64,000 nucleotides of DNA. Origin: Candidatus Rubrimentiphilum sp. Its GTDB lineage: Bacteria; Vulcanimicrobiota; Vulcanimicrobiia; Vulcanimicrobiales; Vulcanimicrobiaceae. The DNA lies in NCBI GenBank assembly GCA_035710515.1, contig DASTDE010000004.1, positions 403,434 to 467,433 of the forward strand, in the 5' to 3' direction. Shown here one piece after another: positions 1 through 64,000 of the stretch; within the stretch, counting starts at the first letter, position 1, and each line of letters starts with the position of its first letter. Position numbers and translations under genes: made by a program. The notes under the pieces are model-generated. The model ran no database searches. It saw only the letters and a list, made by a program, of their open reading frames with translations, and was not told where the DNA came from.

Positions 1-23
1 ACAGGCCAATGTCAAATGAGCGT

Positions 24-662
24 CTAGGCATTGAGCGCCATGAACCCGTCGCGCGCGCTCTCCCATTGTTCGGGCGCAACCGCACGCTCGGCATAGAATG
101 CCGCCGTAAAGGACCTGGCAATCTTGTCGAACTCCGGCGCAGCTGCCGGAGCTCCTCGCGCCACCGCCCGCCGGCATTCGTTCACGGTTCGGCTGGGATC
201 GGGCCAAATGACTCCCATGCGTTCCAGTTTGAGCAGCGCGGCCCAAAAGATGAGCGCGATCGCGGCGCGATAATCACCGCGTAACGCGGCTAAACAACTG
301 CGCTCGTAGAGCGATTCGAAATCGGGAGTATCGGCGAGCGGTTGCGACCGGCCGGCGCGCTGCGCGTCGCGCACGGCTCCGGCCATCAGCCTGGCGCCGA
401 CGATAAGGATAATTACCACAAGCGCAATCACGAGGAGATATCCGAGAGCGACGCCGGTCTGTCTGCCCACTTGCACGTGCGAAAAGAGCACGTCGGACAA
501 GCGGCTCCATTGGTCGCGCACCCACGTCCAAAATATCTCCCAGGCGGTGCGATGCGTTGTCGGAATCGCGACGCGAAATCGATCTTCCAAAAGAATCTTG
601 CGTGCGAGGACGCTGGGATCGATCGGCGGCAGCCGGGGAACCAAAACCGGCGCCGCGCTCAT
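24..662 (-). CDS. hypothetical membrane-anchored protein, DUF4129-like
   Basis: 212-aa ORF with one central TM helix (GYLLVIALVVIILIVGARL). The helical C-terminal part (YERSCLAALRGDYRAAIALIFWAALLKLE) resembles DUF4129 proteins. The ATG overlaps the upstream gene stop in an ATGA junction (659-662). The family call is from motif memory only. Confidence 0.5.
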   Translation of the reverse strand: MSAAPVLVPRLPPIDPSVLARKILLEDRFRVAIPTTHRTAWEIFWTWVRDQWSRLSDVLFSHVQVGRQTGVALGYLLVIALVVIILIVGARLMAGAVRDAQRAGRSQPLADTPDFESLYERSCLAALRGDYRAAIALIFWAALLKLERMGVIWPDPSRTVNECRRAVARGAPAAAPEFDKIARSFTAAFYAERAVAPEQWESARDGFMALNA

Positions 663-1615
663 GGAGATCGGGGTTCGAGCTGCGCCAATTCTTCCTGAAT
701 GTCCATTCCTTCGCGCCGCACGCGCACGTCAAAATAGTATACTGCCGCCAGCAGCGTAAGCAGCGAGATATGCACGAAGGTCACCAGACCATTTGCAGCC
801 GCCGCCAACAGTGGACTGTGCACGAGAAAGTAGGCGGCCAGCGTCACGGCTAGTGCGAGCATCGAGAGGCCCAAATAGATCGCGCCGATCGCCAAGCTCG
901 TTACCACCGCTCGCCAGAATTCGCGACGATTGAAGAGCCGGGAGAATGCGCGCCCAATAGCCTCGGCAAAACCCAATCCTTCCAAGACCACCGAGAAGAG
1001 GGCGCAGGCGATCGTGAGCTGAGCGACCGCTAAGGACACGAGCCACACGATAATGAACAGCAGCGTAAGCACGCCGAACGCGATACCGAAACCGACTCCC
1101 GCGCGCAGGGAGAAAATCGTCAGCAAGATCAGGACGAAATACCCGATGAACCCGACTATAACGAATGCCGCAAAGATGACGACGCTTAGGAAAAGCGTGC
1201 CTAGCATCGGACCCCATCGTCGAAAAACGGCCGCATAACACTGGCGCCAATCGGGATACGATCCTTCGTAAACGCGCGCCAGAGCCACGCCAATGGCCAC
1301 TGAGGAGAACGGCAACAAGATGATCGAAACCAGGGCCGCCAACCAGATCCATCCCGGAATTTGGTCGTTTGTGATCTGCGGGACCTTGGGATTGCGTCCC
1401 GGGTGATTCGCTTGCGCGATGACCGCACCCATCTGTTGGTATGCCGCAATGCTGCTGCCGGACTGAAAATACTGAACGACGGTTAATGGCAATACAATAA
1501 CGATCGTAATGAGTGCGATCGGCACGAAGTAGCGGACGTAAAGCGTCACGGCGCGATCGAAGATTTCTCCGATGCCCAATGGCCGCAGCGGCAGCGGGTC
1601 ACCCGCCATGCTCAT
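659..1615 (-). CDS. multi-pass integral membrane protein (function unknown)
   Basis: The ORF track gives 659..1690. I prefer the ATG at 1615 (MSMAGDPLPLRPLGIGEIFDRAV...). It is preceded by GAAGGG and avoids overlap with the divergent MOSC gene that starts at 1667. About 7 hydrophobic helices are visible. Confidence 0.55.
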   Translation of the reverse strand: MSMAGDPLPLRPLGIGEIFDRAVTLYVRYFVPIALITIVIVLPLTVVQYFQSGSSIAAYQQMGAVIAQANHPGRNPKVPQITNDQIPGWIWLAALVSIILLPFSSVAIGVALARVYEGSYPDWRQCYAAVFRRWGPMLGTLFLSVVIFAAFVIVGFIGYFVLILLTIFSLRAGVGFGIAFGVLTLLFIIVWLVSLAVAQLTIACALFSVVLEGLGFAEAIGRAFSRLFNRREFWRAVVTSLAIGAIYLGLSMLALAVTLAAYFLVHSPLLAAAANGLVTFVHISLLTLLAAVYYFDVRVRREGMDIQEELAQLEPRSP

Positions 1616-1666
1616 GGGCCGCCCTTCTTGAGGGTTTGAACGCGGTCCTATGGTAATGAAAGCACG

Positions 1667-2302
1667 ATGCAGCTGCTCGGACACGTTCACGCCATTTACC
1701 GCTATCCCGTCAAGAGTTTGGCCGGTGAATCATTGAATGAGGTGACGATCGACGCGGACGGGATCCCCGGCGACCGCGCCGCGGCGCTCTTCGTTACAGC
1801 GGGTCACGCGCGAACCGGCAAGACGTACCGCGGCAAAGAACACAATCTGCTGCACTTGACGAGCGATCCGCGCGAAGCGGCGGAGTTGGCGAAAGCCGGC
1901 GGCGTTACGGTCGAGCTTCGCCGCGGCGACCACTTTTTCGACGCCGCACCGGTTTCATTGCTCTTCGATCGCTGGGTGGAGGAAGTCTCCGCCGCCCTCG
2001 GCCGTCCCCTCGACTTCAGGCGCTGGCGGCCGAATCTCTTTGCTCACGCCGCTGAAGATTTTCAGTTCAGCGAAAGCGATCTTAACGGCGCGCTCATCGA
2101 AGCCGGAACAGCAATCTTGCGCGTGTCCGAATCGGATAAACGCTGCGTAACGACCACGTACGACGTAGAAACCGGCGAAGCCGATCCCGAAGTTTTACGC
2201 TATGTCGCGCAGGAGCGCGACAGCGTGCTCGGCGTTTACTGCGACGTGGAGCTGGCCGGCGTCGTCCGCGCGGGCGACGCTTTACGCTTGCGCGCGCGCT
2301 GA
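1667..2302 (+). CDS. MOSC domain-containing protein
   Basis: 211 aa. The N-terminus (HVHAIYRYPVKSLAGESL) and the later RWRPNL and KRCVTTTYD motifs are typical of MOSC / MOSC_N beta-barrel proteins. Confidence 0.75.
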   Translation: MQLLGHVHAIYRYPVKSLAGESLNEVTIDADGIPGDRAAALFVTAGHARTGKTYRGKEHNLLHLTSDPREAAELAKAGGVTVELRRGDHFFDAAPVSLLFDRWVEEVSAALGRPLDFRRWRPNLFAHAAEDFQFSESDLNGALIEAGTAILRVSESDKRCVTTTYDVETGEADPEVLRYVAQERDSVLGVYCDVELAGVVRAGDALRLRAR

Positions 2303-2601
2303 ACGTCGCGAACTACCGACTCAAGCGCGTCGATGTAATCCAAAAAACGCTCGCGGCCTGCGCGCGTTATGCGCACGACCGTCTGCGGGCGGCCCTTCCC
2401 CGTGATGCGCCGCATGTCGACGATGCCCATCTCGGCGAGCGCATGTAAATGACGGTTCAGATTGCCGTCGGTCAAGTCGCACGCTTCCTGCAGCTGTGTG
2501 AACGAGATGCCTTCCGGGTGCGCGATCAGCGCGCTGCAGATCGCCAGCCTTCCCCGCTCGTGAAAGACTCGGTCGAGCGCGCTCAAAGCGAATTGCGTCA
2601 T
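2236..2601 (-). CDS. winged-helix transcriptional regulator (HTH_34/ArsR-like)
   Basis: 121 aa. The motifs RGRLAICSALIAHPEGISFTQLQEACDLTDGNLNRHLHALAEMGIV and GKGRPQTVVRITRAGRERF indicate a wHTH fold. A 4-nt overlap links it to the upstream membrane protein gene. Confidence 0.75.
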   Translation of the reverse strand: MTQFALSALDRVFHERGRLAICSALIAHPEGISFTQLQEACDLTDGNLNRHLHALAEMGIVDMRRITGKGRPQTVVRITRAGRERFLDYIDALESVVRDVQRARKRKASPARTTPASSTSQ

Positions 2602-3224
2602 ACCGCTCTCCCTTCACGATCGCGCATGACCAGGATACCGATCGCGATCTGTCCCGCGCCGAACCCGATCGCGAGCGTGGCCGGAGCGAGCGCCAGATCG
2701 TGCGGCACAAACAGCAAACCGGCACCGGCAGCCAAGAACGCCACTGAGATCGGTAAGACGGCGCGCGGGAGCATCGTGTACGATGCCAGCAATCCAACGC
2801 CGTAGCATCCGTACCACACTGCGGGTAGGAGCGCGAAGAGGTCGGCACGCAGCAATGCGAAGGAAAGCGCGGCTCCCAGAATAAGCGCCGGCAAGATCGC
2901 AAAGCCGACGGTCGCGGTTTGCCACCGCTCGCGTGCGGTCGCATCGTTGACGTACCAGTGCGCGATCGCGCCATAGTTCACGATCATGGCGGCGGCGCAG
3001 CACGCGAACCAAATTGCGAAATACAGATGTCCGTCGTGCGACGTGCGCACGGCCGGAACGAGCAGCCACTGAACGACGCCGGACGCCAGTGCGAACGCGC
3101 CCGAAACCGCCGCGGCCAAACCGGAGTAGCCTTTGAAGCGCTGCACGTGCCCGAGGCGTTCGCGCACCTCGGCGATATCCGCCAACGCCCGTTCTAAGTC
3201 GGTCATGTCCTTACTTTGTAGCAC
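2598..3224 (-). CDS. integral membrane protein co-transcribed with the wHTH regulator
   Basis: 208-aa ORF (GTG 3224; alternative ATG 3206). It has an amphipathic N-terminus followed by about 5 TM helices. No family was recognised. Confidence 0.6.
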   Translation of the reverse strand: MLQSKDMTDLERALADIAEVRERLGHVQRFKGYSGLAAAVSGAFALASGVVQWLLVPAVRTSHDGHLYFAIWFACCAAAMIVNYGAIAHWYVNDATARERWQTATVGFAILPALILGAALSFALLRADLFALLPAVWYGCYGVGLLASYTMLPRAVLPISVAFLAAGAGLLFVPHDLALAPATLAIGFGAGQIAIGILVMRDREGRAV

Positions 3225-3281
3225 AAAGCGTGCGTTCTCGGCAACTTTTTTGACTTCAGGCGCCAGAAATACTCCATGAAA

Positions 3282-3327
3282 AAACGGCCGGCGACAGGCC
3301 GCCCGCAGAGCCTACCGTCGGCCGTTT
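3282..3327 (-). terminator. intrinsic terminator downstream of the 30-aa peptide gene
   Basis: On the minus strand AAACGGCCGaCG ... CGcCGGCCGTTT forms a 9+2 bp GC-rich stem with one mismatch, followed directly by TTTTTT. It lies 16 nt after the peptide stop codon. Confidence 0.6.
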
Positions 3328-3342
3328 CTTATGAGATTGGAA

Positions 3343-3435
3343 CTAGGTCAGATCGATGGGATCGCAACAGGCGACGCTGCCGCCACCCGAGCTACCGAAC
3401 AATGCTGTGAGAACGATGATCACACCGTCAACCAT
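3343..3435 (-). CDS. small hydrophobic peptide, 30 aa: MVDGVIIVLTALFGSSGGGSVACCDPIDLT
   Basis: Below the ORF-track size cutoff. ATG at 3435, with AAGGAG (3442-3447) 6 nt upstream; TAG at 3343-3345, followed by a hairpin plus T-run. The C-terminal ACCDPIDLT matches ACCFPIDLS in the divergent neighbour, using different synonymous codons. Confidence 0.6.
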   Translation of the reverse strand: MVDGVIIVLTALFGSSGGGSVACCDPIDLT

Positions 3436-3624
3436 ATGGATCTCCTTTAAAGAGTGAGTAATGTGCCGCAAGTGTAGTCCCCTTTAATTGGCCTTGTATA
3501 TGATCGGATCAGATTGTTAGCTTTTCTCCTCAGGCGTTAGACGTAGGGCTACCCCGCAGGGCTTTACCCCGACCCGGCTAAGGTTTCATGGCACTTCTCT
3601 TTTTGATGATAAGGAGTTTTCGCT

Positions 3625-4029
3625 GTGAAAAAAATGCCGGCTACAATAGATCGCGGTACCCTTTTGAAGGGTGGTGGAACGGCGGCACTCACGGCGCTGC
3701 TAATCGGGGCGCTCGAAGGGCGCGCAGAAGCATGCTGCTTTCCGATCGACCTCAGTTACGGCGACAATCTCAGCAGCGTTGAGAAAATGGCTGAAAATAC
3801 AGCCGCAAGGAAAAAGGGCGCGACGGAATTCAGTGCCGTCAGGATTTGGGCGCCGGCACCAGGCAACGGTGGTGGCGGCACTCCGCGGCCTACCGCTCCG
3901 TGGACCTTACTCTTTACCGCGGCAAACGCTTCGGTGGCGGGGTTCGACGAAAATCAGAATCACCACGGGAATTCGAAGGCTCTCGTGCCCAAGCCGTTGG
4001 GCGGAACGATTTACGTTTTCGTCAAGTAA
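3625..4029 (+). CDS. hypothetical secreted protein with an N-proximal CCxPIDL motif
   Basis: 134 aa. GTG start with AAGGAG 8 nt upstream. It has a signal-like N-terminus (MKKMPATIDRGTLLKGGGTAALTALLIGALEGRAEA|CC) and a Gly/Pro-rich middle. No family was recognised. Confidence 0.65.
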   Translation: MKKMPATIDRGTLLKGGGTAALTALLIGALEGRAEACCFPIDLSYGDNLSSVEKMAENTAARKKGATEFSAVRIWAPAPGNGGGGTPRPTAPWTLLFTAANASVAGFDENQNHHGNSKALVPKPLGGTIYVFVK

Positions 4030-4031
4030 CG

Positions 4032-6740
4032 CTAGGTAACGCTCACCTCGGATCGCTCGCCGAACCTTTGCGACAGCGCTTGAGCAGTCGTCTTTAGATT
4101 ACCGCTCAAGACTAGCGTTACGCTTTCGTCCAGCTCGCGTCCGTAGCGCTCTCGCAGCTCGCCATCGACTCGATCGCGATCGAGTCCGGGCATTTCGCGG
4201 AGCGAGTGAACGCGGCGCATCGCCAAGCTCAGCGCGAAGGCATCCTTGGCGCCGTCGACGTCCTTTTGGCAAAGGGCAACCGCGGCGCAGGCTTCCAAAG
4301 AGTTCACGATCAATTCGAGCGCATCGAGACGTAATGCGATGTGCAAGCTCTCGCCCGCCAAGGATCGAGCTTCCGAACAATCGTTTCGATTCTCCAGAAC
4401 AGCCATAGCTGCCAAGATTTCGGCAATGCCGAATTCGTTTTTTATTTTGCGCTTGGTGGCGAGAGCCGTTGTGAAACACTTCTTCGCTTGCTCCCAATCG
4501 CCGCGTTTATACGCGAGAGTTCCGAGCGTCGCTATGACCGTCGCGCAAACATCCTCGTCGCCCAAGCGCTCCGCTCGCGTGCGGCATTCCGAGAGCAGCA
4601 ACTCCGCGGCGTCGAGATCGCCGCGCTGGAGTTTGATCGCCGCGCAGTTCGTGCTCGAGCTGACCGCGGCGCGTTCTTGTCCGGCCTCCGTGCAGCGCAC
4701 TGCGATATCGCTATACAAGCGCTCGGCCCCTGAATAGTTACCCCGCCGGTTCTCGTTGACGGCCAGAGCGTGCAGCGCTTCGAGAACGCCCGGCTGGTCC
4801 TTGGCTTCATGGTAGATCGTGAGAGAGCGCTTGGCCAGCGAATCCGCGGCGTCGTATGCACCTTCGATGCTTGCAAACGTCGCCGCGCGCCGCAGAATGC
4901 CGGCGAGAATCGTATCTTCCGGCCCGGCAGCGTCGATGTAACGCTGCAGCCACCTGCGCCCTTCCTTGACGGTCCGGCGGATATACCAGTAACGGAACAT
5001 GCCGAGGAGCATCTGCCCGAGTTCCGGGCCCGTGTTTTCAAAGCCGTAAACGAGCGCGGCGCGAACGTTTGCCGCGTCGCCGTCGACGGCGTCGAGCCAA
5101 TTGCCGAGCGCTTCATGCAGCAGTGGGCCGCTTCCCTTTGTCGCGAGCGCGGCAAATAGTTCAAAATGCCTTGCACGGGCCGCGGCCAGCACCGCCGCCT
5201 CGCTTTGCTCGCCGGCATATTCGCGAATGACCTCCAGCATACGATACCGCGTTCCGGCATCGGCGCGCTGCACCGCCAAGAACGATTTGTCCACAAGTTC
5301 CTCGAGGATGTCGAGCACCGCGGTTCCTCGCGTTGATGAAGCTACAGTCTCGCACGCCTCGAGTGAGAAGCCGCCGACAAAGACCGAGAGCTCGCCGAGC
5401 AGTTTTCGTTCCGCATCGTCCAGCAGTTCGTAGCTCCAAGCAATCGTCTCACGCAACGTTTTGTGGCGATCGTCCTCCGCCGCCGACGTTCGGAGCAGGG
5501 CGAGTTGATCTCCCAAGCGCTCCCGGATTTGACGCAGCGATAACGTCGAAAGCCGCGCGGCCGCGAGTTCGATGGCGAGCGGGATACCTTGCAGCGCGCG
5601 CGAGATCGCGGCGAAGTCTTCATAGTCCCCCGTGCTCGGCACAAAAGCGTGCGCGATCGCCTGTGCGCGCTCTATGAAGAGCCGCTCGGCGTCGGCTTCA
5701 TCGAACGGACCCAAACGGTACACGCGCTCGCCGCGGACGTGCAGCGACTCCTGCGTGCTCGTGACGATGCTCACATCCTTCGCCCGATCGAGAATCAATT
5801 TTACCGTCTTTGCGATCGCGGGCAACAAGTGTTCGGCGTTGTCGAGCACGAGCAAGAGGCGCTGGGCTGCTAGCTGCCGCAGGAGCGTCGCCTCGATCGG
5901 TTCGCCTGCCGCCTCACCGATGCCGAGCGCCGATGCAATCGTTTGCGCGATGAGTTTTGGATCCGAGGTGGATGCTAGCGCAACAAACCAGACGCCGTCA
6001 TTGAAGTCGTCGAGCAGTTCCGCGCCGAGCTGCAGCGCCAGGCGCGTCTTTCCAATGCCGCCGGGACCACACAACGTCACCAGCCGGTGCTGCGCCACCA
6101 GTTCGCGCAATTCACGCAGCTCGGATTCGCGTCCAACGAAACTCGAAAGTTCCAACGGCAGGTTGTTGGGACGCGCGTCGAGGGTTCGCAGCGCCGGAAA
6201 ATCTTTTTGCAGATCCGGCGCAGTGAGCTGAAAGATCGTTTCGGGTTCGGCGAGATCGCGCAGGCGGTGCGTTCCCAAACTGCGGCACTCGAGATCCGGC
6301 GGCAACTCGCCGCGCACAAGCGTTGCGGTAGCCGCCGAGAGCAGTATCTGTCCGCCGTGACCGGCCGACATTAAGCGTGCAACGCGGTTGAGCGCCGGGC
6401 CGAAGTAATCGTCGTCGGACTCCAGCGCGCTGCCGGTGTGCAATCCGATCCGCACGCGCAGCTCGCCCACCGCGCTGTCCCATCGCTCTTCCGCAAGCTT
6501 GCGCTGCACGTCGACCGCCGCCATCGCGGCGCGTTCCGGTGATGCGAAGACGCAGCAGAACGCATCGCCGACGCGTTTAAAAACGCTTCCGCTCTGGGCT
6601 TCGATCGTACCGGACAGGATCGCATCGTGCGCCGCGAGCGCTCCGGCCATGGCTTCGGGCGCGCGATCCCAGCGAGTTGTGCTGCCTTCGATGTCGGTAA
6701 AAAGAAAAGTCAGCACTCCGGTTTGGGGCAGCGCGTGCAC
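4032..6740 (-). CDS. class III adenylate/guanylate cyclase domain - STAND (P-loop) NTPase - TPR protein
   Basis: 902 aa. The cyclase domain shows LTFLFTDIEGST, KRVGDAF, RIGLHTG and YFGPALNRVARL. The P-loop is LCGPGGIGKTRLAL, with LLVLDNAEH as Walker B. The C-terminal third is TPR-like helical repeats. Confidence 0.85.
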   Translation of the reverse strand: MHALPQTGVLTFLFTDIEGSTTRWDRAPEAMAGALAAHDAILSGTIEAQSGSVFKRVGDAFCCVFASPERAAMAAVDVQRKLAEERWDSAVGELRVRIGLHTGSALESDDDYFGPALNRVARLMSAGHGGQILLSAATATLVRGELPPDLECRSLGTHRLRDLAEPETIFQLTAPDLQKDFPALRTLDARPNNLPLELSSFVGRESELRELRELVAQHRLVTLCGPGGIGKTRLALQLGAELLDDFNDGVWFVALASTSDPKLIAQTIASALGIGEAAGEPIEATLLRQLAAQRLLLVLDNAEHLLPAIAKTVKLILDRAKDVSIVTSTQESLHVRGERVYRLGPFDEADAERLFIERAQAIAHAFVPSTGDYEDFAAISRALQGIPLAIELAAARLSTLSLRQIRERLGDQLALLRTSAAEDDRHKTLRETIAWSYELLDDAERKLLGELSVFVGGFSLEACETVASSTRGTAVLDILEELVDKSFLAVQRADAGTRYRMLEVIREYAGEQSEAAVLAAARARHFELFAALATKGSGPLLHEALGNWLDAVDGDAANVRAALVYGFENTGPELGQMLLGMFRYWYIRRTVKEGRRWLQRYIDAAGPEDTILAGILRRAATFASIEGAYDAADSLAKRSLTIYHEAKDQPGVLEALHALAVNENRRGNYSGAERLYSDIAVRCTEAGQERAAVSSSTNCAAIKLQRGDLDAAELLLSECRTRAERLGDEDVCATVIATLGTLAYKRGDWEQAKKCFTTALATKRKIKNEFGIAEILAAMAVLENRNDCSEARSLAGESLHIALRLDALELIVNSLEACAAVALCQKDVDGAKDAFALSLAMRRVHSLREMPGLDRDRVDGELRERYGRELDESVTLVLSGNLKTTAQALSQRFGERSEVSVT

Positions 6741-6755
6741 ACCCCAAACTTCCGG

Positions 6756-7364
6756 CTAGAGCGTGCGGCGGCCTTCGATGGCTTTGGCCAGCGTCACCTC
6801 ATCCGCATAGTCGAGATCGCCGCCGATGGGCAATCCGTAGGCTAGCCTGGTGACCGATGCAACCAATGGAGTAAGCAAGCGCGAGATGTAGAGTGCGGTG
6901 GCTTCGCCTTCGGCATTCGGATTCGTCGCCAAAATGATCTCGCGCGGCTCTTCTTTTCCGATGCGGTCGACGAGCTCTTTGACGTGCAGTTGCGCGGGAC
7001 CGACGCCGTCCATCGGCGAGATCAGCCCGCCCAGCACGTGATAATGCCCTTTATAGACGCCGGTGCGTTCGAGCGCGTAGATGTCTTTGGCTTCGGCGAC
7101 CACGCAGATCATTTTGGAGTCGCGCCGGTCGTCGCTGCAGATCGGGCACGGGTCTTCCTCCGTGATTGAAAAGCACGTCGAACAGAGTTGAACGCGATCC
7201 TTGACCGACAAGATCGCCTCAGCCAGCGATTGCGCTTCGTTACGCGGACGGTTGAGCAAATAGAACACCAGCCGCGCAGCGGTCTTCGGACCGATCGTCG
7301 GAAGTTTGCTGAATTCGTTGATCAGGGCCTGGACCGGGCCGGCGATGCTTCCAGGTGAGGGCAC
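6756..7364 (-). CDS. recR: recombination protein RecR
   Basis: The C4 zinc finger is CSTCFSITEEDPCPIC, and the Toprim region is ICVVAEAKDIYALERTG...ATNPNAEGEATALYI. The track ORF runs to 7550 but that extension overlaps ybaB. GTG 7364 gives a normal 202-aa RecR (MPSPGSIAGPVQALINEFSKLPTIGPKTA). Confidence 0.9.
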   Translation of the reverse strand: MPSPGSIAGPVQALINEFSKLPTIGPKTAARLVFYLLNRPRNEAQSLAEAILSVKDRVQLCSTCFSITEEDPCPICSDDRRDSKMICVVAEAKDIYALERTGVYKGHYHVLGGLISPMDGVGPAQLHVKELVDRIGKEEPREIILATNPNAEGEATALYISRLLTPLVASVTRLAYGLPIGGDLDYADEVTLAKAIEGRRTL

Positions 7365-7369
7365 GTACT

Positions 7370-7678
7370 CTAGGAGAGTCCGGGAATGTGCAGGCCGCCG
7401 GTGACGCGGCTCATGCGCGCTTGCGCCGTTTCGTCGGCTTTCTTCAGCGCATCGTTGACGGCGACAACGATCAAATCTTCGAGCGTCTCCGCATCGGCCG
7501 GATCGATTGCTTCGGGTGCGATCTTGACCGCCTTGACGCGATGATCGCACGTCATCTCGACCTTGACCGCCTCGCCAGCTGCCGTCCCGGTGACGACGGT
7601 GCTCGCCAGCTCCTCCTGCGCCTTGGTCATCTCTTGCTGCATCTTGCGCATCTGCGCCATTAAGTTGGCTTGGTTCAC
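7370..7678 (-). CDS. ybaB: nucleoid-associated protein YbaB/EbfC
   Basis: 102 aa, with MAQMRKMQQEMTKAQEEL...GEAVKVEMTCDHRVKAVKI typical of the family. It sits in the classical dnaX-ybaB-recR position. A GTGA overlap joins it to the dnaX stop. Confidence 0.9.
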   Translation of the reverse strand: MNQANLMAQMRKMQQEMTKAQEELASTVVTGTAAGEAVKVEMTCDHRVKAVKIAPEAIDPADAETLEDLIVVAVNDALKKADETAQARMSRVTGGLHIPGLS

Positions 7679-9252
7679 GTCATTCTTTCATTTATATAGG
7701 AGAGGAGTTCGTCGGGATCGTCCGCCTGCGGCACCGGCGGCGCATTCTTTCCGGCGCCTGCCTCGACTTTGAAGCGCGCGCGCAACGGCGTGCCGAGCAC
7801 TTCCGCGATCGCGTCTTCGATCATCTTGACGTTGTCCTTGAGCGTCTCCGCCAGCACGGCGTTCGGCAGCGCGATCACCAGCGCGTTCCCTTCAATTGAA
7901 TCGGGCTGGGCGCGCGAAAGTTGCGTCCGCAACGACTGCCGCTCGCCTTCGATGCGCGTACGGATCGACTGCCACGCCGATCTCACTTTTTGAATCGTCA
8001 CGGGCCCGTTCGAAGCCGCGGGTTTGGAGGCGGGCGCCGGTTTCGCTTGCACTGCTTTTGGTTCGGCCGGTTTCGCTTCGGGTTTGGACTCGGCCGGTTT
8101 TTGCTCGCGCGTGGCCGGACGTTCCTCGAGCGCACTCACGCGCGCCGAGATCGCATCCAAAGTCGGATCTTCGGCGGCCAGCGCAAATCGCAGCAACGCC
8201 GTCTCCAACTCGAGCCGCGGATTGCCGCTCGACCGGACCGCCGACAGTGCCTCCGCCAACATTCGCAGCGCGCGCACGATCTGCGCCTGCGTCAGCTCGC
8301 GGCTTCGCTGCGTTGCCGCTTGCGCGTCGTCGGGCGCCAAGTCGCGCGTCAGCAGTTCGGGATCGATGCGCGCCACGATCAGGTTGCGAAATTCGGCGAT
8401 CAATCCGCGAATCAGCACCTGCATGTCGGTGCCGGCGTCGCTGGCGTCGTCGATCGTCTTGAGGATGCCCGAGGCGTCTTTCGCGATCGCCCGATCGAGC
8501 AGCGTGCGCGCGTAGCTGCGGCCGCTGGCGCCGAACGCCAGCTCGACCGTCGCGGCGGTAATCGAGCCATCCGCGAACGCGGCGGCCTGCTCGAGCATCG
8601 TCAGCGCGTCGCGCAATCCACCGTCGGCGCGATACGCGATGGCCGAGAGCGCTTCGTCGTCGATCGACATCTTCTCGGCGGCCGCGATCTCGCGCATGCG
8701 CTCGATCATCACCGGAATCGCAATCCGCCGGAATGCATACCGCTGGCAGCGCGACAGAATGGTTAAGGGCAGCTTCTCGGGCTCGGTGGTTGCCAAGATG
8801 AAGACCGCGTGCGGCGGCGGCTCCTCCAGCGTTTTTAAAAAAGCGTTGGCGCCCTCTTTGGTGAGCATGTGCGCCTCGTCGATGATGTAGACTTTCATGC
8901 GCATGGACGAGGGCGCGAACTTCACCGCGTCGCGCAACGCGCGAATTTCGTCGATCCCGCGATTGCTGGCGGCGTCGATCTCCAGGACGTCGAGCGCGGT
9001 GCCCGCCAAGATCGCGCGGCAGTTCTCGCAGGTGTTGTCGGGCGTCGCCGTCGGTCCGTGAATGCAGTCGATGCAGCGCGCCAGAATTTTGGCCGCCGAC
9101 GTCTTGCCCGATCCGCGCGGTCCGGAGAACAGGTAGGCGTGGGCCAGCTTCCCGCTCGCGATGGCGCTCGTCAGCGTCCGGACGACGGCTTCCTGACCGA
9201 CCAGTTCCGCGAAACTCTTCGGCCTGTAGTCGCGATAAAGGGACACCCCCAC
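7675..9252 (-). CDS. dnaX: DNA polymerase III subunit gamma/tau
   Basis: Starts YRPKSFAELVGQE. Walker A is GPRGSGKTS, the Zn module is CIDCIHG...CENC, Walker B is IIDEAHML, and sensor 1 is ILATTEP. The SRCQRY motif is present, and the C-terminal tau part is Pro/Ala/Lys-rich. Confidence 0.92.
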   Translation of the reverse strand: MGVSLYRDYRPKSFAELVGQEAVVRTLTSAIASGKLAHAYLFSGPRGSGKTSAAKILARCIDCIHGPTATPDNTCENCRAILAGTALDVLEIDAASNRGIDEIRALRDAVKFAPSSMRMKVYIIDEAHMLTKEGANAFLKTLEEPPPHAVFILATTEPEKLPLTILSRCQRYAFRRIAIPVMIERMREIAAAEKMSIDDEALSAIAYRADGGLRDALTMLEQAAAFADGSITAATVELAFGASGRSYARTLLDRAIAKDASGILKTIDDASDAGTDMQVLIRGLIAEFRNLIVARIDPELLTRDLAPDDAQAATQRSRELTQAQIVRALRMLAEALSAVRSSGNPRLELETALLRFALAAEDPTLDAISARVSALEERPATREQKPAESKPEAKPAEPKAVQAKPAPASKPAASNGPVTIQKVRSAWQSIRTRIEGERQSLRTQLSRAQPDSIEGNALVIALPNAVLAETLKDNVKMIEDAIAEVLGTPLRARFKVEAGAGKNAPPVPQADDPDELLSYINERMT

Positions 9253-9336
9253 AAGTACTTTTTGGCGTTTCGGCGCGCCTGCCGCCGGGTATAGACGTTG
9301 ACGGCGCAGTTTCTTTTGCTTTTATAAGGGGCGGAA

Positions 9337-10977
9337 TTGATCGATCTGCGAGCCGCGCTTCGGGAGAAGTTCGGCTTCGAAGAGTTCCAATCGGGCCAGG
9401 AGGAGGTCATCAGCCGGATTCTGTCCGGTAAAGACACCCTGGCTATTTTGGCTACCGGCGCAGGCAAGAGCCTAACCTACCAGCTGCCTGCATTGCTGCT
9501 CCCGGGAACCACCGTCGTCGTCAGCCCGCTGATCGCGCTGATGAAAGACCAGCTGGACATGCTGCGCCAACTCGGCATCACCGAAGTCGTCGCCCTCAAC
9601 TCGACGCTTTCCGAGGATCAAGAGGCCGCGGCGATCGCGCGCGTGCGCAGCAAGACAGTGAAGATCGTCTTCGTGACGCCCGAAAAACTCGAAGACGAGA
9701 TTTTCTTAAAGCTTTTGCACGAGCTCGACGTGCCGCTCTTCGTGGTTGACGAAGCGCACTGCATCAGTCAGTGGGGACACGACTTCCGGCCGGCCTATTT
9801 GGCGCTGGGCGGCGTCATCGCGCGCCTCGGCCATCCGACGGTTCTCGCGCTCACGGCCACCGCGACGCCGTCCGTTCGCGAAGACATCCTGCACCAGTTG
9901 GGAATTCCCGACGTCAAACCCATCGTGCGCGGTTTCGACCGGCCGAACTTGATCTATGAGGTGCGGCGCGCCGAAAAAGAGAGCGACAAACTCAAGATCC
10001 TGCGCAATCTCTTTCTGAACGACGAGCTCGAAGGCACCGGCATCATCTACACGGCGACGATCAAGAACGCGCTGGAAGTGCAGACGTACCTGCAAGACGA
10101 GCTCGACATTCCGGCTGCGGTCTACCATTCCAAATTGCAGAAGCACGATCGCACGTCGGTCCACAATCTTTTCATGGACGAACACATTCGCGCGGTCGTG
10201 GCGACCAACGCCTTCGGCTTGGGAATCGACAAAGCGAACATCCGCTTCATCGTGCACTACGATCTGCCCGGTTCGGTCGAAGCGTACACGCAGGAAGCTG
10301 GGCGGTCCGGGCGCGATGGCTTGCCGTCCCGCTGCATCCTGATCTACCGCATGAGCGACACGCGCGTCCAGAATTATTTTCTCACCGGCAAGTATCCGGA
10401 CATCGAAGAGGTGCAAAAAGTCTTCGGAACGCTCGAGATCTTCGCGGCCCAAACGGGCGGCGTCTCGATGACGGACCTGCGCAAGATTCTCCAGCTGCCG
10501 CTGACCAAGCTCAAAGTGATTCTGGCGCTGCTCAAAAAAGGCGGCTTCATCGAAACGCCGAGCCGCTCGAAGTACGCGCTGACCGCAGCGGCGCGCGAAA
10601 AGCGGGAGATGCTCCTGAATCTTGCCAGCTACGAAACGAAGAAGTCGTACGATCAGAGCAAACTGGCGATGATGCTGCACTACGCGGAGTCGACGTCCTG
10701 CCGCCGCCGCTTCATCTTGAACTATTTCGGCGAAGGCTTCGACCGCGCCAACTGCGGCGCGTGCGACAACTGCTTGCGCGTGCGCATCGCCGCCCGGAAC
10801 GGCGATCTGGCCGCCGAGACAGCCTATCGCATCGCCGATATCGTCCATCATCCCAAGTTCGGACAGGGCACGGTCGAGCGCGCCGAAAAAGACTTGGTTA
10901 CCGTGCTCTTCCCAAATGTAGGCTACAAAACGCTGCTCGCCTCATCGGTGAGCCGCCAAGAAGCCAAAATCGCCTAG
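9337..10977 (+). CDS. recQ: RecQ-family ATP-dependent DNA helicase
   Basis: Motif I is ATGAGKSLTYQLPAL and the DEAH box is VVDEAHCISQWGHDFRP. Further motifs are TATATP, ATNAFGLGIDK and QEAGRSGRDG. The Zn-binding region is CRRRFILNYFGE...CGACDNC. The C-terminus (HHPKFGQGTVE...VTVLF) looks Tudor-like rather than HRDC. TTG start. Confidence 0.88.
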   Translation: MIDLRAALREKFGFEEFQSGQEEVISRILSGKDTLAILATGAGKSLTYQLPALLLPGTTVVVSPLIALMKDQLDMLRQLGITEVVALNSTLSEDQEAAAIARVRSKTVKIVFVTPEKLEDEIFLKLLHELDVPLFVVDEAHCISQWGHDFRPAYLALGGVIARLGHPTVLALTATATPSVREDILHQLGIPDVKPIVRGFDRPNLIYEVRRAEKESDKLKILRNLFLNDELEGTGIIYTATIKNALEVQTYLQDELDIPAAVYHSKLQKHDRTSVHNLFMDEHIRAVVATNAFGLGIDKANIRFIVHYDLPGSVEAYTQEAGRSGRDGLPSRCILIYRMSDTRVQNYFLTGKYPDIEEVQKVFGTLEIFAAQTGGVSMTDLRKILQLPLTKLKVILALLKKGGFIETPSRSKYALTAAAREKREMLLNLASYETKKSYDQSKLAMMLHYAESTSCRRRFILNYFGEGFDRANCGACDNCLRVRIAARNGDLAAETAYRIADIVHHPKFGQGTVERAEKDLVTVLFPNVGYKTLLASSVSRQEAKIA

Positions 10978-10984
10978 GCGAAAC

Positions 10985-12589
10985 GTGGTGAAGCGGGCTT
11001 TGCTCGCCGCGATAGTCGCGGCCGCTATTGCCTTTGCGTGCGTCGCCGGACCGCGCGCGCAGACTCCGCTTCCCTCGCCCACTCCCAGCCCCTCGGCTTC
11101 ACCCTCGGCCGCGCCCACCGCGCTGCCCACGCAGCCGCCCATCGTCGTGGTTCCGGCGTCGGCGCAAGTTCCGGTGGGCTCGACACAGAGCGTGCGCGTC
11201 ATGTCGGCGCTGGGCCAACTCACCCTCGCCGTTTCCAACAAGTCCGTCGTCGACGCGGCCGTCGATCAAACGACGCAGATCGTCACGCTCAGCGGCAAGG
11301 CGCCCGGCAATGCGGTCGTCACCGTTACGGACCAGCGCGGCATCAGCGCGCAGATTCCCGTGCGAGTGGCATTTAATGCCGGCAGCATCGCCGACGCCGC
11401 CTCGATTCGCATCACCGGCGATCCCGCGAGTCCGGAGTTCATCAAACAAGAAGCCACTGCGGCAGCGGGAGCTCTGGTGCAAGTTCGCCCGGGCGCGCAG
11501 GCGATCGTTACGACGGACGTCGTTCAAGTCACGCAGCCGCTGCAGCAAGACAACATCGCTATCGTCGACGTGCCGGTGCTGATTCAGGGCGATCAATACT
11601 TTACCGTGCAGGGCACGACGCACGTCCGCGTCGAGAACGTGGCGGCGCCCGCGATTCTGCCCGACTCGCTGATGGTCAGCGACTTTCCGGAGCGCTTAAC
11701 CGAAAACGGAATTCTGTTCGCGGCCGATCTGCAGCGGACGCAGCCGTCGCGCTTCCTCTACTTTCATTTCAATCCGCTGGGCGAACCGGCGCGGCGCGTC
11801 GTTCTGCGCGCGGAAAACCGTTCCGCGCAGCCGGCGCTGCTGCAGTTTATCTCAGGGCAAGCCGGACCCGGCCCGAACGAGATGGAGGTCGGACACAGCG
11901 CCACCAAACGCTTCCTCGAACGTCAGTTGCAGAACGAGGGCCGGATCATCGCAATCGCCGGGAACGGGACGCTCCAACTCGCACAGCAAGACCTTCCGCC
12001 CAACGCCATCGTCTGCGGACTCTTACAGCTGCGCGTGCTCAACGGCACGACCGTTCACTTGACGTTGTTCGCGCAAAACGCAACCAGTTCTCCGGACGAA
12101 CCGCTGAGCGGCACCGATCTTCTGCAAGGGACTGCGCGGCACGCGCGCGGCGTTTATCAAATTCCCGAATTTCACTACACGCGCACGTGGAGTGTCAACG
12201 ACGAATACCTCGAGTTGCCGATCGGAGACATCCCGCTGCCGAACGTCATGCAAGGCGAAGCGCTCTCCGGCGACTATGGCGTCAAACAAAGCTTCGTTGT
12301 CAGCGTTCAGAACCCGACGAGCAGGCCGGTACCGATCGCGATCTACGAAAACCCGCGCGGCGGACGCGCCACCGGCACGTACGTCATCGACGGCGTCCTC
12401 ATTCAGTCGCACGGCGTGCCTGCGTTCTCGCGTTACAAAATACGGCAGTACGTCGTGCCGGCGCGCGGCTTCGTGCGCGTGACGATCGTGACGATTCCGG
12501 AGAGCGGGTCGAGCTATCCGCTCCGTCTCATCTTCGCGCCGGATGATGGAAGCGTGGCGCCGGGAGCGCCCGGGTCTCCCATTTACTAG
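10985..12589 (+). CDS. secreted protein: signal peptide, Pro/Ser/Thr linker, Ig-like (Big_2-like) domain and a C-terminal domain of unknown function
   Basis: 534 aa. The signal is MVKRALLAAIVAAAIAFACVAGPRAQ and the linker is PLPSPTPSPSASPSAAPTALPTQPP. VPVGSTQSVRV...VTLSGKAPGNAVVTVTDQRG resembles bacterial Ig-like domains. The remaining roughly 350 aa are unrecognised. Confidence 0.6.
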   Translation: MVKRALLAAIVAAAIAFACVAGPRAQTPLPSPTPSPSASPSAAPTALPTQPPIVVVPASAQVPVGSTQSVRVMSALGQLTLAVSNKSVVDAAVDQTTQIVTLSGKAPGNAVVTVTDQRGISAQIPVRVAFNAGSIADAASIRITGDPASPEFIKQEATAAAGALVQVRPGAQAIVTTDVVQVTQPLQQDNIAIVDVPVLIQGDQYFTVQGTTHVRVENVAAPAILPDSLMVSDFPERLTENGILFAADLQRTQPSRFLYFHFNPLGEPARRVVLRAENRSAQPALLQFISGQAGPGPNEMEVGHSATKRFLERQLQNEGRIIAIAGNGTLQLAQQDLPPNAIVCGLLQLRVLNGTTVHLTLFAQNATSSPDEPLSGTDLLQGTARHARGVYQIPEFHYTRTWSVNDEYLELPIGDIPLPNVMQGEALSGDYGVKQSFVVSVQNPTSRPVPIAIYENPRGGRATGTYVIDGVLIQSHGVPAFSRYKIRQYVVPARGFVRVTIVTIPESGSSYPLRLIFAPDDGSVAPGAPGSPIY

Positions 12590-13605
12590 ATCGTCTTGTA
12601 AATCGCTTCCATTTGGGCGGCACTGCGAGCCCATGAAAAACGTTCGATAGAACGCGCGCGCACGCTGCCGCTATGCAGTTGCGCAGCTGACGGATCGCTA
12701 ACTATCGCGTCGATCGCGCGCGCCCATTCCTTGGGATCATCCACGGGCACGATAGCGGCGTCGCCGTCGGCGATCTCCGGCAAGGACGACTGGTCCGAGA
12801 CGAGTACGGGAACGCCGCCGCACAGCGCCTGCGCGGCCGCATAACCGAAGCCTTCATAGCGCGACGGCACGGCAACCAGCGCGCACTTCGCGTAGAGATC
12901 GACCAGCGCCGCGCGGCTGACGTACCCGTGGAACTCAATGCGATCGCGCACGCCGAGACTCTGCGCCAATTGCAAACACTCATCGCGGTACGGTGTGAAC
13001 GGACCGACGGAAATGATGCGGACGCGCGGAGCGATCAGCGGAAGCGCGCGGATGAGCACTTCAAAATTCTTGCGCCGTTCCACCGTGCCGGGCACCAGGA
13101 TCACATCGCCGGGCGGCTCCCGGTGCAGGTTCGTAAACTCCGGAGCAACGCCCGGATAGACAACGTGGACGCGCTCGGGCGGAACGCGCAGGACAGCGAG
13201 CAGTTCCCGCCGCGAAAAATCGGCGTCCACTACAATCGCTCTGGCTTCGCCATAGCGCTTCAGTGCGAATGCGCCGAAATAGTAGCGCGCGTAGGCGGGT
13301 GTGTGGCGCTGGACCTTCAGCCACGCAACATCGTGAACGGTAACGACCATCGGCAGCGCCGAGAATGCCGGCATCGTGCCGGAGACGCAGTGCAGCAGAT
13401 GCGCACCGCTGGCCCGCGCGCGAAACGGCAGCAGCACCTGATCCCAGAGCACGCGCCGGTCGAACCGCCACGGGTCCAGCCGCGGTTCGCGCAGCTCGAC
13501 GATCGTTGTGCCTTGGTCGCGCAGCGCGTTGGCTAGGCCGGCCGCATACTCGCCGATTCCCGTTGCGGTTCCCAGCGTCAGCTGCGCATCCAGCGCAACG
13601 ATCAT
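12586..13605 (-). CDS. glycosyltransferase family 4 (GT-B, GT1-type C-terminal domain)
   Basis: 339 aa. The N-terminus is MIVALDAQLTLGTATGIGEY, and the C-terminal EX7E region is VPSRYEGFGYAAAQALCGGVPVLVSD. Confidence 0.85.
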   Translation of the reverse strand: MIVALDAQLTLGTATGIGEYAAGLANALRDQGTTIVELREPRLDPWRFDRRVLWDQVLLPFRARASGAHLLHCVSGTMPAFSALPMVVTVHDVAWLKVQRHTPAYARYYFGAFALKRYGEARAIVVDADFSRRELLAVLRVPPERVHVVYPGVAPEFTNLHREPPGDVILVPGTVERRKNFEVLIRALPLIAPRVRIISVGPFTPYRDECLQLAQSLGVRDRIEFHGYVSRAALVDLYAKCALVAVPSRYEGFGYAAAQALCGGVPVLVSDQSSLPEIADGDAAIVPVDDPKEWARAIDAIVSDPSAAQLHSGSVRARSIERFSWARSAAQMEAIYKTI

Positions 13606-14468
13606 TTGAGCAGCGCTTCGAGCGTGTGCAAGAAATGTGAATGCGGATCGTACGAGCGGCTGAGTTGCGCGTACGCGCGCGCCTTGGCCGTGTCTCCCGA
13701 GCGAAACGCCGATACACCCAACCCGGCGTATGCATCGGCGCTGGCCGGATTTTGATCGGCCGCGCGTTTGAAATAGACGCGTGCTTGGGACGGATCGTTC
13801 AGGTTGAGCGCTTGGCTGCCGGCGTAGATCAAATACCGCTCGGAAAACGGCGCGAGTGCTACGGCTTCGACGTAATCGTGCATACCGGTTTTAAACCACG
13901 CCCGCCGGTGACGGGGATCGGCATATCCACGCTGCGCTGCCAACCGGCCGAGTTCCCAGTACGCATCGGCGAGCGCATCGGGATGCGTGGCCGCGCCTTG
14001 CAGACGCTGCGTCAGACGCAGCTCCAGATTGTAGGCGCCCGCCTTATCGTGTTTAGCAAGCCGGCTGACTTCGCCGCGAATGGCAAAGACGTCGTTGGCG
14101 GCCAGAAAATATCGCTGGGCCGCGGCTTGATCGCCGCCGGCTTGCGCTATCCGGCCCAGCAAATCGTCACGCGCGGGCGACGGCGGTAAGCGTTCGGCGT
14201 GCGATTGCGCGTGTCGCAGATCACCGCGATCCAGCAATGCCTGTGCCAGCATCGACTCAACGTATGGAGCCGGCGCGACCCGTTCGATCGCGGAGTACGT
14301 CCGGATGCCGAGATCCGGGTGAAGGTTGGCGGGCACCGACGCCCGGGCGGCCGCGCGCGAAAAAATGGCGCCCGATGCCAACTGCACGGCGCCAAGCGCG
14401 ACGGCCAGAGCCGTCAGGACCGCGATGAGGATGGTGTAGACGACTGCGCGGCGTGCCGCGTCGGTCAG
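13602..14468 (-). CDS. TPR-repeat protein, probably N-terminally membrane-anchored
   Basis: TPR-like repeats are visible (AYWELGRLAAQRGY, YLIYAGSQALNLNDPSQARVYFKRAADQNP, AYAGLGVSAFRSGDTAKARAY). The first canonical start is GTG 14387. The open frame upstream encodes a perfect signal-anchor (TDAARRAVVYTILIAVLTALAVALGA) reachable only from CTG 14468 or ATT 14471, which overlap the upstream stop codon. The 5' end is therefore uncertain. Confidence 0.7.
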   Translation of the reverse strand: MTDAARRAVVYTILIAVLTALAVALGAVQLASGAIFSRAAARASVPANLHPDLGIRTYSAIERVAPAPYVESMLAQALLDRGDLRHAQSHAERLPPSPARDDLLGRIAQAGGDQAAAQRYFLAANDVFAIRGEVSRLAKHDKAGAYNLELRLTQRLQGAATHPDALADAYWELGRLAAQRGYADPRHRRAWFKTGMHDYVEAVALAPFSERYLIYAGSQALNLNDPSQARVYFKRAADQNPASADAYAGLGVSAFRSGDTAKARAYAQLSRSYDPHSHFLHTLEALLK

Positions 14469-15628
14469 AATTTCACCGTGAAGTTCAGGTCGGCCCGCGT
14501 TTGGTTCAGGTTGAAGTTTTGCAGCAGTGAATCCTGATAGCGGTTCTGGCGCGCGGAGAGCGTGATCGCGCTCGAGCTGTAGGGCAGCTGATACGTAACG
14601 TTGCCCAGGTACGTGTCCTTCTGCGCGTCCAAGCCGGGGAACAGCAGGGTGCCGTACTCTCCCTGATAGTGCTGACGTTCGAATTGCAGTCCGACGGTCA
14701 CGCGCGGCGTAACCGGTACGGCCAGCTTCGCGCCCACACTATGTTGAACGACGTTCGTCAAACCTGGATAGTACAGCAGCGGAGACTGCGGATCGAAGCT
14801 GCCGGCGCGATCCGTGCCGAAAACAGGATCGGGGTCGACGGGCACGTACGGAAACGCCGCATTCTGCGCGATCCCGATGTGTTCTAATCCGCCGGAAAAT
14901 TGAAACGCAAGCCGGTTGTTGCCCGCGCGCAGATTAAAGTTCGTCAGCGCCACCACGCGCTGCGCGCGCGAGTCAGCCAGGTACGGGCAGGGCGCGGCCA
15001 GGTCGGTCGTGCCGCAGACCTGCAACGCATGGAACGCGTCAGGGTGAAGCGTCTGCATGCCGGCGCTGTCTATTTGGCTTGTGAAGTGCAGACCGCCAAG
15101 GCGCATCGGCATGCCGATCGTCGCGCTCACCGCTTGCAGCGTCGGTACGTAGAGGTACGGCTGGTAGGCTCCAAACCGAACCGGCTGGTCCTGCGCCAAG
15201 GTCGCTGCGACCGACGGAATTGTGTTCGGTTGATCGATGGCCGGCGCAATCAGCGGCGCATCGTCGGCGTAAAGCGGAGCTGCCGTTGCAAACGCTTGCG
15301 CCGAAACGTTGCTCGCGGCTGACGTACCGTGCTGGACGGGCAGCGTGAAGTTCACGTGCGCGACGGCCGGAGCTGCTTGCGCCGCGGGCTCCGGAAGCGT
15401 CAGCGAATCGGCAACGGTGACGTTAAAGAGTGCCGCCGCAAAGGTGCTGGCATGGCGTTGCGCGGGTGTCAGCGAGATCATTGAACCGGCGTTGCGATCG
15501 AACATCCGGGCAGGGTCGAGATTCGCGCGGGCCGCGGAAAACGCGTTCGCCGGCGCGCCAAAAGACAGCGCTGCGGCCAGCACCATCAACGACGCGAAAC
15601 GAACCGAGCGAGTCATATCTCTCTCCAT
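14465..15628 (-). CDS. putative outer-membrane beta-barrel protein
   Basis: 387 aa. The signal peptide is RFASLMVLAAALSFGAPANA|FS. The C-terminal half has an alternating amphipathic pattern and ends in ...ADLNFTVKF, the aromatic terminal signature of outer-membrane proteins. ATG 15616 is an alternative start. Confidence 0.6.
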   Translation of the reverse strand: MERDMTRSVRFASLMVLAAALSFGAPANAFSAARANLDPARMFDRNAGSMISLTPAQRHASTFAAALFNVTVADSLTLPEPAAQAAPAVAHVNFTLPVQHGTSAASNVSAQAFATAAPLYADDAPLIAPAIDQPNTIPSVAATLAQDQPVRFGAYQPYLYVPTLQAVSATIGMPMRLGGLHFTSQIDSAGMQTLHPDAFHALQVCGTTDLAAPCPYLADSRAQRVVALTNFNLRAGNNRLAFQFSGGLEHIGIAQNAAFPYVPVDPDPVFGTDRAGSFDPQSPLLYYPGLTNVVQHSVGAKLAVPVTPRVTVGLQFERQHYQGEYGTLLFPGLDAQKDTYLGNVTYQLPYSSSAITLSARQNRYQDSLLQNFNLNQTRADLNFTVKF

Positions 15629-15698
15629 ACCCGCTTACGGGGGACACCCTTTACTATCGGCATAAGGCGGGGGAGGATTCATTTACGGCAGGAGCGGC

Positions 15699-16100
15699 TC
15701 AAAACCCCGTTTTGGCATAGCGGCGGGCAATCAGCAGGGCCGCGTAGTCGTCGATGGCCCGGGGCGGGACTTGGAGGCCCAGGGGCACCAGCCGCCGCCA
15801 GCCTCGAGGGGGATGGTCGGCAAAGTACAGGGCCCGCGCCCGGTAGCTCGTATCGGTTTCGTCGATCTCGTAAACGGGGGCCCCCAGGCGCTCCAAGAGC
15901 GTCCGCAGCGCGGCCGCGTTGGTTCCGCTCCCCAGGGCAACGGCTCGCAAGGGGTGCGCGGCCACCAACGCCTCAAGCCGCCCGGACAGCGCATCGAGCG
16001 ACTCGATTCCCATCGCCAGCGCCGGCGACGTCGCATCGGTTACCAAAGCAAAGCCGACCTTGCGCGTTCCCGGATCGATCCCGAGAACCGCCGGGCTCAT
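15699..16100 (-). CDS. RNase H-fold nuclease-like protein (RuvX/YqgF- or RuvC-like)
   Basis: 133 aa. The N-terminus (VLGIDPGTRKVGFALV) is the first acidic-residue strand typical of RuvC/YqgF-fold proteins, and EIDETDTS comes later. ATGA overlap with the upstream gene. Confidence 0.55.
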   Translation of the reverse strand: MSPAVLGIDPGTRKVGFALVTDATSPALAMGIESLDALSGRLEALVAAHPLRAVALGSGTNAAALRTLLERLGAPVYEIDETDTSYRARALYFADHPPRGWRRLVPLGLQVPPRAIDDYAALLIARRYAKTGF

Positions 16101-17050
16101 GGAATCTTCTGGAGCACGACGACGACCGGCAAGCCGAACGTGTGTGGGTAGATATCGGCCGCTGCGAACGCGGTCATGACGTAGGTACCGGACCCGTTCG
16201 CGAGGATGGTCTGCATCTGCGCGGGATTCGGCGGTATCGTCTGTACGGGCACAACGTTGCGAACGAAATACGGCGGAAATCCGTCGCGAGCGGCTTTTTG
16301 AGGAACGAACGTTCCCAGCAGCTCGGCCAATGCCAACTGCGCACTCACATTTTTTCCGGCCGGCACCGTCTCTTGGGCAATCGCGTCGCCGCGCCGGTAC
16401 ATCAACCGATCCGGAATGGGCTTCGTTAAGCCAAAGTGGATCGGATCGTCCAGATAAAGATTCTGGTCGGCGGCCGCCACAACCAGGACATCGCCTTCCG
16501 CCAAATCCGCCCGCATCTCTACGGAGTCCGCATAGTCACTCAGAATCTTCGGCACGTTGGCCGGCGGCTTGAACGGCTTCAGCCCCAGCGGCGCGTACAC
16601 GCGGTTGACGTAGGACACGGTTTGATCGTACAGCTGCTGCACGAGCTGCCGGCGCAGCTCGGGTGATGCGCCCGCGGGAATCCGCACCGCGCCGTTGCCC
16701 AACGGCGTGCCGAACGCGATGACGAGTTTCCCTTCGTTGACTTTGCTCTCGAGCTGTTTCGCGCGCGTTTGCGCCGCGAGGATCTCCGCATTGATCTGAT
16801 TCAACTGGAAAAACGCCGTCTTGACTTCGTTGAAAGCAAAGATGGCTGCCAGCGTGACGACGAGCGCGATGATCATGCCGGTCGCTACCGCGATCAGGGT
16901 GGACGTGTAGCGCGGACGGATGTTGAAGATCGTCAGGCGCTTGCGGCCGACTTGATGCCCGATGCGATCGCCGGCATAGGCGATCACGCCCGCGAGCGCG
17001 ACGATGAAGATGACGATCCCGGTGCCGCGCAGCAGATCGATGGCTTGCAT
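16097..17050 (-). CDS. DUF3084-like membrane protein
   Basis: 317 aa. GIVIFIVALAGVIAYAGDRIGHQVGRKRLTIFNIRPRYTSTLIAVATG, followed by a coiled coil, matches my recollection of the DUF3084 N-terminus. Confidence 0.65.
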   Translation of the reverse strand: MQAIDLLRGTGIVIFIVALAGVIAYAGDRIGHQVGRKRLTIFNIRPRYTSTLIAVATGMIIALVVTLAAIFAFNEVKTAFFQLNQINAEILAAQTRAKQLESKVNEGKLVIAFGTPLGNGAVRIPAGASPELRRQLVQQLYDQTVSYVNRVYAPLGLKPFKPPANVPKILSDYADSVEMRADLAEGDVLVVAAADQNLYLDDPIHFGLTKPIPDRLMYRRGDAIAQETVPAGKNVSAQLALAELLGTFVPQKAARDGFPPYFVRNVVPVQTIPPNPAQMQTILANGSGTYVMTAFAAADIYPHTFGLPVVVVLQKIP

Positions 17051-18182
17051 TAAACCATCGCCGCCCGGCGCAGCCGCTGCGCGCCGATGAACGTGAAGAT
17101 GAGGTTCGGCATCCAGGCGGCCAGCGCGGCGATCACCGGCAGCGCTTCACCGACGTACGAAAATACCGTCTGCACGATGTAGTAGATGAATACGATCAGG
17201 ACCGCCAAGCCGAAACCCAAACTCGCGCTCCCGCCGCCGCGCACCGAACGGATGCCGAACGGCACGGCGATCAGCGTGAACACAAAACAGGCAAACGGCT
17301 GCGCGAGTTTTTCTTGATAGGCCATCCAATATTTGCTCAGCTCGGAAGGAGTGAGCTGTCCGGTGCTGATGATTTCGGCAATCTCGGCCCGGCTCATGTT
17401 CAGCGGGTTGTTGCCCGCGGCGCGCTTGGCGATCTCGGCCGGATTCTGGCCCAGCTCGACCTGCAGGGAAGGCGTCTGCGACCCCAAGATCGTCTGGCCG
17501 TTCTGGCCGCTGAAACGGTAGATGCGCGCGTTGTCGAGCGTCCATTTGTCGGCCGCAAAATCCGCCCGGTCCGCAAAGACGATCTGCGTTGGATTGCCGG
17601 CGCGATCGTATTGCACCAGCGTGACCTGTAAGAGCGCGTGCGTATGCGAATCGTACGCGCTGAAGAATGTAATCTGATGGCCGCCGCCCGGCAGCGGGGC
17701 ATTCACCGTCGTGCCGCTGGCAAACGGACTAGTGTGATTGATCACCGTGTTTTCAATGACGGTGAACTGCGCTTGCGCGTAAGGCACGACGGCTTCTTGC
17801 AAGACCAGCGTCACGAGTGAGAGGACGAAACCGGCGACCAGCAAGGGCATGATAATGCGCAGAAACGTAATGCCGCCGGCTTTCATTGCGGTGATCTCGC
17901 TCTCGCCGGAGAGACGCTGAATCGCCAGCAGCGTTCCCAGTAAGAGCGCCATCGGAATCGTCAGCACGACCATTGACGGCAGTTGCCAGAGAAACGCCTC
18001 GATTGCCGCCCACAGCGGCGCGTGCGCTTCGGAGACCGCGCGGCCGATCGCGATGATCTGCGTGGCGGCGAAGATCAGCGTGAAGGCGGAAAGCCCAAAC
18101 AGAAACGGCCCGACGAGTTCGCCGAGCATGTACCGGTCGAGAATGGTGATCCTGGGCGCAAATGCCGGCCCGGCGGCTTGGC

Positions 18183-18186
<4 letters not shown>
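17050..18186 (-). CDS. LPS export ABC transporter permease, LptF/LptG family
   Basis: 378 aa. The N-terminus is [25 protein letters not shown] (YjgP/YjgQ family). Six TM helices flank a periplasmic beta-jellyroll region. A TTGA overlap joins it to lptB. Confidence 0.85.
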
Positions 18187-18937
<751 letters not shown>

Positions 18938-18941
<4 letters not shown>

Positions 18942-19486
18942 TTCATCACCATACGCGTCAGTTTTATGTCCGATGTAAACGTATTTCCCGTCAAGACTTC
19001 ACGCTGTCCGTTCTGGAATGCGGTCATGCGAACGTTTCCGGTGCCGGTCACCAAGCTCGTCGCGCGATCGTATGCAAGCCGGTCGCACGTCAGCGTTGCG
19101 CCGGTACTCGTCTTCGCGTGCACGCCGCCCGAAAGCGTCACTTGATTGGTGCGATCGTCAACCGCAGCTTGCGGCGCCATGGCGGTCAGCGACGTTCCGT
19201 CTTTGTCGTAGAACGTCACGGTCGCCTCGGCAAAGGTGGCTTGCGCCATGTTCTGCGCCGAGTGGCTGACGTACGATCGCGCCGTCCCCTCATACAATTT
19301 GCGGTTACCGGACTGTTCGGAGAATCGCGCGGGAGCGCCGGCATTGCCGCGGCCCGTGATCTTCAGCGGCGGCAAACCCGACGCCGGCGTCGGTGTTGCG
19401 ACTTCGGCGCGCTGCGCATGCTGCGGCTGCGGATTGCATCCCGCCAGCAAGGCGGCCGCAAGTGCAAGCGTAGCTGTGAACTTCAT
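18938..19486 (-). CDS. LptC/LptA-family (OstA-like) periplasmic lipoprotein
   Basis: 182 aa. It has a lipobox (LLAGC). Repeated beta-strands ([52 protein letters not shown]...GNVRM) resemble the OstA/LptC jellyroll. It sits immediately upstream of lptB. Confidence 0.6.
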
Positions 19487-20697
19487 GATGGCGATCGCGG
19501 CTGCTCCTCAAGGCCGTTAGTGGCGGTGACCAGCGCAAGCGCCATCGACGGCAGCCACAGGCCGAAGATCACGACGCTCACCGTGTCGATGAGGCCTTGC
19601 ACCCACGTGCCCACGAGTCCCGCCGCAACCGCCAATGCGATGGTCGCGTTGGCGGGCGAAGCGCCGCGCAGACGCTTGAGCAGCTCGAGCACGAAGCGCC
19701 ACCACGCAAACACCACAGCCAGCAGTCCGATCAATCCGGTCTCGGCAAGTATCGTCAAGAGAAAACTGTGCGCGTGGAAGGCGGTCGCATCGCCGTCCGG
19801 CAGGCGCACGAGCGGGTAGATGCGCGCGAACTCGAACGGCCCGACGCCGGTGAGCGGAAAACGAAGCACGATCTGGATGCCGGCTTGCCAGATCGACAGC
19901 CGCGTGTAATTCTCGGACGGGTTGTGGCGGACGTTAAAAACGACGAGCACCGCTGCCAGTCCGGCGAGCAAAATAAGCGGCGCGTACCGGCGCCGGACGT
20001 GACCGCCTACGAAGATGTAAAACGCAATTGCCGCCGCTAAACCAATCCAGCCCGCGCGAGAAATCGTCAGGACGAACGCGATCGCTCCAACCGCCAGCGC
20101 ACTCCACGCCAGCGCGCGCATGCGTGCATCGATCGAAACGCGCGCTACCGCAAACGCGATGGGAAGAAAAATGATCAGATACCCGGCTAACTCGCCGGAG
20201 AGAATGAACGTGCCGATCGCCCGTCCGTGTCCGATCGCGTACTGCGCGACCGGCAGCCGCGTTGCCACCATAACGATCGCTGCCAGCGAAGCTAGGCCGC
20301 CCGAGATTAAGTAACTCGCGAAGATCGCGCGGCTCACGCCGGGCGCTCGATAGTAGCGCAGTATCGTAAGATGCCAGATCAGCGCGAGACCGAAGATCGC
20401 GATGAAAAGCAATCCGTTGCGCGGATCGAAACCGAGCATCGCGGAGAGCAGCGCCGCACCGAGCCATACAAGCAGCGGCCACATGGTCGGCGGCGTTTCC
20501 CGCGGCGGAACGAGCAGCGTCGCGGTTGCGTACAAGGCGACAAACGCCATCAGCACCAGGAGCGCTATGGCGAACCATCGCGGTACGAGCGAAACGCCCG
20601 GCACGGTGACGGCCGTCAGCGTGATGAACGCCGGGAAAAACGGTATGACGAAATTCGTCACCGCGAACGCCGCCGGCAGAAAACGCGTTAGGCGCAC
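19483..20697 (-). CDS. O-antigen ligase (WaaL/Wzy_C) family membrane protein
   Basis: 404 aa with at least 10 TM helices. The segment FVLTISRAGWIGLAAAIAF and the periplasmic loop with AFHAHSFLL are typical of Wzy_C proteins. Confidence 0.7.
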   Translation of the reverse strand: MRLTRFLPAAFAVTNFVIPFFPAFITLTAVTVPGVSLVPRWFAIALLVLMAFVALYATATLLVPPRETPPTMWPLLVWLGAALLSAMLGFDPRNGLLFIAIFGLALIWHLTILRYYRAPGVSRAIFASYLISGGLASLAAIVMVATRLPVAQYAIGHGRAIGTFILSGELAGYLIIFLPIAFAVARVSIDARMRALAWSALAVGAIAFVLTISRAGWIGLAAAIAFYIFVGGHVRRRYAPLILLAGLAAVLVVFNVRHNPSENYTRLSIWQAGIQIVLRFPLTGVGPFEFARIYPLVRLPDGDATAFHAHSFLLTILAETGLIGLLAVVFAWWRFVLELLKRLRGASPANATIALAVAAGLVGTWVQGLIDTVSVVIFGLWLPSMALALVTATNGLEEQPRSPS

Positions 20698-21833
20698 AGT
20701 TGAACGATCCGTTCGGCGATGGTGCGCGCCGCACCGGGCGGACCCATGCGCTCGCGCCCGGCTTGCGCCATTTCTTTGCGCCGCTGCGGATCGCGTAACA
20801 GGTCGCCGGCTGCGCGCGCGCCTTCCACGACGTCACGCGGCACGATCAGCAGCGCGTCGCCGAGCAGCTGCGCTTGGCGGCGCCGGTACCATTTCTTTCG
20901 CTCGCGGCTCGGCACGAACGCGATGACGGGAATTCCGGCAGCGGCCGCAGCTTCGTTGGCGGTCCCCGCCTGACCGAGAACCAGTTGCGCGGCGGAAAGC
21001 ATCGCCTCGCCCGGCCCCGTCCACGTGGTCACCAATTCGCGGCCGTCATCGAACGCGGCGAACGGCACGTGCGGATCGTCTCGCCGCTCGACGCGCCATC
21101 CGTCGGCTCGCAGCAACTCTGCAAAACGCTCGGCTTGCAAGGCCGGCGCGATCGAGAGGACTGCTCGCACGTTCGGATCGTCCTGCGCGACGCGCCGGAC
21201 GACGGCCAAGAGAAAGCGCGCGTCTTCGTACGCGGAGTCGCGGCTTCCCGGAAAGATTGCCAGCTGCGTCGCGCCGTTACCGGGCAGCTGCGCCGCCTTG
21301 CCGCGATCGCCGAGATCGGCGATGACATTCGCGGGAACCGCCGCAATGCCCGAGGACTGCAAATCCTGCGCGGTCGCGGCATCGCGAACGAAGACCGCCT
21401 GCGCCTTGCGGATGATCGAGCGTTCGAAGCGTCCGTAAGAAGCGACGTGCACGCTCTTGGCCGTGCCGACAAAAACCGTCGCGCGCGCGCGGGCTTGCAA
21501 CGCCATCACCAGCGCCAGCACGTCGCCGACGGCAACGATCACCGAGTATTCTCCACGCACCGAACGCAAGAACCGCCACTGCGCGATCGTCAAGCCGGCT
21601 AACCCCGCGCCGAGGTCCCGCGCGATGTTGCCCAGATTTCCCATCGCAATCAAACCGCCGCTGGGCATCGCACGTCGCGGACCGACCTCCTGAAGGGAAT
21701 CGAGCTGCCACGCATCGCCGACGAGCGCAAGATGATCGCATCGGATTGCCGGCATGAGTTGCCGCAGCTGCGACGCGATGCGCGCGGCGATCGCCGTTTC
21801 GCCGTGGCCGTTTGAAACGAACAAAACGTTCAT
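20688..21833 (-). CDS. lipid-A-disaccharide synthase-related protein (LpxB paralog family)
   Basis: 381 aa starting MNVLFVSNGHGETAIAARIA. This N-terminus and the GT-B-like C-terminus (GTANEAAAAAGIPVIAF) match the LpxB-related family seen in cyanobacteria and others. The ATG forms an ATGA overlap with the upstream gene. The 673-aa track ORF (to 22709) is a read-through artefact. Confidence 0.7.
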   Translation of the reverse strand: MNVLFVSNGHGETAIAARIASQLRQLMPAIRCDHLALVGDAWQLDSLQEVGPRRAMPSGGLIAMGNLGNIARDLGAGLAGLTIAQWRFLRSVRGEYSVIVAVGDVLALVMALQARARATVFVGTAKSVHVASYGRFERSIIRKAQAVFVRDAATAQDLQSSGIAAVPANVIADLGDRGKAAQLPGNGATQLAIFPGSRDSAYEDARFLLAVVRRVAQDDPNVRAVLSIAPALQAERFAELLRADGWRVERRDDPHVPFAAFDDGRELVTTWTGPGEAMLSAAQLVLGQAGTANEAAAAAGIPVIAFVPSRERKKWYRRRQAQLLGDALLIVPRDVVEGARAAGDLLRDPQRRKEMAQAGRERMGPPGAARTIAERIVQLCA

Positions 21834-22570
21834 GCCGCGGCCAGCAGCGGTATCAGCGCAAAGTCCGAGAGCGCCCAGCGCCCGCGGGCGAGATCGAACT
21901 CGACGTCGCTCTGCGAAACGTATTGGCCGTACGGGCCCGCATGCACGATCGGCACGCCGCCGACGACTTCGGGCTGCTCGAGCGTATCGTGGCTGTGACC
22001 GCCCAGCAACAGATCGATGCGCGGATTGGCGGCCGCCAGTTCGCGGTCGCGCCGTAATCCCAAGTGCGAAAGGACGACGAGCATGTCGCCCGGCGGAACC
22101 TGCTGCGCGAACTCGCGCACCACCGTCTGCGGATCCAAAAACCGCCAGCCGAAGACGCGTTCCCATGGACTGCCCGCCGGATATTGCGTGACCAGCAGCG
22201 CCGCGATGTGAACGCGCACCGGGGTGCCGCCCGGCGCGGCATTCTCGATGGTATAAAACCTGCGGAACGGAAGTTCCCTGCCCTTCAGATCGATCAGGTT
22301 GCTGCAGATCAGCGGATGATGCATCTGCGCCGCGCGCGCGCGCAGACAGCCGAAGAGGTAGTGAAACTCGCGATTGCCGATCGCTTGCGCGTCGTAACCG
22401 GCGGCGTCGATCTCCGCGATGATCGGCTCGCGGCGATGGTACACCGTTTGGCTGCCGCGCAGCGAATCGCCGCAGTCGAAGAGCAGGCCCGGCGCGGCTT
22501 GACGCAGCGACTGCAGGCGCGGAACGATTCCGCGGTGGTCGTGCAGATCGGACGTGTGATAGATACGCAT
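21830..22570 (-). CDS. calcineurin-like metallophosphoesterase
   Basis: 246 aa. Motifs are SDLHDH, DCGDS, GNREF, SHLG and GGHSHD, in the order of the metallophosphatase signature. It is embedded between lpxB and the lpxB-related gene, with overlapping start/stop codons on both sides. Confidence 0.8.
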   Translation of the reverse strand: MRIYHTSDLHDHRGIVPRLQSLRQAAPGLLFDCGDSLRGSQTVYHRREPIIAEIDAAGYDAQAIGNREFHYLFGCLRARAAQMHHPLICSNLIDLKGRELPFRRFYTIENAAPGGTPVRVHIAALLVTQYPAGSPWERVFGWRFLDPQTVVREFAQQVPPGDMLVVLSHLGLRRDRELAAANPRIDLLLGGHSHDTLEQPEVVGGVPIVHAGPYGQYVSQSDVEFDLARGRWALSDFALIPLLAAA

Positions 22571-23685
22571 CAGTGCGTTGCGCCCTTCGCCAACTCGACG
22601 GCAAAGGCCGCGCAGCGATCGATCGCATCCGCCGGCCCGAGCGCTTCGCGCAGCGCGAGAAACTCGCCGTATTGCCTGGCCGGGTCGCGCAACACGCGCT
22701 CCATCTCATCGGCCAAGTGTTCGGGCGTCGCTTGCTCTTGCAAGTATTCGGGAACGATGCGGCGCTTCATCACGAGGTTGGGCAGCGCGATGAAACGTCC
22801 GGCGCGCACACGTTGCGCGTACTTCTCGAGCTGCGGCGCCACGACGTAGAGAACGACGACCGGTACGCCGGTGAGGGCGCATTCCAAGACCGCCGTGCCC
22901 GACGAAACGAATGCCGCATCCGCCTGCGCGATCGCCGCCAGCGTCCCGCGCGCGTATTCGACATCGTTCGCTCCCTCGCGCGCGGCGAATTCCCGAATGA
23001 ACCGCTCGGAGCGTTCGTCGCCCGGACCCGCGATTGCGCGCAGGTTCGGCCGTTTTGCTTTGAGCAAGCGATACGCGCGCAGCAGCAGCGGAACGTGATA
23101 ACGCAGCTCGCTGCCGCGGCTGCCGGGCAGCAGCGCGATCGTGCCGCCGTCTTGCGGCGGCGCCGGCCGCGCGGTGCGCATCGCATAGCGCGAGGCCAGC
23201 GGATGGCCGAAATACGCAATCGGTAAGCCCAGCGACACAAAGAAATCGCGCTGATGCGCAAAAGCAGTGAGCGGCACGGCCGCTTCCGCAATACTCCGTG
23301 CGCGTTTCGGATCGTCGAGCCAGGTTCCGGGCGGAAAAACGTCGAGGATCGCACCGCGGTACCGCAACGTACGCAGCAGCCGCGCCAAGCGCACGTTGAA
23401 CGCACCGAAATCGACCAGGACGACGAGGTCCGGCTTCACGCGCATGATGTGCGCCGCAGCCTCCAAACCGTTGAACAGGAGTTTCGGAATCCGCGGAAGC
23501 GCCGCTAGCGGACCCATGCTCGCCCATCCCGCGGTGTCGTGACGGATACGGAAACCCGCCGCGCGCATCCGCGCCGAACCGATTCCCTCAAACTCAGCGT
23601 GCGGATCGACGCGCGCGATCGCTTCGGCGAGCGCGACCGCCGTCAGTTCGCCCGAGGCTTCGCCCGTCGAGAAAAAGTAGCGCAT
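22570..23685 (-). CDS. lpxB: lipid-A-disaccharide synthase
   Basis: 371 aa. The N-terminus is MRYFFSTGEASGE (compare FISAGEPSGD in known LpxB). It also carries LLPGSRGSE and VSSGTAVLECALTGVPVVV, and sits directly downstream of lpxA. Confidence 0.88.
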   Translation of the reverse strand: MRYFFSTGEASGELTAVALAEAIARVDPHAEFEGIGSARMRAAGFRIRHDTAGWASMGPLAALPRIPKLLFNGLEAAAHIMRVKPDLVVLVDFGAFNVRLARLLRTLRYRGAILDVFPPGTWLDDPKRARSIAEAAVPLTAFAHQRDFFVSLGLPIAYFGHPLASRYAMRTARPAPPQDGGTIALLPGSRGSELRYHVPLLLRAYRLLKAKRPNLRAIAGPGDERSERFIREFAAREGANDVEYARGTLAAIAQADAAFVSSGTAVLECALTGVPVVVLYVVAPQLEKYAQRVRAGRFIALPNLVMKRRIVPEYLQEQATPEHLADEMERVLRDPARQYGEFLALREALGPADAIDRCAAFAVELAKGATH

Positions 23686-23686
23686 C

Positions 23687-24457
23687 CTACTTTAAGAGGA
23701 TGCCTTGCTGCGATTCGCCCTCGAGAAATGCGATGATGTGGCGGCCCGAATCGGTCGTGGCTTGGGCCTTCATAGTCTCGATCGCTTGCGACAGATTCAG
23801 CTTCGAGCCGTAGAGAATCTTATAAAACGCCTTTATCTCCGAGCGTTCCTCGGGCGAGAACTCGGCGCGGCGCAGACCCACGCTGTTGAGTCCGTACGGC
23901 TCCGCGGGATTGCCGGCGACCAAGAAAAACGGCGGCACGTCGCGGGTGAGCCGGCTGGCGCCGCCGACCATCGCGTATTGACCGACACGCGTGAATTGAT
24001 GCAGCGCCGTCATGCCGCCGATCAGCGCGTTGTCTTCGACCACGCAGTGTCCCGCCAGTTGCGCGAGGTTGCTCATGGTGACGCTGTTGCCGATCACGCA
24101 GTTGTGCGCGATGTGCACGTACGCCAAAAACAGACAGTCGTCGCCGACCGACGTCACCTGATCTTCGCCGGTCGCCCGCTGGATGCTGACGTACTCGCGC
24201 ACGATCGTCCGGCTGCCGACGCGCGTATACGCTCGCTCGCCGAGATATTTCTTATCTTGCGATGCAGCTCCGATGGTCGCGAACGGAAAGATCTTGCACT
24301 CTTCACCGATCGTCGTCCAGCCGTTGATCACGACGTGCGACTGCAAGATGGAGCCGCGCCCAATCGCGACGTTTTCGCCGACGATGCAATACGGACCGAT
24401 CTCCACGCCGCGGTCGACGTTGGCGTTCGGGTGAACTATTGCGGTCGGATGGATCAC
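23687..24457 (-). CDS. lpxA: acyl-ACP--UDP-N-acetylglucosamine O-acyltransferase
   Basis: 256 aa. A left-handed beta-helix of hexapeptide repeats starts at IHPTAIVHPNANVDRGVEIGPYCIVGENV. GGMTALHQFTRVG and the LRR...S C-terminal helical domain are typical of LpxA. GTG start. Confidence 0.92.
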   Translation of the reverse strand: MIHPTAIVHPNANVDRGVEIGPYCIVGENVAIGRGSILQSHVVINGWTTIGEECKIFPFATIGAASQDKKYLGERAYTRVGSRTIVREYVSIQRATGEDQVTSVGDDCLFLAYVHIAHNCVIGNSVTMSNLAQLAGHCVVEDNALIGGMTALHQFTRVGQYAMVGGASRLTRDVPPFFLVAGNPAEPYGLNSVGLRRAEFSPEERSEIKAFYKILYGSKLNLSQAIETMKAQATTDSGRHIIAFLEGESQQGILLK

Positions 24458-24548
24458 TTTCTAACAGGCGCTCCGCGCTGCGCGCTGCGCCGCCCCCCAC
24501 CGGCAAAGCCGGCGGGGTCCCCCTCCGCCTGCCAACTTCTTAAGGATT

Positions 24549-25022
24549 TCAAGTGTGCAATACGGTTGCGTCGTAGCCGAGCAGCCGCGGGTCGGAAGAG
24601 ATCGAAAACATCAGTTCGGCCGAGACCGCGAATTCGTTGCCGACGCGGCCTTCGGCTTGCACCCAGCCGATGTTGCGCTTGTGCTTGATCAGCGTTGCTT
24701 CCATCATAAAGCAGTCGCCGGGCACAACCGGGCGCCGGAACTTGGCGCGATCGATTCCGGCCAGATACGGAATCTTACGCGAGAACTCGCCGGGCTCGAG
24801 CACCACGCACCCGCCCAATTGCGCAAGCGCTTCGATCATGTAGACGCCCGGCAAAACCGGATTGCCCGGAAAGTGTCCGGTGAAGACCGGCTCGTTGTTG
24901 GTGATGTTCTTGAAGCCGCGCGCGCGCACGCCGGGCTCCAGTTCCAAAATGCGGTCGACAAGCAGCAGCGGATAGCGATGCGGCAGGATCTCCATGATTT
25001 GCCGGATGTCGAGTTCGGCCAT
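24549..25022 (-). CDS. fabZ: 3-hydroxyacyl-ACP dehydratase FabZ
   Basis: Motifs are LPHRYPLLLVDR, FTGHFPGNPVLPGVYMIEALAQ and AGIDRAKFRRPVVPGD. The ATG at 25022 overlaps the lpxC stop (TGATG). The track ORF extension to 25205 is Arg/Ala-rich non-coding-looking sequence inside lpxC. Confidence 0.92.
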   Translation of the reverse strand: MAELDIRQIMEILPHRYPLLLVDRILELEPGVRARGFKNITNNEPVFTGHFPGNPVLPGVYMIEALAQLGGCVVLEPGEFSRKIPYLAGIDRAKFRRPVVPGDCFMMEATLIKHKRNIGWVQAEGRVGNEFAVSAELMFSISSDPRLLGYDATVLHT

Positions 25023-25897
25023 CAGGAGCTCGCCTTTGCGGCCGGCGCCTGACCGCTGATCTCGCGGCGCAGCTGCGCGGTTAAGATGCAATGGAGTTTG
25101 TGGCCGCTCTTGATCGCAACGACTTCGCACTGCGGCCAGGCGCCCAGCAGCGCAAAGTCGCCGAGCAAATCGAGCACCTTGTGGCGCACAGGTTCGTTGT
25201 CCCAACGCAGCGGCTGCATCGGGCCGTCCGGTGCAAAGACCAGAGCATTTTCTAGCGTCCCGCCTTTCGCGAGACCGCGCTTGAGCAACCCTTCCACTTC
25301 GTGCAGATAGCCGAACGTGCGCGCGCCCGCGATCTCTTGCATGAACGCCTCGCTGCCGATCTCACCGTCAAAGTACTGCGTGCCGATCGGCGGTGCGAAG
25401 TCGGCGACGAATTTCACGCGAAACGCGGCCGCCGGTAAGACGAGGATCAGCCGGTCGCCGTCGCGCGCAAATGCCGGCGTCGCCGGAATGAAACGTTCGC
25501 GTAGTTCGCGTTGCGCGGTAATGCCGGCGGCGGCGATACCGTCGGCGAAGATTTTGGCGCTGCCGTCGGTCACGGGAATCTCCGGGCCGTCGACGCGCAG
25601 TTCCGCGTTGGCGACGCCCATACCGAAGAGGGCCGCGAGCACGTGTTCGACTGTGGAAATTGTGACGCCGTCTTTTCCGACGACTGTGGCGCGCGCGGTT
25701 TCGACGACATATTCGGCGAGTGCCGGAATCTCAACGCCGCCGCTGACGAATCGCAATCCGCTATCCGGCTCAGCCGGCCGGATCTCGACGCGGCACGGCG
25801 CGCCGGAGTGTAACCCTACGCCTTCAAACGCGACCGGTTCACGGAGCGTCGTCTGGTAATGCGTCACGGAGTTTTTCGAGCGCATCGACACGGGCAA
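25022..25897 (-). CDS. lpxC: UDP-3-O-acyl-N-acetylglucosamine deacetylase
   Basis: Motifs are GVGLHSG, TVEHVLAAL, HKVLDLLGDF and SGHKL. The start is uncertain (TTG 25897, ATG 25885 or GTG 25867), and every option overlaps the lpxD 3' end. Confidence 0.9.
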   Translation of the reverse strand: MPVSMRSKNSVTHYQTTLREPVAFEGVGLHSGAPCRVEIRPAEPDSGLRFVSGGVEIPALAEYVVETARATVVGKDGVTISTVEHVLAALFGMGVANAELRVDGPEIPVTDGSAKIFADGIAAAGITAQRELRERFIPATPAFARDGDRLILVLPAAAFRVKFVADFAPPIGTQYFDGEIGSEAFMQEIAGARTFGYLHEVEGLLKRGLAKGGTLENALVFAPDGPMQPLRWDNEPVRHKVLDLLGDFALLGAWPQCEVVAIKSGHKLHCILTAQLRREISGQAPAAKASS

Positions 25898-26885
25898 CGA
25901 GCTTAGGCAGGTTGCGAATCATGACCTCTCTGCGCATTTGCTCGGCGTGCGGCCGTCCCGGAACGCCGCTGAAGAATGCATCCTCGGGAACGTCTTTCCA
26001 AACCTCGCTGCCGCCGCCGATCTTGGCGCGCGATCCGACGCTAAGATGCCCCGAGAATCCGGCTTGTCCGCCGACGAGCACGTAATCGCCCAGGATGGTG
26101 CTGCCAGCTAAACCTACCTGCGCCGCAAGTCCGCAATGTTTTCCGATGCGGCAGTTGTGTCCGATCTGGCAAAGGTTGTCGATCTTCGTGCCGTCGCCGA
26201 TCTGCGTGCTGCCGGTCTGCGCGCGATCGACGCACGTGTTCGCGCCGATCTCGACGTCGTCGCCGAGCACGACGTTGCCGACCTGCGGAATATGTTCGAA
26301 ACGCCCGTCGACGAACACGTAGCCGAAACCGTCGCTGCCGATGACCGATCCTGAATGCAAGATAACGCGATCGCCCGCAACGCAGCCGTCGAGAATGGAG
26401 GCGTGCGGATGCAGCAGCCCGTCGGCGCCGATCGCCGCATCGTTTCCGACGTACGCGTGCGCTTCGAGCACGGTGCGCGCGCCGATACGCGCGCCCGCGC
26501 CGACGACGACGCCGGGACCGATGTAGACGTCAGGCCCGACGGCCGCGCGATCGTCCACAACCGCACTCGGATGGTGAAATGGTCCGCGCTTGCGCGGCCG
26601 TTCGAAAGCTTGCAGCAGCGCCGCCAACGCTGCGCGCGCGCTCGCAACCGCGATGAGCGGTTTCTCCGGATTCTTCTGCCGTTCGGGAGAGAGCAGCGCT
26701 TCGTCGACGAGCACCGCACCCGCGCGAGACTTGAGCGCCGCTTCGAGATACGCCGGCGTCGTCGCGAAGGTCAGCGCGTCGGCGTCGCCGTCGTCGATCG
26801 CCGTGATGCGTCCGACCGCCAACGTGTCGTCGCCGATTGCGCGGCCGCCGACCCGTTGCGCCAGCTGGCCGAGCGTGCCAAGCAC
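25839..26885 (-). CDS. lpxD: UDP-3-O-acylglucosamine N-acyltransferase
   Basis: The N-terminus from GTG 26885 is (M)LGTLGQLAQRVGGRAIGDD...ALTFA, followed by a long hexapeptide-repeat beta-helix. The GTG overlaps the stop of the upstream skp-like gene (TAGTG). The track extension to 27179 overlaps that gene. Confidence 0.9.
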   Translation of the reverse strand: MLGTLGQLAQRVGGRAIGDDTLAVGRITAIDDGDADALTFATTPAYLEAALKSRAGAVLVDEALLSPERQKNPEKPLIAVASARAALAALLQAFERPRKRGPFHHPSAVVDDRAAVGPDVYIGPGVVVGAGARIGARTVLEAHAYVGNDAAIGADGLLHPHASILDGCVAGDRVILHSGSVIGSDGFGYVFVDGRFEHIPQVGNVVLGDDVEIGANTCVDRAQTGSTQIGDGTKIDNLCQIGHNCRIGKHCGLAAQVGLAGSTILGDYVLVGGQAGFSGHLSVGSRAKIGGGSEVWKDVPEDAFFSGVPGRPHAEQMRREVMIRNLPKLVARVDALEKLRDALPDDAP

Positions 26886-27289
26886 TAGGGTGTCGGCGTC
26901 GGCTTTTCGGTGATGCCGAGAATCTTTTCGACGTCCGGCGTGATGTCGGTTCCACCGTAACCGACAAACTCGCGCGTCACAACCAGCGAGAGCTGCTTCT
27001 GCTGCGCGACCTTCGCAGCTGCGTCTTTGACTTGCGAGACGAGCTGATTGGAGATCTGCGCGTACCGCTGCTGGAGCTGCGCGATCTGGCGCTGCTTGGC
27101 GGAGTTCGAGCCCTTGCCCGAGGCGATCGCGCGCTGATCGGCCATCAACTGGTTTTGCGCGTTCGTGTACTGCGGCCAATTATTCGTCAGCCGCTGCACG
27201 TCAACCAGACCTATGGGACCTCCCCCGCCGGCGCATCCGCTGAGGGCAGCCGCCGCCAGGGCGGCAATCAATACAAATTGTTTTTTCAC
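26885..27289 (-). CDS. Skp/OmpH-family periplasmic chaperone, lipoprotein form
   Basis: 134 aa with a lipobox (ALSGC). The single OmpH domain runs IGLVDVQRL ... QQKQLSLVVTREFVGYGGTDITPDVEKIL. It occupies the canonical skp position between bamA and lpxD. Confidence 0.75.
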   Translation of the reverse strand: MKKQFVLIAALAAAALSGCAGGGGPIGLVDVQRLTNNWPQYTNAQNQLMADQRAIASGKGSNSAKQRQIAQLQQRYAQISNQLVSQVKDAAAKVAQQKQLSLVVTREFVGYGGTDITPDVEKILGITEKPTPTP

Positions 27290-28596
27290 TCGTGTAGACT
27301 CTCGATGTCCTTTTCGACGTCGCCGGTCAGATCGATGCCGCCCGGCGCGGCCTCGATATTCACCAAAACGACCTGCAATCCGCGCTTGGCCGCCACTGTT
27401 CCGGCGTCGCGTTTTATCTGTTCCACCATCTTATTGTAGAGATCGTCGCGCTCGCGCTGGAGTTGACCCAGCTGCGTGTGCGCCGCGCCGACCGCTGTCG
27501 CGTCGGCTCCTTGGAGTTCGGCATACCGCGCGTCCAGATCGGCTTTGGTTGCCTGGTATTGCGCGATGGTCTTCTGCGCTTCGGCTTGGAATTGCGATTT
27601 GAAGGTACGGTCGATCTGCGCGAGCTTGTCGCGAGTCGCCGCCGGCAGATTCGAGGGCACCGCCGCCGGCCGCAGCCCCTGCAGCTGCGATGCAACTTGT
27701 TGGGAGACTTCGTTGCGCCGCGTCTGCAGCTTGGCTTGCGTATCCGCGTGAATCTTCGCCGACTGCGTGGCCATCTCGCCTTGGACTTGGCTGTTGAGTT
27801 GCGCCCGGTAGGCCATCAGCGTCTTCTGATCGCGCGTGCGCTGCGCCGAAACAACGGCGGCTTCGCGCTGATCGAGCGCCGCCAACTCGTCCCGGTATTG
27901 TTTGCGGGTGGCGTCGGGCAACGCCAGACCGTTCAACTTCAGGCGCAGTTGCAGGCGCTTGTTCGCGTCCTGCTGCGAGAGTTCGAGCGAGAGTTGCGAT
28001 TCGCGCTCCTGCAGCTGCGTCGCGCGCTGCGCAAACGCGCGGTCGGCCCGCGCGCTCAGTTGCGCGCCGATCGACTGCAGCGCGGCGTTGGATTGCGCGA
28101 TCACGCTTTGCTGATACTGTGCGAAGTCGCTATTGGCTTGGACGGTGACTTGCTGCGCCTGCGAGGCGGAGATATTTTGCATCGCCTGCGCGCTGCCGGC
28201 GCCGTTGGTGCCCTGCCCGGCCGCGGCGAGCGCCGCCGAGATGGCTGCCTGTTCGCGCCGCGCATAGTCCTGCTGCTTCTGACGCAAGATGCCGTTGGCG
28301 CGATCCTGCGCGGCCTTCAATTCGGCGTTCAACTCTTTGGTTTGCAGCGCGATCTGCTTGCTGGTGTGCGGCACCGCGCCCGCGCCCAGCGATCGCAAGC
28401 CGAGCGCATCGATCGAATCGTCGATCTGCGAGAGCTGCGGATAGAGCGGATGCTTCTTGAGGACTTCCTCGAGGCGAACGTAGCCGATCCCGCGCACGTT
28501 CGGATCGTCGGCGCGAGGTTGCGCGCAGCCCGCCAGCGTCACGATGGCCGCTGCGAGTGCTGCAAAGACATAGTTACTTGAGCGCATTTTGGACAT
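27286..28596 (-). CDS. OmpH-like lipoprotein with a greatly extended Gln/Ala-rich coiled coil
   Basis: 436 aa with a lipobox (TLAGC). The Skp-like N-terminal strand is IGYVRLEEVLKKHP and the Skp-like C-terminus is AAKRGLQVVLVNIEAAPGGIDLTGDVEKDI. These are separated by roughly 330 aa of heptad-like Q/A/L-rich sequence. Confidence 0.65.
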   Translation of the reverse strand: MSKMRSSNYVFAALAAAIVTLAGCAQPRADDPNVRGIGYVRLEEVLKKHPLYPQLSQIDDSIDALGLRSLGAGAVPHTSKQIALQTKELNAELKAAQDRANGILRQKQQDYARREQAAISAALAAAGQGTNGAGSAQAMQNISASQAQQVTVQANSDFAQYQQSVIAQSNAALQSIGAQLSARADRAFAQRATQLQERESQLSLELSQQDANKRLQLRLKLNGLALPDATRKQYRDELAALDQREAAVVSAQRTRDQKTLMAYRAQLNSQVQGEMATQSAKIHADTQAKLQTRRNEVSQQVASQLQGLRPAAVPSNLPAATRDKLAQIDRTFKSQFQAEAQKTIAQYQATKADLDARYAELQGADATAVGAAHTQLGQLQRERDDLYNKMVEQIKRDAGTVAAKRGLQVVLVNIEAAPGGIDLTGDVEKDIESLHE

Positions 28597-29377
28597 CGGA
28601 AGTGATGTCCGTTCCGCCGTAAATGATGTCTGCCCGGTCGATCACGAGAATCAGATGCTTCCCTTGCGCGACGCTCGCCATCGCGCTGCGCGTTTGGTCC
28701 ACCAGCGGCTTCAGCGTGCGATTCTGCTCGTCGGTAAGGGATTTCTGATACGCCTGAAAGATCTGCTGCTGTTGCTGCTGATTGTTCTTGGCGGCCTGCA
28801 TTTTTTGCAAGGCGCTTTGGCGCGCATCGCTGGCAAACTTCAAGAAGTTGTCGTTGGCCGCTTTGATCTTCGGCAGTTGATCGATTTGCGACTGATCGAC
28901 GAATCCGATGCTCGCCGGCGGCGGTGTGCTCGCGGGCGGCACGACCGGTCCCGGGCCGTTGACGAGATCGACCACGCTCTTGGTGATGTTCTGCCCGCCA
29001 TAGACGACGATGCGTTTGTCCACCACAACGGACAGGTGCAGGTTGGACGCGACTTGCGCGATCGCGGTTTGCGCGCGCGCGAAAAGCGGTCCCAGCACTT
29101 GGCGCTGCTTGTCCAGGAACTTCTGCTGGAATTCGCCTGAGATCCGCTGCTTGTCCGCGTCGTTGCGCGCCCGCTTCATCGCCGCGGCGAACTGCGGGTC
29201 GAGTTGATTCTTATACTGCAGCACTTGCGCGTTGGCGCGCTGGAACTCCGGAAGCGCTCCGACTGCGGCTTGATCCAGATAGCCGACGTCGGTGAGGTCG
29301 GCCGCCAGTGCGGCCGGAGCGGCAAGCATCACCGCCAACGCGGCTGCTGCCCACAAGAACGTTGCTTTACTCTTCAT
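28574..29377 (-). CDS. tandem double OmpH/Skp-domain periplasmic protein
   Basis: 267 aa with a signal peptide (...AAPAALA|AD). There are two OmpH units. The first runs VGYLDQAAV...NLHLSVVVDKRIVVYGGQNITKSVVDLV, and the second runs IGFVDQSQI...GKHLILVIDRADIIYGGTDITSDVQNAL. Confidence 0.7.
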   Translation of the reverse strand: MKSKATFLWAAAALAVMLAAPAALAADLTDVGYLDQAAVGALPEFQRANAQVLQYKNQLDPQFAAAMKRARNDADKQRISGEFQQKFLDKQRQVLGPLFARAQTAIAQVASNLHLSVVVDKRIVVYGGQNITKSVVDLVNGPGPVVPPASTPPPASIGFVDQSQIDQLPKIKAANDNFLKFASDARQSALQKMQAAKNNQQQQQQIFQAYQKSLTDEQNRTLKPLVDQTRSAMASVAQGKHLILVIDRADIIYGGTDITSDVQNALK

Positions 29378-29382
29378 AGCTC

Positions 29383-31764
29383 CTAAAAGCTTTGGCCGAT
29401 GCCGAAGCTGGTATGATTGCCGTTCGAACCTTTTGCAAAGTCGATCCGGATCGTGTGTAGGCCCAGTTGGGGCACGTCGAAGCGAAACCCGATGCCGATG
29501 TCGCCGCGGTAGGACCAGTTCCCGGGGTAACCGATGATTCTGTTGGTGTACGGATCCAGCAACGGCGCCGCGCCGCGCACGCGCCAGCCGCCCACGTCGC
29601 CGAAGACCGCAATGCCGAACTTCCGATCGGCGGTCAACGGTTTGCGCAGCTCGATCTGCCCGAGCATCGTATCCGTACCGTAAAAGACACTATCGTAACC
29701 GCGCAAGTTCTGATCGGAGAACGTGAAGAGCGCGCTTGGCGGAATCGCTCCGGTCGAAGCTCGCAGCTGTCCGTGCAGACCCAGCGTCGAGTCTTTGAGG
29801 ATCGGGAAGAACTTCGTAGCGTCCAGGATGCCTTGCGTGAACTGGAAGTTCGACCCGATCGACGGCGTCGAAACCGTCTCGCTGAACGAGACGTTGCCGC
29901 CGCGGCGCGGATTGAAAATGTCGTCCAGCGTCGCCGCCGGAATCGTTTGAACGGAGAACGTCACCGAGTTCAGCCGGTACGGCTGTCCCGTGTTGATGTT
30001 GGCGATCGACGTCGCGGTAATGCCGAAGCTGCCGGTATTGCTGGTGAGATTGCTCAGCGGTCCGGGCGTCGGGCCGATGATGATGTTGGGCTGATTCGAG
30101 TTGAAGAAAAACGGCGCAGGCACGGTCGTGCTGTTGGTGACGTTTTCAACGTTCAGGCCGATCTGCGCGAGAATCGAGTCGGTCATCCGCCGTCCGACCT
30201 GAATCGACGCGCCGGCGGTTTTCGCCGTGCTGGTGGCGACCACGCCGGTGACTGCGGCGGAGTTGCTGCTCGGCAGCAGCGTGACCGGGATCGGTGCGTT
30301 CGGGTCGCCGTTGGCGGCGTTGCCGACCGCCGTCGTATAGACCGGATAAAAATAGGTGTAGCCGTTGGCGAAGATCGTCGCTCCGAAGCTGTACCGCTGC
30401 GACTTGGGCGTGCCGCCGACATACGGAATCGTTACCGAGGCCTGCGTGACGTAGCTGCGCGCGCCGCGTTCGAATTGGAAGCTGGCGCCGTTGCCGGTGC
30501 CGTGCAGATTATTGTCGGTGTAACCGATCGTGCCGTAGAGGCCCTGACCGGTGATGCCGCCCGAGTAGCCGGCGCCGATTGAGGCTTGCGCGGTCTTCTG
30601 CTCGGTCACGACCCAGTCCAGGACGACGCAGCCCGGATCTTTTTTCGACATCTCGTCCGGGCACTGTTTCGGATTGATGTCTACCTTTGAAAAGAACTGC
30701 GTGTTGTTCAGCCGCTCGAGGTCGCGCTGCACGCCGGCCTTGGTGACGATCATGCCCGGCTGCAACGCGAGCTGACGGCGGATCACTTGATCCTTCGTCT
30801 TCGTGTTGCCCGTGATTTGCACCAGACCCACGCGGGCGACGTAGATGTCGTACTTCACGTCGGCCGTGCCCGCTTTAGGATCGATCGACGTGGCGTCGAT
30901 GCCGCCTTCGAATCCGCCGAGGATCAAGTTGAACTTGTCCTGGTAGAGCGTCTGCAGCGCTTGATAATCCTTGTCGCGCAAAGCGTCGGAGTATTCCACG
31001 CCGGGTTTTACGTTGAGCGCCGGCAGAATCAAGCTGTTGGGCAGCACCGGATCGCCGCCTATGATGACCTTATTGATCGTCAAGCCTTCCTTGATGTCCA
31101 GCGTGACGGCGCCCGTCGGCGCGTCGATGTTCAGGTTGGTGACGTGCGAGGGCAGCTGACCGGCGTACCCGATCCGGTCGTAGTAAGAATTGATCTTCAG
31201 AAAGTCTTGCCGCAGCGTGTTGGTGTTGAGCACTTGGCCGACGGACGTATCCATCAGCGCCAGCAGCGTGTCCGCCGGCACGTGCGTGTTGCCGTCAAAC
31301 GTGATCTTCGTGATGACCGGGTTTTCGATCACGCGATAGGTGATCGCGATGCCGTTGGGACGCTGGCGGATCAGCGGCGCGGCTTGGTCCGAAAAATAGC
31401 CGAGCGCGAAGATGCGCTGCAGGTCGGCCTGCACGACCCTCGGATCGTAAGGCTGGCCGGGCTTGGCGGCGATCACGTTCATGATCGTCGCGGTGGGCAC
31501 GTGCGCGTTACCGGAAACATCGACCGAAACAATCGTCGGCGCCGTGGCCGAGATCGCGGGGGTAGGCGTCAGCAGCGAAGCTATGGTGGCAAGTGTGAGG
31601 ACGATGCCGGCACACCGGTGGAGAACGCCGCGCGCACCCCAGAGGCTCGAGGTCATCAACAATATCTTCCTTGAGAGTACGAGTGGTCCAACGCCCGAGG
31701 CGTCAGCTCCGTAACGCGTCCGCCGCTCGCGCCGTTTCGGCCCGCACCGCCTGTTCGCGGCCAC
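29383..31764 (-). CDS. bamA: outer membrane protein assembly factor BamA
   Basis: 793-aa ORF; the likely start is M37 at 31656. POTRA-like repeats begin IVSVDVSGNAHVP...V. The C-terminal Omp85 barrel has the GYSGG-type loop region and ends ...HTSFGIGQSF. It sits upstream of the skp-lpxD cluster. Confidence 0.9.
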   Translation of the reverse strand: MAANRRCGPKRRERRTRYGADASGVGPLVLSRKILLMTSSLWGARGVLHRCAGIVLTLATIASLLTPTPAISATAPTIVSVDVSGNAHVPTATIMNVIAAKPGQPYDPRVVQADLQRIFALGYFSDQAAPLIRQRPNGIAITYRVIENPVITKITFDGNTHVPADTLLALMDTSVGQVLNTNTLRQDFLKINSYYDRIGYAGQLPSHVTNLNIDAPTGAVTLDIKEGLTINKVIIGGDPVLPNSLILPALNVKPGVEYSDALRDKDYQALQTLYQDKFNLILGGFEGGIDATSIDPKAGTADVKYDIYVARVGLVQITGNTKTKDQVIRRQLALQPGMIVTKAGVQRDLERLNNTQFFSKVDINPKQCPDEMSKKDPGCVVLDWVVTEQKTAQASIGAGYSGGITGQGLYGTIGYTDNNLHGTGNGASFQFERGARSYVTQASVTIPYVGGTPKSQRYSFGATIFANGYTYFYPVYTTAVGNAANGDPNAPIPVTLLPSSNSAAVTGVVATSTAKTAGASIQVGRRMTDSILAQIGLNVENVTNSTTVPAPFFFNSNQPNIIIGPTPGPLSNLTSNTGSFGITATSIANINTGQPYRLNSVTFSVQTIPAATLDDIFNPRRGGNVSFSETVSTPSIGSNFQFTQGILDATKFFPILKDSTLGLHGQLRASTGAIPPSALFTFSDQNLRGYDSVFYGTDTMLGQIELRKPLTADRKFGIAVFGDVGGWRVRGAAPLLDPYTNRIIGYPGNWSYRGDIGIGFRFDVPQLGLHTIRIDFAKGSNGNHTSFGIGQSF

Positions 31765-31800
31765 CCCCGGTGGTCCTTGCCTGCGGGCGCCGGGCCGCGC

Positions 31801-34800
31801 TCAAAACAGGCGCTGATATAGGAACGTAAAGCCATTGGTCCCTTGCAAGGCTTGGCCGGTCGCGGCGCGCGGGTTGGTCTGTAGAATCTGCGTGCCGGAT
31901 TGGAAGAGCGGCGTCGGCCCCTGTTGGATGAACATCGTGAACTGCGCCGAGGTGAAGGTGTTGGGCTGGTAGACGAAGCCGAAGGTCTGCCGGATCGGGA
32001 CTCCCAGCGTCGTCCCGTACAGCGCGTAGAAGTTCTTCGCCAGCAGCCGCCGGAAGTTCACGCCGAAGTTGCCGGTGTAGTCGAGCGTCAGATTCACGTC
32101 GGAGAGTCCGAGTGTCGAGCCGAGCACGTTCTCAATCGGAGCAAGCAAGCCGCTGGCAAACTGGGCGTTGAAAATATTGAAGGCCTCCTGCCCGACCGTC
32201 AGCACGCCGTTCTCACGCTGGACGGAAAGGTTGGGCGGCAGCAAGCCGGTCGTTCCCGGCGGCGGCGCGCCCGGGAGTTGACCCGGCGCCAGGGGGACGC
32301 CCGTGTCGCTGAATTGGATCGGACCGACCAGTCCGCCCAGCGGCAGCAGCAGCGCGATGATTTGCTGCTCGTTATAGCCGGCCGGGTCCGATTGGAACGC
32401 GAGATGCGGGCTGGTTACCGGTCCGGTCACCGTGACGGTGATGTCCGCGGCGCCGGTCGGGTTGCGCTGCGAGTTCGGATCGGGGTTGGTGACGTGCGTG
32501 GTGGCAACCGCATTGATGTCCGGAATCACGCCGTTGGCCGGATCGAACGTGACGGTTCCGCTGCGCACTTTGAACGCATGATCGATGTAGGTCAACGTTC
32601 CGCCCGCCGAGTTAAACTCTCCCGAAAGCGTCGGCTGAACGAGCGTGCCGGCCAGCAGGACGGAACCTTGGCCACCGATGTCGAGCCCAAAGATACCCGG
32701 GCCTCCGCCGCGCACGCGCACGTTCTTGCCCGCCGTGATCGCCAAATGAAATCCGAGATTGAACGGCGGACCGGTATTTGCGGCTCCTGATCCGCCGCCG
32801 AATTTCAAGAAGGCCGCAAACGGCACGACGGAGTCGGTGAGCGTGGCGTCACCGGTGAGCGTCGCCAACTGTCCCGGCACGCGCGCCAGCGTGGTGTTGG
32901 AAGTAAGCGTGTACGTACCATACTGCGGTAAGTTGATCTGCGCGCGCGTCGTTTTCACCGCGATCGAATATCCGAGCGGACCGCCGTGCAAGCCGCCGCC
33001 GAAGTCGAGACGTCCCGACCCCGTCAGCGTTCCGCTGCCCGGACGCGCCTGCAGCCGGTCGAGCGTTGCGTGCGTACCGAGAAACGTCATCTGCGCGACG
33101 GTGTCGGTGATGGGTGTCGTTTCGAGATCGCTTCGATAGCTGCCGCCGCTCACCGCGAGCTGTCCGAGAATACGCGGATCGCCGACGCTGCCGGAGATGC
33201 CCATGTGTCCGTTCAGGGTGCCGCCGAGTTTGGTGTTGTTGCCCAAAAAGCCGCTGAAGGACGACAGGTCGACGCCGCTCGCCAAAAAGTCCATCGAAAT
33301 CGGCGCAGCCGGCGGACCAAACGTAAACGGCTGCAGCTGAATCGGCACCGAGCCGGCGATCGCCGCACTGCCTTTTACAAAACTGAACTCCGCGTTGCGG
33401 ACGACCAGATCGTTGCCGCGCAGCGCAACCTGCCCGACGAGCGACGGCATCAGGATGCCGTACGCATTGACGTTCGTGCCGGCCACTGCCGCCGAAAATG
33501 TCGGCGCCTGGAACGTTCCCCCGAGCTGCAGCGTCGTTTCCAGTTTCCCCGTGACGTCGATGTGTTTCTTGGTGGCCTGTGCAACGAGGCGCGGGAGGTC
33601 GTCCGTCGTCGCGTGCACCGTCAGATTCATCGGCGAGGTCCCCGCGAATCCGAAGCTGCCGCTGCCGGTCGCTTCCAATGCCGGCAGCGCAAACGCTAAG
33701 CGCGTCACGTCGATGCGATCACCGGTCGTGCGCACCGCGATGTCGCCATGTTCAATCGGCAACGGCCCCAGCGTTCCGTTCGTGATCGCGGCGGTTCCGG
33801 TCAGGCCCAGGTGCGGATAGGCTCCGTTCACGGCGAGCTTGCCGTCGATGCGGCCCGTTACCGGGAGATCCGAGAATCCAAATGCCGGCAGCCACGTGCC
33901 AAGATCGATATTGCTGAGCGTGCCGGCGAGATTGTAACGCGAATGGACGATCATATCGCGAAAGTCGGAGGTCTTCGCGAACGCGATGCTGCCCGCGGCG
34001 CGCAGCTCGCCGTGGCTTCCCCCAACTGCTAAGTTGCCGTGCAGGATGTCGCGCAAGCTGGTCCAGTGCGCGTTCGTGTCGCCAATCGGAAAGCGGCGAT
34101 ACCGCAAGTTTGCGATCCCGATATCGCCGGAGGTAAAGATCAAACCGTCGTACCGCGCAAAGGCGAGATCCAAATTACCGTGACCGGCGAGCGTATCGCC
34201 CGTATCGAAGTAGTCGTTGAAGTCGGAGAGATCGGCTTTGCGCGAATGCAAGGCAAACGCCGTCTCGCCTTTGCTGACGGTTGCGGAAAATTTCGCCCTC
34301 GTCGTCGTAAACTGCGCCGTGCCGTTGCGCACGGCGATTCCGCCGCGGCTCGCCGAGAGATCGCCCGAAGCGTCCGAGAATCCCAGACCGTTGATTTCAC
34401 CGACCGGAACGCCGACCGTCCCGCCGACCGACGGATTTGTGCCCGCGCCGGCGATGTTCACGTCGGCCAGGAAGCTGCCGTCGGCGTTATAGGTGGGCAC
34501 ACGCATGATGTGCGCAATCTGCGCGATGTTGCCGACCGGAACTTGCGCGTGCAGATCGTACTGCGGCGCGCCCGAGCTCAAGCCCGCGACCGAGCCGGCG
34601 ATGTTGGCGAACGTCGATCCGATTCCGGCGGTGCCGTTGCGTATATTCAGCGTATCGTTGACGATGCCGACCTCGGCGCTCGCCGAAAATGGCCCGTAGC
34701 CGGCGGCGGTGCCGTCGCGCAGCACCACGCCCGCGTCGATGCCGGGGATCGCTTGTCCCGGCATGATCGCACCAAACGCCAACAGCGATCCCCCGCTGAT

Positions 34801-37041
34801 CGGAACGCCGAAACCCTTGAGCATGCCGGCGTCGAGTTGCGTCGTTGCGATCGCCATGCGCGTCGGCACGTTCGTCGGCCCGGTTGCGAACGAACCTGCG
34901 GCGACGACGCGGCCACCGGCGGCTTGCGCTTGCGCAGAGTAGACGCGCAGCACGCCGCGATCGAGCGACATCGTGCCGGAAATGCTCTGCACCGGAATAC
35001 CGCGGATCGTCGCACCGTTGCCGAGCTGGGCGTTCTGCGCTTGCACGAAGATCTTGCCCTGCGCCAGCGCAATGCCCATATCGCCGTCGATCGAACCTTG
35101 CGCCGGGAAGTCTCCGATGAATGCGCGCAGGCCTTGCAGCGTTCCGGAGTAATGTCCGCGCGCGATCAGCGCCGACGGCGCAACCGATCCTTGCCCCGCA
35201 AAAGCACCCCACGGGCCATCCGCGCGAATCGAACTCATGTCGGCGTCCGCAAACGGTCCGGCGAATTGCGCGTGGATGCGGTGGAACGGAATGCCGGCGA
35301 TCAGCGCCGGCGACATGTCGACGGAGCCGCCGATCACGGTGTTCGCCGCGGATCCCGTTCCGGCAATATTTGCCTGCTCGATGTGCGCGTCGATCGGCGG
35401 CAATTCCGGAATGTTGACGCCCGGCAATCCGACCGGCGACGGCTGAATCAGCCGGACGTTCTCCGCCGACGCCCAAAAAGCGCTGTTGCCGTGAGGCCGA
35501 TCCAAATCGAACGCCGCGACGACGGTGCCGCCGCTCGGCGTGCGCAACGCGATCGGGCCGAACGATCCGACGCCGTATTGGTCGATGTTGTAGAATCCGT
35601 TGATGTCGTCGGGATGCGTGACCGAGACGACGTAGCCGCGGGCGCGAACCTTGAGGTCCACTCCGTTGAGCAGCGCTTCGGTGTTGATCGGCTGCTCCGC
35701 AATCAACGCGCCGACATACGGAATGCGGCTCGACGGGCCGAACGCGTGCAGAATCAGAGTTGAGGTCACGTGCTCGCCGAGCTGCATCGTGCCTTGCACG
35801 TGTAGGCTCATGCCGCTGTATTCGCCGTGAAACGGTAGGATCACGAGATCGCTTCCGTAGAGCGAAACCATGCCGCGCGGTTTGTCGATAGGCACGGCTT
35901 GGTAGTTGAAACGCTTTCCATCGAAGCCGATCCACAGCAGCGGGTTGTCGATATTTCCTTCGACCAGCGCGTGGATACGCAGACCGCCGTAGACCGGCAA
36001 GTCCTTGGCGAAAGTGGCGATCTCTTTGAGGTAGCGCAAGTCGCCGCGTCCTTCAAAGCCCAGCCGGAACTGCGGACGCACGAAATTGAAGATGCCGCCC
36101 GCGATCGCGATCGGAATGTGTCCGACGATCGCAGACATCTTGTGCGCCGCAAAACCGCCGTCGAAGATGTTGATCGGGCCGTTGAGCTGGCGGATCGGCG
36201 AGGCGAGCCCGCGCACTTCCATCGATCCCTTGGCCATGTAGCCTGATCCGATCATGTGATAGGCCGTCGTCTCGTTCGGCTTGACGTCGAATGCGTACAT
36301 GCGCACGTCCATGCCGTTCACCACGCCGCCCAGAATGCGCGCCGCCGGCGAATCGATGAAGTAGTTGCCGATCGTCCGGATCGGAATCGCCCGCACCTGG
36401 ACGTGATGAACCGCATACCCTTTGATGTAATCGATCGTGCCGACGGCGCGGAACGGCTTCGGTCCCGCGTCTTCCAGATCGCCTGTCGCCACATAGTGCG
36501 TGCGTTTGATCGTGCTGAGCGCCAAGTCGACGTTGATGTGATCGACGCGCTGAAAACGGCTTTCCTTATAATAGCGGTATTGATCGATGAGCGACGCGCG
36601 CCCGTCGCGGATGCGCACGGTCATTTGCATCGGCACTGCGAAGGGGTGCGGGCGGTGGGCCGGCCCCGCGGCCGCGCTTGGCGGCAGCGCGATGTTGTAC
36701 GTTCCGTTTTGATAGTGGACCAGCGTGATGTATGGGCGGGCGATCGTTATGGCGAGCAATCCAAAGCGGTGCTGGCTTCCCGGCAGCAGCTCGCGCAGAT
36801 CGTAGGAGACGTCGATGCGGTCCGCATCCAAGACGGCTTGGCCATTGCGTGAAATATGCACACCGACGAATGCGGCGTGGCCGCCGCCGTAGCGCAGCTC
36901 GCGCATGTCGATGTGATAGCCCGTCGCAATGCCGGAAATCGCGACAACCGCGACGCGGGTCACGGTGTTGTGGAAAATGGCGACCACCGCAATTGCCGCG
37001 AGCGCGAGCGCCGCGGCTGCGGCCCAGATCCCCTTGCGCAA
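31801..37041 (-). CDS. tamB: TamB/AsmA-like translocation and assembly module protein
   Basis: 1746 aa. It has an N-terminal signal-anchor (MRKGIWAAAAALALAAIAVVAIF) and a very long beta-rich Gly/Thr/Ala-rich body. The DUF490-like C-terminus (...LSDVNLTLDYTGNFGVNFRRLL...GFTFLYQRLF) is present. TTG start with GGAGG 6 nt upstream. It lies directly upstream of bamA. Confidence 0.85.
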   Translation of the reverse strand: MRKGIWAAAAALALAAIAVVAIFHNTVTRVAVVAISGIATGYHIDMRELRYGGGHAAFVGVHISRNGQAVLDADRIDVSYDLRELLPGSQHRFGLLAITIARPYITLVHYQNGTYNIALPPSAAAGPAHRPHPFAVPMQMTVRIRDGRASLIDQYRYYKESRFQRVDHINVDLALSTIKRTHYVATGDLEDAGPKPFRAVGTIDYIKGYAVHHVQVRAIPIRTIGNYFIDSPAARILGGVVNGMDVRMYAFDVKPNETTAYHMIGSGYMAKGSMEVRGLASPIRQLNGPINIFDGGFAAHKMSAIVGHIPIAIAGGIFNFVRPQFRLGFEGRGDLRYLKEIATFAKDLPVYGGLRIHALVEGNIDNPLLWIGFDGKRFNYQAVPIDKPRGMVSLYGSDLVILPFHGEYSGMSLHVQGTMQLGEHVTSTLILHAFGPSSRIPYVGALIAEQPINTEALLNGVDLKVRARGYVVSVTHPDDINGFYNIDQYGVGSFGPIALRTPSGGTVVAAFDLDRPHGNSAFWASAENVRLIQPSPVGLPGVNIPELPPIDAHIEQANIAGTGSAANTVIGGSVDMSPALIAGIPFHRIHAQFAGPFADADMSSIRADGPWGAFAGQGSVAPSALIARGHYSGTLQGLRAFIGDFPAQGSIDGDMGIALAQGKIFVQAQNAQLGNGATIRGIPVQSISGTMSLDRGVLRVYSAQAQAAGGRVVAAGSFATGPTNVPTRMAIATTQLDAGMLKGFGVPISGGSLLAFGAIMPGQAIPGIDAGVVLRDGTAAGYGPFSASAEVGIVNDTLNIRNGTAGIGSTFANIAGSVAGLSSGAPQYDLHAQVPVGNIAQIAHIMRVPTYNADGSFLADVNIAGAGTNPSVGGTVGVPVGEINGLGFSDASGDLSASRGGIAVRNGTAQFTTTRAKFSATVSKGETAFALHSRKADLSDFNDYFDTGDTLAGHGNLDLAFARYDGLIFTSGDIGIANLRYRRFPIGDTNAHWTSLRDILHGNLAVGGSHGELRAAGSIAFAKTSDFRDMIVHSRYNLAGTLSNIDLGTWLPAFGFSDLPVTGRIDGKLAVNGAYPHLGLTGTAAITNGTLGPLPIEHGDIAVRTTGDRIDVTRLAFALPALEATGSGSFGFAGTSPMNLTVHATTDDLPRLVAQATKKHIDVTGKLETTLQLGGTFQAPTFSAAVAGTNVNAYGILMPSLVGQVALRGNDLVVRNAEFSFVKGSAAIAGSVPIQLQPFTFGPPAAPISMDFLASGVDLSSFSGFLGNNTKLGGTLNGHMGISGSVGDPRILGQLAVSGGSYRSDLETTPITDTVAQMTFLGTHATLDRLQARPGSGTLTGSGRLDFGGGLHGGPLGYSIAVKTTRAQINLPQYGTYTLTSNTTLARVPGQLATLTGDATLTDSVVPFAAFLKFGGGSGAANTGPPFNLGFHLAITAGKNVRVRGGGPGIFGLDIGGQGSVLLAGTLVQPTLSGEFNSAGGTLTYIDHAFKVRSGTVTFDPANGVIPDINAVATTHVTNPDPNSQRNPTGAADITVTVTGPVTSPHLAFQSDPAGYNEQQIIALLLPLGGLVGPIQFSDTGVPLAPGQLPGAPPPGTTGLLPPNLSVQRENGVLTVGQEAFNIFNAQFASGLLAPIENVLGSTLGLSDVNLTLDYTGNFGVNFRRLLAKNFYALYGTTLGVPIRQTFGFVYQPNTFTSAQFTMFIQQGPTPLFQSGTQILQTNPRAATGQALQGTNGFTFLYQRLF

Positions 37042-37128
37042 AAGGTCCCTCCGCGGCCAGTTATACCCCTAACGTTGGAGGAAGCCCCTCACGTCGCACT
37101 ACCTGTCATCCTGAGCCAGTCGAAGGGC

Positions 37129-39849
<2,721 letters not shown>

Positions 39850-39850
<1 letters not shown>

Positions 39851-40956
39851 CAGATCCGCCTCGTCCGCACGTTCGCGTCTTCGATCTCATAGAGCGTTCC
39901 GGCCGGCAGCGCATCGGGCAATTGGGTGGCCGTGATGAACGCCTGCTCGAACCCGCCAACGCCGTCGAGGAACGCGCGGGCGCGCTGCGCGTCCAGCTCG
40001 GAGAGGACGTCGTCCAAGAGCAAAAGCGGGGCCTCGCCCGAGCGTTCGTGCATGACGGTATATTCGGCGACCTTGACCGCAAGTACCGCCGTGCGCTGCT
40101 GGCCTTGCGACCCAAATGCGGCCAGCGAACGGCCGTCGAGATTCAGGCCCAAATCGTCGCGATGCGGCCCAACGAGCGGGATGCCGCGCTGACGTTCTTG
40201 CTCCGCGCTCGCGCGTAAACGCTCGGAAAACGCGGCCGCGATCGAGTCTTCGGTTTCAGCTTCGAATGGAACGTTCGGCCGGTAGCTCAACTCCAAGCGC
40301 TCCTGCTCTTGGCTCCACTGCGAGTGGACGTGAGCGGCGGCAACTCCCAGCGCTCGAATAAAATGGTTGCGCGCGATCATCAGCGCGGTGCCCGTCGTAA
40401 CGAGCGCTTCGTTATAGATTTTTATGAGGTCCTCGTCGGGCTTCGCTTCGCCGCGCAAGAGCGACCCTTTGTTCGTGAGCGCCTTTTGGTAGGCCGCGAG
40501 GTCCCGATAGTATTGCTTCTGATCTTGCGCCAACGCGCCGTTCAGGAATGACCGGCGCACTGAGGGTGGTCCGTCGACGAGATGGAGATCCGCCGGCACG
40601 AAACTCACCACGCGCAGGCTTCCGAGAAACGTTGCGTAGCGGACGTTTCGGCCGTTCACCGTGTAGAGTTTGCGCGAACCGCGTTCGGTCGCGGTCAGCG
40701 TGCAGCCCAATCGAATCACGCCCGCGCGTACCTGTGCCGTGCCGGAGATTGTGGCGAGCTCAAAACCATCGCGAATGAGATCGCGTTCGCGACTGGTTCG
40801 AAACGATTTTCCGGTTCCGAGCAACGAGATCGCTTCGAGCAGATTGCTCTTGCCCTGAGCGTTGCTTCCGACGAAGACGTTCAGCCCCGGCGCCGGCGCG
40901 AGCTCGAGGTGCGCGTAATTACGCACATTCGAGAGGGTTAGACTATCGAGTCTAAT
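39850..40956 (-). CDS. recF: DNA replication and repair protein RecF
   Basis: Walker A is GSNAQGKSNLLEAI, the signature is GSQGQQRT, and Walker B is LLLLDDVLSELD. The first canonical start (GTG 40926) would remove the conserved first strand. The frame stays open upstream and reads (I)RLDSLTLSNVRNY from ATT 40956, which overlaps the upstream TAG. The 5' end is therefore uncertain (40926 or 40956). Confidence 0.88.
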
Positions 40957-42421
40957 AGTCGGCTTGCTGCGTCGCCGGCTTTTGACGCAGAAAATCCGAG
41001 ACGGTCAACGTCGTGGCGATCGGCGTGAACGGCCTCGGCGCTTGCGTGAAATCAAACATGTCATCAAAGGCGTCGGCGCGCACGTCCGCGGTATACGTCT
41101 CGATCGGCGAGAGCCCGAACGTTTTTTCGATAAAGTGCAAACTGCTGGCGACTTCGTGCTGCACGTGCGAGACGTAACCACGCTTGGTGTACGGCGACAC
41201 GATGATCAGCGGCGTGCGAATGCCGAGTCCCTCGTACGCGCCGGTGCGCGGGTCGGCGTACTGCGGCGGCACGACGTGATCGAACCAGCCGCCCCAATCG
41301 TCGTACATAATGACGATCGCGGTCGAATTCCAGTACTTGCTCTTGCCCACCGCGTTAACGATGTTGGCCACCCACTGCGGCCCGGTCGTGCTCAGCGATC
41401 CGGCGTGATCGGAATTCAAGAACGACGGCATAACCCACGTGACTTGCGCCAGATTGCCATTTTGGATATCGGTGAAGAACGAACTCTCGGGTGATTTGAC
41501 GTTGCGCACCCAATCGGCGCCGAACCGTACCGGATAGATGACGTCGAACGCGGACCAGATGTCGCCCAGGTTCAACCCGATCGTCGGCGAGTAGAATGCC
41601 CACGAAATGCCGCGTGCGTCGAGCTGCGTCGCGATCGTGTTGTACGAAAAACACGGGAACGGGCCGGGCAACTCGAGTCCGAACGCTTGCGGAAACGTTG
41701 CGTAACTGGGCTGTGGATTTACGATTGACAGCTGCGCCGTGATTGTCGGCTGGCCAAGAGTCGAAGCGGGTGCATCGCATCCCCATGTCTGGTTGAAGTC
41801 GCTCGGGATTTCGGCGACGTGGCCGGACTGGCCGGCGATCATGTACTGATGCGAAACGTAGCTCGGGCCGTTGTTCGAGGGAAAGAAATTGTCGCCGATC
41901 GCGTATTGCGCGGCCATATCCCAGAACGGCTGCACTTCACTTTGCGGAACGAACGAATACGCTAGCGGTCTCGTGGTGCCGGGCGCGAGATGCGTGCCGA
42001 GTACCCAGCACGTCGGATCGTTGAACGGATCGTGCGACGGGCACGCGCACGGATCGCTGATCGTACAGAATCCGAAAATCTCCCTATCGAATCCGTTCAT
42101 GTTTCCGCCCGCGTAATTTTCCAGAAATTGCAGGCGCAAGTGATTGATGTCGACGGGATTCGCGAGGGTAACCGGTTGGAGCGTCCACCGGTTGCCGTGA
42201 GAGTCGAAGCCAAAGTTCTGCGTGTTGGCGCCGGGATAGCCTTGAAACAATCCGTCGAACGTGCGGTTTTCTTGCATTACGACGACGATGTGCTGGATCT
42301 GCCCAACCGCCGCCGGAGAATTGCTCGGACCAACGACCGGTGCGTTGACTGGCGTGCCGCCGCCGCATGCCGAGAGCGTTATGGCCGCGGTGGCCATAAC
42401 CAAGGACAAAAACCGGCGCAA
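40952..42421 (-). CDS. phosphoesterase-family lipoprotein (phospholipase C / acid phosphatase AcpA-like)
   Basis: 489 aa with a lipobox (TLSAC). The phosphoesterase-family signature is IQHIVVVMQENRTFDGLFQGYPG, followed later by DWGGWFDHV. Confidence 0.8.
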   Translation of the reverse strand: MRRFLSLVMATAAITLSACGGGTPVNAPVVGPSNSPAAVGQIQHIVVVMQENRTFDGLFQGYPGANTQNFGFDSHGNRWTLQPVTLANPVDINHLRLQFLENYAGGNMNGFDREIFGFCTISDPCACPSHDPFNDPTCWVLGTHLAPGTTRPLAYSFVPQSEVQPFWDMAAQYAIGDNFFPSNNGPSYVSHQYMIAGQSGHVAEIPSDFNQTWGCDAPASTLGQPTITAQLSIVNPQPSYATFPQAFGLELPGPFPCFSYNTIATQLDARGISWAFYSPTIGLNLGDIWSAFDVIYPVRFGADWVRNVKSPESSFFTDIQNGNLAQVTWVMPSFLNSDHAGSLSTTGPQWVANIVNAVGKSKYWNSTAIVIMYDDWGGWFDHVVPPQYADPRTGAYEGLGIRTPLIIVSPYTKRGYVSHVQHEVASSLHFIEKTFGLSPIETYTADVRADAFDDMFDFTQAPRPFTPIATTLTVSDFLRQKPATQQADY

Positions 42422-42423
42422 GA

Positions 42424-43539
42424 TTATTGCCGCAACGGCATCAAAACGTAAAGTTGCTGCGCGCCCTCCACCGGCTCGACCGGCTTGATGGCTGCCGGCG
42501 AAAGCGGCCCGAGGAACTCCATGACGGTCTGCGCGCTCTCGATGTGATTCAAAATTTCTACGAGATACCGCGCGTTGAACGCAATCGTCAAATCTTCGCC
42601 TTGCTGCTCGACCTCGAGCTCTTCGTACGCATTGCCTGAAACGTCCGAACTGGCCGTGACGATCAGCGTTTGATTATTCACCGCGAGCTTTACCATGCTT
42701 GCGCGATCGCCGGCGACCAACTCGGCGCGGCGCAGCGCGGCGATGAGCGTCGCCGTGCTGACCGTCAGCGAGCGATCGAATTTGGCCGGAATCACTTGGC
42801 CGTAGTTCGGATACTGCCCGTCTACCAAGCGCACGATAATCGAGGTATCGCCGGCCGCAAACATGAGCTGGTTGTTTTGCGCGCCGAGCGCGGTAACGTC
42901 GACGAATTCCGCGGTACCGAGGTTACGTGCAGCTTCGCTCAGCGCACGCGACGGCACGATATATTTTTCGCTGCCGGAGATGCCGCTCTCGAGCGACGTT
43001 TGAAACTTCGCCAAGCGATAGCCGTCGGTCGCGACCATCGTGATCGAATCGCCTTCGACTTCTAGCAGTGTACCCATCAGCACCGCGCCGCGCGCCTCTT
43101 CGCTCGAGGCCGCAAAGATTGTCGAGTTCACTCCGTCGCGGAAGCGTTTTGCCGAGATGCGGAAATGCTGTCCCTTTTGCGCGCTCGGAAGCGGCGGATA
43201 CTCTTCGGCCGGCAGCGCGTGGAAATCATAACTGCTTCGCTCGTATTTCACGCTGGCGCGGGTCGGCGTACCGGTCAGTTCCATGAGCCCAGCCTGCAGA
43301 TTGCCCAAATAGCTGCTGAACAGTTTGGCAGGCACGGTGACGCTGCCCGACTCGCTGATCTCCGCCGGGAACGCGTGCTCGAGCGTTACTTCCAAGTCGG
43401 TTGCCCGTACCGAAATCTTACCGTCATCCGCGCTGAGCAGCACGTTCGAGAGAATCGGAACGGTGGTATGCGCGTTGACGACTTTGCTGGCGGCACCGAC
43501 TGCGCCGGAGATGTCTTTGGTGTTACAGGTGAACTTCAT
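42424..43539 (-). CDS. dnaN: DNA polymerase III beta sliding clamp
   Basis: 371 aa. Motifs are MKFTCNTKDISGAV...HTTVPILSNVLL and the C-terminal LYVLMPLRQ. It is directly downstream of dnaA. Confidence 0.95.
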   Translation of the reverse strand: MKFTCNTKDISGAVGAASKVVNAHTTVPILSNVLLSADDGKISVRATDLEVTLEHAFPAEISESGSVTVPAKLFSSYLGNLQAGLMELTGTPTRASVKYERSSYDFHALPAEEYPPLPSAQKGQHFRISAKRFRDGVNSTIFAASSEEARGAVLMGTLLEVEGDSITMVATDGYRLAKFQTSLESGISGSEKYIVPSRALSEAARNLGTAEFVDVTALGAQNNQLMFAAGDTSIIVRLVDGQYPNYGQVIPAKFDRSLTVSTATLIAALRRAELVAGDRASMVKLAVNNQTLIVTASSDVSGNAYEELEVEQQGEDLTIAFNARYLVEILNHIESAQTVMEFLGPLSPAAIKPVEPVEGAQQLYVLMPLRQ

Positions 43540-43567
43540 TCCACACTCATCGCTGGCTCTGGGTCAC

Positions 43568-43609
43568 TCTTTATTATAAAAAGATCTAATAGTACTAGTA
43601 GTAAGGCGG
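43568..43609. promoter_or_regulatory. candidate oriC unwinding region: AT-rich tract plus DnaA-trio-like array and GC clamp
   Basis: The tract TCTTTATTATAAAAAGATC is followed by TAA TAG TAC TAG TAG TAA (43587-43604) and then GGCGG. Read 3'->5', the triplets are AAT GAT GAT CAT GAT AAT. This is the only strongly AT-rich stretch in the window, and it lies in the dnaA-dnaN spacer. Confidence 0.5.
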
Positions 43610-43670
43610 TGCATTCTGCGAAGAACCGCCGATTTGCTTGCCACGATGCGGGTTTGTGCCCCGCATAACC

Positions 43671-43735
43671 TGTGCAAGACCCCGGGGAGTTCTTACACAT
43701 CTGCACCGTCCGCCGCCCCCGAGCAGTTATCCACG
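43671..43735. promoter_or_regulatory. DnaA-box-like cluster in the dnaA-dnaN spacer
   Basis: TTATCCACG lies at 43727-43735, TCTTACACA at 43691-43699, and TGTGCAAGA (reverse of TCTTGCACA) at 43671-43679. Each has one mismatch to TTWTNCACA / TTATCCACA. Confidence 0.5.
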
Positions 43736-43783
43736 CCTTCGAAGCCGCCCTGTGTACCGAAGCGTGTATTAGATGTAGAAACG

Positions 43784-45154
43784 CTAATCGGTCTGACAGA
43801 GCGCCACCAGCGAGCGGATCTTGTTCCGGTACGCTTCGTCGCGCTGCATTTGGTCCTTGACCTTGTCCCGGGCGTACATCACGGTCGTGTGATCCTTCTT
43901 ATTGAACTCGCGCGCGATGTGCGGCAGGGACGAATCGGTCAGCTCCGTGCAGACGAACATGGCGATCTGGCGAGGCCCGGCCACGCGCTGGTCGCGGCGG
44001 TGGTTGTCCATCTCTTTAATGGTCAGGCCGTGGGCCTTGGCGATCTTGTCCTTGATGGTGTCGATCGTCACGCGGCGCAGCGGCATCTGGGCCACGGCGT
44101 TCTTGAGCACTTCGGCGGCGAGATCGACCGTAATCGTGGACTTGGTCAGCGACGAGAACGCGACGACGCGAATCAGCGCGCCTTCCAGCTCGCGGATGTT
44201 CGATGGGATGACCTTGGCAATGTACGACGTCACTTCGTCGGGCACCGGAATCTTCTCCGACTCCGCCTTCTTGCGCAGAATGGCTTCGCGCGTCTCCAGA
44301 TCGGGCGGCTGGATGTCGGTGAGCAAGCCCCACTCGAAACGCGAGCGCAGCCGGTTCTCCAGCGTTTGAATCTCTTTGGGCGGCCGGTCGCTCGAGATGA
44401 CCAGTTGCCGGCCCGACTCGTGCAGCGCGTTGAAGGTGTGGAAGAACTCTTCTTGCGTTCCTTCCTTGCCTTCCAAGAATTGGATGTCGTCGATCAGCAA
44501 GACGTCAACCAAGCGATACTTGTTGCGAAACTCCAGCGTCTTGTTGTTTTGCACCGCGATGATGAATTCGTTGGTGAATTTTTCGCTCGACACGTACACG
44601 ACGTTCGCATCGGGAATGTCTTGCAACACGCGGTGACCGATTGCGTGCATCAAGTGCGTCTTGCCGAGACCGACGCCGCCGTACAAAAAAAGCGGATTGT
44701 ACGCGCGCGCCGGCGCCGCCGCAACCGCTTGCGAAGCCGCGTGCGCGAACCGGTTGGAATTGCCGATGACGAACTCTTCGAAGGTGTACCGCGAGTTCAA
44801 ATTGCCCGGCCGGAACTCGGTTTGCAGGCGCGCGGGGCCAGTCTGGACGGCCGTTTCGCCCTCCTGGGCCGGCGTTTCGCCGGCTTGCTCCACTACGACG
44901 AACTGCAGGTCGAACGCGGTGCCGAACGTGTCGGCCAAGGCTTCGACGATCTGCGCTTTTAAGCGATTTTCCACCCAGTCGCGGGCGAAGTTGTTCTGCA
45001 CCGCCAGCAGCAGCTCGTTACCGTTTAAGGAAACCAGGCGCAGCGGCTTGATCCACATCTCGTAGATCGGTTTGGAGAAACGTCGTTCTAGCGCTGTAAG
45101 TGCGGATTGCCAGAGTTCATTCGAAATATCCGAGGTTCCAACCGCAAGCGCCAT
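43784..45154 (-). CDS. dnaA: chromosomal replication initiator protein DnaA
   Basis: 456 aa. Walker A is GGVGLGKTHLMHAIG, Walker B is LLIDDIQFLEGK, and the sensor/arginine finger region is SSDRPPKEI. The domain IV motif is DHTTVMYARDKV. Confidence 0.95.
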   Translation of the reverse strand: MALAVGTSDISNELWQSALTALERRFSKPIYEMWIKPLRLVSLNGNELLLAVQNNFARDWVENRLKAQIVEALADTFGTAFDLQFVVVEQAGETPAQEGETAVQTGPARLQTEFRPGNLNSRYTFEEFVIGNSNRFAHAASQAVAAAPARAYNPLFLYGGVGLGKTHLMHAIGHRVLQDIPDANVVYVSSEKFTNEFIIAVQNNKTLEFRNKYRLVDVLLIDDIQFLEGKEGTQEEFFHTFNALHESGRQLVISSDRPPKEIQTLENRLRSRFEWGLLTDIQPPDLETREAILRKKAESEKIPVPDEVTSYIAKVIPSNIRELEGALIRVVAFSSLTKSTITVDLAAEVLKNAVAQMPLRRVTIDTIKDKIAKAHGLTIKEMDNHRRDQRVAGPRQIAMFVCTELTDSSLPHIAREFNKKDHTTVMYARDKVKDQMQRDEAYRNKIRSLVALCQTD

Positions 45155-45283
45155 CCTGTTTCCGTCCCGTCGTCATCTAGTTCAGAACCTCATCGGCGAC
45201 AAAAGTCGGTCGACGCAGTCCCTTCTTGGAGGCGCATGGGTTGGCGCTATCGGGGGCGTATCCTGCGGTAAATTAAGAGATTC

Positions 45284-45461
45284 TTATCCACTTATCCACA
45301 GGTGTAGAACCCTCCATTTTTCGGCTCAAAACCCGCACAATCCACCGTTACAAGCGAGCTCTTGACAAGCGCAAAAAGCGCCGTCACACGGGCCTTTTAG
45401 GGGCAAGTCGGGCAAGCGGCGCAGCACTGCTTTCCACAGCGTTCTCCACACGTGTGGAGAG
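45284..45461. promoter_or_regulatory. DnaA-box cluster upstream of dnaA (oriC part / dnaA autoregulation)
   Basis: Tandem TTATCCACT and TTATCCACA lie at 45284-45300. CTTTCCACA is at 45430-45438, TTCTCCACA at 45442-45450, and an inverted TGTGGAGAG at 45453-45461. The last two form an 18-bp perfect palindrome. Confidence 0.6.
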
Positions 45462-45482
45462 CCGTCATTAAGCAAACTTGGC

Positions 45483-45512
45483 TTGACGCTGCGAGCATGC
45501 TGGTCCTATACT
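45483..45512 (+). promoter_or_regulatory. sigma70-type promoter for rpmH-rnpA-yidD-yidC
   Basis: TTGACG (45483-45488), an 18-nt spacer, then TATACT (45507-45512), about 58 nt upstream of the rpmH ATG. Confidence 0.5.
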
Positions 45513-45569
45513 AGGTGGCTGTGTCCTGCGGGTGCATCCGCGGCACGCTCCCAGGAGTAGGATCCACGT

Positions 45570-45704
45570 ATGAAGCGGACCTTCCAACCGCATAACCGCC
45601 GGCGCAAGCGCGTGCACGGCTTCCGTGAACGGATGTCGACCAAGAACGGCCGGCGCGTTATTGCTGCCCGCCGCAAGAGGGGCCGCAAGCGCCTGAGCGT
45701 CTGA
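45570..45704 (+). CDS. rpmH: 50S ribosomal protein L34
   Basis: 44 aa, [44 protein letters not shown], below the track cutoff. This is the canonical L34 sequence. The TGATG junction leads into rnpA. Confidence 0.92.
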
Positions 45705-46024
45705 TGCGACGCTTTGCCAGCCTGCGGCGCCGGGCGGAGTTTGCCCGCCTGCGGCAGCGCGGCCGGCGAACCGCCACCCCGAACCTTACGATCTATCGAA
45801 GCCAGGGCTCGCCTGAAGGCGAACGACCCCTGGTGGGCATTACTGTGTCGACCTCGGTCGGAAAAGCCGTCCTTCGTAATAAGGTGAGGCGCCGGATCGC
45901 CGCCGCCGTGCACGAGCTGATTCCGGCGGACCCGCAGCTGCGGGTGTTGATCGTCGCCCGGCCATCGACGGCGGTGGCGTCGTATTCCGACCTTCACACC
46001 GAACTGGCTCGCGCGCTCGCATGA
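45704..46024 (+). CDS. rnpA: ribonuclease P protein component
   Basis: 106 aa and basic, with the RNR-like motif [12 protein letters not shown]. It is directly downstream of rpmH. Confidence 0.85.
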
Positions 46025-46239
46025 TCCGCACGCCGTTGATTCTTCTGCTGCGGGCCTACAAAGGCGTTGTCTCGCCGTTTCTTCCGCCGGCCTGCCGCTT
46101 CTATCCGAGCTGTTCGGAATATGCCGCGCAAGCATTCGAGAAACACGGCGTTTTGCGCGGCGGTATCATGTCCGCGAAACGGATCGCGCGTTGTCACCCG
46201 TGGCATCCCGGCGGTTTCGACCCCGTAGCTGAAAGGTAA
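46021..46239 (+). CDS. yidD: membrane protein insertion efficiency factor YidD
   Basis: 72 aa, with [23 protein letters not shown] and [12 protein letters not shown]. Confidence 0.88.
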
Positions 46240-46242
46240 CCC

Positions 46243-47109
46243 TTGCACTTTATTCTGGCCACCAACTGGTTTCTCGACCCGATCGTCGGCGGCATCACGG
46301 CGATCCTCGATGCGATCAATTCGGTCGTGCACAGCCGCGGTTGGAGTTTGGTCATCTTCGCGCTCGCCTTCAAATTGATCTCGTGGCCGCTGAACACCAA
46401 GCAGTTCATGGCCATGATCAAGATGCAGAAGCTGGGCCCGCAGATCAAAGCGCTCCAGGCGCGTTACGGCAAAAAAGATCCGCAGCAGTTACAAAAAGAG
46501 ACCATGGAGCTGTACCGCAAGCACGGCGCCAACCCGCTGGCGGGCTGTTGGCCGATGCTGGTCCAGTATCCGATCATTATCAGCGTGTACTACGCGGTGT
46601 GGTCGCATCAAAAGCTCTACGAGAACGAACACTGGCTCTGGGTCGGCGCGCCGTTCACGCAACACGTGTCGCCGTTGCTCTGGAAGGCCTACCTGTTCGC
46701 GCCGAACTTGGCGTCGGCCGACATCGTCTTGCTGCTGCTTTACGCGATATCGATGTACTTCTACTCACGCTATGCCACCATGCCGTCCACCGATCCGCAG
46801 CAAGCGCAGACGCAAAAACTCATGGCGATCTTCTCGCCGCTGATGCTCGGGTTCTTGGGCTTGCGGTACAACTGGCCGTCAGCCATGGTGCTGTACTGGT
46901 TCTCCTACAACTTGTTCACGATGGGCCAGCAATTTTATCTGCTGGGTAAATATCATCAGCCGCTCTCGGCTCTCGACGACTTCCACCCGATCACCGACGT
47001 GCCGGATGCGCAGCCCAAAGCGTTGGCGAAACCGAACGGTGAAGTCGGCCAGCAGCAGCAGCGCGGCTCCCGCAGAAACAGAAAGAAAAAGAGAGGCGCA
47101 AGAAGGTAG
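46243..47109 (+). CDS. yidC: membrane protein insertase YidC, short form without a large periplasmic P1 domain
   Basis: 288 aa. The key segment is SWPLNTKQFMAMIKMQKLGPQIKALQARYGKKDPQQLQKETMELYRKHGANPLAGCWPMLVQ. There are five TM helices and a basic C-tail. TTG start. Confidence 0.88.
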   Translation: MHFILATNWFLDPIVGGITAILDAINSVVHSRGWSLVIFALAFKLISWPLNTKQFMAMIKMQKLGPQIKALQARYGKKDPQQLQKETMELYRKHGANPLAGCWPMLVQYPIIISVYYAVWSHQKLYENEHWLWVGAPFTQHVSPLLWKAYLFAPNLASADIVLLLLYAISMYFYSRYATMPSTDPQQAQTQKLMAIFSPLMLGFLGLRYNWPSAMVLYWFSYNLFTMGQQFYLLGKYHQPLSALDDFHPITDVPDAQPKALAKPNGEVGQQQQRGSRRNRKKKRGARR

Positions 47110-47111
47110 CT

Positions 47112-47675
47112 ATGTTCGAAGACGACATCGAGCCCGAAGACCAGCAGCCCGGCGGCGGGCGCCGGAATGGAACGCGGCGCACCGCTGCGCGGCCTCCGCG
47201 TAAGCGCGTCAAAGCGGAGATGCCCGACGCGGCCAAGCCGGCGCGCGATCTGCTCGAAGAGATCTTAGGAAAGATGGGCGTGCCTCACGCCGAGATCGAG
47301 TATCTGTCGCGGCCCGAAGGCGAGTACTTCGAAGTGACCGGTCCCGACTTGGCGATGCTGATCGGGCGCCACGGCAATACGCTCGAAGCGCTCAACTTGG
47401 TCTTCAATAACATTCTGAACGCCGGCGTGAAGACCAACCGCAAATACTACACGATCGACGCGGAAGGCTATCGCGCCCGCCGCGCCGACCAGTTGAAGAG
47501 TCTCGCGCTGATGACGCTCGAACGCTGCATCCGCGAGAAATCGCCGCAGAAGCTCGAGCCGATGTTGCCCTCCGAGCGAAAGATCGTGCACCTTGCGCTG
47601 GCGGACAACTCTTATGTGCGCACCGAATCCGAAGGCGTGGAACCGGAACGCCGCGTCGTAATTTTCCCCAAATAG
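47112..47675 (+). CDS. jag: Jag/KhpB-like RNA-binding protein (KH + R3H)
   Basis: 187 aa. The KH-like region is IGRHGNTLEALNLV and the R3H-like region is PSERKIVHLAL. It holds the conserved position after yidC. Confidence 0.8.
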   Translation: MFEDDIEPEDQQPGGGRRNGTRRTAARPPRKRVKAEMPDAAKPARDLLEEILGKMGVPHAEIEYLSRPEGEYFEVTGPDLAMLIGRHGNTLEALNLVFNNILNAGVKTNRKYYTIDAEGYRARRADQLKSLALMTLERCIREKSPQKLEPMLPSERKIVHLALADNSYVRTESEGVEPERRVVIFPK

Positions 47676-49012
47676 ACACCATTTGTGCGATCGCGACGCC
47701 GCCCGGCGTGGGCGCGATCGCGATCGTGCGCGTGAGCGGTCCGCAGGCGCGCGCCTTGGCAGCGCGCCTTTTTCGTTCACGCGGCGACCTGCAGCCGCAC
47801 GTCGCTACCTACGGCACCGTTGTGGATGAAAACGGCGCAACGCTCGACCGCGGCGTTGCGATCTTGGCGATCGCGCCGCACAGTTACACGGGCGAAGATA
47901 CGCTGGAACTGCAGATTCACGGATCGCCGATCGTCGCGCGCGAGCTCGTGCGCGCGCTGCTGGCGTGCGGCGCGCGCTACGCCACGGCCGGCGAGTTCAG
48001 CCGGCGCGCACTGCTCAACGGCAAGATGGATGCGCAAGAAGCTAGCGCGGTCGCGGATCTGATCGCGGCTGAATCGCGATCGGCCGCGCGCGCGGCCGCT
48101 GCCAACTTGGGCGGGGGCGTTGCCCGCGAAGTGCGTGCGTTGCGCGCGCGCGTTTCGGAAATACTCGAAGAACTTGCGGCGGCAATCGATTTTCCCGATG
48201 AAGTCGCCGACCCGGATCCGGTGAAGCTGCGCGCCGCGCTCGACGAGATTAGCAAAGCGCTGCGCGGGCTGCAGCGTGAGGGTGAAGCCGGGCGCTTGAT
48301 CCGCGAAGGCCTGGGCGTCGCGATCGTCGGTCCGCCCAACGCCGGCAAGTCGTCGCTGCTGAACGCGCTGCTCGGCGAAGAACGAGCCCTCGTTTCGGAG
48401 ATTGCGGGAACCACGCGCGACACGATCGAGGAATCGATCGCGGTGGACGGCGTGCAAGTGCGCTTGATCGATACGGCCGGCATCCGCGAGCACGCCGATC
48501 GTCTCGAGTCGGCCGGCATGGAACGGACGCGCCGCGCGCTCGCTGACGCGCAGCTCGCGATCGTCGTTCTGGACGGATCGCAGCCGCTCGACTCCGAGGC
48601 ACGCGGAATTCTCGCTCAAACCGAGGACCGGCCACGCGTCGTCTTCTGCAACAAGGCCGACCTCGGCGATGCCGGCGCGCGTGAACTCGACGGCCGGGCG
48701 GACGTCATCGGGTCCGTGTACGAGCACTCGACACTGGAGGCGCTGCGCCACGCGGTCTCGCGAGCCGGTTGGGGCGGCGATCTGCCGGACCTGGAGCGCC
48801 CGCACTTAGCTGCGCTCTTCGAACTCGACGCCGTGGCCGAGGCGCTCGAGGCGTGCGAGCGCGCGAGTGAGACGCTCGAGCGCGGCGACCCGCCGGACCT
48901 GATCGCCGGCGAACTTCAGCGCGCCTTCGCGGCGCTCGGTCATCTCTCGGGCGATGCCGCCAGTGAAGAGCTATTGACGCAAATATTCGCTCGCTTCTGT
49001 ATCGGGAAATAG
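47672..49012 (+). CDS. mnmE: tRNA modification GTPase MnmE
   Basis: G1 is GPPNAGKSSLLNAL, G3 is DTAGIRE, G4 is NKAD, and the C-terminus is FCIGK. The first canonical start is GTG 47708. The open frame upstream encodes the conserved N-terminus (I)DTICAIATPPGVGAIAIVRVSG, starting at ATA 47672, which overlaps the jag TAG. The 5' end is therefore uncertain (47672 or 47708). Confidence 0.88.
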   Translation: MDTICAIATPPGVGAIAIVRVSGPQARALAARLFRSRGDLQPHVATYGTVVDENGATLDRGVAILAIAPHSYTGEDTLELQIHGSPIVARELVRALLACGARYATAGEFSRRALLNGKMDAQEASAVADLIAAESRSAARAAAANLGGGVAREVRALRARVSEILEELAAAIDFPDEVADPDPVKLRAALDEISKALRGLQREGEAGRLIREGLGVAIVGPPNAGKSSLLNALLGEERALVSEIAGTTRDTIEESIAVDGVQVRLIDTAGIREHADRLESAGMERTRRALADAQLAIVVLDGSQPLDSEARGILAQTEDRPRVVFCNKADLGDAGARELDGRADVIGSVYEHSTLEALRHAVSRAGWGGDLPDLERPHLAALFELDAVAEALEACERASETLERGDPPDLIAGELQRAFAALGHLSGDAASEELLTQIFARFCIGK

Positions 49013-49037
49013 CAAGCGGGCGGCGAAGGCCGCTTGC

Positions 49038-49586
49038 ATGGTTGATGTACTTTCGCGTAACTGGTGGACGTTCTTAATCCGTGGCATCGCGTCGGTGATA
49101 TTCGGAATTCTGGCGCTGGCGATGCCGGGGATCGCGCTGGTCGTGCTCGTGCTGCTCTTCGGGGCCTACGCATTCGTCGATGGCGTCTTTGCGCTGGTCG
49201 GCGCGGTGCGTGCCGCGGAAGCGAAGGACCGCTGGGCGCACCTGCTCTTCGTCGGCATCTTCGGGATCCTGGTCGGCGTGATCACATTCTTCTACTGGCA
49301 GATCACGGCGTTCGCGCTGCTTTATCTCATCGCGGCGTGGGCCATCGTCACGGGCATTCTGGAGCTGGTCGGCGCGTTCGAGCTGCGGCGTTTCATGGCG
49401 GACGAGTTCTGGTGGTTGCTGGCCGGTTTGGCGTCGATTGCCTTCGGCGTGCTACTGATCTGGCGGCCGGGCAGCGGAGCGCTGGCGGTTGTCTGGACCA
49501 TCGGGATCTATGCGATCCTGTTCGGCGGTTTCCTGATCGGGCTGTCGTTCCGGTTGCGCAATCGCCTTCCGCACGGCGCGGGATAA
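49038..49586 (+). CDS. HdeD/DUF308-family membrane protein
   Basis: 182 aa with repeated TM hairpins. The segments WWTFLIRGIASVIFGILALAMPG and GILELVGAFELR are typical of DUF308. Confidence 0.7.
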   Translation: MVDVLSRNWWTFLIRGIASVIFGILALAMPGIALVVLVLLFGAYAFVDGVFALVGAVRAAEAKDRWAHLLFVGIFGILVGVITFFYWQITAFALLYLIAAWAIVTGILELVGAFELRRFMADEFWWLLAGLASIAFGVLLIWRPGSGALAVVWTIGIYAILFGGFLIGLSFRLRNRLPHGAG

Positions 49587-49591
49587 CGGAC

Positions 49592-49621
49592 TGACCTAAA
49601 GCCCGGACCGTCTGCTACAAT
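49592..49621 (+). promoter_or_regulatory. possible promoter of mnmG, giving a near-leaderless mRNA
   Basis: TGACCT (49592-49597), an 18-nt spacer, then TACAAT (49616-49621). The ATG at 49633 lies only 11 nt after the -10 element, and no SD lies between. Support is the hexamers only. Confidence 0.3.
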
Positions 49622-49632
49622 AGCGGGCGGTC

Positions 49633-51459
49633 ATGTCAGACGCGTTTCATTCGGACGATGCCGGCGTCATTATCGTCGGCGGCGGCCACGCGGGCGTGGA
49701 AGCCGCGCTTGCTTCCGCGCGTTTGGGCGTTTCAACGCTGCTCCTGACGGGGGATCCCGATCGCATCTGCACGCTGCCGTGTAATCCGTCGATCGGCGGG
49801 AGCGCCAAAGGCCAACTGGTGCGCGAAATCGACGCGCTGGGCGGCGAGATGGGGCGCATCATCGACCAATGCTCGGTGCATGCGCGTTTCCTGAACGAAT
49901 CGAAAGGCCCGGCCGTGCGCGCATTGCGTGCACAGGCCGATAAACCCGCGTACGCGCGTCTGGCGATCGAAACGTTGCGCGCGCAGCCGAATCTGCGCAT
50001 CGAACGCGCGATGGTTGAGTCGTTGATCGCGAGCGCCGGCGAAATTCGCGGCGTTGCATGCGCCGATGGATCGCGTTATTCTGCGCGGCGCGTTGTGCTA
50101 GCCACCGGCACGTTTCTTGGCGGCAAATCTTTTCGCGGTGACGTCGTGCAAGCCGAAGGCCGTTTCGGCGAACCGCCGGCGATTGGATTGGCGCACTCGC
50201 TGCGCGAGGTCGGCTTTCCGACGCAGCGCTTAAAGACCGGCACGCCGCCCCGGATCGATCGCAATAGCGTGAACGTCGATGCCATGCAAATGCAGGCCGC
50301 AAGCCCGATTCCATTGATGTTTTCGTACAATAGCGAGGTGCGCTTTGCCGGTCCGCAGCTGCCGTGCTATATCACGGAAACGAATGAGCGAACGCATCAA
50401 CTCGTGCGCGACAATCTGCATCTTTCGCCGCTGTACGGACTCGATTTAATCAAAGGAATCGGCCCGCGATATTGTCCATCGATCGAAGACAAGGTTGTGA
50501 AGTTCGCGCACAATCCGACGCATCAAATCTTTATCGAACCCGAAGGCTGGAACGAACCGACGTGGTACGTCGGCGGGTTTTCGACGTCGCTGCCTGCCGA
50601 AGTGCAGCTCGCGATGTTGCGTACGATGCCCGGGCTGGAAGACTGCAAGATGTTGCGCGCCGGTTATGCGGTCGAGTACGACATGGTTCCGCCGACCGAG
50701 TTGCGCGACACGCTCGAAACGCGCCGTTTGACCGGTCTGTATCATTGTGGGCAGCTGAACGGCACGTCCGGGTACGAAGAAGCTGCCGCGCAAGGGCTTA
50801 TTGCGGGCATAAACGCGGCGCGCGCCGCGCAAGGCCGCGATCAGTTGCGCTTGGCGCGCAGCCAAGCGTACATCGGCGTGCTCGTTGACGACCTCGTGAC
50901 CAAGGGCGTCGACGAACCGTACCGCATGCTCACGTCGCGCGCGGAGCATCGCATCGTGCTGCGCCACGATAACGCGGATCTGCGGCTAACGCCGGTCGGG
51001 CGCGAGCTCGGACTCGTTAACGACGCAGATTGGGCGCGCTTCGAACGGCGCCGCGATGCGCTGGCCCAAGCGCGCCGGCTCTCAGATTCCACGCGCATCG
51101 GCGTATCTACAATCTCGGATCTTCTGCGGCGCCCGGCCATTCAGTTCGGCGACGTCGCGTCGACTTTGGCGGAGGTCGAGCCGGCCATCGGCGAGCGGCT
51201 GGCCATCGAAGTAAAATGCGAAGGCTACGTGCGGCGCCAGGAGATCGCGATCGAAAAAGCCGCCCGGACCGAAGGCGCTGCCATGCCGGACGAGATCGAT
51301 TACGCCGCGATCGTCGCGCTGTCGCGCGAGGCCCGCGAGAAGCTGACCGCGCAGCGTCCCGCCACGCTCGGTGCCGCGTCACGGGTTCCCGGCGTGACCC
51401 CGGCCGATATAGCAATCCTCAGCCTCTACGCCAACGGCGCCACGCTCGCTCCGGCGTGA
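49633..51459 (+). CDS. mnmG: tRNA uridine 5-carboxymethylaminomethyl modification enzyme MnmG (GidA)
   Basis: 608 aa. The FAD-binding motif is [14 protein letters not shown]. Further motifs are [18 protein letters not shown] and [16 protein letters not shown]. Confidence 0.95.
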
Positions 51460-52175
51460 GCCCGGAAACTGAACGCGCCGAGGCTTTGCTAGCCGCCGGC
51501 GGTGCATCGCCTGAACACGTACCGCGGCTCGCCCAGTACGCGGCTCTGGTCCTGGACGCGAATCGAAAATTCAATCTGACCGGCGCGCGCACGATCGACG
51601 AGTTCGTGCCGCATATCCTCGATAGTCTGACCGTCGTTCCGTATATTCGCACGCCCTATGTGGACGTCGGTAGCGGCGGCGGACTGCCCGGAATACCGGT
51701 AGCGATCGTTACGGGCGCGCGCACGCTGCTAGTCGAGGCGACTGCCAAAAAAGCCGCTTTCCTTCGCGAGGCGATCTCCGCCCTCGGGATCGACGCGGAG
51801 GTTGCCACCGCGCGAGCGGAGGACGCTGGCCGCAAACCCGAGCTTCGCCAGCAGTTCGTGACCGCGACTGCCCGTGCCGTCGCTACCGCTCCGACGGCCT
51901 TGGAACTCACGGCCCCGCTGCTGGCGGTGGGCGGCGTCGCAATACTCCAGCGAGGATCCATGGACGTGACCGAGCGGACGGCGCTGGAAGGGGCCGCGCT
52001 GATGCTGGGCTGCGTGGTTGATGCCGAAGTGGCCCTGGAGGGAGAGCGGCGCCTGATCCTCGTCCGGAAGACCTCGGCGACCCCCGAGCGGTTCCCCCGG
52101 CGGGCGGGCATTCCGGAAAAGCGACCCCTCTGCAGCTTAAATGTTCCCCGGGGAACCTTGGGTGCTATTATCTGA
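51456..52175 (+). CDS. rsmG: 16S rRNA (guanine527-N7)-methyltransferase RsmG (GidB)
   Basis: GTG 51456 forms a GTGA overlap with the mnmG stop. The SAM motif is [15 protein letters not shown], preceded by [19 protein letters not shown]. The track ORF start (51030) lies inside mnmG in another frame. Confidence 0.88.
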
Positions 52176-52263
52176 CCTAGAATGGATAAGCGCTCGCGCT
52201 GGTTCCCGACATGGGCAATCCTGTTGCTCGCGATTGGTCTTTGGTTTGCCATCGTCGTAGGGT

Positions 52264-53706
52264 TTGAAGTCGCTGCCATACTCAGCGGCCGGATCTAGGG
52301 CGATCAGTCCCTTGTCACGGCTCGCGCCCCTGGAAATAGACCGAACCCTCGCCGAGGCGCTCCCGGCGGGATCGCTTTATGCCGTCGGCGGTCGGGTCCG
52401 CGACGAGCTCCGTCGCGAGATCGAGGGAGCCAAAATCGACCGCAAAGACCTGGACTACGTCGTGACCGGCCTGCCCGTCGCGGACCTCAAGAAGCGCCTT
52501 CAGGCGCTGGGCCGCGTGGACGAGGTCGGCGCCGCGTTCGCGGTGCTGAAGGTAACCATCAAAGGCAATACGGTGGATATCGCCCTGCCAAGGCGCGAGC
52601 GCTCGGTTGGTACCGGCCATCGCGAATTCGAGATCGAGAGCGGCCCCGACATTTCGTTGGATGAGGATCTCGGCCGCCGCGACTTCCGCATGAACATGAT
52701 CGCGCGTGCGCTGCCGTCCGGTGAGATCGTCGATCCGCACGGCGGCGAAGCCGACATTCGCGCGCGCCGCATCGACATTCTGAGCGATCACAGCTTTGAA
52801 GAAGATCCGTTGCGTATGCTGCGCGCCGCGCAGTTTGCAGCGCGATTTAATTACGAACCGACGGCACGCGCGCGTGAAGCAATGGCGAAAGCCGCGCCGC
52901 TCATCGCAACGGTTTCGGCCGAACGCATGGCGGACGAGCTCGCGAAGCTGTTCGTGCTCGCCGAACGCCCGTCGATCGGCGTTGAATTACTGCGCGAAAC
53001 CGGCGTGCTCGCGCACTTCTGGCCCGAGCTGCTCGAAGGCGTGGACGTCGAGCAGAATCAATGGCACGCGTACGATGTCTACCGACATACCCTCGCGACG
53101 CTCGACGCCTCGCCGCCGGGCGATTTGGTGGTGCGTTTGGCCGCGCTTTTGCACGACGTCGGCAAGCCTCGGACCAAGGACGGCCCGCATTTTTACCGCC
53201 ACGAGCAGGTCGGCGCTGAAATGGCGCGCGAGATGCTTGCCCGCTTGCGCTTTTCGAACGACGTCATCGAAAACGTCGAGCATTTGGTGCGCCAGCACAT
53301 GTACGTCGGCGATCCTGAGCTCTCGGATCCCGCCTTGCGGCGGCTGATCCGGCGCATCGGGCCCGCCAATTTGGATCGCCAGTTTGCCGTGCGCGCGGCG
53401 GATATCGCCGGCAGCGGATTGCCAAAACGCGACGACTCCAACGAGCGGTTTCAAGCCCGCGCATACGCCGAAGTGGCGCGCAAACCGCCGTTTTCGATCG
53501 CCGATCTGCGCATCGGCGGAAAAGACGTTATCGACTCGATGGTACGCAAAGGCCTGGCGCAGCCGGGATTTGCCGGCGATGCGCGCGTCGGCGAGACCTT
53601 GCGCGAGCTCTTCGAGCAGGTCACCGAACAGCCCGAGCGTAACGAGCCGGGCACGCTGCAAACGCTGCTGGAAGCGTATTTGGACGCTCGCCGCCATGCA
53701 AGTTAA
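52264..53706 (+). CDS. cca: CCA-adding tRNA nucleotidyltransferase with HD domain
   Basis: Motifs are YAVGGRVRDEL, DLDYVV, RRDFRMNMIA and the HD domain LLHDVGKP. The start is uncertain. TTG 52264 is the longest option, while TTG 52312 (MSRLAPLEIDRTL...) would avoid overlap with a small upstream ORF. Confidence 0.8.
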   Translation: MKSLPYSAAGSRAISPLSRLAPLEIDRTLAEALPAGSLYAVGGRVRDELRREIEGAKIDRKDLDYVVTGLPVADLKKRLQALGRVDEVGAAFAVLKVTIKGNTVDIALPRRERSVGTGHREFEIESGPDISLDEDLGRRDFRMNMIARALPSGEIVDPHGGEADIRARRIDILSDHSFEEDPLRMLRAAQFAARFNYEPTARAREAMAKAAPLIATVSAERMADELAKLFVLAERPSIGVELLRETGVLAHFWPELLEGVDVEQNQWHAYDVYRHTLATLDASPPGDLVVRLAALLHDVGKPRTKDGPHFYRHEQVGAEMAREMLARLRFSNDVIENVEHLVRQHMYVGDPELSDPALRRLIRRIGPANLDRQFAVRAADIAGSGLPKRDDSNERFQARAYAEVARKPPFSIADLRIGGKDVIDSMVRKGLAQPGFAGDARVGETLRELFEQVTEQPERNEPGTLQTLLEAYLDARRHAS

Positions 53707-54496
53707 GGAGTCCCACCTGTCGCGGATCATCGCACTCGTCAATCAAAAGGGCGGTGTCGGCAAGAGTACGACGACAGTGAATCTCGGTGCGGCCCTGGCG
53801 GTGCTCGGAAAGCGCGTGCTGGTGGTCGATCTCGATCCGCAGGGCAACACGACCACGGGCCTGGGCATCAATAAAGCTGCAATAAAACGCGACGTGTACG
53901 ATCTGCTCATGCACTTTGCGTCGATCGACGAAGTGCTGTGCGACACCGAGATTCCGGGCCTGCAGATCATTCCGGCCACGATCAATCTGGCCGGTGCGGA
54001 GATCGAATTGGTCTCGGCACTCTCGCGCGAAAACCGGCTCAAGGGCGTGGTCAGCTCGATTGCGGGCGCTTACGATTTCGTGCTGATAGATTGTCCGCCG
54101 TCGCTCGGATTGCTGACCATTAACGCGCTGACGGCCACCCGCGAAATCATCATTCCGGTGCAAGCGGAGTACTATGCGTTGGAGGGTTTATCGCAGCTCA
54201 CCAACGTGGTGCGCCGCGTGCAGGAAGCCCTCAATCCGGATCTGCTGATCACGGGCGTACTCGTCACGATGTTCGATGGCCGCACGAAGCTGGCGACCGA
54301 AGTACTCGAAGAACTCAACGCATACTTTCCGCAGCAAATGCTCAAAACGCAGATCCCGCGCAACATCAGGCTTTCGGAAGCGCCGTCGTACGGCAAACCC
54401 GTAATCTTGTTCGATTTGAAGTCGCGCGGCGCGCAAGCGTACATGGCGCTGGCAAGTGAGATCATGGCGGCCGACTCCAGCGCGGTGGCGCGATGA
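53696..54496 (+). CDS. parA: chromosome partitioning ATPase ParA/Soj
   Basis: The deviant Walker A is NQKGGVGKSTT, with VLVVDLDPQGN and IDCPPSLG following. ATG 53696 is the canonical start. An in-frame CTG at 53717 sits 6 nt after a perfect AAGGAG. Confidence 0.9.
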   Translation: MQVKESHLSRIIALVNQKGGVGKSTTTVNLGAALAVLGKRVLVVDLDPQGNTTTGLGINKAAIKRDVYDLLMHFASIDEVLCDTEIPGLQIIPATINLAGAEIELVSALSRENRLKGVVSSIAGAYDFVLIDCPPSLGLLTINALTATREIIIPVQAEYYALEGLSQLTNVVRRVQEALNPDLLITGVLVTMFDGRTKLATEVLEELNAYFPQQMLKTQIPRNIRLSEAPSYGKPVILFDLKSRGAQAYMALASEIMAADSSAVAR

Positions 54497-55359
54497 GCAG
54501 CGCGCCGAAGCGCGGTTTGGGCCGCGGGCTGGGCGCATTGCTCGGCGACGCGCGCGCCACGGCGGCGCCCGCCTCGATGGCCGAAGGCATCCGCGAAATT
54601 CCGATCGATCGCATCCGCCCCAATCCGCATCAGCCCCGCAAACGCTTCGACGAAGAAGGCTTGGGCGAGTTGCAGGCGTCGATCGCGGAGCATGGCGTGC
54701 TCGTCCCGATCCTGGTACGCGAACGCGGCGACGGCTACGAACTGATCGCCGGCGAGCGCCGCTGGCGGGCCTGCGCGGGCTTGCAGCGCGCCAACATTCC
54801 GGCGATCGTGCGGCGCAGCGACGATCGCGAAAGTTTGGAAGTCGCCATCGTCGAGAACTTGCAGCGCGAAGATCTCAACGCGTTGGAAGAAGCCGCCGGC
54901 ATCTCGGACCTCATCGAGTCGCATAATTATACGCAGGAGCAAGTGGCAAAACGGCTGGGAAAGAGCCGCCCGACGGTCACCAACGCGTTGCGCATTCTCA
55001 CGCTCTCCGAGCCGATCAAAGCGTTGATTGCGGACGGCCAAGTGAGTGCCGGCCACGCCAAAGCGCTCTTGGGCGCTCCCGAAAACACGCGGCTGCAGCT
55101 GGCGCGCCGGATCGCAAGCGACGGGTTAAGCGTGCGCGCTCTGGAAAAAATCGTCGCGCGTTTGCAAGCCCCGCCCGCAGCGAAACCGGCGGCGCGGCAT
55201 GTGTCGCCGGACGATCGCGACTTCGAGGATCGCTTGCGGCGCCGGTTGGGCGCGCGAGTGGCGCTGCGCAGGTCCGGTCAGGGCGGCGCGATCGAGATTC
55301 GCTACGCCGACGAAACCGATCTGATGCGCATCGCGGAGTTGTTGCTCGGATCAGAATAG
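54493..55359 (+). CDS. parB: chromosome partitioning protein ParB/Spo0J
   Basis: Motifs are RGLGRGLGALL, NPHQPRKRFDEEGLGELQASI, GVLVPILVR, IAGERRWRA and the HTH region TQEQVAKRLGKSRPTVTN. Confidence 0.92.
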   Translation: MSSAPKRGLGRGLGALLGDARATAAPASMAEGIREIPIDRIRPNPHQPRKRFDEEGLGELQASIAEHGVLVPILVRERGDGYELIAGERRWRACAGLQRANIPAIVRRSDDRESLEVAIVENLQREDLNALEEAAGISDLIESHNYTQEQVAKRLGKSRPTVTNALRILTLSEPIKALIADGQVSAGHAKALLGAPENTRLQLARRIASDGLSVRALEKIVARLQAPPAAKPAARHVSPDDRDFEDRLRRRLGARVALRRSGQGGAIEIRYADETDLMRIAELLLGSE

Positions 55360-55364
55360 AACGC

Positions 55365-55970
55365 TTGCGCGGCATCTATGCGATCCTCAACGAGGAACGC
55401 GGCATACTCGAACTGGCGCGCGCGATTTTGGATGGCGGCGTGCGCATCGTGCAATACCGCGCAAAGAGCGGCGTCGTGAAGGAGCACGCTTCGGATCTGC
55501 GGCTCCTGACACGCAGCCGGAACGCGCTCTTCATTATAAATGATGATTGGCGCGCAGTTCAGAGCTTCGACGCCGACGGCGTGCACTTGGGCCCAGACGA
55601 TGCGAGCGTCGAGCAGATCGCCACGATCCGTACGAACCTGGTCGATCGCTTGATCGGCCTGTCATGCGGCACAGCGGAAGAAGCGCAAGCCGCGCAGGCT
55701 GCCGGCGCCGACTACGCGGGCGTCGGCTCGGTGTTCGCAACCGGCTCGAAGAGCGACGCCGGAGCGCCGATCGGCATCGAAGGATTGAAACGGGTGGCCG
55801 CCGCGACAACGCTCCCGGTCGCGGCGATCGGCGGAATCAATCTGCAGAATCTGCCCGCGGTCCGGGCGACCGGCGTCGCGATGGCCGCGATGATTTCGGC
55901 GTTTTCAAGCGCCGCCGATCCGGCCGCCGCCGCGGCTGAACTGGTCCGGATATGGGAGTCCGCGCCGTGA
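55365..55970 (+). CDS. thiE: thiamine-phosphate synthase
   Basis: 201 aa. Motifs are IVQYRAK, FIINDDWR, DGVHLGPDD, YAGVGSVFATGSK and PVAAIGGI. TTG start. Confidence 0.85.
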   Translation: MRGIYAILNEERGILELARAILDGGVRIVQYRAKSGVVKEHASDLRLLTRSRNALFIINDDWRAVQSFDADGVHLGPDDASVEQIATIRTNLVDRLIGLSCGTAEEAQAAQAAGADYAGVGSVFATGSKSDAGAPIGIEGLKRVAAATTLPVAAIGGINLQNLPAVRATGVAMAAMISAFSSAADPAAAAAELVRIWESAP

Positions 55971-56728
55971 GCGCGATCGTCGCGTCGATCGGGGCTACGC
56001 ATCCCTGGAACATTGCCGGCGTCGGCCTCGATGCACGCGTCGCCGCCGAATACGGCCTGCAGCACGTCGTTGCCGTGGCCGGCGTGACCGCGCAGGATGC
56101 ACTCCAGGTGCGCGCAGTGCTTCCAATGCCGGGGCGCGTCGTGCAAGCGCAGCTCGACTCACTTCCGCCGGAGATCGCCGCCTTTCGAATCGGCGCGCTG
56201 ATCTCCAGCGAAAACATTCGGATCGTCAGCGATTTCCTGGCGTCGCGCGATCGCACGCCTATCGTCGTCGACCCGGTGCTCGGCGCTTCGACCGGCGAAG
56301 TGCTCTGGACCAACGCCTCCTACCTTGATGACTTGCGCGGGCGGTTGCTGCGCTTGCCGGTCGTCGTCACGCCGAATCTGGACGAAGTTGCGCTCCTGTT
56401 GCATCTGAAACCGGTGCACGATCTGGAGACCATGCTGCAGGCGGCGCGCGATCTCGTCGAAAACGGCGCGTGGGCCGCTTTGGTCAAGGGCGGTCATCTT
56501 GCCGGAGATCCCGCCGATGTCTTAGCAACGGCGTCGGAGACGAAAGTCTTCGAAGGCACGCGCTTGGCGGGAAATATGCGCGGCACCGGGTGCGTTCTGG
56601 CCATGTCGCTGGCCTGCGAACTTGCACTCGGCCGGGAGTTGGCGGACGCGATCGAAAACGCGCGCGCGTACGTGCGCAAAAAAATTGCAGCAGGGACGCG
56701 CTTCGGTTCACTGCAAACCGCCTTCTGA
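55952..56728 (+). CDS. thiD: hydroxymethylpyrimidine/phosphomethylpyrimidine kinase-like (ThiD, PfkB fold)
   Basis: 258 aa. Motifs are PIVVDPVL, VVTPNLDE, VKGGHL and GTGCVLAMSLACELALG. The N-terminal motif is divergent (GATHPWNIAGVGLD instead of GSDSGGGAGIQAD). GTG 55967 is an alternative start (GTGA overlap with the thiE stop). Confidence 0.72.
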   Translation: MGVRAVSAIVASIGATHPWNIAGVGLDARVAAEYGLQHVVAVAGVTAQDALQVRAVLPMPGRVVQAQLDSLPPEIAAFRIGALISSENIRIVSDFLASRDRTPIVVDPVLGASTGEVLWTNASYLDDLRGRLLRLPVVVTPNLDEVALLLHLKPVHDLETMLQAARDLVENGAWAALVKGGHLAGDPADVLATASETKVFEGTRLAGNMRGTGCVLAMSLACELALGRELADAIENARAYVRKKIAAGTRFGSLQTAF

Positions 56729-57732
56729 TGACGACCGCTACCACCAAGCGTCCCCGTGTTATGTCCGGCATGCGCCCGACGGGAAATTTGCATCTCGGAC
56801 ACTACGTCGGCGTGCTGACGCAGTGGGTGAAGTATTGCGACACAGCCGATGCCTTCTTTGAAATCGCGGATTTGCACGCGCTGACGACCGGATTCGAAGA
56901 TCCGCAGGCGATTCGTGATGCGCGCAACGAGATGGTGGTGGACTGGCTGGCCGCCGGCGTCGATCCAAAAAAATCCACGCTCTATTTGCAGTCCGGCATT
57001 CCCGAGATATCCGAGCTCGAGACGCTGCTCGGCATGATCACGCCGATTTCGTGGCTCGAACGGGTGCCGACGTACAAAGGACAGATCGCGGAGATCGGGC
57101 CGGAGATCGCGACCTACGGGTTTTTGGGCTATCCGCTGCTGCAACTCTGCGACATTGCGATCTTCCACGGCGAGCTCGTGCCCGTCGGCAAAGACCAAGT
57201 TGCGCACCTTGAGTTCGCGCGCGAGGTCGTGCGCCGCTTCAACTATCTCTACGGCGGCGGCGAGGAGATTCTGGTCGAGCCCAAAGCCATGCTGTCGAAC
57301 TTCCCCGACGTTCCGGGCACGGACGGGCGCAAAATGAGCAAGTCCTATAACAACGTGATTTTGCTCAGTGACGACGACGCGGCCACGACCGAAAAAGTTC
57401 GCGGCATGCTGACCGATCCGCAAAAAATTCGCCGCAACGATCCCGGCCGCCCGGAGATTTGTCCGGTGTTTTCGCTATGGAAGTTCGTCAAGCCGCAGCA
57501 CACGGCGATCGTCGAACGCGACTGCCGCTCCGGTGCATTGGGCTGCGTTCAGGACAAAGGCGACCTCGCCGAAGCGCTCAACGAATTCCTGAAGCCATTA
57601 CGCGAACGGCGCAAGCTGTTTGCTGCCGATAAAGCGTACGTTGAGGGCATCATTGCCGAAGGCACGGCGCGCGCCCGGGGACTCGCCGCGAAAACGCTGG
57701 CGGATGTGAAGCGCGCAATGAAGCTCACTTAG
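56728..57732 (+). CDS. trpS: tryptophan--tRNA ligase
   Basis: ATG 56728 forms a TGATG junction with thiD. The HIGH motif is TGNLHLGHYVG and the KMSKS motif is present. The track ORF start (56470) lies inside thiD. Confidence 0.92.
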   Translation: MTTATTKRPRVMSGMRPTGNLHLGHYVGVLTQWVKYCDTADAFFEIADLHALTTGFEDPQAIRDARNEMVVDWLAAGVDPKKSTLYLQSGIPEISELETLLGMITPISWLERVPTYKGQIAEIGPEIATYGFLGYPLLQLCDIAIFHGELVPVGKDQVAHLEFAREVVRRFNYLYGGGEEILVEPKAMLSNFPDVPGTDGRKMSKSYNNVILLSDDDAATTEKVRGMLTDPQKIRRNDPGRPEICPVFSLWKFVKPQHTAIVERDCRSGALGCVQDKGDLAEALNEFLKPLRERRKLFAADKAYVEGIIAEGTARARGLAAKTLADVKRAMKLT

Positions 57733-58588
57733 CCTGAGCTGCAATAGTATATTTCGGATCTTTAGCGGAAGCGCAGCCGGCGCGATAGACTGCAAACCGT
57801 TCCGCTAAACCGCCCGCGAGCAGTAGAGCTCCGGCAACGCGACCGAGCGTATCGGACTTCTTCGCAAAACTTGCGCACACCATTCCACCGATGTTAAGTA
57901 TGCGAGCGGTGCGGGCAAGCGCGCCGGCTTCGCCTTTTTTGTACGGCTCGACTTGCACGGGCCCAAGCTCCTGATACACGGCTTGTAACGCAGCGACCGT
58001 TGCCGTCCCGCCTAGCATGGCAAGACGCCGCGCCGACCCGCTCTTGCGCGCCGGTCCGAAAAGCATTCCCCATGCGCCCGCGCTCGAAGCCGAAGTGGCT
58101 GCGAAGAGCGCGGGCAATGTCGTACGCGGCAAATGCCACGCGGGCATGACCGTGTTGCCGACAAGCACCGAGGTGTAGACCGACATCATTGGGCCAATCA
58201 GTCCGGCGATCGTTGCGAAAAATCGGCCGGCGGGTTTCGCGACGCCGGTGAGCTCCGACCCGGCGGCGAAGAACACCGAACCCGTAAACGCGGAAAAAAT
58301 GTAAACGCCGACGCTCATCGGCGACGTCGGGTTGAAGTGCTTCACCATATTAAGGAAGCGTTCGGGTCTTCTGAGATCCGCGATCAGGCAATAGGTGCTG
58401 AGAGCCGTACCGGCAGCTGCTCCGAGGATCATCGTGCGCGCCAAACGTTCGTTTCCCGCAATTCGCTCGGCCACGCCGAGCGTGGCCGCCGTTCCCGCCA
58501 TGCCACCCGCGAAAAAATACAGGGGAATCAAGTCGGTCCAAGCCGGCGGTTTGACGACAGGCCGTCCGTAGTACCCGTTCTCGCTCAT
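57725..58588 (-). CDS. NrfD/PsrC-type integral membrane subunit of the formate dehydrogenase complex
   Basis: About 287 aa from ATG 58588 (ATGA overlap with the upstream stop). The sequence is YYGRPVVKPPAWTDLIPLYFFAGGMAGTAATLG, with 8 TM helices typical of NrfD-like subunits. Confidence 0.72.
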   Translation of the reverse strand: MSENGYYGRPVVKPPAWTDLIPLYFFAGGMAGTAATLGVAERIAGNERLARTMILGAAAGTALSTYCLIADLRRPERFLNMVKHFNPTSPMSVGVYIFSAFTGSVFFAAGSELTGVAKPAGRFFATIAGLIGPMMSVYTSVLVGNTVMPAWHLPRTTLPALFAATSASSAGAWGMLFGPARKSGSARRLAMLGGTATVAALQAVYQELGPVQVEPYKKGEAGALARTARILNIGGMVCASFAKKSDTLGRVAGALLLAGGLAERFAVYRAGCASAKDPKYTIAAQAK

Positions 58589-59373
58589 TTGCGTATGCTC
58601 GCGCAAAGTGCGACGGCGCCAAACAGAAGTGCGGCAGCGATTCCGGCAGTTCGCCAGCGCTCGGGCAAGTCGCGCGTCGGCACGATCGGATCCGGCGGCA
58701 GTCCGTAGACCTCGGGTTTATCGAGCAGTAAGAAGATCGAACCGCCGCCTCCGATTCCATCGTTCGGATCATTGAGGTAGAGCTGCGCGCCGTCGAATCG
58801 CTGTTGGACGTTCTCCAAGCGCTTTTCGGCGCGTTCACGTAATTCGTCGACTGCGCCGAACTGGATCGATTCGGTAGGACACGCTTTCGCGCACGCCGGT
58901 TGTTCGCCGGTTTTGAGACGGTCGTAGCACAGCGTGCATTTGGCCATCGTGTTGGTTTCGTGCTTTTCGCCGATCACACCGAACGGACAGGCCACCACGC
59001 AGTAGCCGCATCCGTTGCAAATGTCCGGTTGAATGAAAACCGTGCCGAACTCGGTGCGAATGATCGCGCCCGTAGGGCAGACGTCCAAGCAACCCGCCTG
59101 CGTGCAATGCTTGCAGACGTCGGACTCCATCAGCCAGCGCCCCGTATCCGCTCGTTTATCGAACTGCTCGATGAACGCTACGTGCCGCCAGGTTTCGCCG
59201 TTCAGTTCTTTGGTGTTGTCGTACGACTCGCCGGTGAATTCGTAACCGTCTGCGGGCAAGCGGTTCCACTCTTTGCACGCAACCTCGCAGGCTTTGCAGC
59301 CGATGCAGAGCGTCGTGTCGGTAAAGAATCCCATGCGATCTTGTTCCGAAGTCAGATCGATGAAGTCGCTCAC
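58585..59373 (-). CDS. fdhB: formate dehydrogenase iron-sulfur subunit (FdnH/DmsB-type, four 4Fe-4S clusters, C-terminal TM anchor)
   Basis: The cluster motifs are CIGCKACEVACKEWN, CKHCTQAGCLDVCP, CNGCGYCVVACP and CTLCYDRLKTGEQPACAKACP. The C-terminal helix is WRTAGIAAALLFGAVALCASI. Confidence 0.85.
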   Translation of the reverse strand: MSDFIDLTSEQDRMGFFTDTTLCIGCKACEVACKEWNRLPADGYEFTGESYDNTKELNGETWRHVAFIEQFDKRADTGRWLMESDVCKHCTQAGCLDVCPTGAIIRTEFGTVFIQPDICNGCGYCVVACPFGVIGEKHETNTMAKCTLCYDRLKTGEQPACAKACPTESIQFGAVDELRERAEKRLENVQQRFDGAQLYLNDPNDGIGGGGSIFLLLDKPEVYGLPPDPIVPTRDLPERWRTAGIAAALLFGAVALCASIRK

Positions 59374-62351
59374 GAGCGACCTCCGCGCGGCCGGCGCCCG
59401 GGCATGATGTTGCAGGTCAAACCCTTGGTTTCATTGATGTGCACGTTCGGTTCGAGCGTGAGCTGCAGCAAATCGTTGGTGGAATCGCCGGTCACGATGC
59501 CGCGCGATCCCCAATGATACGGTAAGCCAACCGAATGGAGTTCTTTGCCCTGCACGCGCATCGGCTTGATGCGGTCGGTCACCATGACGCGCGCTTCGAT
59601 TACGGCGCGCGCGGTAGAGATCGTCGCCCAATCGCCGTGCGCGAGACCGCGCAGTTGCGCGAGCGCCGGACTGACCTCACAGAACAACTCAGGCTGCAAC
59701 TCGCTCAAATGGGCAACGGTTCGAGTCATGCCGCCGGCAGTGTGATGTTCGGTGAGCCGATACGTGTAGAGAACAAACGGAAAGGCGCCGCCGTGCCGTT
59801 CGCTGGGCGACGGATTCGATTCATTAAACGCGTGCGGAAGTTCTTCACGGCACGGGTTTTGCTGCTGCGAATACAAGAGATTTTGCACGGGTGATTCGTG
59901 GGGCTCGTAATGCGCGGGCAGCGGACCGTCGAGCAAACCGTTCGGCGCAAAGATCCAACCGAGTCCGTCGTCCTTCATGATGAACGGATGATCGCCGGCA
60001 ATGGCATCCTGTGCTTTGGCGCCGCTGGGCGGAACGTAATCGGGGCGTTTATTCCGTTCGAAGTCGGGCGAGTCAAGGCCGGTCCACTCGCTTTTTTCCT
60101 CGTCCCACCAGACGTATTTCTTGCGTTCGCTCCACGGTTTGCCGTCGGGATCCGCCGACGCGCGATTGTACAGAATCCGCCGGTTTGCCGGCCACGCCCA
60201 TGCCCACTCCGGCGCCACCCAGTGCTGTTCGCTTCCCGCTTTGCGTCGTGCCGTTTGGTTTTGTTCGTTCTCGTAGCAGCCGGAATAGATCCAACAGCCG
60301 CACGACGTGGTGCCGTCAGCTTTGAGCTGGCCGTAACCGGAAAGCGCTTTGCCGTTTGCGTCCCAGCCGTTAATTTCGCGCAACACTGCCGCTGCATCGG
60401 GTTCGCGTGTCTCGCCGCGTTCGGGATACTCCCACGTCACAAAGCGGACCGGATCCGAATGCGGGTCGGTTTGTTGCGCGATCTTGCCCTTGATCCGTTT
60501 TCCTAAGTGATAGTAGAACCACAGCTCGGAGCGCGCCTCGCCTTTGGGCTCGATTGCTTTGTGGTGCCATTGTAAGAGCCGCTGCGTGTTGGTGAACGAG
60601 CCGGGTTTTTCCACATGAGCGGCAGCCGGCATCCAGAAGACTTCGGTTTTGATCGCCTCAGTCCGCAACTCGCCGGAAGCGATCTCAGGTGAATCATGCC
60701 AGAACGCCGCGCTCTCGGTCTCGGTAAAGTCGCGTACGACCAGCCAGTCGAGGTTCGCGAGCGCGCGGCGGTGCAAGCCCGAATTGCCTGACCCGACCGC
60801 CGGATTTTCGCCGACGCAGAAAAAGCCTTTGACCTTTCCGTCGAGCATGTCGATGGCGCTGCGGAAGGTTGAATGATCGCCGTTGATGCGCGGCAGCAAG
60901 TCGAAGCAATAGTCATTTTCAGCCGTCGCGTGTTCGCCGAACCACGCTTTGAGCAGACTGATGAGGTACGTGTCGATGTTTCCCCAATGGCCGCCCTTTT
61001 TGGCGCCTTCGATCTCGATGAACCGCTTTAAATTAGGATGCTTGTCCGGGCGCGGCATTGAGATATATCCCGGCAAGAGATCGAAGAGCGTCGGGATGTC
61101 GGTTGAGCCCTGAATCGACGCATGGCCGCGCAACGCCATAATTCCGCCGCCCGGCCTTCCAATATTGCCGAGCAGCAATTGAATGATTGCGGCGCCGCGA
61201 ATTACTTGGACTCCGGTCGTGTGCTGTGTCCAGCCGACCGAGTAGCAGAACGCGGACGTGCGCTCTCGCCCGCTGTTAGCGCAAAGCGCTTCGGCTACTT
61301 CGATCAGCCGAGCGGGCGCGACGCCGCAGATCTCCGCGACGGTTTCGGGCGTGTACCGCGCGTAGTGGCGCTTGAGCACTTGATAGACGCAGCGCGGATG
61401 TTGGAGCGTTTTGTCCTGCGTGCCCTCGTACTGCCAGCTTTCCAATGAATAGCCGGTTTCATTCCATCCCGAGAAGAGGCCGTCGAGATCTTCCGTGTCC
61501 TTGAAATCTTCGCGCAGGATCGCCGGCGCGTTGGTGTAGTTGACGACGTAGTCTTTGAATGCGCGGTCGTTCTCGAGAATGTAATGGATGATGCCGCCCA
61601 GGAACGCGATGTCGCTGCCGGGACGGATCGCTACATGCAAATTTGCCATCGCGCTGGTGCGCGTGAAGCGCGGATCCACGTGGATGATTTTCGCGCCGTG
61701 CTCGCGCGCTTCCATGACCCATTGGAAACCAACCGGATGGTTCTCCGCCATGTTGGACCCCATGATCACGATGCAATCGGAGTTCTGCAGGTCTTGCTGG
61801 AATGTCGTCGCGCCGCCGCGTCCGAACGAGGTTCCCAAACTGGGAACCGTCGAGCTATGTCATATTCGGGCCTGATTTTCAACCTGCACGACGCCTAGCG
61901 CCGTGTAGAGTTTTTTCATCAGGTAGTTCTCTTCGTTATCGAGCGTCGCGCCGCCGAGATGGGCGATTCCGGCGCAGCGATTGAGTGGGCGGCCTTCGCC
62001 GTCCGTCGCCTCCCACGTCTCGCGCCGCGTTTTCAGCACGCGATCGGCGATCATGTCCATCGCGCGTTCGAGCGGGAGCTCTTCCCAGTGCGTGCCGTAC
62101 GGTCGCCGGTATTTTACTTTATATTCGCGGAACGGGTTTTGAACGAGCGAAAGGCTGGCGGCGCCTTTGGGGCAGAGGCGGCCGCGCGAGATCGGGCTGT
62201 CGGGATCGCCTTCGATCTGAACGATCGTTTCGTCTTTGACGTAGACATTCTGGCCGCAGCCGACCGCGCAATATGGACAGATCGACTTCACGACCTTCGC
62301 ACCGCTTAACCGTGAGACCGGCAGCATGCGCAGGGGCTTCGACCGGAGCAA
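59370..62351 (-). CDS. fdhA: formate dehydrogenase catalytic subunit (molybdopterin, FdnG/FdoG-type) with in-frame selenocysteine UGA at 61860-61862
   Basis: Track ORFs 61860..62351 and 59370..61838 are in the same frame and are separated only by a TGA. Across the junction the protein reads VENQARI-U-HSSTVPSLGTSFGRGGATT, matching the FdnG active-site context (DNQARV-U-HGPTVASLAPTFGRGAMTN). The N-terminal CPYCAVGCG motif is the 4Fe-4S site. The start is TTG 62351 or ATG 62327. Confidence 0.88.
61827..61852 (-). promoter_or_regulatory. SECIS-like hairpin downstream of the selenocysteine UGA
   Basis: On the minus strand, 7 nt after the UGA: CGA-C-GGUUCCCA-GUU-UGGGAACC-UCG. This is a perfect 8-bp apical stem with a G/U-containing loop, a bulged C and a 3-bp lower stem. 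Confidence 0.6.
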
Positions 62352-62365
62352 AGCAAGACCCCGCG

Positions 62366-63907
62366 ATGAAGCGCACCCTCATTCTGCTGGCATTTTGCTG
62401 CTCCGTGTCGCCCGCTTTGGCAGCGCCGGCCAAAGCCAAGCCCTCGCTCGCGAGCGCAATTCAAGCCATCGTTAACCGCTATCCCAACTCGCAATTCGGA
62501 GTCGCGATCTACGATCTGGATGCTCGCAAAACCATCTACGATCTCAACGCGCAGCGTTTCTTCGTTGCGGCGTCAACGACGAAGTTGCTGACCGAAGGCA
62601 CGACGCTTGCGCTTCTCGGTCCGGACTACCGATTTCGTACGAATGTGTACCGTAACGGCCCGATCGATGCGAGCGGCACGCTGCAAGGCGACGTTATTCT
62701 GCAGGCATCCGGCGATCCGAACCTGTCGGGCCGAATTCAGCTGGACGGCACGATGGCTTTCGAAAACGAGGATCATTCCTACGACGGATCGCCCGACACC
62801 AAAGCTGTGCCTGGCAATCCGCTGGCGGTCATCAACGATCTCGCTGCGCAGATCGCCGCGCGCGGCATCAAGAAAGTTACCGGACAGGTTATCGTCGATG
62901 ACGCCCTGTTTCCGGGAGGCTATCCGGAGTCGGGAACGGGCGTCATTGTCTCTTCAATTGTCGTCAACGACAATATTGTGGACGTGACCGTCAGTCCGGG
63001 CACGCGACCCGGCGATCCGGTAACCATCGCGGTTTCACCGCAAACGCCGTACGCGGTCTTCATTAATAAAGCGACAACCGGTGCGGCGGGCAGCGATCGC
63101 AACATCTCCGTTCCCGACGGTGTCGCCGACGCAGCCGGCATGAGGACGGTAACGATAACCGGTTCGTTGCCCGCCGGCTCTCCGCCGATTCTCTATGCGT
63201 ACGACGTCCCGTCGCCGCGTCGATTTGCCGAAGTTGCCTTAACGACGGCGTTGCAGAACGCTAGCGTCGCGATCGGCCCGAGTGCCGGCGGGACCGCGGC
63301 GAACGCTGCTTCAGAAGTAGATGCCAACATCATCGCAACGCATCTTTCGCCGCCGTTGAGCCAAGACGTCAAAGTGACGCTCAAGGTCAGCGACAACTTG
63401 CACGCGTCTATGATGCCGTATTTATGGTCCCCAAAACACACGCTACGCGCGGGTTTTGATCTCGAGCGCGCTTTCTTTCAGCGAGCCGGATTGGATCCGG
63501 GCGAAATCGTCCAGAACGACGGCTTAGGCGGCAATGCGTTTATTCAACCGCAGTTCATGGTGAAGTACTTGGCATATCTGCGAACGCAGCCGTTCTTTGA
63601 GACGCTCTACAGCTCGCTGCCGGTGTTGGGCATGGATGGCACGCTCTTCAACATCGCCAATAACTCGCCGGCCCGCGGCAAAGTTCATGCGAAGACCGGT
63701 ACCTGGGGCGTCGGCGACGCGCTCAATCAACGCGCGATGGTTACGGGTAAGGGGCTCGCGGGCTACATGACAACCGCTTCGGGGCGGCACATCGCGTTTT
63801 GTTTCTATTTAAACAACTTGGCGGTACCGCACGGCCAAGACTCGAGTCGAGTCGCCGGTCAAATCAACGGCGAACTTGCAACGGCGGCATATCTCTATGT
63901 CCCATGA
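62366..63907 (+). CDS. dacB: D-alanyl-D-alanine carboxypeptidase/endopeptidase (PBP4, peptidase S13)
   Basis: ATG 62366 gives the signal peptide MKRTLILLAFCCSVSPALAAPAKA. The SxxK motif is AASTTKL, the SxN motif is VSDNLH and the KTG motif is HAKTGTW. The track extension to 62273 overlaps the fdhA 5' end. Confidence 0.85.
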   Translation: MKRTLILLAFCCSVSPALAAPAKAKPSLASAIQAIVNRYPNSQFGVAIYDLDARKTIYDLNAQRFFVAASTTKLLTEGTTLALLGPDYRFRTNVYRNGPIDASGTLQGDVILQASGDPNLSGRIQLDGTMAFENEDHSYDGSPDTKAVPGNPLAVINDLAAQIAARGIKKVTGQVIVDDALFPGGYPESGTGVIVSSIVVNDNIVDVTVSPGTRPGDPVTIAVSPQTPYAVFINKATTGAAGSDRNISVPDGVADAAGMRTVTITGSLPAGSPPILYAYDVPSPRRFAEVALTTALQNASVAIGPSAGGTAANAASEVDANIIATHLSPPLSQDVKVTLKVSDNLHASMMPYLWSPKHTLRAGFDLERAFFQRAGLDPGEIVQNDGLGGNAFIQPQFMVKYLAYLRTQPFFETLYSSLPVLGMDGTLFNIANNSPARGKVHAKTGTWGVGDALNQRAMVTGKGLAGYMTTASGRHIAFCFYLNNLAVPHGQDSSRVAGQINGELATAAYLYVP

Positions 63908-64000
63908 TTTACCGACCCGATTTGGGCGCTTCGGCGAGCTGCTGTTGGTCGCAGCGGTTGCCCTTGGGCTGATAAACCAGTTTGCCTTTCACGGTCAGGT
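63897..64000 (+). CDS. 5' fragment of a hypothetical membrane protein (runs off the window)
   Basis: The open frame from ATG 63897 reads MSHDLPTRFGRFGELLLVAAVALGLINQFAFHGQ.... It has a basic N-terminus followed by a hydrophobic helix and overlaps the dacB end by 11 nt. It is too short to identify. Confidence 0.3.
   Translation, partial: MSHDLPTRFGRFGELLLVAAVALGLINQFAFHGQ

Follow-up and report, generated by a model that had tools for sequence, protein, structure and literature searches.

The enterococcal pheromone-inhibitor precursors (PrgQ/iCF10, iAD1) and the pro-peptides of the Phr and SHP type are encoded by ORFs of 20-45 codons and consist of a signal-like hydrophobic segment with an active C-terminus of 5-8 residues. 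The enterococcal inhibitor peptides resemble a peptide that derives from a larger exported protein and compete with it. MgrB (47 aa) has a basic N-terminus, one transmembrane (TM) helix and periplasmic Cys residues. Thiol relays of the Mer type combine the periplasmic MerP, which has a ferredoxin-like fold and uses a CxxC motif, with MerT or MerF, which carry a vicinal Cys-Cys pair in a TM helix, and with a metalloregulator. Bacterial micro-proteins of 30 codons seldom have comparative support, least of all in an uncultured phylum. The short gene described here is located in a stretch of 64,000 nucleotides from an uncultured soil bacterium (Vulcanimicrobiota) that was analysed as a whole (the window). 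Its origin is clear, as it appears to be a paralog cut down to an export segment and one conserved motif, and purifying selection on it is measurable. It also points to an undescribed, lineage-restricted cluster that comprises a family of Cys-Cys proteins predicted to be exported, an ArsR-like regulator and a membrane protein whose Cys-Cys pair falls in a predicted TM helix. The chemistry of this cluster suggests a role in metal or redox handling.

A preliminary description of this DNA had reported two ORFs, two AAGGAG sequences, a hairpin followed by T6 and a common A-C-C-x-P-I-D-L-[ST] motif, and all of these features were found in the window (Table 1). The short and long genes are divergent and their starts are 189 nt apart. 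The hairpin (-33.1 kcal/mol, z = -3.4) begins about 12 nt past the stop of the short gene. AAGGAG is present in six copies in 128 kb (the window, both strands), two of which are the ribosome sites of the short and the long gene. The common motif is far beyond chance. Six-frame translation of the 64 kb yields just two instances of CC-x-P-[ILV]-D-[ILV], both of them at the short/long gene site, against a chance expectation of 0.006 per window (1e-5 for the full A-C-C-x-P-I-D-L-[ST]), and none of 300 simulated windows carried a motif of the CC-x-PIDL type. The short ORF was called, without a name, in one public protein set (P0023), from a contig that is 100% identical to positions 1-8889 of the window. 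No sigma-70-like promoter was found for the short gene, although this consensus may not hold for the host phylum. A search of Rfam with positions 3000-4200 revealed no known RNA family at E<=1.

Table 1. Features of the locus (positions in the window).
Feature	Position	Strand	Remarks
ArsR-like winged-helix regulator	2236..2601	-	Operon with membrane protein; Pfam HTH_34 63.5 bits, HTH_20 38.3 bits
Membrane-protein gene	2598..3224	-	Listed start GTG 3224; same strand as short gene; six hydrophobic segments by eye
Palindrome CTTTGTAGCACAAAG	3214..3228	.	Just upstream of membrane-protein gene
Cassette of ~310 bp (upstream region, Shine-Dalgarno, short ORF, hairpin)	3240..3551	-	Boundaries approximate; present in window and L024
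Intrinsic-terminator-like hairpin + T6	3279..3333	-	3' of short gene, 5' of membrane-protein gene
Short gene, 30 codons + TAG	3343..3435	-	ATG 3435 to TAG 3343; product MVDGVIIVLTALFGSSGGGSVACCDPIDLT; apparent N-terminal-module-only paralog of neighbouring family
Shine-Dalgarno AAGGAG of short gene	3442..3447	-	Spacing to ATG 6 nt
Shine-Dalgarno AAGGAG of long gene	3611..3616	+	8 nt before GTG
Long gene, 134 aa, exported small beta protein	3625..4029	+	GTG start; founding member of undescribed Vulcanimicrobiota family; export and fold predicted
Common motif codons, A36-C-C-F-P-I-D-L-S44 of long protein	3730..3756	+	Ortholog alignment

Homologs of the long protein numbered 22, plus 19 more distant representatives, which remained of the 23 matches listed in the distant search after removal of two that were already known and two spurious ones (P0028 and P0038), large repeat-rich proteins that matched the family profile. 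The long protein had no match in Pfam, NCBIfam or PDB, which agrees with the earlier remark that the motif was not recognised from any described family, and the literature contained nothing on the family or the motif. As judged from these searches, the family is undescribed and limited to Vulcanimicrobiota; the related contigs came from soil and peat samples. The CC-x-PIDL motif was expected to be kept in orthologs of the 134-aa protein, and in all those found (23) A36, C37, C38, P40, I41, D42 and L43 are invariant. Among 40-44 family members, conservation of C37, C38, P40 and L43 is 90% or higher, and R10 is invariant in 40-44 long proteins. The long proteins also have a conserved G-A at positions 28-29. 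The long gene is present in one to three or more tandem copies in the same slot, always between the membrane-protein/ArsR-like operon and a cyclase-STAND gene. The first AF2 model of the long protein had a pLDDT of 52.8 and the second, generated with 40 sequences, of 65.6, with values of 72-90 in the C-terminal domain. Residues 41-46 (the CC-x-PIDL region) are predicted to form the first beta strand (block pLDDT ~72). Comparison of both models with the PDB by Foldseek gave no match (best E ~1), and PDB sequence and profile searches with the long protein were empty.

A family HMM that was built without the short ORF matched the short ORF with E=0.008 at HMM positions 19-44. This bore out the proposed homology of the short and long products in both the motif and the hydrophobic segment. 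The short peptide could be aligned without gaps over 27 aa to P0036, L021b and P0025, and its ACCDPIDLT is identical over nine residues to the ACCDPIDLTY of P0025, with the stop opposite the TAY codon. The family pattern C-C-x-P-I-D-L-[ST]-[YF], located 6-12 residues past the hydrophobic segment, is thereby present in the short peptide up to the [YF] codon of the long proteins, exactly at which the short ORF stops. The homology ends precisely at both ends of the short ORF, with none downstream of the stop. The family N-region I-D-R-[AG]-T-L-L-K is missing from the short peptides, which begin with M-[VI]-D-G and continue directly with the hydrophobic run, and the C-terminal beta domain of the family (W93, G106-x-D-E-N and the terminal [IL]-[WY]-V-[YF]-V-K strand) is absent from the short ORF. 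Since the ORF stops after the motif and no homology extends beyond, the short gene appears to be a module-only paralog rather than a full family member. By these alignments it is homologous only to the N-terminal module, which consists of a hydrophobic export/anchor segment, a Gly/Ser linker and CC-x-PIDL. Measured by the best 9-mer Kyte-Doolittle mean, the short peptides reach 3.2-3.4 and the long proteins 2.0-2.5. The view that the likeness is not a recent DNA repeat proved correct, as only 16/23 nt match the resident long gene, compared with 24/26 for L019a, a paralog elsewhere. The idea that the resident long gene was recently duplicated on the spot in inverted orientation was rejected, with DNA similarity covering only ~23-38 nt around the motif.

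A profile search with the N-terminal module revealed a second short ORF, P0045, on L024. It encodes 32 aa (MIDGTIIIVLTALVGASEPGGSVACCDPIDLT) and comes from a distant lineage, in which its position and orientation are unchanged. Comparison of the two short genes, a single pair with 30 aligned codons, gave pS 0.58, pN 0.13 and dN/dS 0.13 (Fisher p=1e-4). Identity at the third codon position was 0.53 versus 0.83 and 0.90 at the other positions. Both indels between the two genes are in frame, and the stop is kept at the same codon, as TAG in the window and TAA in L024. The arrangement AAGGAG + 6 nt + ATG is kept in L024 despite randomised surrounding DNA: nucleotide identity is 0.76 in the ORF and 0.58 in the 5' flank, the latter equal to shuffled sequence (0.55). 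In-frame extensions upstream of the ATG are not conserved between the carriers, which indicates that this ATG is the start of the short gene. Despite a dS of ~1, the two carriers agree in all 13 residues of GGSVACCDPIDLT, and the N-terminal half of the peptide is likewise conserved. The hairpin of L024 is GC-rich, differs from that of the window, begins 13 nt past the stop and has no T-run. The synonymous divergence between the carriers is equal for the short gene (dS 1.09) and the neighbouring membrane gene (dS 1.22), which shows that the short gene is old.

Selection on the peptide had been claimed before from synonymous codon differences at five of the seven common motif residues. These differences were confirmed as listed, but the argument is insufficient, because a dead fragment of a diverged paralog would show synonymous differences too. 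The claim itself is upheld by the second short ORF, and it is solely this ORF (P0045/L024) that shows purifying selection on the peptide. The dN/dS of 0.13, the in-frame indels and the kept start, Shine-Dalgarno sequence and stop next to a randomised 5' flank mark the short ORF as a true micro-gene of 30-32 codons that codes for protein, is old and was often lost. Both carriers also have open antisense frames across the short gene, yet these are conserved less than the sense frame, which is favoured by the codon-position pattern.

The alignment of the window with L012 and L013 is confined to 3201-3239 and 3552-3640. Between L024 and L025 the corresponding indel is ~311 nt versus 54 nt, and remnants of the cassette persist in L025. 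In L024 the cassette occupies positions 1732-2042. The conserved divergent promoter region that separates the long gene from the membrane-protein/ArsR-like operon is interrupted by the cassette. In 13 other syntenic arrangements the long gene or genes are present and the short ORF is absent, so that the short gene is dispensable and a constant adjacency of short and long forms is not general. Two independent carriers are known (the window and L024), plus a 98.9% strain variant that shows only the first 19 nt. Each of the two has just one long gene, in which the motif reads CCF. The carriers are placed on opposite sides of the midpoint root and the nearest relatives of each are without the short ORF; from this distribution, the short gene is judged to have been lost repeatedly. 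The dS of 1.09 between the carriers argues against a very recent transfer of the cassette. No further copies of the cassette were found in the window or the examined loci, and viral contigs scanned for the CCDPIDLT-stop coding pattern gave no match. A 20-nt direct repeat (75%) flanks the cassette in the window; it was treated as chance since it has no counterpart in L024. A mobile element was rejected on the lack of other copies and of this repeat in L024. The cassette had initially been regarded as a strain-specific dead fragment, a view that rested on its absence from L012, L013, L001-L006 and L008, on a sole database match from the same strain and on the TAG at the Tyr codon. This view was dropped once the profile search gave P0045 and the dN/dS of 0.13.

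The true start of the membrane-protein gene is probably ATG 3206, because the orthologs begin with MTDLERAL. Its product carries Cys75-Cys76 (codons 2997-3002) in the second hydrophobic segment. In the alignment of 16 orthologs 'WF[AST]CCAA' and 'GCYGVGL' are invariant wherever covered, with Cys-Cys in 16/16. The only domain match of this protein is a weak one to DUF6518. The winged-helix (wHTH) regulator matched ArsR/SmtB of NCBIfam below the cutoff, and its identity is 92-98% across loci where that of the long protein is only 54-94%. The operon of both genes is fully conserved in lineages that lack the short peptide. All loci with an intergenic region that was read contain the palindrome CTTTGTAGCACAAAG, altered by 0-2 substitutions, and it is likely the operator of the divergent promoter region. 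Genes within ~3 kb on either side encode DUF4129, a membrane protein, MOSC, the wHTH regulator, the membrane protein and cyclase-STAND, with recR, ybaB and dnaX farther out on the cyclase side.

The absence of positive charge from the N-region, to which the preliminary description had drawn attention, was seen in both short peptides, which contain neither Lys nor Arg and have net charges of about -3 (window) and -4 (L024). The positively charged n-region of Sec signals is thus missing from the short peptides, whereas the long protein has K2, K3, R10 and K15. The hydrophobic run of the short peptide comprises only 9-12 residues, which is too short for a classical TM helix and, without charge in the N-region, atypical for Sec or Tat. 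Instead of the Arg-Arg of the Tat motif S/T-R-R-x-F-L-K, one invariant Arg (D-R-[AG]-T-L-L-K) is present in the long family and none in the short peptide. Other Tat-like traits of the long family are a mildly hydrophobic h-region rich in G/A/T and basic c-regions in several paralogs. The lipobox [LVI]-[ASTVI]-[GAS]-C is lacking in the long protein (A-E-A-C, with Glu at -2), and the paralogs have K-V-F-C, V-I-D-C, R-K-V-L-C or N-K-C at this site; the S-V-A-C of the short peptide is only marginal as a lipobox and has no basic n-region. The short peptide continues from VIIVLTALF to S-V-A|CC, and the long protein of the window has A-E-A|CC. In the paralogs position -1 is F, D, L, M, T, Y, Q or K, and the supposed signal-peptidase site right before CC therefore does not appear to be a family feature.

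On balance we favour, with a confidence slightly above even, that the short ORF is a real N-terminal-module micro-gene whose membrane-inserted or exported peptide displays CCDPIDLT and engages the partner of the long protein. The short gene may have come from a second paralog at the locus, which in other lineages has two to three or more full-length copies in tandem. The peptide would be carried into or across the cytoplasmic membrane by its N-terminal segment, which is unusually hydrophobic. The C-terminal CCDPIDLT would then be exposed outside, either tethered or freed by cleavage at SVA|CC, and, as a competitor or modulator, could engage whatever target the long protein engages with its CC-x-PIDL end. 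One candidate partner is the invariant Cys-Cys in the predicted TM helix of the co-oriented membrane protein, which would amount to a relay (thiol, metal or redox) controlled by the ArsR-like regulator. Adjacency and common chemistry suggest this possible link. The other candidate is the beta-sheet edge of the long protein itself. Of the classes proposed previously, a secreted mimic of the protein's N-terminus and a membrane micro-protein paralog are preferred. A far-reaching extension, which we consider improbable, would be that CC-x-PIDL marks a new extracytoplasmic thiol-based module of Vulcanimicrobiota, in which one to three or more rapidly evolving exported beta-protein paralogs, the Cys-Cys membrane protein and the ArsR-like regulator serve metal/redox handling or sorting. 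The 30-aa gene would then have evolved naturally into an 'N-terminus-only' mimic, one that either competes with the transfer between exported proteins and membrane protein or primes it.

Cleavage after Ser-Val-Ala could also release CCDPIDLT as a peptide signal, perhaps with a vicinal disulfide or as a metal complex, which would be sensed by the membrane protein/wHTH pair or compete with the N-terminus of the long protein. The 30-aa product would then be a pro-peptide with hardly more than a signal sequence, akin to the Phr, SHP and enterococcal inhibitor peptides. We consider this unlikely. S-V-A obeys the -3/-1 rule, the 13 residues common to both carriers persist at a dS of ~1 and the gene lies directly 5' of the membrane protein and regulator on a shared strand. 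However, the N-region has no positive residues, no RRNPP or Agr receptor family and no exporter is found nearby, the operon persists intact where the peptide is missing, and a mere leader would not need the conserved N-terminal half. The same position relative to the operon, with a strong Shine-Dalgarno sequence, tandem Cys codons and a stable hairpin 12-13 nt past the ORF in both carriers, would suit a cis-acting leader ORF whose translation governs read-through of the hairpin into the membrane-protein/wHTH operon, without any trans function of the peptide. This is rather unlikely in view of the purifying selection along the whole peptide and its homology to a protein module. Furthermore, the pairing of the 3' part of the ORF with the 5' arm of the hairpin was no better than in shuffled sequences (-14.4 in the window versus a mean of -16.6; shuffle p 0.09 in L024), the L024 hairpin has no T-run, and 30 residues are probably too short for an arrest peptide of the secretion-monitor type. 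An attenuator with mutually exclusive terminator and antiterminator pairings found no support, as the duplex did not exceed the shuffled controls and the T-run is missing in L024.

The lack of the short ORF in the closest relatives of both carriers, the stop opposite the Tyr codon of the family, which resembles a nonsense mutation, and the loss of the N-region with the invariant Arg would all be expected of a non-functional relic, left over from the 5' end of a second paralog since lost, decaying and still open by chance. A relic is nevertheless very unlikely, considering the dN/dS of 0.13 at saturated synonymous sites, the in-frame indels, the homology confined exactly to the ends of the ORF, and an ATG, Shine-Dalgarno spacing and stop position that are kept between lineages with a randomised 5' flank. 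Even less credible is a short hydrophobic toxin from a cassette that resembles type I toxin-antitoxin systems, although this would account for the presence/absence polymorphism in the intergenic region. The size of ~30 aa, the hydrophobic N-terminus, the patchy distribution and the self-contained cassette with a strong Shine-Dalgarno sequence and terminator would fit, but the hydrophobic stretch of just 9-12 residues is followed by an acidic Cys-containing tail, the homology to the N-terminus of an exported protein is clear and the divergence fits a vertical history. Moreover, the window contains no second copy, L024 lacks flanking repeats and Rfam gave no match. We give least credence to a RiPP precursor with a Cys-containing core modified by dedicated enzymes, as also proposed earlier. 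The short length and the conserved Cys-rich C-terminal segment are compatible with it; however, its 'leader' would be a hydrophobic export-like segment and the same motif is predicted as the first strand of a folded protein. No radical-SAM, YcaO, lanthipeptide synthetase, peptidase-ABC exporter or similar gene was found within ~3 kb upstream or 5.8 kb downstream, and Pfam annotation of the syntenic loci showed no RiPP maturase or leader-peptidase-exporter gene. With no maturase among the neighbours of the window locus or any syntenic locus, the proposal is unsupported.

If the peptide indeed mimics the N-terminus of the neighbouring protein, this would be a clean case of a regulatory micro-protein arising from a partial gene duplicate. 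If the thiol-based module were real, the micro-protein would have arisen by truncation of a paralog down to its interaction epitope. The natural presence and absence of the short gene across related genomes can be used for finding its function.

Compared with the known systems, the short gene resembles leader-peptide attenuators (trpL, hisL) in that a short ORF, and behind it a hairpin with a T-run, precedes an operon transcribed in the same direction. In contrast to these, the short peptide is conserved and homologous to a protein, no alternative RNA structure is supported and the second carrier lacks the T-run. With the PrgQ, Phr and SHP precursors it has in common the tiny ORF, the hydrophobic signal-like segment and the conserved C-terminal residues. 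It differs from them as it copies the mature N-terminus, or first beta strand, of its neighbour and not a lipoprotein signal peptide; in addition, it occurs in another phylum, its N-region lacks positive charge, the freeing of an octapeptide is hypothetical, and an RRNPP-type receptor, an Eep/PptAB-type processing gene and a plasmid context are absent. The clustering of an ArsR-like regulator with an exported Cys-pair protein and a membrane protein that has an invariant Cys-Cys in a predicted TM helix is reminiscent of the Mer systems. Unlike in these, the long-protein family consists of small beta proteins with an N-terminal CC, MerA is absent and metal binding is hypothetical; the long protein, short peptide and membrane protein had no match to Pfam MerT, MerP(HMA), MerC or MerF at E<=0.01, and no Pfam or NCBIfam match to MerT, MerP, MerC, MerF or MerR was obtained at the locus. 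MgrB is unrelated in sequence, has a full-length TM helix where the short peptide has a run of 9-12 residues, and is no paralog of a neighbour. Nevertheless, both have a single hydrophobic segment and a short Cys-bearing tail (which would face outside in the short peptide), are encoded beside a sensor/regulator pair, and come with a strong Shine-Dalgarno sequence and a terminator. As for the long-protein family itself, which comprises the 134-aa window protein and P0001-P0044, the short peptide is without the N-region with its invariant Arg and Leu-Leu-Lys and without the beta domain (~45-134), but it shares with P0025, P0036 and L015a the h-region, the Gly-rich spacer and A-C-C-D-P-I-D-L-T.

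The 30-codon minus-strand ORF (short gene, product MVDGVIIVLTALFGSSGGGSVACCDPIDLT) and the divergent 134-aa ORF (long gene), which starts with GTG and begins MKKMPATIDRGTLLKGGGTAALTALLIGALEGRAEACCFPIDLSY, were both present as the preliminary description had claimed. AAGGAG lies 6 nt 5′ of the ATG of the short gene and 8 nt upstream of the long gene; counting both strands, the 64 kb contain just six copies of this hexamer, two of which are these ribosome sites. A hairpin with T6 follows about 12 nt past the stop of the short ORF (-33.1 kcal/mol, z = -3.4). Six-frame translation of the window yielded only two occurrences of CC-x-P-[ILV]-D-[ILV], with an expectation of 0.006 per window and none in 300 simulated windows, and the motif match between the two genes is beyond chance. 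The five synonymous codon differences among the seven shared motif residues were likewise as listed and had been read as selection on the peptide, an argument that in itself left a dead fragment possible. The simplest explanation at first was a dead remnant of a lost paralog, given the absence of the short ORF in relatives and the alignment of its TAG with the Tyr codon (TAC or TAT) located after PIDL[ST] in long genes. DNA similarity between short and long genes was restricted to ~23-38 nt at the motif, and the best protein matches of the short peptide were paralogs in other genomes (P0036/L021b; P0025, with ACCDPIDLTY), not the resident long gene.

The intergenic regions of the nearest relatives with upstream sequence, L012 and L013 (long proteins 94% and 89-90% identical), measured 110-118 bp. 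The window aligned with them in two blocks only, and the ~310 bp between these blocks are extra; this cassette contains the short ORF with its ribosome site, the hairpin and the upstream region. A motif-bearing short ORF was not found in L001-L006, L008 or the multi-paralog loci, and the only database match to the short peptide was at first P0023, whose contig is 100% identical to the window. Just inside the cassette ends lies a 20-nt imperfect direct repeat (75% identity), which may be due to chance because no equivalent was found in the second carrier, L024. In L006, the most divergent single-copy locus, the intergenic region is ~165 bp where others have ~90-120 bp; the additional DNA bears no relation to the cassette, and the L006 long protein has CCDPIDL, as do the short peptides.

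A profile of the N-terminal modules was searched against 5.8 billion proteins and revealed one further short protein, the homolog P0045 (32 aa, MIDGTIIIVLTALVGASEPGGSVACCDPIDLT). It is encoded on L024 in the arrangement of the window, divergent from a long gene (P0017-like, ~61-64% identical to that of the window) and upstream of a co-stranded membrane-protein gene. The adjacency of short and long forms proposed as a check was found in the window and L024, but most relatives lack the short ORF. L011, a strain variant (98.9%) of L024, shows only the first 19 nt of the short ORF before its contig runs out. In L025, which shares a metagenome sample with L024 and has neighbouring genes 89% identical to those of L024, the short ORF is gone and recognisable cassette remnants flank the site on both sides (~25 nt of the upstream part, ~13 nt of a hairpin arm), resembling an internal deletion.

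Over 30 aligned codons, the short ORFs of the window and L024 showed pS 0.58, pN 0.13 and dN/dS 0.13 (Fisher p = 1e-4), identities of 0.83, 0.90 and 0.53 at codon positions 1, 2 and 3, and two indels, both of whole codons. Both carriers have the ATG and, at the same 6-nt distance, AAGGAG, and the stops (TAG vs TAA) stand at the equivalent codon. Identity was 0.76 within the ORF and 0.58 in the 5′ flank, equal to shuffled sequence (0.55); since the in-frame sequence 5′ of the ATG is unrelated between the two, this ATG is the true start. These comparisons contradicted the dead fragment, bore out the claimed selection on the peptide and indicate that the short ORF is a translated, selected gene of 30-32 codons. 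At synonymous sites it has diverged about as much as the adjacent membrane gene (dS 1.09 vs 1.22), so the cassette was not exchanged recently. In a crude, midpoint-rooted tree from ~94 aa of the membrane protein, the root separated the two carriers, and the nearest relative of each lacks the short ORF. An old gene lost many times is the most economical explanation, although the cassette may have been transferred at an earlier time.

Release of the octapeptide as a signal is possible and is consistent with the identity of the last 13 residues in both carriers, although the N-terminal half of the short peptide is conserved too and neither a receptor nor an exporter family lies nearby. Selection on the peptide sequence itself speaks against a purely cis-acting leader ORF, as do the lack of a supported alternative RNA pairing and of a T-run in the L024 hairpin. 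Membership of the short gene among attenuators was rejected, and specific tests contradicted both a type I toxin and the RiPP precursor that had been proposed earlier.

The 22 homologs of the long protein (49-94% identity) all come from soil and peat metagenomes and belong to Vulcanimicrobiota (formerly Eremiobacterota), some of them being named Candidatus Rubrimentiphilum; A36-C-C-x-P-I-D-L is invariant in all 22. An exhaustive profile search (1.84 billion representatives, E<=0.001) listed 23 matches, comprising two already known from the first homolog set, two spurious repeat proteins and 19 additional, more distant small members (113-161 aa). The majority of these 19 keep CC-x-PIDL-[ST]-[YF], and the Cys pair is gone in the remotest ones (e.g., DVPLNLTF). 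The family has no Pfam, NCBIfam or PDB relative, in agreement with the preliminary description, which recognised the motif from no described family. AlphaFold2 (40-sequence alignment) predicted with moderate confidence a small beta domain with residues 41-46 (IDLSYG) as its first strand; a Foldseek comparison of the model with PDB gave no significant match. Residues 1-36 resemble an export signal. Tat-like traits of the family are a conserved polar-Arg-x-x-Leu-Leu-Lys (I-D-R-[AG]-T-L-L-K), a weakly hydrophobic G/A/T-rich core and, in several paralogs, basic residues after this core; instead of the twin arginine of Tat signals, a single Arg is invariant. Signal-peptidase cleavage exactly at x|CC, as suggested earlier, is no family feature, because the preceding residue, A in long-gene orthologs, is F, D, L, M, T, Y, Q or K in paralogs.

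Where sufficient flank was recovered, the gene order was invariant: DUF4129, membrane protein, MOSC, wHTH, membrane protein, long gene(s), cyclase-STAND-TPR, recR, ybaB. In loci of the window type a single long gene occupies this slot; L015-L018, L019/L020 and L022/L023 have a tandem pair of paralogs there, and L021 has three or more. Despite the strong divergence of these paralogs, the flanking wHTH is 92-98% identical in the loci compared; the long family consists of copy-number-variable, fast-evolving exported proteins at a fixed address beside this conserved regulator. The long gene of the window and the convergent 902-aa adenylate/guanylate-cyclase-STAND-TPR gene end <=2 nt apart and overlap by 8-11 nt in other loci, leaving no space for a terminator. 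On the other side, the wHTH and MOSC-domain genes overlap convergently at their 3′ ends.

Positions of features in the window and in related loci
Feature	Sequence	Positions	Strand	Remark
wHTH/MOSC overlap	window	2236-2302		67 nt; wHTH (-), MOSC (+)
wHTH/MOSC overlap	L013	3032-3098		also 67 nt
wHTH/MOSC overlap	L015	4547-4613		also 67 nt
Membrane-protein gene	window	2598-3224	-	co-oriented with and downstream of short gene
Membrane-protein Cys75-Cys76 codons	window	2997-3002	-	
Palindrome	window	3214-3228		
Blocks aligned with L012/L013	window	3201-3239; 3552-3640		
Cassette direct repeat	window	3248-3267; 3522-3541		
Short ORF	window	3435 (ATG) to 3343 (TAG)	-	
AAGGAG of short ORF	window	3447-3442	-	
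Long gene	window	3625 (GTG) to 4029	+	
Putative export signal	window	3625-3735	+	
Ends of long gene and cyclase-STAND-TPR gene	window	4029-4032		
Long gene/cyclase-STAND-TPR overlap	L015	6386-6393		
Tandem long-gene paralogs	L015	5628-6393		strongly diverged
Tandem long-gene paralogs	L019	538-1498		strongly diverged
Tandem long-gene paralogs	L021	77-1133		strongly diverged
Tandem long-gene paralogs	L022	881-1744		strongly diverged
Cassette remnants	L025	1704-1868		
Enlarged intergenic region	L006	1786-1948		

The membrane protein, whose operon partner is the ArsR-like wHTH, has a weak DUF6518 as its sole family match. A vicinal Cys-Cys in its second hydrophobic segment (YFA[IV]WF[AST]CCAA[AS]) is invariant in 16/16 orthologs; wherever the sequence is covered, the protein also has an invariant Cys in GCYGVGL and a HWYVNDATARERW loop. 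Its start is probably ATG 3206 (MTDLERAL, as in orthologs) rather than GTG 3224 of the ORF list. Just 5′ of this gene, the perfect palindrome CTTTGTAGCACAAAG, which every locus read contains with at most two substitutions, looks like a candidate wHTH operator.

Judged by its sequence, the short gene is paralogous to the N-terminal module alone (hydrophobic segment, Gly/Ser spacer and CC-x-PIDL first-strand motif), a partial member of a family itself undescribed. With its own ribosome site and downstream hairpin, it divides the conserved divergent promoter region. In its probable origin, a second paralog at the duplication-prone slot would have been inverted and reduced. Membrane insertion or Sec/YidC-type export, not the route of the long proteins, would be expected because the core is more hydrophobic (best 9-mer Kyte-Doolittle mean 3.2-3.4 vs 2.0-2.5) and the Arg-containing N-region is missing; by the features tested, the short peptide is no canonical Sec, Tat or lipoprotein signal. 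The acidic CCDPIDLT tail would lie outside the cell, tethered or freed after S-V-A, and could there meet a recogniser of the equivalent end of the long protein. Candidate partners are the co-oriented membrane protein, via its invariant vicinal Cys-Cys, and the edge of the long protein's beta sheet, with the short peptide as a strand mimic. From chemistry and adjacency, a thiol, metal or redox relay would be conceivable, as three products with Cys-Cys are grouped around a metalloregulator-like repressor.

The short gene was rated as a micro-protein from a partial paralog within an uncharacterised cluster, with two independent carriers known, dispensable in most relatives, of unusually clear origin and conjectural function. 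While a member of neither group, it comes closest in its working to small signal-like pro-peptides and small membrane regulators.
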